Source: Rhynchobatus australiae
Taxonomy: Eukaryota
Reading direction: 5' to 3'
NCBI GenBank assembly: GCA_034780895.1
Contig: JAUZTB010000074.1
Coordinates: forward strand, 5,312,764 to 5,376,763
Length of the DNA: 64,000 nt
Shown: piece after piece, positions 1-64,000 of the stretch
Layout: every line of letters begins with the position of its first letter
How positions within the stretch are numbered: position 1 is the first letter of the stretch
Position numbers and translations under genes: made by a program
Notes under the pieces: model-generated
Told to the model about the DNA's origin: nothing
What the model saw: the letters and a program-made list of their open reading frames with translations, nothing else
The model's database searches: none

Positions 1-920
1 TACTGTAGAGAATCTTAGAATTGTAGAGCTCCATCATTCAGAGCCACAGATCCTTATTTACCACATCTGTGAAGCTGATGGTCTAATATCATAAGACAAC
101 ATTGGAAGGTTTCCTCTAATTAATGTTCTGATGAAATCATAAATGTTCTATTTTGTTACTTGCACTTGCTTGCAGTGAAGGGGAAACTTTAGCAATCAGA
201 ACAGGGACAGTCCTAGCCGCTTGAGCCTGTATGCCATTCAGCGAGACCGTGGCTTATCAGTGATAGTCCATGTAGGATGAGAGGAAGTCCATGCTCTCTG
301 CTTTGGTGTGTTCAGTTTCAGTGACTTCCTGCACTGGAAACTTTAAGTCTTCTTGTTAAGATGTTACAGCTGATCCTGAATAAAACAATACAGCATTTGT
401 CCAACCTCAAAATACCTCTCCTCTTTTAATACCATGTAGCTTTAAAATTGCACAGACCAAAATTTAATGCCCATCCCAATTTCTTCTCTTGTTTAAAGTG
501 AATGTGCTGCCACTTGTAATAACAGAGGAGCAAACTGAGTGCAGAGTAGCCATCACCCCATCATTGTCTAGGGCAATGTGAGTGGACATGCCAGTGTTAT
601 CTCCATCTCAAGAATAAGTTTGGTAAGCTGGACCTTTACATACAAATGTTTACCAAACTTGAGAGCAGATCCAAATGTTGCTCCCCAGTCTCTGATTGGA
701 AACCCCACTGCTGTTTTTCTTGGTCTCTACTGTTACTTAATGTAGATGGATTTGCAAGATTAGTCAACAGCTCCATTGTTGCAAGATGAAACTGTCACAA
801 TTCTATGATGTTCTGGCAAGACTACAGAGGAGAGGTTACTATTGGTTACAGATTGGGGAGGATGAGAATACAATCTGCATTCCCACTGTTAATTGCTCTT
901 CAATGGACCAAGGGACAATG

Positions 921-1358
921 GAATTGGAATTGGTTTATTATTGTCGTATGTACTGAGGTACAATGAAAATCTTGTTTTGCATGCCGTCCATACAGGTCAT
1001 TTCATTACAACAGTGCATTGAGGTAGTTCAAGGGAAAAAAATAACAGAATGCAGAATGAAGTGTCACAATTACAGAGGAAGTGCAGTGCAGGCAGACAAT
1101 AAGATGCAAAGTCATGACGAGGTAGATTGTGAGATCAAGAGTCCACCTTATTGTACTAGGGGTCCGTTCAATCATCTTATAAGAGCAAGATAGAAGCTGT
1201 CCTTGAGCCTGGTGGTACGTCCTTTCAGGCTTTTGTATCTTCTGCCCAATGGGAATGGGTAAGAAGAGAGGATGTCTGGGGTGGGTGGGGTCTTTTATTA
1301 TGCTGGCTGCTTTACCAAGGCAGCGAGAAGTGCAGACAGAGTCCAGGGAGGGGAGGCT
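921..1358 (-). mobile_element. Rex1/Babar-type LINE, 3' fragment with 3' UTR tail
   Basis: Minus-strand translation DSVCTSRCLGKAASIIKDPTHPRHPLF resembles the Rex1 ORF C-terminus. A close second copy lies at 24088-24587. Confidence 0.75.
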
Positions 1359-2203
1359 TCGCATTCTCCCCCCTCCACAGCTGCATACCCAGCCAGCTCT
1401 GAGATTGCACATTGGGAGTAGTGGAGGGAGGGAGGAAGGAAAAACACCCTTAAGGGGAACAGCACCTTTGGAAATTCCAAGGCAGAAGAACTAATACTTG
1501 GGGCTTTTTTTAAACATTTTTCTGCTAGGGTTTGCATTTGCCTGCTTGCATTGCCTGCCAGCTTAACAGCCAAGAGTTTTTGTGAAGTTTTGGAATTGAT
1601 GAATTATTTACAAAATTGGTAATATAAAGAAACAGGTAGCATAAAAACGCAGTGAGGAAAATTAATGGAAAGCTTCACACAGGGTCATAGAGTCGTACAG
1701 CACGGAAAGAGGCCCTTTGGCCCAACTGATCCAAGCCGACCAAGCTTCTCATCTAATGGGACCTGCCCTTTCTTATCCGTACTGGTTGACCTCACTGCAA
1801 TGGTAACAAACATGGGCAACGTACAAGTGTCTGGTGTGTGATTTAAACAAACATTAACATAAGAGTGCAGATGAACACACAGAAATGATATTTACAGAAA
1901 TAGTTGTTAAATTAGTTTAAAAATATTAATCAAGATACAGATAGAAAAATACCTCTCTTTGGTTTTGATTAAAATCTTCTATCACAAAGGAATTCATGGG
2001 TTTTGTTCCCAAAACAAGTTCCTCATAACCCTGTCGCCCAATTTTTCGAGGGATTAGGCAGTCACTTCTAACCCATTGCACAGAGGTGACAGACAAAACA
2101 ATGTGTTGGTTCGGCACAGAAGTTAAAACAGCCTGGGTATCAAATATTCTAAAGCAGGAGGATCTCCTTCTCACCCCCTGCTTCAACAGGTTTTAAAAGC
2201 TTG

Positions 2204-2698
2204 TAGACACAAGAGACTGCAGATGCTGGAACCTAGAGCAAAAAACATATTGCTGAAGGAATTAGAACCAGTGAACCATAGAGCACTACAGCACAGAAAA
2301 CAGGCCATTCAGCCNNNNNNNNNNNNNNNNNNNNNNNNNNNNNNNNNNNNNNNNNNNNNNNNNNNNNNNNNNNNNNNNNNNNNNNNNNNNNNNNNNNNNN
2401 NNNNNNNNNNNNNNATATCTCCCCTCATTCTTCTGCGCTCCAAGGAATAAAGTCCTAACCTGTTCAATCTTTCCCTGTAACTCAACTCCTGCAGACCCGG
2501 CAACATTCTATTATGAGGAGAGACTAAGGGTGCTAGGGCTTTACTCTTTGGAGAGTAAAGAGAGTCTACCTGCGACGCTACTTTTTGGGCCATTTCGGGT
2601 CGAGACCCTTCATCTGGTCCAGACCTAAAACGTCCACTGCCCATTTCCCTCCACAGATGCTGCCTGACCTGCTGAGTTCCTCCAGCATTTTGTTTTTT
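2204..2698. mobile_element. Palindromic Penelope-derived non-autonomous element interrupted by a CR1 3' fragment
   Basis: Left arm agactgcagatgctggaa, right arm cagatgctgcctgacctgctgagttcctccagca. Between them is a minus-strand CR1 piece (RMLPGLQELSYRERLNRLGLYSLERRRMRGD, 2415-2507) and its tail at 2262-2314. Confidence 0.7.
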
Positions 2699-3708
2699 TA
2701 AAATCTTGCAACTGCTTCAAGGTAAAGAAGACCAAAGCTGGCATAGTCCTTCAGCAAAATTACTCTGGCAGTGACTGCATTTATAGCAGACCGAGTGGGA
2801 AACACGTGAATCGTGAATAGAATACAGAGAGGAATGTGAAATGGCATGAAATGAAAAGATTTCGTTCAGCTGATGATATATAGTTGTGCATTGGGCTTAG
2901 TTCATGTGAGTTTCAAAGTGAAAGCCAAAATCCAAACCATAACTTATGTGTGGATGTTCAAACATGGTCGAGATAAAGTGAGCAGAGTGTACCCCTTCCT
3001 TTTAGGTTGTGAGTTCTTGCACAGACATAAATACCTTAAAACGTAGAAATACAGCAGTTTGGAGCCAGATGTAATCTCTGAGGCTGAAATTTTTATGTGT
3101 TTCCTTTGAATAGTCACTAAGATGATCTGGCATACTGCGCAGTTGTAACCCTTTGGAACCCCTGGTAGATTAGATATATGAAAAGTGGTTCAAGAAAAGT
3201 CACCGTGAAAGTTCAACGTCTTCGGTGTAGGAGCATCACCAAATTTGAAAAGGGTAGGTGAGTTATAAAAATTTGTAACTTCAAGGAGGAAGAGCCAGCC
3301 GATGGAGAAAAGGAATTCCACAGTTTTGATCCCCTGGGAAAGAATGAGTTGGAGCAGGAAATGGTGTAATCAGTCCTGTTTCAGCTGAGTGACGATTTAA
3401 GATTTTGAAATGAAATTAGTTGAAGCAATCTGAGCTTACGTTTACTATTTTATATTTTCCAATCAATTATTAAACCAAGTTGCAACAATGTGCATTTGTA
3501 AAGTATCTTTAGTATAGCCAAATATGCACATTGATTCACAGAAGTGTATGATCAAATTAAATTGGACAATAAGGCACAGAAGGAAAAAAAAATTGGGGAC
3601 AGATAATGAAAAGTTTGGCCAAGGAGGGTGGTTTTAAGGAATGCCTTGAAGGGAAATGTGAGGTAGAGAAGCAGTGAGGTTTAGGAGAGTCTCCCAGTCT
3701 TTAGGAAA

Positions 3709-4460
3709 GCAAAAAACTGCTGGAAATCTGAAATAAAAGAGAAAATACTGGAAGTTCTCAGCAGATCAGGTTGCATCTGTGAAGAGTCTTCTTCCTGTCT
3801 AGTGTGATGCAATCAGTTCTCAAGATGTGGTTTTGATAACTTTGGAGAAACCAAATGCAATTAGGATGACTGCTCTGCAGAATACCTCTGTTTACTCTGA
3901 AGGGTGGTCCAGTTGCCTGCAACATTAATTCTCCACCTTACACCCACTCTGATCTCTCTATTTTTGGTTTCTTAAACTGTCCCAAAAATACTCAATGTAA
4001 GTTCATGGAACAGGATTCAACTTCTGACTAAGCACATTACAGTCCTCGGGACTTGATACTGAACTTAACGATTTTACATAATTGGCCTTTTGAGTTTGTG
4101 CCAGATCTGGTCATTTCTGATGTATTTGTGATATTGATAACCTCCCCACAGCATCTCTGCACAGATGCTGCCTGACCTGCTGAACGTTTCCAGCACTGCC
4201 TTTTACTTCTGATTTATACCAATTGCATGTTTCAAGTCCCATGGTTCCAGCAATTTTTTTGTCCATCTGTCCTCATCCATCTCCTTCTATTTATATCTCC
4301 TCCAAATAGATCAGCTGTGATTAACAAGCCTTCATAACCCTCTCTCAGTAGGCACCAAAACTGTCAGTGTCAGTCTCTCTTGCTCTCCACCCTACCATAG
4401 ACATTTCCTTCTATCACTCCACCTCTTTTCTGCAACTCAGAATTTTGACTTCCAACTTTT
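3709..4460 (+). mobile_element. Penelope-like element remnant (GIY-YIG endonuclease C-terminus plus inverted terminal arms)
   Basis: Decayed translations SRCGFDNFGETKCN*DDCSAEYL (about 3819-3887) and F*LSTLQSSGLDTELNDFT* (4022-4081) match the Penelope pattern CGLLYIGETKR...FRLGTLQPxGLNIEF. Inverted arms at 3709-3780 and 4159-4215. Confidence 0.75.
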
Positions 4461-4479
4461 TATTCCAGACCTTAGAACA

Positions 4480-4816
4480 CTAAGCGTCCCTGGACAGCGC
4501 CTTCCAAACCCATGCCCTCTACCAGCTAGAAGGACAAGGGCAGCAGGAGCACGGGGAACACCACCACCTGGAAGTTACCCTCCAAGCCACACACCATCCT
4601 GACTTGGAAATACATTGCCGTTCCTTCACCGTCGCTGGGTCAAAATCCTGGAACTCTCTCCTTAATAGCATAGGGGGTATGCCCACACCTCAAGGATTGC
4701 AGTGGTCCAAGAAGGCAGCTCACCACCACCTATCTAGCACCTATAAAGGCTGCTAGGGATGGGCAACTAAATGCTGGCTCAGCCTGCAAAGCCCACATCC
4801 CTTGAATGAATATAAA
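4480..4816 (+). mobile_element. CR1/L2-group LINE 3' end (elasmobranch family)
   Basis: Contains ccaagccacacaccatcctgacttggaaata...ttccttcaccgtcgctgggtcaaaatcctggaactc and the tail gggatgggcaactaaatgctggc. A diverged reverse copy lies at 11160-11550. Confidence 0.65.
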
Positions 4817-7800
4817 GCAAAATGATGGGAGCTGAAGGCACTTGCATCGATGGTGGACTGCTTAGAAATAGGGANNNNNNNNNNNNNNNNNNNNNNNNNN
4901 NNNNNNNNNNNNNNNNNNNNNNNNNNNNNNNNNNNNNNNNNNNNNNNNNNNNNNNNNNNNNNNNNNNNNNNNNNTGATGGGAGCTGAAGGCACTTGCATC
5001 GATGGTGGACTGCTTAGAAATAGGGATGAACAAGAGGCTCGAACTGGGAGAGTGCAGAGTGATCCAAGGCTTCTCTTGCTGGAGGAGACTACAGAGATAA
5101 AATCATCTGAAATAAAATTCTTTCTGTTAAATCCTTCCACCATCCACCTCTGATAGTGGAAGGATTTAATAGAAAGGATTTTATTTCATTTTGTGAGCCA
5201 TCAGCTTTTCCCATTCGCTGTGGCTTATGTGAACTGATCTCTTTTACAATTTTTGCTGTGGTAATGTCAATGTTCAAAGTCAATGGCTGTTATTCAAAAG
5301 CAAGCTATGATGTGTGACAGTTATTTGAAGGAGAAAACTTTGGATGAATCTTGGGAATATGTTCTAAGTCCACAGCTGTTGACCTCCCTCTTGGACAACT
5401 CCATATCCATTTTGCCAGCTCCCAACTTAAGTTTGTTCGTATTTGGACTACACAGAAGCTGTGGATTAGAGTTATCTTTGCCTTCTTCCTGTAGCAAGCA
5501 TGATCTGCAACCAAGTACAAGGCAGCTTGAACCTGTCCATGCTGCCTTTACCTGCTCTGTGAAGCTCACCATAGTCAAAGTCAAAGTCAAGTTTATTGTC
5601 ATATGCACACGTACATGTACGCACAGGTTCAATGAAAAACTTACTTCCAATAGCATCACCGGCACAGAGCGTCATATAAGCAGCATTCACAAGAAAAAAC
5701 ACATAAATTATACACATTTTTTAGAAGAAGGCCATTCTCCCTGCATCTCCAGCAGGCGGTATCAAATGTCAAGATGCTGCCATCATTACCAAGTCATTGG
5801 ATGCACTAGCCTTTTTTTTATATGTCAGCAAAATATCTTCCTTTTATGATGAGCTGTAGCTTTATAGAGCCATTGCCCAAAACACCATGCCACAGATCAA
5901 GCCCTCTGTGGAAACAATCCGTGTGACAATAACTAACTCAAATTAAGTGTGGTGCTGCCTTTGGAAAACTCAGCATCGTCTACACCCAGGTGAATGGTGC
6001 AGTATACATGTGAACCTGTGGCCAGTTCAAATCAATTTTTGCTATTACTGGAAAATTGGCTATCACTTTTATCTAAGTAAGCATTATGCCACAAAGTCAG
6101 CTGTTATCTTAATGTGCCACATGTTTTGAGGATCATCTCATTTGGTTGACCTTGGGAGGTCAGGGCTGAATGTGGTGTGGGGGATCTTGGTGATAGTTTG
6201 ACAGTGTAGCCATTTGCTTTCCTTGTTATGTGATAGGGTTAGCTGGTGTTGCTGTTCTCCATGGTCCTCAGGAGAAAACAATAGAGATTTCCAACACTGG
6301 TCTACCTCTGTTTCTCGAGAGAGAGAGAGAGATGTAGCATTGAAAGAGGCATTTATCCCACAGTTGGCTCTACGATGACAGACCCTTATCCTTCTTCCTT
6401 CCTTTCACTCCATTTCTTTTTACTTTCATCTTTTCAGAATATAACCTAAATAACAGAAGAAATTGCAGCTGGAAGAGGCATTTCAGCATGCTCTGTTACT
6501 CAAATTGGCATACGAGCTGTACCTCAACAGTCAATGCAACCCGAGTTTTGTCATGGGTAGCCTGTTGCCCCTTTATTCTTAAAATGTCATTCCAGAGTCT
6601 CTGACCTTTTTGATACCAGCTCTCTTACCAATGAAAACTTTTTAATGAAACCTCTATTAGGCTTTCTTTTGCCGACTAATCCACTGATAATTGCCCTGGG
6701 ATATACAGTTATTCACATGACCTATGACATTATCAAATTCCTGCTTGGGGGTATTTACTATAATTGATTTTCCTTCAGTTTATTTTCGGAATAATGGAGA
6801 AGTAGGGCTTTCCCAGTACACTCATTGAATGAGTTTGTTCTAGTTGATGTAGCTATTTGATAATTACAGTATTTGTTTTCATTCATAACAAGACTTTCTA
6901 GTGAATACCCATTTGATTATTTAATTTATTAATGACCCTGCCTCTGCTTGTGCTGAGCTTGACTTCTGAGGTTAACTGGAGATAGCATAAGACAGATTCC
7001 TGTTCAACTTGTAGTTGAGTACATTTTATATCTGATCCCCTACCAATACNNNNNNNNNNNNNNNNNNNNNNNNNNNNNNNNNNNNNNNNNNNNNNNNNNN
7101 NNNNNNNNNNNNNNNNNNNNNNNNNNNNNNNNNNNNNNNNNNNNNNNNNNNNNNNNNNNNNNNNNNNNNNNNNNNNNNNNNNNNNNNNNNNNNNNNNNNN
7201 NNNNNNNNNNNNNNNNNNNNNNNNNNNNNNNNNNNNNNNNNNNNNNNNNNNNNNNNNNNNNNNNNNNNNNNNNNNNNNNNNNNNNNNNNNNNNNNNNNNN
7301 NNNNNNNNNNNNNNNNNNNNNNNNNNNNNNNNNNNNNNNNNNNNNNNNNNNNNNNNNNNNNNNNNNNNNNNNNNNNNNNNNNNNNNNNNNNNNNNNNNNN
7401 NNNNNNNNNNNNNNNNNNNNNNNNNNNNNNNNNNNNNNNNNNNNNNNNNNNNNNNNNNNNNNNNNNNNNNNNNNNNNNNNNNNNNNNNNNNNNNNNNNNN
7501 NNNNNNNNNNNNNNNNNNNNNNNNNNNNNNNNNNNNNNNNNNNNNNNNNNNNNNNNNNNNNNNNNNNNNNNNNNNNNNNNNNNNNNNNNNNNNNNNNNNN
7601 NNNNNNNNNNNNNNNNNNNNNNNNNNNNNNNNNNNNNNNNNNNNNNNNNNNNNNNNNNNNNNNNNNNNNNNNGCATTGTCTGGCTCGCTTGTGTAATGCC
7701 ACACTGTCTCAGAAATAACAGGCATTACTGAAAAACTTGAATCAAAGTTCTAACAGCTGCCTCCAGTAGATGCACAACTCATCAGTCAGCACCTGACGAT

Positions 7801-7885
7801 ACTCACGCATAACATACCAGCACTCCTTTGGCTACTGGAGAGGGCTGTTTCCTTCACTGGGGCTGCCCCGGTGATTCCCAAGGTC

Positions 7886-8095
7886 AGGGAGTGCACTCCC
7901 AGATTTGCTGACAGAGACCTCGAGAGGCCAGTGGGTCTCATTGCCTGCAGCAGGTATGTCCTGTTGCGAAAGAGATCTCAGAGAGCCTCCAGGGCCACAA
8001 GCAGGCACTCCTGGCAGGAGGTTGCTGAGGGGAGGTAGGGAAGGGGGTCGGTGGGTGAGGAGTCTGTGTGGATCCAAGTGCTGTGCAGGATTATC
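7886..8095 (+). mobile_element. Decayed Myb/SANT-like ORF of a Harbinger/PIF DNA transposon
   Basis: Frame 7886-8038 reads RECTPRFADRDLERPVGLIACSRYVLLRKRSQRASRATSRHSWQEVAEGR*, followed by a frameshifted W-I-Q-(C). This fits the PRFxDxxLExL...WxEVA...WxQC pattern. Confidence 0.55.
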
Positions 8096-11000
8096 TGCAT
8101 TTTGGGTAAGACTGCAATGACAGCAGATTCTCCTGTGGCCTGATAGAAAAGTGGATGAAGAATAGTGAGATAGAAAGTGTCAATGATCTACATAATGCAG
8201 TGGGAGCAGCAGATTGTGATGTGTGACATCTATCAGCATTTTTCAGCAAAATGGCCATGGAATGATATTGGCTGTCACTGGCACGTAGAAAAATGCACAA
8301 AATTGTTTTATTCTGCAATTTTCAGCTTTGCAAACATGTTTTTTTTCTCAGCATTATGCAGATAAATGTCTAGGCTAAGCTTATTAATAAGAAACCAAGA
8401 CAAAACCTTTCTCTATCAGAGAAAGAGACCATTCAGCTCATCAAGTCCCTGCCAGTTCTTTTGAAGTGCAAACCACTTCGTTTAGCTCTTGCTCTTATTT
8501 ATTCCCTCTGAGAATTAATCAAATTCCCTCGAAAGAACCAAAATTGAATCACATTGGACAGTAGGTTCCAAATCTTAAATTTGCATAGAAAATCTTTTCC
8601 TCGTGTTGGCTTTGGTTCTTTTGACAATCACGTTAATCCTGTACTTATTTATTGATTCTTCAGTCCCATGGTCTTAAATGCCTTTACCAACTCCCCTCTA
8701 GCTCAGGTTAAATGAACAAGCAGCAGTTAAGTGATGGCCACCTTGGGAATCAGAAGTATGTAGATCATGGGAGGATGGAGATCTCCACAAAGGAATGGCA
8801 AACTTTGATATAAACATAGTGAATAAACATGGGACAGAAGGAACGTGTCGGACCGCAAATTTGTATTATCAAGTGAGGAAGATACAGAAGAGGACTGACT
8901 GCAGTCTGTGAAACTATCAGGCCATGTTGAAATGATCTCCTTTCAGACAGGCCTACCTTGTATTTTAGAAAGGTATTAGACAAGCCAGTGTTGAAATGGG
9001 AGGCAGTATTAGCCATTTTCTGGTTGACGTGATGTCCTTTCAACTAATTTACTGTTTCTGCTTATCAGAGATTTTTCCAGTATTAATTGAGAAATCATAC
9101 AAGGTGCCGTGTATCTGTTTGTTTAGAAGCGCTCAAACACAGCTGCAATGTACATCCCCAAGTTCCTCAGGTCTGCCTTATCTTGGCAAATCAATGGTTG
9201 CCAATAAGTATGACAATATAACTTAACCATGTTATTTTTGAATATGCCACGAAAGAGAGTTAGAATGATTGAAATAATTATTGAACACAATTGAAATCGC
9301 TACTCGCACCTGCCATATAAAATTGTAAAGCTAACAGAAGGCACTCATTTCTTTGAACAAATACATTTGTCAATTCATAGCCATTTAAATTTCTTACTTG
9401 TTGCTAAATGTAGACTTTTAAAGAGGGGGAGATGAGTCACATATGTTTCCCCTCACAATACTGTTGGACGAGGCATATTAATGGGGAGTCCCAGCTGGTA
9501 GGCTGCAGCTCCAGTGAAAGCACAGACAATACCAACAGGTATGATTCAGGATCATATTTCTGTGGTCTTTGTTGCCTCTGACAATGATGCCCAAGCTGCG
9601 TGCTGGAGTTAGTAAATTTCTCTGTGGATCCTGAGTGCTTTGGAAATGTTAAGGTTGGGATGAGTAAAGGGTGAGTGGGAGGCCAGGTAGGAGCTATCAT
9701 TTGTTTTACTGGTGCAGACACAAAAGGATCTCGAATGAAACGTCTGTTGAGTTTTAATTACATTAGTATTTGCCGTAGAGAACACATCATTTCACCCAGT
9801 GCTTCTGCTGCGTACAAGCATTCTCCTGTACTTCACACAACCTATTTCTTTCATCCTTATGGGCTTATCAACTTCTCCTTAAATGCATCAGTGCTGTTCA
9901 CCTCAACTATTCCTTGAAGTACTCTCTTTCCCCTATGCCATGAAAGGTTCAGCAGGGTCTCAGATGAACATTCAGCTAAGAAGGAGGAAAGAAAATCAGG
10001 CAGGGTCNNNNNNNNNNNNNNNNNNNNNNNNNNNNNNNNNNNNNNNNNNNNNNNNNNNNNNNNNNNNNNNNNNNNNNNNNNNNNNNNNNNNNNNNNNNNN
10101 NNNNNNNNNNNNNNNNNNNNNNNNNNNNNNNNNNNNNNNNNNNNNNNNNNNNNNNNNNNNNNNNNNNNNNNNNNNNNNNNNNNNNNNNNNNNNNNNNNNN
10201 NNNNNNNNNNNNNNNNNNNNNNNNNNNNNNNNNNNNNNNNNNNNNNNNNNNNNNNNNNNNNNNNNNNNNNNNNNNNNNNNNNNNNNNGACTCTTCACTTC
10301 AGGAGTAAATGGACAACATTGCCAGCCACATTCACATCCTGTAACCGATCACAATTTAAAATGTATCCATGAGTTTTACTTCATCCACTCCTTGTTCCCC
10401 TGATTTCTGCTGGGGTTTATAAAGGATTATTTTACCTTTACAATACTCCTGCCAAGTGTACACATCTTCCCTATTTTGACCTCGTCAATGGTATTTTAAC
10501 ATAAAAGGGCAAAAGAAATAGAGTCTTCTGATGAATTTATGAGATGAGGGAAGAAGAAAGGAGACTTAATGGTGTAGACTTGACTTCAACCCACTGTGAA
10601 TATTCCATGTAATTCTCTGTGAAGATCCCACATAATGTTAAGAACCTCTATAATCACCGCTTCAGCCTTTTGCTTTCCAGAGAAATGCCCCTCCTTCCTT
10701 TGTCTTAACTGATAGTTTAAAAACACTTAATAGTACTGAAAAGCTTGGATCTACATTCAACACAAAAAGAATAGGGGGTGTGGGGGAAGCAGAGTAGAAC
10801 AGACTAAAAACTTTTGTGGACAAAAATTTGATTCTAAAAATGTGTTCAGAACCAGGATTTGTAATAACATTTACTGGCTTTATTTTTATAGCGTTAATAT
10901 TAGAAGAACTAAAAAAACTTGACAGGGTTTTTATCATTTGAATTACAGCAGAATGCCAAGGGAACTATCAGATTATCCAATAAACTCAAAACGTACCTAC

Positions 11001-11159
11001 AAGAGGATAAATAAGTTCCTTAAATGAATTCAAAATATGGCCAATATACAACTAGTCCATTATTAGCGTGGAAATAGAAAAAGGCAAGATAATGTTATTG
11101 GTGTGATCTCACATGCAGACATGATTCCCAATTAGGCTCTATGCTTTTACATTCCTTTT

Positions 11160-11550
11160 TTTTAATTATTCATTTTTCAGGCTCTGGATGTCACTGGGAA
11201 GGACAGCATTTATTATCCATCCCTAATTGCCCTCGACAAGGCAGTGAAGAGCTGCCTTTTAGAATTGCTGCTGTCCTTCTGACGAAGGTACTCACAGTGC
11301 AGTTGGGTAGGAGTTCCAGGATTTGGACAATGAAGGCTGGCAATATATTTCCAGATCAGGATGGTGTATGAATGAAGGTGTCCCCATGCTCCTGCTGACT
11401 TTGCTCTTCGTGGTGGTGAAAGTCCCAGGTTTGGGAAGTGCTGTCAGAGTTGCCTCGGTGAGTGGATGCAGTGCATGTTGTAGATGGCATTGACTGCAAC
11501 CCCTGTGCTTCAAGGAGTGAATGTTTAGGGTGGTTGATGGGGTGCCAATC
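11160..11550 (-). mobile_element. CR1/L2-group LINE 3' end (same family as 4480-4816)
   Basis: Reverse-complement similarity to 4480-4816, e.g. cagcatttattatccatccctaattgccct and gagttccaggattt. Confidence 0.6.
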
Positions 11551-11719
11551 TTACAAATGAACAGGATGCAATTGACTATTGGAACAAAGCCTGAGTGGAG
11601 AAGTACTTCTGGTTCCCAAAGTTAATGTATCCCGTCCATTTGTAAGGATATAGCTGAGGCATTGTTTGGATTTGCCTGTAATGACCCCATTAATGGACTA
11701 GCTTGTGGCTACTTGTTTT

Positions 11720-24587: not shown

Positions 24588-25781
24588 ATTATTCCTTTAG
24601 TAAAACCATGTTTTTCTACCTGGTCTTCTTGCACTTTTAAAGAAGTTCATTAATAATAGATTCCAGCATTTCCCCAATAACTGATGTTAGCCTAACTGGT
24701 TTGTAGTTCCCTGTTTTCTCTCTTCTTAAATAATGTTGTTACATTTACTGTTTTTGAATTGACTGAAAACAAGTATTGGAAAGTTTGAAAGTTGACATTC
24801 AATGAATTCAACATAGCTGAAGTGCCCTCTTTTAGGAGCACCTCTTCCATTGACTTGTTTTACTCCAGGTTACCTACTACTTTTGTTATGTTTTTTTTCC
24901 AACCATGAAGACCAGATACAAAATATTAGTTTAACTTCTAGTCGTTTCCTCTTTACCAACACGTGGAGGCTCTCACAATTTGTTTTTCCATTTCTTCCTA
25001 CTTTACATTCTCCCTCTTTAACATTCTTATAGTTATTTTTTATTTGTTTCTAAAATCCTCACAAACCCCACATGTACATTTAACCTACTGTGGTTAAATT
25101 TAAATGGATTGCTATTCTCATTATTTCTGGAATGAAATATATTTTCATTGAGAATTAGGAAATATTTGTCTGCCATTGCTTATCTACTGTCATACCTTCT
25201 GTTTAATTTCTCAATTTATTTTACCCAACCAGCCCTCCATATTTATGTAGATGACTTCACTTAACCTTAAGACATCTAATTTTTCACTTAAATTTGTCAC
25301 TCTCAGACAGAATGTGAAATATTATTAATTAATCCCACCTCACCGTACATGTCCAGATCTAGAAATGCCTTTTCTCCATTAGGGTCCACAATGTTTTGTT
25401 TGAGGAAACTCTCTCTTGACCACATCCCATGAACTCAACCTCAAAACCATTAATTCCATTGCCTGGGAGATTAAAATCCCCCATGATTATTGTATTAACT
25501 TTGTTACAAGCCCTCATTATTTATCTGTATGGAAGGTTCCTTTTCAATTAATAATCTCCATTGGGGTTACTGAATTCAACAAGTGTAACCTACCAAGAGG
25601 TGGGTGAAGGTGAAGAATCCAGGCTCATTACGTACTGACAATTAAAGCTGCCAAAACTGTTCATAATTTTGAATTCCTCTTTGAAACCTTCTGTGAACTT
25701 ATTCTGCTTTCATGAGAAGAATCTCAGCTTTTCTAGATAACAGATATTTTTTAATTTAATGGAGACAGAAGAGAATCTGGT

Positions 25782-25940
25782 GCAACACACAAAGTGCTGG
25801 GGGAGGTAGGCAGGTCAGGCAGCATCTGTGGAGGGAAATGGACAGTCCAGATGAAGGGTCTCAACCCAAAACATTGACTGTCTATTTCCCTTCATAGATG
25901 CTGCCTGACCTACTGAGTTCTTCCATCACTTTGTGGGTGG
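25782..25940. mobile_element. Palindromic Penelope-derived element
   Basis: Inverted arms (gctgg...aggtcaggcagcatctgtggagggaaatggacagtc / gactgtctatttcccttcatagatgctgcctgacct) around the core ccagatgaagggtctcaacccaaaac. Confidence 0.7.
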
Positions 25941-26515
25941 TTTTTAAATTTAATGGTCATCGTTTTACCTGGCCTGGTTACATTCTGCACCATTAATGTG
26001 CCAAACTAACTACACTGAAGGATTACCCTCCAAAATTAACATTGTTGTGAGCAGGAACTCCTTGGGGTAATGAGCAAAAGCCTACCTTGGATATCTCCAA
26101 CACTTGTCCATCTGGGATGACTATGCATCAATAAAAAGAATAACTCTATATATGGTGGGTCCTAAGGTCCACAGTTCAATCGTTAACCTCTATTGACTTT
26201 GTTCAACCAAAATCAGAAGGTTGGGGAAATTTTCCACAGCTCCTGTTGTGTTAGCTGGCAGAAAGTGTGCCTGTACAAGGTGTTGGGAGATAGTGAAGCT
26301 TACTGCGATGCCCTCTATGGGGGAATAGCATGCAGAAACTTGTTCTCAAACCCACTTTGCTGCAAAGGGAATTATTTAGCAAAATTTCAGCTTTGTAACA
26401 GTCATCAAGTAAAAACATTGACGGAATATTCTCAGGAGGAGGGAATAACCTCGAGGGATTTTCATAGCATGCATTATCCCATTGTGATCTAATATGTGGT
26501 ACTCTGTTTTAATAG

Positions 26516-26577
26516 GAAAGACAAGGAACAGTTTTTATACTTCATGAAGGGAACAAGAGGGACCGCCTAGGGATGGT
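26516..26577 (+). CDS. IQCH: IQCH internal exon
   Basis: aatag/gtaagt boundaries, 62 nt, phase 0 to 2. [20 protein letters not shown] resembles [20 protein letters not shown]. Confidence 0.92.
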
Positions 26578-26991
26578 GTAAGTTTGCCATTTAAACCCCC
26601 ACCTCCAAACAAGTTTCCATTCAAGGAACAAGCTATGCTCAGCGATCATTCAATTCACTTAAGTAATTTGCATGTTGGGGATACAGTGCTTGTTTTGGAA
26701 GAGCATTAGAGACTTTTCCTAACTGTGTGGACTACCATTTTGGTATCCAGTTGATTTAACCTATTGCTTTTCAATGGTGTATGATTAATAAAGTATATTT
26801 ATTGCACAAATCCTTCAGTTGACATGTAAAAATAGTACCTCATCTTTCATATTTCCCAGAAGATTTGTGCCCCGCGAGAATGAAAATACTCATTAAATTC
26901 CATCAGCATTTCCCCGAAATGAGACTGTGATTGTTTTTAAGCATGTAAAGGGAATCATTAGTAAACTCATTTGTTTGTATATCATTAACAG

Positions 26992-27100
26992 AACAATCGG
27001 AGAAGATCTCCAGGGGGCTCTACTGACCTTTGCTCGTAATCTCTCTGTCATTCATCAGGAAATAACAGCACCTAATGTGCATTGGGAGAACAATTTTCAG
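26992..27100 (+). CDS. IQCH: IQCH penultimate coding exon
   Basis: taacag/gtgagg boundaries, 109 nt, phase 2 to 0, completing the split Val codon. Reads [36 protein letters not shown]. Confidence 0.93.
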
Positions 27101-27319
27101 GTGAGGCATTAATTAACTAATGTTTCCCTGTTAATTTTTGTACAGTTTATTAACATAGAAATGTTTTAAGATTGCACAGTGATTGGAAACAAGGTGTCAC
27201 TCAAGATTTTGTCAACTATCATAACTCCACACCTTAGTTAAAATCACAGTTTGCGTGCTGTTATGAAGCAAATATAAGATGGAGATGAATTTCAGCAAGC
27301 AGCCAGGTTTCAGAAGGAT

Positions 27320-27600
27320 GCTCTATGGTCCCTCTTCATTGACAGAGTCAAAGGCATTTGTGAGGTCAAAAAAAGGCCATGTATGATGGTTGACATTGCT
27401 CTTGGAGGAAGTGTGCAATGAAGATGATGTCCATCGTGCCTCTGCGTGATCAGATTCCACACTCGGACATGGGGAACAGCTCTCCAGCCACTGGGAGGAG
27501 GCAGATGAGGAAGACCCTGGTGATGACTTTCCCTGTGGCAGACATCTGTGAGACCTCTCTATACTCACCACAGTTGGATTTGTATCTGCTCTTGAAGACA
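27320..27600 (-). mobile_element. RTE-clade LINE RT fragment
   Basis: Minus-strand FFDLTNAFDSVNEEG matches the FxDLTKAFDSVNRE motif. Confidence 0.6.
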
Positions 27601-27639
27601 GTTAGTACAAATATTACATGAACATAGAAGGAAAATTAA

Positions 27640-30570
27640 GTCTCCAGACATCTGGGAGGAACGAGAGGCTGGATTGCATCCATTTTAATGCAAGAGTCAA
27701 CAGGTAAAGTTGATAAACTGAGTTAATGAACATTAAATTGATGTATTTAATGTTTGGGAATACAATATTGTTGCTACCATGGAGATGTGGTTGGAAGAAG
27801 GGCAGGACTGACAAATCAATGTTCCAGGGTATAGAATTTTCAGTCAGAACAGGGTGCTTGTGGAAAAAAAAAGAGATGGCATTGCAATATTAATCAAGGC
27901 GTCCATTACTGCATTAAGGATGATGAATATACCAGTTGGTTCTTCAAATGAGGACAAATGGGTGAAGCCTAGAAACAAAAATGGTGGGAGTAATCACTGA
28001 TGGGGGAGTATGACAGGCAGGAGATGGAGGAGCAGATATGTTGGCAAATCAGAGAATTACAAAAATAATATNNNNNNNNNNAGTAAGGGATTTCAACTCT
28101 TTACCAATAGTAATTGGGTTTGCCTTACTGAAAACCCAGAAGTCAGCTGAATTTTTCATATATTCGGGACAGATATAGAGCCAATACACAGATGGACCTG
28201 TTCAGGAAAGAGTGATACAGATTTAATGTTAAGGTAGGTAGCTGGGCAAGTGAAGATAGTGTCAGAGGAAGAATGTTTCAGAGATAGTAACCTTAACAAC
28301 CTTAAAACTTACATAGTTATGAAGAAGGACAGGAGAGACTGGAGATTAAAGGTGGAAGGTTGATTTCAATATAATAAGACAGGACCCAGCAGAAGTGGGC
28401 GAGGAACAGCTACATGTAGGCAAATCNNNNNNNNNNAAAATGAAATAGTTTGAAAGTTCAGGGTCAATGTAAGGCCAACAAGTCTAAGGAGCCCTGCATG
28501 TCAAGGGACTTCAAGGTTTGGATGAAAGGGAGAAGAGGTAGCTTGTGGCAGGTTTAGAGTTCTGAAAATAGGTGAGGCCCTCTGGAGGTTAGAATATATA
28601 GAGGGACTGGCTGCTTAAAAAAGAATGAGGAGGATGAAGAGGTGCCACAAAATAGCATTGGCAGGCAAGATTAAGTAAAACCCCAAAGTCTTTGTAAGTA
28701 TATTAAGAGCAAGAATAATGTAACTAAGGAAAGATTAGGGACCAAAGTAGCATCTGTGTGTGGAGCCAGAGGACGTAGATGAGGTCTTAAATGAATACCT
28801 CTTGTGTGGACTCACTGAGGAGAAGGACATTGTTGTTGGAGAATTCGGGGGCGGGTTGGTGGAAGTCTAGATAAATTGCAACTGAAAAGGAGATATTAGA
28901 TGTCTTAGTGAATTTAAAGGTTGGTACATCCACAGCGCCTAATGTCAGGAGATTGCTGGAACCCTGATAAATTTTCTCAGGCACAAAAGAGACATCAGAT
29001 GGCTGGAGGATAGTGAACGTAGTATCTTTATTCAAGAAGAGCAGCAGGGAAAGCCAGGTAATTATGGGCCAGTGCATCTAACATTAGTGGTAGGGAAGTT
29101 ATGGAAAANNNNNNNNNNGTGAGGATTAATTTGCATGTGGAGGCAGGGATTGATCAAGGCTAGTCAGCATGGTTTTAAGGGGAGATCCTGTCTGATTGAG
29201 TTGATTGGATTTTCTGAGGAAGAAACAAAGTGGAGGCACAGGAGACTGCAGATGCTGGAATCTGGAGCAACAAACAAACTCAGCAGGTTGAGCAGCATCT
29301 GTGGGAGGAAAGGAATTGATGCAGGGTTTTGACCCGAAACGTCGACAATTCCTTTCNNNNNNNNNNNNNNNNNNNNNNNNNNNNNNNNNNNNNNNNNNNN
29401 NNNNNNNNNNNNNNNNNNNNNNNNNNNNNNNNNNNNNNNNNNNNNNNNNNNNNNNNAGGTCTTTGACATGATTCCATGTGGGAGGCTGGTCCAATAGGTA
29501 AGAGCCCATGGAATCCAGGTCAGTCTGACAAATTGCATCTGAAGTTGGCAGAGGGTGATAGTCAAGAATTGCTTATCTATTTGGAAGCTTGAGATGTATG
29601 GTGTACCACAGTGCTGGAACCTTTGCTTGTTATGTACATTAACAATCTGGATACAAATCCAGAAGTATGATTATCAAGTTCACAGATGACAAGAGGATTT
29701 GTGGTGTTGTTGATAATGAGGAGGGTAGTCTTTGGCTCCAGAACAATATTAATCAGTTGGTAAAATAGACAGAGAAATATCAGATGGAACTTAAACCTGA
29801 AAAATGTGGGGAGATACATTTTGGGAGGACCAATTAGGCTAGGATATAAAGAATGAGTGGTGGGACCCTCAGAGGTACTGAAGACCTTAGTGTCCATGTC
29901 CAAGGATCCCTGAAGGCAGCAGTACAGGTAGACAAGGTGGTTAAGGAGGTGCATGAAATACCTGCCTTCATAAGCCAGGGTGTAGAATGTAACATCAGGG
30001 TAGTCATGGTATATTGTATAAATCATTAGCTGGGCCACAGTTGGAGTATTGTACGTAGTTGTGTTACCACATTACAGGAAGGATGTGATTGATGCACTAG
30101 AGAGGGTGCAGAGGAGGCTCACCAGGACATTGCCTGGGATGGAGTGTTTCAGCTGGGATGGAGACTGAATAGCTTGGGTTTGTTTCCTTTGGAAATGGAA
30201 GAGGATGAAGGAGGACCTGATCAAGATTTACAAAGATGGATCGGATTATTGGTGAGAAATTTTTCCCCTTAGCAGGAGTGTCAAAGACCAGAGAGCATAG
30301 GTTTAAGGGAAGGTTAAGGAGATTTAGATGGGTTTGAGAAAAAAAATCTCATCTGGTATTGTTGAAAGCTGGAAGGCGCTGCCTGAGGGGCGGTGGTAGC
30401 AGAGGCCCTCACAACGTTTAACTATTTAGATGAACACTTGGATCACCATGGCATAAGGTGGCTCTGGGCCAGTGCTGAGAAATGGGACTTGTACAAGTGG
30501 CTACTTCATGGTCAACATGTGCACAATGGGCCGACAGTCACTTTCCATGTTGTTAGACTCTATGATCATA
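27640..30570 (+). mobile_element. Decayed CR1 LINE spanning most of ORF2 (endonuclease, RT, tail)
   Basis: Endonuclease remnants near 27760-27900 and GDFN near 28087, SQHGFKGRSCLIELIGF, RT motif aagttcacagatgac, ERVQRR region near 30100, and a CR1 tail. A Penelope-derived element is nested at about 29225. Confidence 0.85.
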
Positions 30571-30699
30571 GTGTTTCCGAGGTCCCCTGGCACATCCTCC
30601 TCTCTCTCAGCTGGGAAGAAGAGATTGTGAATTTGTGACTGAAGTTTCTCTCCATTTTCTCCCACGGCATTGTCATTTTTTCCAGTTGGCCTTTTTGAC

Positions 30700-31880
30700 T
30701 TCTTGTCAGTCAAGGTGACAGTGGAGCAGAACTGAATAGTTTGCTATGAAACAGGGTGACAAGCACTGATTCTTCACGGCATCATTTTCAGTGGGCCCAC
30801 AACACAATCTCAGTGCAGACTGATGTCAAACAAAGCTCTGTAATCATCCAATAGTTTTCTCATAATTTCTTGCTGCAATACTTCACCCCATCTCTAATGA
30901 GCATCTTACTGGAGTGGATCTAATCTACAGAACAAATGGGGAACTATTAAGCTAATGTTACCTCCACTCAATGTCATTCCAACATTACTCACGGCACTAC
31001 AGTATGGAGACAATACTTGCCCGTGACTTAGATAGACCAAGGCATTGTTGACTGGTTCATTTAAACACATGAGAAAAGGACCTGAATAAGATCTCTACTC
31101 CTGATGTAAAGCACAGTCCTCCAATAATAAGTGTGGCCCTCGAAAACTCAGACCACTTCTCAAGTCTCAAAGGTGGACATCAGTGATGAGATTCACCATC
31201 ACCTCTATGGTGGCAACACAGCCTTTGGCCATCTGCAGAAGTGTCTGGACATCAACACCCATGTAAAAGCTCCAGGTTTACCATGCCGCAGTGATCCCTG
31301 CCTTCCATATATTTTTGAGATGTGGACTACCTACATAAGGCACCTCACATACTGGAGAGATATCATCAACACTGTCTCTGCATAACCCTAAACCTACTGG
31401 CAGGATAAGTGAACAAACATCACCATCCTCTGAGGCCAACATCCCCGATTATGTTTGGGCCACATCTATCATTGGTCTGACTTCAGAGACATGAGATAAA
31501 TCCTCTTTTCTGAGCTCTGTCACAGCAAGAGATTCCCAAGTGGACAAAGAAAGAGGTTCATGGATATTCTCAAAACCCTACTTGAAAATGTGTAGCATGT
31601 CCACATGTCTCCTTAGCTTCTGGAATCAAAATGGAGAACGAGCATTTGGGATGGCATTGAGAACTTTAATCCATTCATCACGAGCACGCACTGGCCCGGC
31701 GTAAGTGGCAGAGAGAGTGCACCACCTTCCAAATCAACAACCTGTCCTGTCAAGCACTCCTGCCCCACCCATGCCAGAATCTGTGGTTCCCATGCTGACT
31801 TCATCAGCCACCTCAGAAACTACAGAACTGGGTGTGGAAGCAAGTCGTCCTGCACGCTGAGGGGCTGTCGTAAGAGGAAC
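30700..31880 (+). mobile_element. RTE/BovB-like LINE, decayed 3' half
   Basis: SKVDISDEIHHHLYGGNTAFGHLQK resembles the RTE DIDDEIxxRLxxASxAFGRLRK motif. A C-terminal zinc-finger-like region and 3' UTR ggaagcaagtcgtcctgcacgctgaggg follow. Confidence 0.7.
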
Positions 31881-32041
31881 AAGCAGCACTTGGTCACTGA
31901 GATCCCGTTCACCAGATCAGCAATAAGAATTTTGTTAATTGTTCATACATTCTCATTACTACATTCCTCTGTGTTCCTTGCAGGGCAAGATTTGCATTAA
32001 AACAGTAGTTTGTTATGAATGTACTAAGCATCTGTACAATA

Positions 32042-32139
32042 CTTTGTCTTGGGACCTTACAGCCTAACGGCATGAACATCGAATTCTCCCATTTTAAGTA
32101 AACAAACACCCCCCCCACCGTGCATCTTCTTTTCTTCCC
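32042..32139 (+). mobile_element. Penelope ORF extreme C-terminus running into an assembly gap
   Basis: LCLGTLQPNGMNIEFSHFK* at 32042-32101. Confidence 0.75.
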
Positions 32140-33621
32140 NNNNNNNNNNNNNNNNNNNNNNNNNNNNNNNNNNNNNNNNNNNNNNNNNNNNNNNNNNNNN
32201 NNNNNNNNNNNNNNNNNNNNNNNNNNNNNNNNNNNNNNNNNNNNNNNNNNNNNNNNNNNNNNNNNNNNNNNNNNNNNNNNNNNNNNNNNNNNNNNNNNNN
32301 NNNNNNNNNNNNNNNNNNNNNNNNNNNNNNNNNNNNNNNNNNNNNNNNNNNNNNNNNNNNNNNNNNNNNNNNNNNNNNNNNNNNNNNNNNNNNNNNNNNN
32401 NNNNNNNNNNNNNNNNNNNNNNNNNNNNNNNNNNNNNNNNNNNNNNNNNNNNNNNNNNNNNNNNNNNNNNNNNNNNNNNNNNNNNNNNNNNNNNNNNNNN
32501 NNNNNNNNNNNNNNNNNNNNNNNNNNNNNNNNNNNNNNNNNNNNNNNNNNNNNNNNNNNNNNNNNNNNNNNNNNNNNNNNNNNNNNNNNNNNNNNNNNNN
32601 NNNNNNNNNNNNNNNNNNNNNNNNNNNNNNNNNNNNNNNNNNNNNNNNNNNNNNNNNNNNNNNNNNNNNNNNNNNNNNNNNNNNNNNNNNNNNNNNNNNN
32701 NNNNNNNNNNNNNNNNNNNNNNNNNNNNNNNNNNNNNNNNNNNNNNNNNNNNNNNNNNNNNNNNNNNNNNNNNNNNNNNNNNNNNNNNNNNNNNNNNNNN
32801 NNNNNNNNNNNNNNNNNNNNNNNNNNNNNNNNNNNNNNNNNNNNNNNNNNNNNNNNNNNNNNNNNNNNNNNNNNNNNNNNNNNNNNNNNNNNNNNNNNNN
32901 NNNNNNNNNNNNNNNNNNNNNNNNNNNNNNNNNNNNNNNNNNNNNNNNNNNNNNNNNNNNNNNNNNNNNNNNNNNNNNNNNNNNNNNNNNNNNNNNNNNN
33001 NNNNNNNNNNNNNNNNNNNNNNNNNNNNNNNNNNNNNNNNNNNNNNNNNNNNNNNNNNNNNNNNNNNNNNNNNNNNNNNNNNNNNNNNNNNNNNNNNNNN
33101 NNNNNNNNNNNNNNNNNNNNNNNNNNNNNNNNNNNNNAAGGCTGCTCCAGGGGAAGCAGTTAATGGTGCGGGGAGATTGCACCACTGGGACGGAACAGGC
33201 TTTTGGTACCAGCTTATCTTTTCTTGTTAAGCTTGTTCTTTTTAAGCACATATCTATGAAAAATAATAATTTAGAAGTTTAGCTACATGTTTATCTTCAT
33301 TTATAATACTACCACATTTTTTCCCCTACAAACAACCCTGGACGTGTTACTGGCATCGAAGCAGTCCAGTTATCCTTAGGTGACCTGATTCAGGAAGGGA
33401 GAATCTACCAGCAGTCCATTTTCTCTGCTCATTGTATTGTCTGGCCAATTATTTGACTTCTTTGAGATTAATACAGGGGCAAGGAAGTTTACATAAGGAT
33501 TTCAGAAAGAAGAAATTGTTCAGTGAAAGTTTTACTGATGCAATGATGATTTGAGACAATTAAAAATATCTTTTGATGAGTACAGTGTGACAAAGCAGCT
33601 TAACACATGTTCATTTTACAG

Positions 33622-33729
33622 GCAGCGATTAAAGATATTGAAGTAATCCTTGGAGTTACAATAGTGAACAAATCCAAAGAAGATCGTTCAGCCCCTCTAT
33701 TAGAAGAGCCTAATTCAGAGCAACTCTAG
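33622..33729 (+). CDS. IQCH: IQCH terminal coding exon
   Basis: ttttacag acceptor. AAIKDIEVILGVTIVNKSKEDRSAPLLEEPNSEQL* resembles human TIADIETILRVTKENK. Stop TAG at 33727-33729. Confidence 0.88.
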   Translation, partial: AAIKDIEVILGVTIVNKSKEDRSAPLLEEPNSEQL

Positions 33730-36700
33730 ATAATTGACTGTGAATTACTTAACTCCAATTCTATCTCACTGGAATCCTGCTCTATTGTAAGCAATCCAAA
33801 GCAAAAGTCTAAATATGTTTCACTGTTGTAGCTTTGTATTCATGGAAGCAAAGGAAATCCACTCACATTGAACAGACTTTTTGAGCAAAGCGACAGAATT
33901 GTAGCATAAAATATGATTGGTAGTGTGTGGCATGCTTTGTACATGTTGAAATTCTTTCTGTGCACATCATGCAAAGATGCGAGGCTGATGTAAATTATCC
34001 TGCAACTTACAGTTGACATTACCTCTGTGAAAAATTGATTCCTATATATTCAGTTCTTGCACAGAAAATAGAATGGCAGCAGGAACTCTGCACCATGCTG
34101 GTTAGAAATATCACCAATTTCATTGTTGGCTGTCAGTTGAAGCAAAGCTTGTTGGAACCAGCCCATGCAGTTAAGTGCTGCAACAGTATAGGAGTTCATG
34201 AGTGTTTCTGATGCCAAGCATGCANNNNNNNNNNNNNNNNNNNNNNNNNNNNNNNNNNNNNNNNNNNNNNNNNNNNNNNNNNNNNNNNNNNNNNNNNNNN
34301 NNNNNNNNNNNNNNNNNNNNNNNNNNNNNNNNNNNNNNNNNNNNNNNNNNNNNNNNNNNNNNNNNNNNNNNNNNNNNNNNNNNNNNNNNNNNNNNNNNNN
34401 NNNNNNNNNNNNNNNNNNNNNNNNNNNNNNNNNNNNNNNNNNNNNNNNNNNNNNNNNNNNNNNNNNNNNNNNNNNNNNNNNNNNNNNNNNNNNNNNNNNN
34501 NNNNNNNNNNNNNNNNNNNNNNNNNNNNNNNNNNNNNNNNNNNNNNNNNNNNNNNNNNNNNNNNNNNNNNNNNNNNNNNNNNNNNNNNNNNNNNNNNNNN
34601 NNNNNNNNNNNNNNNNNNNNNNNNNNNNNNNNNNNNNNNNNNNNNNNNNNNNNNNNNNNNNNNNNNNNNNNNNNNNNNNNNNNNNNNNNNNNNNNNNNNN
34701 NNNNNNNNNNNNNNNNNNNNNNNNNNNNNNNNNNNNNNNNNNNNNNNNNNNNNNNNNNNNNNNNNNNNNNNNNNNNNNNNNNNNNNNNNNNNNNNNNNNN
34801 NNNNNNNNNNNNNNNNNNNNNNNNNNNNNNNNNNNNNNNNNNNNNNNNNNNNNNNNNNNNNNNNNNNNNNNNNNNNNNNNNNNNNNNNNNNNNNNNNNNN
34901 NNNNNNNNNNNNNNNNNNNNNNNNNNNNNNNNNNNNNNNNNNNNNNNNNNNNNNNNNNNNNNNNNNNNNNNNNNNNNNNNNNNNNNNNNNNNGTATCAGA
35001 GTATTATTCATGTAATTATAACAAGGAAGAAACACAGCTGATCCTATCTGGACCGTACTGTAGCATCTTCAATGGTTCAGTTTAACAACGTGGCCCTGGT
35101 GTTATTGTGGTAGGTAGAAATCAACCATCAGCTCACCCCCACCAATATTTCACGTCAAAATGACAGTGGCAAACAGAACATTGATACTCATATCTTACAT
35201 AGAACACATTCCCAATTTCTCCATTCTTTTATCATTCATTCTTTCTGGCAGGTTATTCTTGCAGTTTTTTTTCTTTGCTGCAGTAGTTATCAGACTTGTA
35301 CCTTCGATCAAAGATCTAATCTGTAAGAGTCACAAGAACTCTGTCTCACTCCCTAATGGGTACCAAAAGAACTAGAACATTCTATGGAGACCATAAGCAA
35401 TATTATCATTTCATTTTATGCCTCTTTTTATTACCATTAAACATCTTCACTAATTGAGCTGCATTAAAAAAAGAGGCACACAGGGGTTGCTGTCACTGTC
35501 CAAACCAGTGTCTTAGCAGTATTACTAGATTGCTCCAGTTAGTATCCATGTTTATAAATGGCAGGCAAATCCAAACTCTCAACAATGTCAACAGCTGGGT
35601 CCACTCAACAGGTTCCCAATATTGAGAAATCCTGGCACATTTAAATGGCTATATAAATGCAGTTTGCATTCACAGGTTTAGCACTGGACTGAAGTTATGC
35701 CATGCCCAATGAAAGTGTAGGCAGAGAGGTACAACTGAATGTACTCACCAAATTGTAGTATAACTCGTGCAAATAGAGTCTGACACTATGTTTAACAATN
35801 NNNNNNNNNNNNNNNNNNNNNNNNNNNNNNNNNNNNNNNNNNNNNNNNNNNNNNNNNNNNNNNNNNNNNNNNNNNNNNNNNNNNNNNNNNNNNNNNNNNA
35901 ACTGGGCACAGTTCTCCAGCTGTGACCCAGCCGGTGTCCGTACCGGTTCATCTCCTCCCTGCGTCGTGCCGAGTCTGTGAATCCTAGGGTCCCATCACTC
36001 CACCAACGCTCTCTACGTGTTGTGCCCCGTTCCAGGATTCACACACACGTAGACCCAGGTCCCTGCTCCCACACACCCTCCGCAACTGAGCCGTTGTGTT
36101 GTCCACTCATTCTCTGTGCCCTCACTTCCCTGAGCTACCTCCCACTCCCCTGCCCATTCCACCAGTGTCCCCCACACCCCACAGTGTCACTGACCCAGTT
36201 CACGCCACTGAGAATGTGTAACCAAGTGGCCCCACCCCTGCTCAAGGAGGCAAAAACAGTGCTGACCCTGGACACCCCACACACCGCTGGTCTGTCAACC
36301 AGTGATTCCAGGGCTGACTGACAGCCAGTGGCAAGCTTGCAGAGCTTGTTATAATGTTCAGGATTGTGCAGCAATTCAGATGAACAGAGTTCCCCTATAA
36401 CAACAAATTACTGAGTGGTTCACTCAGCAAATGAACCCTTTTCCCTGAACGAACCATTCTAATTACCTGAACTTTATTGTACGTTCTTTCATGGCAATTC
36501 TGTCTTGAGCTCCCAGGACTTTCAATTAGTAGCCATGGTCTCAAGCATAGACAACCACTCTGCAAAGACCAATATCAAAAATGTAATTTATGTTTAAAAA
36601 AAAGTAATATTAAGCTAAGTATTATTTCCTAGTGAACTGACCTTTTAGTGTTTTTCTAAATTAGATTTATTATTACTATTTTACTCATGAATTTGCAACA

Positions 36701-37349
36701 GAACTAAATGTATTTAAGGATTCAGCGACTTTGCAGTCACATTGCTTTCAATAGTACCTCTATGAAACAAAATGTTCTGCCTTGATTCCAGTAGCTCACA
36801 ATTACTTGCACTACCAGACATACATAGATGCATTAGATCTGGAGCTCTGGTGAAATATATTCACTGGAGTTTTTAAAATCACATGATCTCCTGCAGTCCT
36901 GTCCCCATTATCCCACTACTCTCCCAACAAACCTATCCTGATTTCCTATAGACCACTGGAAAAGGAAAAGACACTTCATTGTATATCTGCATGATTCTTG
37001 ACAGTTATAGCCTTTTTTAAAAAATATATCTTTAATGAACTGAAAAGTTCAATGCAAATTAATCTTCCAATGACTTTTTGTTCCTTGAGCTGTGTCTCCA
37101 GATTCCTGTACCTTATGTCTCCAGAGATGATGGTATTGGAACACAGTGGGTGCTCCTAGATGTATTCAGAGGTCAGGATTGTTAATCCTGGATATTTTCA
37201 GGCAGAGAATTGAAATTCAATAAATTCATTAAATTTAACATTTGAAGGTAGAATTAGTAATGATAGCCATGAAACTATTGGGTTGTCACAGAATCTCATC
37301 TGGTTTGTTACTACCTTCTTGGAAGAAAATCTGCTTTTTGGATACCAGT

Positions 37350-37625
37350 TAAGCCAAAGCCTTGTCAAGTGAAATAAAAGATCCTCTGGTTGTATTTGAA
37401 TAGCAGCAAAGGAGTGCTCCCAAATGTCATGAGCAATATTTTTTTTCTTCCACCAACATCATTAAAAGTGTCTGATTAATTATCTGTTTGTTGTCAGTGG
37501 AACCTTGCTGCGCACAATTTAGTTGTCGCCATGTTTTGCTACAACATAATGATACTTTCTTAAACATTATTTCGCCATCTGCAATGTACTGAGATTGTGA
37601 AAAGTGCTATATAAATGGAAGTTGT
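37350..37625 (+). mobile_element. Deu-domain SINE remnant
   Basis: Body taaaagatcc...atttgaa...gagtgctccc...caatatt...gtggaaccttgctgcgcacaattt and tail tgtgaaaagtgctatataaatggaagt. Confidence 0.6.
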
Positions 37626-38665
37626 TTATGACTTTGGTTTTATATTTATTGAAAATTGAAGGGATATTTGTCCCAATCGTACTCTCAGAGCAGTCTGTTC
37701 TCTTGCATGGTGGCAAGTAGCATTTCCAACTTACAATGGTAAAGCATGAAAGTGACCTACAATTCCTACATGGATGCTAACGTACTGTTTAAGCTTAATA
37801 TCAGATTGCAAGATATGCACAGAAGTCACAGTGTGGAAAAGGATCACCGAGTTCAAGTAGTCACAGTCGTCATTTATCTTTTTCTATGCAAATACTCTTA
37901 ATCATTCAACATCGATGGTTTATTTCCCTCCATAGGTGCCACCTGACCTGTTGAGTTCCTCTGGCATTTTGTGTGTGTTAATTATCGTTAGTACTGCTTA
38001 TCAACTTTTTTTTAAACTTCATCAACCTAGCCAATCTAATCTTGAATGTACATCCACTTTCTGCCTCAACTGCTAATTCTAGAAACAAAATCTTACTTTT
38101 AGCAGTCCTTAAATTAACAGCAGTTACTATGAGAACGTTTCAAATTAATTTCGAGAATATGATTCTAACATTATCATCTTAGTATTGTTGTTAGCTATCT
38201 GTGGGGCAGTGATGGGGCACAGTATTGTCTCAAAGGCTAATACACAAGTTCAGGCAGTTATTAGGCAAGTAGTTAGCCGCCATTGGAATTAATATTAATC
38301 TTGACCCTGTTAGGTCATTCACTTGTTTTAATTCAGAACCAATATTGTTGTCTCAGTGACAAGTGTAAATGAGTGCAGAGATAAATGAAACAGCACATCT
38401 GCTGCAAGGCACAAGTGAGAGGTGGACACTGGTGGTGAAAGGGATATTGTCCGTTGTCAACATTACAGCTTAATACAGTACTGCTCCTTCCCATCACCTG
38501 ATTCACAATCACAAAAATACTTTGATATTGATAAACGGTGTGAAGTTAAATTAGTGAATTTTAGCATTCCTTTTAACCTGCTAAGGGATAATCCTGGAAA
38601 AGAATACATTACTACCTTTACGAGTTGGACATAACTTCCACATTATGCACCATAATGCCACATTA

Positions 38666-39018
38666 GCGTGGCAGTGGTGCAGTTAGTAGAGCTACTGTCT
38701 CACAGCGCCAGAAACCTGGGTTCAATGCCTACCTCGGGTGCTACCTGAGTAGAGTTTGCACTTCTCTCTGTGACCGAATGAGTTTCCTCAAGGTGCTCCA
38801 GTTTCCTCCCACTTACTCTTAGGTTGGTAAGTTAATCAGCCATTGTTAGTTTTCACTAGTGTGTCGGTGAGTTGTGGAATTAGTGGAAGGGAGTTGATGA
38901 GAATCTGGGGAGAATAAAAATGGAATTAATGTCGGATTTGTGTAAATGGATGGTTGATGATCAGCATGGACTCGGTGGGCTGAAGGGCCTGTTTCTGTGT
39001 TGTATCTCTCTATGACAC
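38666..39018 (+). mobile_element. HE1-type tRNA-derived V-SINE, near full length
   Basis: tRNA-like head (gtggtgcagttagtagagc...ctgggttcaatgcc), V-domain gagtttgcacttctc...ccagtttcctcccac and CR1-type tail gggctgaagggcctgtttctgtgttgtatctctctatgac. Confidence 0.85.
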
Positions 39019-39117
39019 TATCTGCCTGCAGAGTCTATGCTACGTTATTGTCAGTTATACCAGTTACAATATGTAGTGGCTTCAGGCAATGAGTATTCAA
39101 AACCTATATACAAAATA

Positions 39118-39312
39118 AATGAAAAACACGATGATGCTGGAGGAACTCAGCAGGCCAGGCAGCATCCATGGAGAAAAGCAGGTAGTCAACGTTTCGGGTC
39201 AGGTCCTGACCACCTGCTTTTCTCCACGGATGCTGCCTGGCCTGCTGAGTTCCTCCAGCATTATTGTGTTTTTCATCTAGATTCCAGCATCTGCAGTCCT
39301 TTATTTCTCTAG
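39118..39312. mobile_element. Palindromic Penelope-derived element forming a long hairpin
   Basis: Near-perfect inverted arms of about 68 bp at 39120-39188 and 39207-39277. A close copy of the right arm lies at 41856-41947. Confidence 0.8.
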
Positions 39313-39593
39313 TTGTCAGACAGATGCTGATATACTGTATATATCCTGGAAAAAGTCTCTTCCCATTATGCAGTTAAACTCTGATAATTAAATTTAACCA
39401 GGACCCCATTTCCTGTACCTACTGCGTTCACTGGAAAGTTTATTATAATAGCATGTAACATCTAAAGAAGTGAATTAAAAGAGTTCTGGGGTATTAATAA
39501 ATAACAACATCCAATTATCCCAAAACTCTGCCAAAGCCTTGACTGAAAGAGAGTGCAGAGCTGTGGTCATGGTGAGTCAGAGGGGAGCTTGGG

Positions 39594-39673
39594 AACTGGG
39601 GTCAGGGTGGGTCAGGGGGAAACTGGGGTCAGGGTGGGTCAGGGGGAAACTGGGCCCAGGGTGGGTCAGGGGA
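39594..39673 (+). repeat. 27-bp G-rich minisatellite, 3 copies
   Basis: Unit aactggggtcagggtgggtcaggggga starts at 39594, 39621 and 39648. Confidence 0.95.
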
Positions 39674-39762
39674 GAGATGGCATCAAAGAATGCGGAAGAT
39701 TTTCATCTGAACCAAAGGACAAATGCGACAGCAGTTCCCTGCTGTGGAGTAGTAGTTCTAAA

Positions 39763-40585
39763 GCAGACCAGAGGGCGTCTTTCACCGAGTTGATGACATT
39801 CCAGCAGCAGTTGATGTCCGTCTCTGTGTGTGTGTCCCCGGGAACAGCCCGTAGATCAGAGAATCCTCTGTTACGCAGCTGCTGGGGATGAACCGCGTCA
39901 AGGACCCCTGCATCTTTTGCCACATCCTCCTCGCAAGCCCACAGCCTGCAAAGAGGTGAGCGACCATCTTGTCCCCAGCACAGCCCTCCCGGGGGCAGCA
40001 TGCGCTAGAAGTGAGGTTGTGACCATGCAGGAAGGATCTGACTGGAAGGGCCCCTCTTACCGCCAGCCAAGCGAGGTCTTAGTGCTTGTTGGTGAGTTCT
40101 GGCGATGAGGCGTTCTGCCAGATGGTCTGGACAGTCTGCTCAGGGAACCACCCCACAGTACCCATTGAGACCTTCTCCTGCAGTGTCTGCAGGATGTTCC
40201 CCTTTGGTCTGCCTGAAACTTGTTGATCTCCCAGCACTGCGAGATGTCCGTAGGGGAATGCTGCCGACTGGCACATTCCAGGCTACAGGAGTACGTGCTG
40301 AGGGACGCACTGAAGCTGGGCGCAGCCAACGCAAGGGCTCGGTGGGGAAGGACGACAGTCTAGGGTTCTTCTGCCACAGGAGAGGGAGGGGTGGGGTCAG
40401 GCAAGAAAGCCCCTAAATATTATAAATACAGGACTGGGTAGCCCCCAGTGTGGCATCAGTGCTGTTTTTTTATATAAAAAGGTAACACCAATGAATGATC
40501 TGTACAAGAATGTAAAGGCTTGCACTGTTTTATAATTGTATATCATTTTTATTATGAATAAAGTTTACTTTGGAATATAAAAAAA
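39763..40585. mobile_element. Tx1/L1-clade LINE 3' fragment with 5' inversion, poly(A) and 17-bp TSD
   Basis: Minus strand 40200-39763 reads NILQTLQEK...WQNASSPELTNKH*DLAWLAVRGALPVRSFLH...CCPREGC...HLFAGC (zf-RVT-like)...INSVKDALWSA. Plus strand 40201-40363 continues LWSA*NLLISQ...LRDALKLGAANARARWGRTTV*. AATAAA at 40557, A-tail at 40579-40585. TSD agtagttct(a/g)aagcaga at 39751-39767 and 40585-40601. Confidence 0.88.
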
Positions 40586-42469
40586 GTAGTTCTGAAGCAG
40601 AATCTGAAGCCCATGGGTGACCAGCTGTTACTGATGTAGCAGAAGCCATCTACTGCATGAAAGTCCATTCAAGATGCTGAAACTGCTAGAAAGGAAGGGC
40701 TCACATCCTCAGCCGACTAGTCTGAGCCGAAAGAGTGAATCAAAGCAATTCTCGTCGCGTGATTTCTTCAGAGGGAAAGTTTTCAAACCAAAAAGCCACA
40801 GAGAGGAAGTCCACAGAGTATTGAAGCCAGTGTGAACAATGGAGAAACAGGCTTGTATCACTCTCATACCAACAGTAGCAATGACGGAAAGCAGAATAAT
40901 TTCTAGACAAAGGTATAGTAAAACAGCCAGTGCATCAGCAGATCGCTCAGTTATGGGCAAGGATGCATATCTGTTCAGCCAAGCTACAAATGGCCCCCTC
41001 TGTCATAAGAGAACACAAAAATGGCCACAAGTACCAAAGAGGAAAATCTTTGAAAGCTGGAGCAAGCATTCAGATGGCTACTCATTCACAATGGAAAGCT
41101 CAAAGTGAATGGTTGTTTGTTGGGCCAAAACTAGATGCAAATGGATTGCAACCAGTCAAAGGAGAGGAATGTTCTGGGATGACATGACTTAGTCATGTTC
41201 ATTTCTGAGTGCTTTATGGAGTGCATTATTGATTATAAGCACATTTCACTAGTGTTAAATGGTGGAGCGAGGAGTCGGTGACAAGTGTCAAGGAAGCAGT
41301 GAAGAAATGGGTAACACAAGGGAGCTCCTGTTTAATAATGAGACATCAATTGGCACACCTTTTGCTGAACTACAGGACAGCGCAAGTTAATGCTGCTGTG
41401 GAGTTGCTCATGTGCAGGGACGCGGAACAACAGCAAGTTCAGTTCAGCTAAATCAAGGGGCAGTTGAGACAGAAACAAAATCTTGATCCATGGGATGAGT
41501 TGAATCAACTTGATGCAGTTCCTTATGTAAATACCACATCACAAATCTGATATTCGGAAATGGGGAGAAACAATATTTTTCACTGTATTTCAGTGACAAT
41601 AATAAACCAGCTACCAATCTAGCTTGTTTTCACTCTTTCCTAGTGCCAATGAAAGGTTTTCGAATTGAAACGTTAACTCTGTTTCTCTTTCCACAGATGC
41701 TGTCTGACCTGCTGAGTGTTTTCAGCATTTTCTGCTTTTATTTGGAAATGTGGTANNNNNNNNNNNNNNNNNNNNNNNNNNNNNNNNNNNNNNNNNNNNN
41801 NNNNNNNNNNNNNNNNNNNNNNNNNNNNNNNNNNNNNNNNNNNNNNNNNNNNNNNTTTCTCCACGGATGCTGCCTGGCCTGCTGAGTTCCTCCAGCATTA
41901 TTGTGTTTTTCATCTAGATTCCAGCATCTGCAAGTCCTCTGTTTCTCTTCCACTATGTACAAAATTCTTCATTATGCTGAAGAAATCTAAAAGGAGATCT
42001 GTGCGGGGTTCCAATGGAGTTGTAAAGATTTGCTTTCCCTCCCCTTACTGCCAAGAATTTGAGTTTGAGACTTTAATTATAATTTAGTTGTTTGGGTGCA
42101 AAACATAATTACTTTTGCAAACAAGCACGTAAAAATATTTACTTGTTCTCTCTGAACAGAATGATTCTTAGTTCTACAGTGCCAGACTATTAACTTCTCA
42201 ACTAAATATTCAAAATATAAAGCATTTATTATTTAAAATCGTAAGACTGGGAGAGTTTGAAATAGTTTAATCGCTAAAATCGAAAGCTTTTGTAAAACCT
42301 GAATAATTTTCACCAGAAAATGTCAATTTTCCCCAATTTGATTTGAGTTTGAATGCAAGTTAATCGTTTTAGAAAACAATCGACAATCATTTAAATTTTA
42401 TCAAAGGGAAATACTAATTCAACAGAGGAGCACATCTGCTCCAGTGGTTCCAAATGCTCATTGATTTTG

Positions 42470-42880
42470 TCCAACTGTTGGAGCCGCAACAGGACGGGAG
42501 GCGGTAGGAACCGACCGACTGTGGAACCAACGTGTGGAGGAGCTGCAGCTGCAGGGAGTGCGAGTGCGGGAGGGACGAGGATGCCATGGTAACGGCGGGT
42601 CGGGCAGGCCTCCGCTCCGGGGAGGGCGTCTCCGGTGCCGGAGGAGACAGATGAGGGGCGGCCGGCCGGCCGGGGATGCCGGGCTGGCGTGAGGAGGGTC
42701 GGTCCATCATACGCAGCCAGTCACCGTGAGCTGGGAGGTGGAGGGAGCCGAGTCCAGAGGTAAATGGGGGGGGGGGCTCGGACCACCGGGTCTGGGCCCA
42801 CTGTGGCCCTCAGCCTAAAACATCATTTGTGGTTATAACTCGTTAAAGTGTTCCCTCAGCTGTCGCCCTGAGCCGGGCTA
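42470..42880 (+). promoter_or_regulatory. CpG island; probable promoter and non-coding first exon of C15orf61
   Basis: The only strongly CpG-dense stretch in the window. X-box-like GATGCCATGGTAAC at 42580-42593. Candidate splice donors at 42589, 42726 and 42760 (CAGAG/GTAAAT). The C15orf61 ATG sits 2 nt after a strong acceptor, implying an upstream exon. Confidence 0.75.
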
Positions 42881-44074
42881 TCCCCCTCTTGTCCAAACAT
42901 CCAACGTCATGAGATTAGAGAAGTTTGAAATACGCCAATAGAAAGTGTTTGTCAGGGCTTATTTATAATAAACTCTAATAATCATAAAGCTAGCACGGGC
43001 GTGATGGGCCGAGTGGTCTTCTGTGCAGCATCTTTTTATGGTGGCACCTTTCACTAGATCAAAAAACCAGGGCTGGTATTTGGCCACTGGTTCTTGGCAG
43101 ACACGGTGCCCAATGTGTGTAGAACTGGCCAGTGAACGTTTCTCACTGTGCAGTTTGAAAGGTTAATTTTTACTGAACACTGGAGAAAACATCTGTCCTC
43201 CCACCTCATCACAGGCCCAGGGAACCAAAGTCCATTACGATGCTCACTTTNNNNNNNNNNNNNNNNNNNNNNNNNNNNNNNNNNNNNNNNNNNNNNNNNN
43301 NNNNNNNNNNNNNNNNNNNNNNNNNNNNNNNNNNNNNNNNNNNNNNNNNNTCAGTGACTGCAAAAGGTCAAAAGCAATTTCCTTCCCTCCATCACTGCCA
43401 AATATGTGCCTGACATAGGCATTGACATAAATTTTTGACTTCTGACAGAATAATAGAAAGGAAAATGCAAGAGATTAAATCCAAGTAAGAGGAATGTGAT
43501 AGATGCAGTTGTTTAGAATTTATTAGAATAAAACACTCGTAGAAAGGTTAAGACACAGAAGGAAGTCTGAGGTGTCTGTGCTGATCAATAAAGAGCTTCT
43601 CAGCCAAACTACACTTCCCAGTTCCTAGTCTGTAGCCCTGCAGTTTCAAATGCCCATCCAGATATTTTTGAAATCACAGATTGGATACAGCGGGGAAGGG
43701 CACATTCGACCCATCAAGTCTGTACCGGCTCTCTATGACAAAAGTCTTGCTGATCCTGCATCCTAGTCCTCCCCTCCATAACCCCTTTTGTATACTGCAA
43801 TTAAATTTGTCTTCACCACTCCAGGCAGTGCATTCTAGATCCTAACCACTTGCTGAGTACCTTCTGATCTACCTTGGTCTTCTCACACATACCCTTCTCT
43901 CCCCCATCCCCAGCCCAGTATCACCAATTTCTTTCTTCTCCCCCCACTCTGCCCATCACCCATGCACTCCTCCCACTGGGTCTCCTCCTCCTACTGTTCC
44001 AATTGTCCCCTCCTGAATTACTGCTTCCAATTACTGCTCCTGCATTTGGTAAATCCACAGAGAAATGAATCGAA

Positions 44075-44290
44075 CACAGAGATAAAAACAATCTGCTGGA
44101 GGAAGTCAGCAGGTTGAGCAGCATCTGTGGGAGGAAAGGAATTGTTGACGTTTTGGGTCTTGATGCAGGGTTTCAACCCAAAATGTCAGCACTTCCTCTC
44201 CCCTCACAGATGCTGCTCGACCCACTATGTTCCCTCCAGCAGATTGTTTTTTGCTCCAGCTTCCAGCATCTGCAGTCTCCTGTTTCTGAA
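44075..44290. mobile_element. Palindromic Penelope-derived element
   Basis: Inverted arms around tgatgcagggtttcaacccaaaatgtc. Same subfamily as 29225-29356. Confidence 0.75.
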
Positions 44291-45327
44291 TTGAACATGA
44301 TGGGATATTTATTACTGTAATTTTTTTAAAAACTTCACCTCTTTTAGAAATGATCCCTAGAAAATATTATAGCTGTTGTAAATCTGAAATAAAAACAATT
44401 ACTGGAACCATTAAGGAGAGGTACATCTGTCGATAAGGAAGCCAGAACTACATAATCTACACCGGGAATACATCCAGGTCCGAGATGCACTTATCCTGCC
44501 TTCAAACTCCTATTATGCAGCTCACAAAGCCAAAACCCTTTCCTTTGTTCTCACCTGGATCCAGAATCCGCAGCTCAAGGGATGGAAGCCATTGATTACA
44601 TGGCTCTCTGTCAGGCAGATTCATACCATGTGCAAAACTATCACTTACTTTGAATATGCAGTTCCATGTGTATTGGAGAAACATTCAAATGGTCAATAGT
44701 TAATGTTTATCTGTCCTGGATTTGTTCAGTAGCANNNNNNNNNNNNNNNNNNNNNNNNNNNNNNNNNNNNNNNNNNNNNNNNNNNNNNNNNNNNNNNNNN
44801 NNNNNNNNNNNNNNNNNNNNNNNNNNNNNNNNNNAGTAGCACTTTATATAACATTTTAATGTTAAGTTCACCAAAAATAAAAAAAACTATATCAGCATAT
44901 ATTGAATTCTTCCAAATGTATGTTGTAGATCAAGTTCTGATAGTTACAAGACCATCATCAACTTGAAAATCTACCTAAAACTATTGCACAAATGCACAGA
45001 GGGTGTGATTATCTATGTATTCAGATCATTACACTAAGTAAGCTCAGTGACAGCACTATGTAACACTGCTCCTGATGCTCACACATGGAATACCATTCTT
45101 CGGTAAATCATTGAAGTTGCAGAAATGCAATTTCAGTTTATTGAAGGCTTCTTCTGAATCTCCATTGTCAGCAGCTGGAATCAACTGTTCACAGTAAACA
45201 TTGCTCTTCTCCATCTATATCCTCCAGTTTTACACTTTGAGTGCTGATTAATTTCTGATATTTTCTAGTGCAGAATCTTCTCTGAAGGTACAATCCATAT
45301 TTTCAAATAACAATGCTCTCTTGATAG

Positions 45328-45717
<390 letters not shown>

Positions 45718-47016
45718 TGAAAACTCTTGTGGCACTTTCAGACAGATTGTTTGTAAAGACAGTAACATAGATTGCATTGGTAAAGAATTCTTCAGATGTA
45801 GAAATGTGCCTNNNNNNNNNNNNNNNNNNNNNNNNNNNNNNNNNNNNNNNNNNNNNNNNNNAAAATTAAGAGGTTTGCGCTTGGGAAGTTTTGAGAATGG
45901 GTACAAGGTGATAAAAGGAATGACAAAGCAGAGCTTTTTTATTTTAAGAACATTCAGCAAGTGGAGAACAGAGAGGCCTAGAAATCTAATTGCAATTCCC
46001 CCCAGTGATATACAGATCAGCTGAAAAAAACCACAACTGCATCAAATCCTCCTGTAATGCTCTTTAAAAACCTAGTCAGGAGTTAATTCTCATTGTTCCA
46101 AAGTGTCCTCAGCCTAACTTGGTTTTAACAGGACTGTTTGCTTTGCTATTGTGAAACTTGAGGGAAACCTCCCCGAGCAGGCCCAAGCCCAGTGCTGCAA
46201 ACCTAATTCAAGTAGCTACTTGAACCTAATTCAGTACCTACTGCTCCCCTTCAAGCCCCTCACTTCCCCACCCTTGGCCAACCATTCACCACCTCGTTCT
46301 CTACACCCCGCACTCCAATCACCTGAATCAACCCGTTTTGATTTCTTGACACCCAGGCCTGAATTATCCAAACCCCAGTCAAATGCCACCCACTGATGTC
46401 CCCTAACTGCCCACAGCAGATCCCTTCCTTATTGTTTGCTGAGATCAATCCCACCCCCCCCACCCCATTCAGAATTCATGATTTTTCCAACCCCTGCCTT
46501 TCATTTCACCACTCTGACCCATTTTCCTTAGTTACTCTGTAGTGGTGTGGAGAGCCTTACCCTTGCACAAGGCCAATTTATTAACATCCAATGTCTCAGC
46601 CCTGTGGAGGTGCTACTTAATTTTCAAATGGCAGATTCATGATCAAAATGGTGTCTAGTCTGATGGCTTTAAGAGTAATCACGAGTGATGGGAGTTAGGA
46701 TGTGGTGAACAGGAGCATGCTGTCAGAGGAGGGAAAGATGTCTGCAGAGATGGAGTTGAACAAGTTTGGATGGGGCAAGACCATAGAGCCATCTGAAGTT
46801 AAAGGTTGGGAAGAGAATTAGATCTTGCAAGTTACACAAAGGAACTGGAATTACAATTATGGAAGTGCTCTGAAGTAAGGAGATGGCATTGGCATTCTGA
46901 ATGAGTTGTACTCTAATTGGAGGAAGGAGGTTGTCAAAGAACGTTTGTAAGCCTCAAATCGGATGGCCAATAATTCAACAGTTTCTGAAAAGAGGAAAGT
47001 AATAGAATTTAACTGA

Positions 47017-47229
<213 letters not shown>

Positions 47230-47284
47230 ATATCATCCTGTGTGCAACTGGTCTTGAATTCATTAACTGAGTGCAATAACTGAA

Positions 47285-47420
47285 AATAAAGTATTTATCT
47301 GAAATAAAATGTAGTCTCCAGATTTTTTTTTAAATACTTAAAAGAAAGGCAAGAATGCCCTTCGTTAAACTTTTATTTTTGTGAGATTGGTGTACAGCCT
47401 GGCCTTTCAAAATAAATAAA
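47285..47420 (+). terminator. Cluster of polyadenylation signals for C15orf61
   Basis: AATAAA at 47285, 47303, 47411 and 47415, the last followed by GT-rich sequence. Confidence 0.65.
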
Positions 47421-47799
47421 TTCTATGTCACTGGGTGTTTGGAAGGGTGGATCTTTTTTTAGTTGAGGGTTTCTGGTAATCTGAAACTGAACTCCACCAC
47501 ACCTGTAAACTGTATGGCAAACACTTTGCTTAAACGCAAAAGTAAATTCAATTCATCACAAGCCTTCATGCTAGCTGTCTTGTGGCCTCAGTGAGATTAC
47601 TATCACATATGTACAGGCAATTTTATGTTGCCATTTTGAAAATAAATCATTTATGTATAATGGAGACGAGACTGCAGGTGCTGGAATCTGGAGCAAAAAA
47701 AACCCACACTGCTTGAGGAACTCAATGGCAGAGGGAAATGGACAATTGACGTTTTGGTTTGGGACACTTCATCTGAATGAGGAAACATCAGCCTTGCAG

Positions 47800-50200
47800 T
47801 GGATATTACTGTCCCCTTCTCACCGACAGGTCATTAAGTGACCAGAGCAAATCTTGTAAATCTCATCCTGTCCAAATTACCCTATCCATGGATAATTGTG
47901 CACTCCAGCAGTGGGTCAGCTTGTCTCTGTGTCTCCCTCCAGATCATTCACGAGTTCATGGTGGATGAATGAAGTTCTACCTTAATATACATCATCCACT
48001 TAAATAGGGTCTCCTTGGATAGCTACTAAGGTGCTTCATTTCATCAGATCCCTACTCCTCTGGTGCTTTTTTCCAACTTATTTTCACCATTCTTGTCATT
48101 GATCTAAAATCCCCATTCTCTACTGCCCACCCAAGCACAATTAATTCTCACTGAGGTAGGTTAATTGCTTTCTTCTATAAGACTCTGCACCAAGCAATGC
48201 ATCTCATTCTCAATGATTTCAACTTTCATGTCAGTTTGTCTTGTTTGCTGTTCTGCGAGTTTATTGCCCTTGATCCTTACTTAACCTTTCTCCACACAAA
48301 CACAACAATACTATTCATTGTCATTCTCATAACTTTGCCACCTCATATGACCCATCCATCCCAGCAGGCTGCTCACAGCTGGGGTCTGATGGTTCTTTGT
48401 ATTGTGACCCACTCACATCACCTGTCCCCCAGAAAACTCAATTCCATGTGTCCACTCTGGAAAGCTTCTTCCAAGTCATTTGTATTTGCTTCCCCACCCC
48501 ACCCCATCCCCGATCACAGCTTAGGATCTTCCAATCGTAATAACATCCTTGCAGCCATCTATCTGCTCTGTCATCCTTGCCAGTACTTCAAAGACAAAGT
48601 TCCCATTAAACCATGAATATGTCACATTCTGGCCACTTTCTAGCACAGGCTTCATAACTAGATTACTATTGGGCTTTGCTCTCATCTGCTAAAGTCATTC
48701 ATTTTTCCTAGAGTCCAAAGGTAACCTAGAGAGTCCTTCCTGTACTGCAAATCATCTCTTTAAAACCTTTCTCCTATCTCCTCTACTCACTTTCCCGACT
48801 AGTGTAAGGAGCTCTTGGCATCATGAAGCCCATCAAATCAGTTGCTGATTTCCTCTTTTCCCAACTTATGGGGCCAAGGTTCCATTTCTACTGCCCCACC
48901 CCCTGACCTGAACTCCATTTTCTCTCCTGGATTTCCTCATATCCTCATTATCTTGTCCATGGGATTTATCACCTGTTCCCTTGGCCCTTACTCAAACTAA
49001 CCTACTGACCATTCATCTTTGCTTCCTGGCTGTCTTGTTGACAGATATTGCCAATAGCTCCTCCTCAGCAGCTGATACTTTCTCTTTCAAGTCTGCCATC
49101 AGCATTTTCCCTCAAAATAATCTTGATCTCGAACTCCTTGCAAACTACTATCTCCAATCTCTCTTTCCTTTCTAGAGCTCTTGACCATTATTAAGCATCC
49201 TAAACTTGTACCCATTTCTCTGCAAATCTCCCAGTCAAGCCCCTGCCACATGACTGGAATATCTCCAATAGTAGTATGAACGACATCTCAAACTATGAAA
49301 AAGATCATTTATATTTATCCTATGAATATGTCTACAGCCGTTGACACTGGACTGTACCATCATCCTTCAATACCTCTGCTGCTGACCAGTACTCACCCAA
49401 TTACGTCCTTATCCAGTCATAGTTAGAGAATAAACAGCAATCATTTCTCACATCCACACAATTAACCTTGAATGTAGATCCTTGGGGGACACCAATGTTC
49501 CACTCATTTTCCATATCAATACCTAGCTTAATATCATCATCAACTCTCTTGATCCTATCAATGGCTCTAAATTGTCTGGCTGCTTGTCTTGACAACCAAT
49601 AGTGAACAAGCAGCCATTGTCTTTGACTCGATCACAAAGTGCATTCATAAGCCATCTGCTCCAACCCTCCTTCGATCATCCAACTGGCCCTGAACCAGAT
49701 TGTTCACAACTTTATTATATTTACTTCCAAGATGGTGTCATCACCATCACTGCCCATTTTCACCTCTGTAACATCATTTGATTCCTGCTCAGCTGAACTT
49801 CTAATCCATGCCTACAATTTGGACCAATGCAATACATTCTAGGCTGATCTCTCTTCATGTATGAACCTGGACTCATCCAGAACTGTGCTCTCTGTGATCC
49901 AAGTTCGTTGTCACATTCCTCCATCATCCTGTACTTGATGACCTACACTGGATCCCAGTTAAACAATGCCTTTCAATTATCATCAGTTTAAGTTGCATTC
50001 AGCTACCAAAGCCCCAAGTTCTGGAATCCCTTCCCTACCTCCTTCCCTCCTTTTAGGATGCTTCTTTAAAACCTACACCTTTGATCAAGCTTCTTATGTA
50101 CCTAATCCCCCTTTGTGATTCATTGCCAAATTTTATTTGAGAGTGCTGTGAAACACCATGAGATAATTTGGTGTGCCAACAGTGATAGATATTTACAAGT
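47800..50200 (+). mobile_element. Ancient L2-clade LINE (endonuclease, RT, 3' end)
   Basis: LILNDFNFHV (GDFN motif), a decayed NYRPISNLxFLSKxLE near 49140-49185, LHWIPVKQ near 49943 and LKTYxFDQA near 50066. Confidence 0.75.
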
Positions 50201-53200
50201 TATTGTTGTAATTTTAAAGTGAGCCTCAATCTGGCTATTACTGATTCCACAGCAGTGGTTCTTACTGAGGATTCCATTATTCAAAGAAAACCAAAGAGAT
50301 TCCTGGTATCCTGAAACATTCCTCCCTCAGCTAAACAACCAAGCAACAGATACAGGTCTCAGGTTATATCTGTTTGTGGGATCCAGCAGTGCCCACCATA
50401 GTGACTGTATAATCTTATACAGCAACTGCACTTCAAAGTAATTCCTTGCACTTGACGTACCTTGAGATGTTGAGACTGTTTATTAAATTCTCTTTTAAGA
50501 CCCTAAAATCACAGTAGCATCTGTCATGAACAAAATTTAATGTATTTTGTTTAAATGACAAATCTTCACAGGTGTAGAAGTGTGTTAACCAACAGTGGAC
50601 AGTTGAATTCACTCCTTTCAGAAGTGTAAATGCTCACTTTTGAGCATAATAATGTTCATTTATTGGCATTTAGCCTTGTCAGTGACTCTTCCTAAGAGTT
50701 CCCATCTTGAGTACAAACTGATAAAATGTTTTTTAATTACCAGACAGCAAATGTAGCCTTTCACTGAAAGGCTGAACCTGTTGTCAGCTAGCTTGTTTGA
50801 TTTCTGATAATGTGCACTGCTGACTTTGCTTATCTGTTATTCAATAAAGAGAGACAATGGGGCCTCCTGACCGTACAGTGATGGGCAGTCTCCTTTGAGA
50901 ATGGGCCTGACAAACTACAGTATTGATTTAAACAATTCTCTGCTGCTTGCAGCACTAAAAACCAAGCTTGATTTCTTGCCTAACACTTCCACTGTGTAAC
51001 AATTAAGCAACCGAAATAATTTCTTGTATTACATGAAAGTCAATAGACCTTGCACACCCCCAGCGTTGATCACTGTGAAGGATGGACTGGAGGCTGGCAG
51101 AGGTCAGGGGTTGGAATATAATCATATCATTCAGGGGATTAGTATTGAGAGCCCCCTTCATTAAGGTTCACTTCCCATCTATTGTTGGATGTTTAAAAGA
51201 AAGAGTGGCAATGATAAAGAGGATTGCTTTAATGTGAGTAGTGCAGTCTCAGGTGGCCCTGGAAGTTAATTGCCGGCAAGACTGTTTGCTTCCAATGCAA
51301 AATTGGAAGAAGACATAACAGCATCACTAACTAGAGCCTGACAGCTAAGAAATACAGATCTATACTGTGCTGTGATACGGTTGATTCCCTAAAACTGCAA
51401 GTGCATTCTGATTCCAAATTGTACATACTTATGCTTCTTTTCATATAATTGAGGCTTCACTCATTTGTGCTGAAATCTTACTCTCAAATTTCTCACCCTG
51501 TCTGCTGATATTTTAGTGTGCTATGTTTCATATGTTTAGTACAGGTGCTTGGTGCAGGCAGTCTTCAATCTCAACCTTGCTCAAGTAGTTATTCTCCATT
51601 GAAAAATACTGGCAGGTTTATGAAATGTGAGCCACTACATCCCCTGGTAACTTGCTCTGTCAGATGTTTATGGCTTCAGCCTTCAACAGTGCAAAATCTA
51701 GGCTCTCTCTGGTACTGTACTTGTTGGAGGTGCCATCTTTTAGATGTTAAATAAAGGTCGTTATCTGTTGTCTCAGGAGAACATGAAAGATCCCATGTTC
51801 TATTGTGAGAATCAGGAATTCGCATATATTTTTGCTGACAGATATTTATACCTTACCAACATCACTGAAATAAAACTTCAATTCTTCAGTACTCCAACTG
51901 GTAAAAAAGATAGCACTTGATCCAGAAATACAATAGAATTCCAGCTTTGGACATCAGAAGGGTGGATAGATCATTGGACATTACTAAAGAGCTTTTAGAC
52001 ACAGAATGGGTATATACTTAATGATCTTAACAATTTTATAACGAAGAAAAAGTGGCGTGAAAGTACACTCAGAACGCTTGATTCCTGCCTGTTATTCATT
52101 GCCAGTCTGTTCTTGATTGGTACTTTTCCAACTGTTATAACTTTATGGATTGTTCATTGTAGCTTTCTTCTTGCTCATTTGTATTTGAGATAGTGTCATT
52201 TAACTGAAAATTACCAATTATGTTCATTTAAAAAACAGCCAATCAGGACTTTGATGTATGTTAGATATCTTGCAGTATTTCATTTAGGAAGTGTGAGAAA
52301 ATGAAAAGAATGGACACTTACTCATAATCTACACAAGTGCACTAGATACAAGACTTTTAATTATATAGATAAATGCTTCTATAATCACTTTTCATGATAA
52401 TGACTTACTTCAGTCATTAGCAAAGATCCCTGTGGCTCTGACCTTGTTTTGAGTATTATTATTCAATTTCTTTGTCCTAATACCACAGTTATCCTGACAT
52501 TTATGTTCAATAGCCTTTGGGTGCAGAGAGGGAGGGTGCACAATCAGGAAATAATGAAATTATTTCTTTTTTTTTGCCCTTAGGTTTACCTATATTGACC
52601 TAGAACACTTGGGAGATTAAATAAGCCCACAACAGTGTAATCATACGTGGCCGATTGAGCTTCTCTGGATAAGTATTTGAAAGCTCATGGGCTGAGAAAC
52701 TGTATTGCATCCAACTCAGTGGAAGGTTGTTGTATCAGCAGGCTAATGAATGGTCATGGGCCTCCAGCTGCAAGCTTGAAATGTGCCCAGATGTGTGTGT
52801 TTTGGCAGAGGAGGTGGGTGGGAAGGAGGAGTTGTGAATAAGCGGGTCGGTAAATGTTGGCCAAGGCTGGGGCCTGGATTGAGGCTGAAGTGGGGATCAG
52901 GGCTGAGAGTTCCACTTTTGCTGTGGAAAGCAGGTGGATGGCTGGTGAAATAAGTAATGAAGGACCAGGCCTGGGTCATGGTGATTTAAGGGCAAGATAG
53001 TTTGTGGGGGCAGAGGGGAGGGGCTGGTGTCACATAATGAGAGGGACACAAGGGCAAGCATGGGACCCACAGTGGTCCAAAACCAGCATTATGTTGTCAG
53101 TGGCCAGCTGTCAGATGCGAGTGTAATCATGGTCACCTGTGGGGCAACTTGGTCTGTATTTTCCCCACACAAAGCTCCAAAAGGAGCACTGCAGGAGAAG

Positions 53201-54914
53201 CAAATGACATGAAGACTTTGTCTGGCATGTAATGGAGAATTATGCCTGTAGGAATATTTAGAATGGAGCAAAATGACCTGAAATGATTGCATCACATTTC
53301 AATCAGGTAAAGTACATTTACAATCATAACACCCTGGGAGTGAAGCAGTTTTATGAGACCAAATTTCTGCATTATGTCTCCCTACGTTCCTGTTCTGTGC
53401 TTGGTAAGTTCAAGAACAAGGTGACTTGAGTGAGAATTTGGTTGCAGGAAATCCATATTCTGTTATGTGGAAGAACAGTGGCCCAAAAATCAAAATTATT
53501 TATTTTTTTAAAATTATTTTTAAGGAGAGGAAAATTTTGCTCTTGCTGATGATATTGGTTTTAGAAAATGAGTCATTATTTTGAGCCTCCCATTCTCAGT
53601 GTGGATCCTCCCAAGAATAAATATCCTTTTGTTTTATTCCCTAACTCACCGTGGTTGCAATTGCCCAATAACCAGAGTCACCCTTGACTTTCCTGAGAAA
53701 TTATGGAATTTTACTGAAATAGGATTGGAATTGACAACATTTGAGTACATGTGCTGACTTATGAACTATTTGTCTGAAGGTACCATATCAATCCTAGAAG
53801 GAATTTCTAATTGGACTTTTTTTTTACTGACAGAGCAAAACTGGATCCCTCAGTCTGAGCTGCATTCAAGCTCAGATACATAGTCCCGCAGTAGTTGTCC
53901 AAACCACTAAATATTGTCTCCTCAGCAATTTCACGATGATGAAATATTGGGAGCTCAAAACAGATTGGAGCATAGAACTTGTTCCACTGGTGGATCACTG
54001 GTGCATGGAAAAGGGCCAACAATAAATTATCATAACTGCTTTTTGTCAACTAGCCTAGTTCACACTCATAGAGGGGTGGGAGTTATACAGCATGGAAACT
54101 AGCCCTTCAGCCCATTGTCCATGCTAACCATCAAGCACCTATTTACACTAATCCTGCACAGTTCTGGTTACGTTTTGATGATTCCCTACTAGAAAGTGAT
54201 CAGTATCAGAAGAGGACGACATCAGAATGAACCAGATCCAAAAAAAACCTACTTGTGCTTATTGTCCAAGACCACTCACCACCACAGTGAAAGAACAAAG
54301 TGCCAGTGATCAGAGAATCATACGCAACCGGACATGATTTCAGTAGAGGTCAAGGGAAAGAATGTATTGCAAGAGTCAGTAAAAAGAAAAGTGCAAAACT
54401 AAAGAAAATAACAACAGTAATTGTTTCCAAAAAGTTGTCTTGCTCAGTCCTGGGAGTAAATGTTGGAACACGTATCATTCCTTTCCTAACACAGAAATAA
54501 CTGTGGGGTTAATTTTTTTAATTAGAATTACCATTCGGAAAGCAAAGTGTTCCCTCCTAAATACTATATTTTATAATGTGAAAATTATGAGATCTATGCT
54601 ATCCTTTAATTTAACTTTCAATAAGACAGTCATAAAATGGGAGCTTATGAAAGTACTACCTGATGAATTATAATTAATACCTACAATGAATCATAAATTA
54701 TTCCAATAATCACAAGTTTTTCTAATAATTTTCACTCTATCCATTATAAATATTACTGTGTGGAACAGATTTATGAACAGTTAGAACTCAGAGTAATATA
54801 AAGAAAGGACCTAATTGTGGAGCATGGGGACTAAAGACTGATGGAGGGACCATCACACAGTGAGTGAGAATTCAGGGGAGTTGAGCCAAAGCAAAAAATA
54901 TGCTTCTTGTTTCC

Positions 54915-55420
54915 TTCCAGTTTAATTCTGCATTCCATTCCCACTCTGACCTCTCACACTGTTGTCATGAGGACCAACGCAAGCTTGAGGAATTGCACCC
55001 CGGCATGGTGCTTTCTCTGTATCAGAACTGACCAGTTCTTCCTTAGATCTCCATCTGCAAGACTAACTCAATTCTTCTTTCACCATTAGCACTGCCTGAT
55101 CTGCTGTGGATATCTTACCAGTCCTCATTTTGCAGCTTTTACATTCCTTTGTTTGTGTTCCCTCTCTCTAATACCTTTATTTCATAAGCTTCCATGTCAC
55201 TTTGTTCATGTTCACTCTACCTGTCCTCAATCCATGAATCGGGCAACTTCATCTACAGCTTACTCCCACAGCAACCCTGACCTCACCCTATTGGAGAAAC
55301 TCCCCATGTCCTATCCAAGCCTCCCTCACCCTCTCTGCAACTCAAAACTAACTTGTTTTCTCTTTCCCAGTTCTGATAAAGTTTCTTCAATCTGAAATAT
55401 TAACTGCTTCTCTTTCTACA
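54915..55420 (+). mobile_element. Penelope-like element remnant
   Basis: tttaattctgcattccattcccactctgacctc and caacgcaagcttgaggaa (QRKLEE). Terminal ttcccagttctgataaag...tgaaatattaactg. Confidence 0.6.
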
Positions 55421-57689
55421 TTTTATCTAGGAACAGGCAGGCAGTTTGAACTAGGTTTTCCAATTTTTACTTGGTGTCCATAGGTACACTGAAGATTGAG
55501 TTTATTTATAGTGGATTAGTTTGGAAATTGTCAATATATTCTCCAATATTTCTGTAACTATGATTAACCATCAACCGAAGTTCCTAACTTCTCACATTAT
55601 AGACAAAAGGTACCAAAAGTGATTTCCAGCACAGAAGCAGCTTAAAGAGTGGAGTATTTTTGTAGAAAGTGGGAAATACAAGATGGGATTAGTGTAAGTG
55701 AGTGCCTGAAGGTCAGTGTGGACTCAACTGAACAAAGGGCCTCTTACCACAAAGTATGACTGCGATTCTCTGACTGCCACAATTGCACAGACTGTATACA
55801 ATAACAAACGTGTCTATCCCAGCATCTGTTGTTGCTTTAAAAATGGCGAAGGGAGAAAAAAAATCTCTTCAAGAAAGTTTCTTTAAAGCAAAATTCTTTG
55901 CCTCAAAAGATGGAAATTAGTTATTTCAGAAATTATTTCTGGTGCCAAAAGGCAAAAGAACATTCAGTAAATGGCAAAATATAGAGTTGTGAGAGGAACA
56001 ATGGAACTTGAGTAGGATTGGTTATTGTCCCAGCTACCAATTGCAGGACGATCCCTAAGCAGCTTTACTGGATAAGCATGGATCATGTTTTTGGACATGC
56101 CACAACTCTTAGCTGGGAAATCTGCATCATCAGCTGTCATACCTGCAATGGATTTGCTCCAGGACCTACACATCACTTTAATTGGCTAGTGTGTTCTGAG
56201 ATTCGGTCAGAGTCCCACACTAGCAAGAATTTATTTAACTGTCAAATAAATTGTTGCACTAGAAGGGAAGTACAAATTATCAAACATACCACTCCTTAAA
56301 ATTGTAGGATAATTGGCAATGGAATTAAAAGGTTTATGATGTTTTTTTTTATGTGGTGTTATTGGGATCTTAAGTGGTCTACCAGAAAGGCAGGTTTCAG
56401 ATGGGGTGTTGGATATATATTAGTGTGGCCATGGAAAATGAGCAAGTGAGTGAAAATAACTGGAGAGTTCATTCAAGAGCTAGCACAGGCACAACACACC
56501 AAATGACTTCTGTACGTGCTTTATATTTTAAGGACTTCTCCCAACATCCATCTTTCAGCAGATTGCACTAAAAAAGCCCTTATGATCTTGCAAATGGAGC
56601 AAAAAACTAAAGAAGGTATCTCTGTCTGCCGCAATCATATTTTATTCCCCACTGTGTAACACCAAGTTTTTGATGGGGTAAAAATGGTGCAGATTCCTCC
56701 AAGTCTAAGTCATTGAATGATAAGTAAACAATAGTAAACAATACTGCAAGATAGATTAACAAATCATAATTGCAGTTTTAAAACAGTCACCCGTTGGAAA
56801 AACGTAAAGCTTCTCATCATAGGTACCTGGTATCTGTTCCAACGACAACATAACGTAAGTATTTGGAAACTAACCTGCTCACCACCTGTCTGATGTAACT
56901 GAGATCACAACTCAAGTCTTCACAGTATTTCTTACATATAAACTATGACTGCATCCCATCAGGCTGACATTTTAAATGAACTTTATACTCGGGTATATGG
57001 CACAATGTTCCCAGATAACTAATAATAGTTTACTGCAAGTTGTGTTGTTTTTCTTACATTTTATCTTTATAATTGCCTTGGACTATTTTCCCTCCATGAA
57101 AAAATGAAACAGTTAAATAATTCTAAAAATGCAACAGGTTCACTTGTTGAGATTGGTGATTCTCATTAACATATTGATTGACTAGTTCATTTTTGTAGTC
57201 ATCATTGAGAGACTGCAAGTTTGATGATGTCTGATATCAACAGGAATAGGGAATGTATTGTTTTGAATCCTTGTGTTCATATGTAATTACTTTCTGTAAC
57301 CAGATTTATGGAACTGAAACATGTCTCTCAGCCCACTGAGTCTCCACCAACCACCAAGCCTGTAATTCCTTCTCTGTTTATTCTCCCCACACNNNNNNNN
57401 NNNNNNNNNNNNNNNNNNNNNNNNNNNNNNNNNNNNNNNNNNNNNNNNNNNNNNNNNNNNNNNNNNNNNNNNNNNNNNNNNNNNNNNNNNNNNNNNNNNN
57501 NNNNNNNNNNNNNNNNNNNNNNNNNNNNNNNNNNNNNNNNNNNNNNNNNNNNNNNNNNNNNNNNNNNNNNNNNNNNNNNNNNNNNNNNNNNNNNNNNNNN
57601 NNNNNNNNNNNNNNNNNNNNNNNNNNNNNNNNNNNNNNNNNNNNNNNNNNNNNNNNNNNNNNNNNNNNNNNNNNNNNNNNNNNNNNNNN

Positions 57690-57850
57690 CTCCCACATTC
57701 CAAAGACATATGGGTTAGGAAGTTATGGACATGCTATGTTGGTGCCGGAAGCGTGGCGACACTTGCAGGTTACCCCCAGGACACTCTATGCAAAAGATGC
57801 ATTTCACTGTGTGTTTCAACATACATGTGACTAATAAAGAAATCTTATCG
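57690..57850 (+). mobile_element. V-SINE-like element with Rex1-type tail
   Basis: Close copy of 16068-16230. The 5' part is lost in an assembly gap. Confidence 0.65.
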
Positions 57851-59499
57851 TATCACCTCATTTTGACTTGGCATCATTTTCCTTGCATCTCTAATGTAGA
57901 ATATTTTTGACTGTTAAAAGTACTATACAAAAAATTATACAGTGTATTGTCATAAAAGTCTGCAATAACTACCTTTACTACAGAAAATGCAATGTAATAA
58001 CTATTTACTGGTTTATTTCCTCAATGGTGGCATGGCATGGACCACAAAGATTTCAAGTTTGACCAATTTCTGTGGGGAGTTAGCCAAGCTCAACTGATCT
58101 CAGTTGGGCATCTATTGTTTTGAAGAGAATCAGTATTGCAAAATATTTGTTTTGAGGTTGGGTTTGAGCCACAGGAAATTTATGGAATAAAGCACAGGAA
58201 ACGGATACCTTACATGTTTTTTTGTTTATTAAGAAGGGCTTGAAAGTCCCAGTGCACCCGAATTAAAGGATCTTTATATTCATGAAGGGAAATGGGGAAT
58301 GCAGTATCATTGGTGAGATATCCTATATTCATTGCTTCTTACTCTCCTGTATACAGTCACAACTAATTTCACAATACTGAAACTAGAGTAAGCTATATGA
58401 GATGATGGAAGTAAGTTTGTGCTAGATAGCATTTCCTAGACACTGATAATAAGTCTTTGGTTGTCAGCATTAAATATCCTTTGAATGAAAAGTCAGAATA
58501 GTTTAATACTTTTTCATGCAATTTACGATTCAGGTTCCTTCAGGATCAACCACACTGCTGTTCCTTCAATGGATGCAGTTAAAGCCATGGCCTGGGTGGT
58601 CCTCTCATGTGGATCCAAGAGGTCTCAGATATGACCACTCCTGTGGTTAGCTAACTCTAGCAATGCCAAGATGAGGTATTGATTTGACTCAGTGATCCAG
58701 ATCACTGCTCAGTGTTTACAAACTTAATAGAAAGTCATTTCTTCTGGTGGAAGAGTCCAGACCAAGGGCTAAAATAGTCCCGTTATTCCTTCCATGTGTT
58801 GGATTTGCTCACTAGAGGAACTAGTTTAGTAAATGAAGACCAGAGCAAGTATGGAGAGTCTTCCTGAACAAACTGTTGAAATTAGGTCCGCTAAAACTTT
58901 TTTTAAAAAGTGTTAGGCAAGCATATGAAAGNNNNNNNNNNNNNNNNNNNNNNNNNGTTCTGAGATACAAAATAAGCCACGATTTAATAGATTAGCAAGA
59001 CTTGGCCTTTGAATAGTTTTATCCTAGTTCTACACTTTGTATTGCAAACACTGGGTGATGTCAGGACCAGACATGGCTTAGACTATTCACACTGCCCAAT
59101 GGTCAGATGTGCAGAAAGCCCAGATGGACTTGGATTGCTGCATCCATGAGATTGTACATTGAATCACTTACATTTGTACAGTGCCTTCCACAATTTCAAG
59201 ATGTATCAATGCACTTAACAGCCTAAGAAATATTTTTGCTGTTATAACATAGGACAACTAGTGAAGAACAAGTTGCTACAAATAGCAGTAGCTACATAAC
59301 CTATTCCTTTTAAAACAACATTGAAGGGTAAATACTAGTTGGTGTACCAGGTAAAATTTCTCTTGCTGTTTGGTTTAAAGCAGATAAGTATGATGTATTA
59401 TCCAAACTATAGCACCCCTGACACCTCTCTCCCTCAGTATTGCATTGGAGTGTCAGCCTAGATTATGGGCTCAAAATTCCATGCAGAGTAAAAGGAAGA

Positions 59500-59850
59500 A
59501 CTAAAACCATGTTGAAGCAGAAGGCCATTCAACCCTTCATGTCTGCTCTATCATTTAATAAGATCACACTTGATCTTTCACCTCAGCATACTTTCGAGGA
59601 ATTTGAAATTAATGCTGGAATCTCTTAATATCTTTAGATGTTATTCTTAAATATACTCAGCAACCGGGTCTCCACAGTCCTCTTAAGCAGTGATTTCCAA
59701 AGACTTACTACTTTCTGGGTGAAGAAATCTCATCCTATCTCTGTCCTGAATGGCTGGCCCCTTGAGACTGTAACCCCTGGTTATGGACAGTCTAAAGAAG
59801 GGGGAAACATCCTTTCTTCATCTACCCCGTTAAGCCCTTAAGAATTTTGT
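59500..59850 (-). mobile_element. CR1 LINE 3' end
   Basis: ggccattcaacccttc and ctttctgggtgaagaaatctcatcctatctctgtcctgaatgg are typical of a reverse-oriented CR1 3' region. Confidence 0.7.
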
Positions 59851-61084
59851 TTGTTTTAAGAATACCACTTTGGAAAGATGATTTTTAATATCAGAAATAA
59901 TTGCTCCAAGGTAGGTTTTATTCTTTGTATCATCTTTTAAAATTACAAGAGCTTATTAGATGATGTTACCGTGCACGCAGATTCCATGTGAACCTATGGT
60001 GTTGGGGAGGGGTGGGGGGGGGGGGTCACAAACTTTAGTAGGAATTTGTATTTATACAGCAGATTTGACATGGAAAAATTGTCTCAAGGCGCTTAAACCT
60101 AAACTGTCCCAGACGATCAGGTTGCAGCNNNNNNNNNNNNNNNNNNNNNNNNATAGTCATGATTGCTACAGAACCTTAAACTAAACAGCTGCTTAGTATT
60201 ACACATTGCCTGGGTCAACTGTATTGGGTATCGGAGCTGAAATCATGTAACTGTAAATTAACGGAAAATGTAACTGCACTTTGCCAAGAGATCAATGTCC
60301 AATAAGGGCTACACAATCAAACCTGTCGCTCTGATTGAGAGTCTAAATTGCCTTTCAAAGATAAGGTGGTAATCAACATAGGTTTAACAGTCTTTCTTCT
60401 GAGTTCAATTACATGCTAATGACTTGTGCCAAGCAGAGATCTTTAAATACTATTCCTGTTTAAATCTTATGTAAGTAATGAAAAATTACTTAAGCCAGAC
60501 AATCAATAGAACAGGGACATTAATCACTATATTTCTGCTTTATATTTTCTGATCTTGTTGCATGAGAGACTTCCCCAAGTCCCAGTCACAATAATAAGGT
60601 TAATAATTAAATGGAGTCATTTGAGTTTATTTATTTTTCTGACTCATCGAGATGGGCAATACTTTTAACATTTCAGAACTGAATCAGGCTATTGTTGAAC
60701 ATTGTAATAACTGGCTGAGAACTAGAAATATGATAAATTGGTAGCCAGAGATAATTTTTATTTCAAAATTTATTACAGATTCATGTCTGTAATAAAATTG
60801 AGACTGTGCACACTGAACAATAAAGGAGGAAATAAAAAAAATGGAGAGGTTAACAATTCCCAAATGGCAAAGAAAATTACAGACTATCCAGCATTGGCAA
60901 AGCCCAGAGTTATAAAATCTGGTTTAAGTAGAATGCAAAATCATTGCCTTCTGCACAATGCTTATATGAAGAAAGGGNNNNNNNNNNNNNNNNNNNNNNN
61001 NNNNNNNNNNNNNNNNNNNNNNNNNNNNGTATCTCGCTTAATGCAAATTGACTGCTAACAATTCAATTAAATGACCTTTTGATG

Positions 61085-61802
61085 TGCAAAACAGATGCTG
61101 GAAATTTGAAATACAAACAGAAAATGCTGGGGATACTCAGAAGGCCACACAGCATCTAAAGCAGGAGAAACAAAGGTTTAGGTTTACAATCCTTCATTAG
61201 AAGCTGGAACAGTGGGAAAACAAGCAATTTTTAAGTTGCAGAGGGGGGGAAAAGAAGTAAATAAAAGAAAATGTCTGTGATAGGGTGGAGATCAAGTTTG
61301 TCCGAGTGTCACAAAACTTTGATGTCATCTAAGAGAAATCAGAACCAGATTTATTATCACTGATTTAAATGACATGAAATTTGTGGTGTTGTGGTAGCAG
61401 TGCAGTGTAAAGACATAAAATTACTATAAATTACAAAAATAAATAAATATTGCAAAAAGACAGAATAATGAGGTAGTGGTCATGGACCGTTCAGAAATCT
61501 GATGTCACAGGAGAAAAAGCCGTTTCTGAATTGCTACGTGTGGGTCTTCAGGCTCCTGTACCCCCTGATGGTGGTAATGAGAAGAGTGCATGTCCTGAAA
61601 ATGAATATTTGTTCATTGCCACTGATCTATCTGGAGATGTATAAACCGAGTAAGGTGAATGAGGGCAGTAGAAAAAAAAAACAAACATACCAGAACTGCG
61701 AGATGTAAAGGGTCATCAATCTGAAATGTTAACTCTGTTTCAATCCACATAGATGATGCATGGCTTGCTGATTATCCTCAACATTGTTTGTTTTTATTTC
61801 AA
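61085..61802. mobile_element. Penelope-derived element with a nested Rex1-type 3' fragment (61337-61600, minus strand)
   Basis: Arms cagatgctggaaatttgaaatacaaacagaaaatgctgg and ctgaaatgttaactctgttt...tttttatttcaaat. The internal atttattatcactg...gtgggtcttcaggctcctgta is a Rex1 3' end. Confidence 0.6.
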
Positions 61803-64000
61803 ATGACTATTTGATCTGTTTTTCCAATGCTGATTGAGGGACCAATGTTGTCTGGTGTACAGGGTGAATTTGCCTGCTTTTTTCAGTAGTTCCATTAAAT
61901 CTTTCTGATCCAGCTGGGCACCTTATACAATGCAGCACACTTGCAAATGCCACCTTGGATGTTGAGCTTAGGTCCAGCAATTGGGCTTGAACCTGGGACC
62001 TTTTGATTCAGAGTCACAATTTAAATCATTAAGTCCATGGCAAGAAATAAATGGGAATGCATGGAATATGAGAGCTACACTTTATCAAACATTACTCTCC
62101 ACTGATTTCAACATGGTACTGTAATATCCATCAGCTTTGTAGCTAAATCCACCATTTTCTCCAGTGGTTAGGTTAAGATCGTCCCCAGAGCTCCTCATTT
62201 GATTTTTATCTCATAATAATAAATCTAGGAGAAACTGCTTTATCTAGAAAGTCACTGGAATGCCAAACTCACTGCCACAAGGCACAGGGAGTGTTTAAGA
62301 GGAACAGCATTGACATGCTTAAGAGGAAGCAGGATAGGTACATGAGATGGAAAGGAATGGAAGAATATTTTGTTGGCTTAGATGACAGAGGGTGGGAGAA
62401 AGTTGGTGCTGAGCATAAAGGAACTATTATGCCAAATAAACCATTTCAGCCTGTAATTATCCTTTAAACTTTAAATAGAAAATACCTGCAAATGTCAGCC
62501 GAGGACAGAGTGCGTTAAATGTGACGCCTCCGTAGCTCTCCGAAGCTGACTAAGCTTATACATGAGAAGAAGTCACTTGGGTGAGGGCAGCAGGAATCCA
62601 TTATACAACACATCAGCACTTATCGCCCAAGTCCAGGGGACATGGAAGCGGTTTATGTTCCCATGTCTGCCCTTGTGGTGATCAGCCAACAGAACACTCC
62701 ATGGATGAAGCCTATGACTTTCATGGTCCACCTGACCATGGAGCCAAATACAATTCTGCATTTGCTCACTAATGAAATGTTTTAAAACAGAATGGATTAA
62801 AATGACACTTGGGCTAGACTCAACCCATTCAGTCAATAGGCTGAAATTCAGACCTGGCATTAATATTCACAGAGCTTAGTATCCTGTTCAATGACATTGG
62901 TTTATTAATGTTCATTACACGTTAAAAACAGGACAATTAAAACACAAATAGTAGCTATTACTTCATGATGAAATATAGAATGCTTTCTTTCTAAGAACAA
63001 GNNNNNNNNNNNNNNNNNNNNNNNNNNNNNNNNNNNNNNNNNNNNNNNNNNNNNNNNNNNNNNNNNNNNNNNNNNNNNNNNNNNNNNNNNNNNNNNNNNN
63101 NAAGTATTTTGTCCTATTTAGAAGCACAAATTTGGGAAAAAGAATGTGCCCATGACAATGTCCTAGAAGATACCTTTCACAGAGAGAGAAAAAAAAAATC
63201 AGAGAAAAATCTGAAAAACACCAAGACACAGGAGGTTAGGCCAGTGCACTAAACAAAATTGGTTTGGCCTCTGCTAATGATTGGACTTGAATTTAAATGC
63301 TTCAGGGGTTATATAATTGTTTCTGCCACCCCTATAAATATCTGAGTAACAATAAAATTAATGTGATTTTTCTTCCTAAATAATTTATGCTTTACAATGC
63401 ATAAGTACCTCATGAATCACTAATCACAGAATGAGTACTTATCTTGGGATGTATTTTATTTCTGTCATTTTTAAATAGAACATTTGTAATTTTAATTATG
63501 TAGTTTTTCAGTAAATGATTAAAACAAAAGCAATAGCCCTATCACTTAAATAATTGCTTAAGCCCTTTGGTGCTGAATGGTCAGATGATTTTTTCTATTA
63601 TCTGTTTTTCTAATATTTTCAGGAGTACCACTATATGTCTAAAAGTACAATGTTTTCAAAGCAATATTAATGGGTCTTCATTAAGGCCAGTGGGAAACTC
63701 CTTTTTGGATAGATGTTACATATAACAAAACTAATGGTTAAGAAAGATTCACAATGATGATTTTAGGTTTCTAATGCCAACTCTAGGTTAGATGTCAGAA
63801 GCTGGTTCTTTTCCTAACAAAAAATAGCGAGACAGGCTCTTGGTCTGAATTTGTTTGAGAGAGCTCCTCACTTTGTTGTCATTTAATATCTGATTTTGGC
63901 TTTCCCAATACATTCAGGTTTTGCATGGCACAGGGAGTGTGCATGTTGCAATGCAGCGGGTATCACACATTACGTCAGACAGGCGAGATGGAACTGGTGT

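Follow-up and report, generated by a model that had tools for sequence, protein, structure and literature searches.

A LINE insertion in the 64,000-nucleotide stretch of DNA analysed here (the window) has its front 438 bases inverted, very probably because both cut ends of the target DNA primed reverse transcription on the same RNA, the process known as twin priming. The insertion, at 39751-40601, is the 5'-truncated end of an ORF2 in two oppositely oriented halves enclosed by one target-site duplication (TSD). The twin-priming model for 5' inversions of L1 was reportedly put forward by Ostertag and Kazazian in 2001. The case described here is a known mechanism in a new lineage, a rare accident that is cleanly preserved and well supported. 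As with human L1, it is the geometry that would point to twin priming. This reading, already proposed in an earlier note on the same DNA, is supported by a single TSD, an empty site, collinear halves that overlap by 13 nt, and microhomologies of 5 nt and 1 nt at the joins (Table 1).

Table 1. Coordinates of the insertion and its parts (window positions)
Feature	Position	Strand	Remarks
Left TSD copy, 17 bp	39751..39767	+	direct repeat; empty-site contig joins there
5-nt microhomology: final 5 TSD bases, able to pair with the RNA at the putative internal priming site	39763..39767	+	
Inverted half, 438 nt, ORF2 C-terminal region; putative second-primed cDNA	39763..40200	-	reference 3024 to 2588
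13-nt overlap, inverted copy	39763..39775	-	
13-nt overlap, forward copy	40200..40212	+	
Internal junction between halves	40200		1-nt microhomology, 0 extra bases
Forward half, ORF2 end to stop; putative poly(A)-primed cDNA	40200..40363	+	
3' UTR	40364..40578	+	AATAAA at 40557-40562
Short A tail	40579..40584	+	next A (40585) is the first TSD base; A run 40579-40585
Right TSD copy	40585..40601	+	mismatch to left copy at position 10

The two opposed halves lie where the earlier note had placed a split ORF2 C terminus, with the correction that the forward half begins at 40200 and not at 40201; the C at 40200 is compatible with either half. The minus-strand half terminates in ...VKDALWSA. At the amino-acid level, the order of the halves is confirmed by a natural protein, P0001, whose residues 340-464 and 459-496 match the minus strand, the second of these alignments extending beyond the junction, and whose residues 481-533 match the plus strand. 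The stop codon of the forward half is a TAG at 40361-40363, and with its tail the whole forward part covers 385 nt (40200-40584). The 17-bp TSD with a single mismatch also stands: its copies are identical at 16/17 positions and give a local alignment score of 14, against a maximum of 10 among 5,000 random window positions. The last 5 nt of the left copy (gcaga) do form the start of the inverted segment, and the chance of a microhomology of at least 5 nt at a random join is about 0.5%. The duplication of about 13 nt that had been seen between the breakpoints is an inverted repeat with 12/13 identical positions and corresponds to a true overlap on collinear copies. The target, GGAGT/AGTAG, is not a TT/AAAA site, in agreement with the first description. 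The intact hallmarks once ascribed to the insertion are found at its junctions and not in its ORF remnant, which carries stops and a frameshift; the window copy is dead and has no likely function.

In the element's own genome (2.23 Gb), a search returned 5,774 candidates; 40 of them were scored and 29 other loci fetched. The two halves are consecutive on one strand with a 13-nt overlap in 28/29 of these loci, while the 29th hits a gap, so that the alignment to family copies proposed earlier as a check shows collinear breakpoints. The inverted half is 88-90% identical to the 29 loci, which were selected for their coverage of that half and are therefore unusable as a sample for rates. The RNA-3' end of the inverted half touches the TSD and, in RNA coordinates, is next to where the forward half begins (reference 3024 versus 3012), the layout that twin priming demands. 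From the family majority the inverted half diverges at 25/422 sites and the forward half at 6/151. The earlier note had named different subfamilies or separate TSDs as findings that would speak against its reading. A single TSD is common to the halves, and their subfamily patterns are compatible, which, with 6 diagnostic sites in the inverted half, gives a slight indication of one subfamily.

These comparisons bear on the possibility that two RNAs or two insertions, one per orientation, came together at the same site, which is very unlikely. Head-to-head pairs of apparently different templates do exist in the family (L049, L167 and L203; 3/135), yet their overlap runs to hundreds of bases, and no shared TSD is seen in the two with readable flanks. 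The window copy has a single TSD around both halves, which meet on the RNA to within 13 nt, and its inverted half lacks a separate 3' end. Across 41 collinear alignments (among them two pairs that each represent one place retrieved twice), similarity to one half goes with similarity to the other (rho 0.44, p 0.004); L004 and L006 lie near both.

Of 11 sequencing runs with word matches to the right flank, five (X1, X2, X8, X10 and X11) were compared with the locus. The empty site that the earlier note had called for is found in run X2, from a related organism. In a 1,317-nt contig (record 25), bases 418-1028 correspond to 40595-41195 and bases 1029-1172 to 39615-39760, with 33 differences over about 600 nt of right flank. 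Since the contig covers the left flank to 39760 and resumes at 40595, the flanks are joined via 10 + 7 = 17 bases, a single copy of the TSD 17-mer. The element is absent and both flanks have the same orientation, which places the flanking DNA outside the inversion and disposes of the concern that the inversion reaches into the flanks. The split point in X2 suggests that the left TSD copy keeps the ancestral base.

The other runs concern the possibility that the locus is a misassembly of repeats. The window has 25 N runs, and the internal junction at 40200 is bridged by none of the listed contigs; the X11 contigs end inside the TSD on both sides, and runs X1 and X8 have no junction coverage. 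A misassembly is nevertheless extremely unlikely. Run X10, possibly the source sample, has exact contigs over 39625-39792 and 40548-41200, that is, over both outer junctions, the left contig having only 30 letters on the element side, one below the required minimum. No gap lies within 1.1 kb on either side, with no N letters between 35900 and 41755, and an assembler would have no reason to make an inversion at the TSD edge whose 13-nt overlap has its own mismatch.

A second clean twin-primed copy occurs in the family at L106 (G000:C65:29607819-29610719; 1890-2520 in element orientation). It has a 15/16-nt TSD with one indel, a 218-nt inverted half, a gap of at most 6 nt and a microhomology of 3 nt, for which the chance is about 5%. 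Its flanks are unrelated to those of the window copy. The two copies together help to weigh a further explanation, in which insertion gave a plain truncated copy and two subsequent DNA breaks, with a 13-nt stagger at the inner one, flipped its 5' part. Repair of an inversion with staggered breaks yields the same inverted 13-nt duplication, so the geometry by itself is compatible with such a history, and the family has other rearranged copies (L076, L107 and L311). A later inversion is still unlikely: the outer break would have to hit the boundary between TSD and element with no flank lost or gained, and would have to do so again in L106. The length of the overlap also equals the median for human twin priming given in the accessible part of PMC12016303. 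From the exact breakpoint at the TSD edge in two loci, we infer that the inversion was made at insertion.

For twin priming at this site, the order of events would follow the human model as outlined in the accessible parts of PMC2912911, PMC4245944 and PMC12016303. The endonuclease would nick the bottom strand at GGAGT/AGTAG and copying would start on the poly(A) tail, with the top strand cut 17 nt away before copying was completed. The 3' end of the top strand, GCAGA, could then pair with UCUGC inside the RNA and prime a second cDNA extending toward the RNA 5' end, 433 nt further. The first cDNA would pass through the internal priming site, 13 nt beyond its 3' edge. Joining of the two cDNAs at the 1-nt microhomology, followed by filling in, would duplicate the target. 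Neutral decay later took the copy to 4-6% from the family majority. A different route to opposed cDNAs is a snap-back (fold-back), in which the first cDNA folds on itself and primes antisense synthesis; such junctions are known for insertions by the R2 protein (PMC11371274, accessible part). A snap-back re-copies the sequence of the forward cDNA, whereas 425/438 inverted bases here lie upstream of the forward half, which largely refutes this route and leaves its probability close to nil.

The window copy shares with twin-primed L1 of human and chimpanzee an inverted 5' part, a forward 3' part and an A tail within one TSD, as well as the TSD length, a short microhomology at the TSD edge and an overlap near 12 bp. 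In the accessible parts of the human studies, twin-primed L1 has TSDs of 10-20 bp (PMC4245944), a 5' microhomology in about 70% of cases, 2-5 bp long (PMC2912911), and, in the germline, an overlap in 42% with a median of 12 bp (PMC12016303). Microhomology is an unspecific sign, being present as well in nearly 80% of human L1 copies that are simply truncated (PMC2912911, accessible part). The lengths of the window halves, 438 and 385 nt, fall between the somatic and germline L1 medians reported in the same portion of PMC12016303. Unlike L1, the window-copy family belongs to another LINE group, likely Tx1, lacks the TT/AAAA target and inverts far less often, and the window copy has a very short A tail.

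The frequency of inversions was estimated from four 3'-end patterns, which match 804 places (147, 254, 319 and 84). The 255 places examined were mostly the first listed, and three duplicate loci were dropped. Of these copies, 127 are simply truncated, 2 are tandem, 6 adjoin a minus-strand piece, 117 are interrupted by an assembly gap and 3 extend beyond the locus. Inversions are rare in this count of inverted against truncated copies, which the earlier note had suggested making, and their rarity speaks against twin priming: clean twin-primed copies amount to 1/135 resolved (95% CI 0.02-4%), or 1/54 once forward-only copies shorter than 350 nt are excluded. The rate may be underestimated because long copies are probably the first to be lost to gaps and any inverted piece beyond the 3.4-kb reference is missed. 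The family rate of about 1% compares with 18% of human germline L1 (165/897, PMC12016303; Fisher p 4e-10) and with 31% in PMC2912911, both figures being taken from the accessible parts of these papers. Long TSDs are usual in the family, with a score of at least 10 in 27/125 truncated copies versus 0/116 controls and lengths of 10-23 nt. The remaining 98/125 truncated copies have no recoverable long TSD, which could reflect decay, short TSDs, target deletions or mis-called 5' ends. Seven 5' ends fall at reference 3155, which may be an alignment edge.

Several other arrangements turned up in the same set. The copies L049, L076, L107, L167 and L203, all with an adjacent minus-strand piece, are not twin-primed, having no TSD or the wrong geometry. 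The inverted internal pieces at L107:836-2534, L076:1152-1527 and L311:2732-3055 likewise show no twin-priming geometry or no TSD. The members of the three head-to-head pairs, L049, L167 (extended as L330) and L203, meet at their truncated 5' ends or close to them, possibly through two RNAs primed at one break. A same-template origin of these pairs came out negative or unclear, with self-identities of 83, 87 and 91%, in each case lower than for the best other copies. In L010, L047, L207 and L254, truncated copies follow one another head to tail with little or no sequence in between, which could reflect template jumping or insertion at the elements' own A tails. A candidate half-element, with ORF1 beside the 3' end, was rejected, as L088, L121 and L195 all have an intervening gap. 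Close upstream of the 5' end in 8/127 truncated copies (L036, L063, L079, L084, L086, L179, L258 and L280) lies a piece of apparently one other repeat (matches of up to 300 nt), which is common to L299, L306 and L307; chance, target preference or template switching may be behind this association.

Judged by its domains, the window-copy family is an APE-type non-LTR retrotransposon of the L1/Tx1 group. A longer copy, L031, encodes an APE endonuclease (PF03372) and a reverse transcriptase (RT, PF00078). By RT, the nearest named relatives come from Mobula (81%, covering 55% of the query) and Heterodontus (77%, covering 53%), ahead of relatives from amphibians and bony fish at about 40-50%, which makes a cartilaginous-fish host likely. 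No named Tx1 element appeared in the searches for relatives, and cluster look-ups supplied no clade name. ORF2 of the relatives is about 1,100-1,180 aa long and includes a zf-RVT domain. It is distant from human ORF2p: relative P0007 scores 305 bits versus human L1 ORF2p and 79 versus R2, and the best solved relative is L1 ORF2p. Among 30 loci with a PF23058-type RRM, 10 have downstream DNA that is 75-86% identical to the endonuclease of the window-copy family, and the relative P0031 combines PF23057, PF23058 and zf-CCHC. An RRM/CCHC ORF1 in non-mammalian animals has been tied to the Tx1 clade (PMC5203782, accessible part). Because APE and RT domains are present in the family and an RRM-type ORF1 in sister families, the window-copy LINE is likely a member of the Tx1 group, with the RRM-type ORF1 known from relatives and sister families.

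As far as the accessible parts of PMC3747384 and PMC5203782 describe the Tx1 group, it resembles the window-copy family and its relatives in the APE endonuclease, RT and zf-RVT of ORF2, in the RRM/CCHC-type ORF1 of relatives and sister families, and in the AATAAA and A tail. The frog Tx1 element inserts site-specifically, whereas the window-copy family shows no target-sequence specificity. The 27 recovered TSDs have no common target sequence when compared by eye. TT/AAAA occurs at 0/27 of these other TSD-defined sites, two of which read TT/AAA; the window copy reads GT/AGTA.

On the reference, the inverted half begins at 3024 in the window copy and at 3021 in L106, a distance of 3 nt. The chance of such a coincidence is about 1% as estimated from the spread of truncation points, a figure obtained after the fact with n = 2. 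Breakpoints also peak in human L1 (PMC12016303, accessible part). Pattern scans looked for places where the family sequence ends immediately past the shared site. The first scan found none, and a widened scan, in which both known cases were matchable, recovered just those two, which indicates that the method works. The 4 matches of a further scan proved to be three internally deleted or diverged copies and one without a family match. The motif is intact at 680 places and exact in 37/64 sampled copies, and the scans see an estimated one third of breaks at the site among about 1,200 covering copies. Given this sensitivity and no third case, a strong priming hotspot at the shared site is unlikely, and there may be a weak one. 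Simple truncation points show no pile-up there, with 5/129 in reference 3000-3040. RNA folding of one natural copy predicts the priming site to be paired, with no open loop there (probability that the 5 nt are unpaired 0.002, median 0.028), which speaks against priming at this site. It is a speculative and rather doubtful proposition that long-TSD LINEs in general have long been capable of twin priming, those of the Tx1 group and of cartilaginous fish included, and that the window-copy family has a preferred internal priming site. If it were true, the shared GGUCUGC stretch near the end of ORF2 would be a stall site set by RNA or protein rather than a place of chance annealing.

No report of twin priming in Tx1 elements or cartilaginous fish was found in the literature searched, with most subscription papers outside its scope. 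In their accessible parts, PMC5389967, PMC6007223 and PMC6895275 treat twin priming merely in passing or in their references, and PMC4476161 extends it to mammalian snRNA/L1 chimeras. In the accessible part of PMC4245944, the inversions described are confined to human L1 in human cells, apart from a single 5'-inverted insert of the zebrafish element Nimb-2_DR (I group) in chicken DT40 cells. The Nimb-2_DR case is alike in being a rare 5' inversion of a non-mammalian LINE with TSDs longer than 10 bp. It differs in being a cell-culture insert from another clade, whereas the window-copy family offers natural germline copies and an empty site.

The proposal in PMC4245944, as given in that part, is that inversions need an L1-like long overhang together with host factors, and the link that it draws between inversion and long TSDs fits the window-copy family. 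The copies described here, which are natural, belong to a distant LINE group and in one case have an empty site, favour the overhang component of this idea and weaken a mammal-only view. The rate, roughly twenty-fold lower than that of human germline L1 despite similar TSD lengths, provides a natural contrast for work on what determines inversion rates. The additions made here are the empty site, the second case (L106) and a first rough inversion rate for the family.

Elsewhere in the window, 0/17 long frames (picked from 56) match Pfam in a search for host genes. A G-rich tandem repeat with a 27-nt unit occupies 39556-39685, immediately left of the insertion, and its length varies in runs X11 and X2. 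Exact duplicates flank 100-N gaps at 4823-4874 / 4975-5026 and at 12844-12875 / 12976-13007 and are likely assembly overlaps. Interspersed repeats pair 924-1358 with 24088-24516 and 16067-16217 with 57695-57845, and a short inverted-repeat element at 39116-39310 is found again at 41856-41948.
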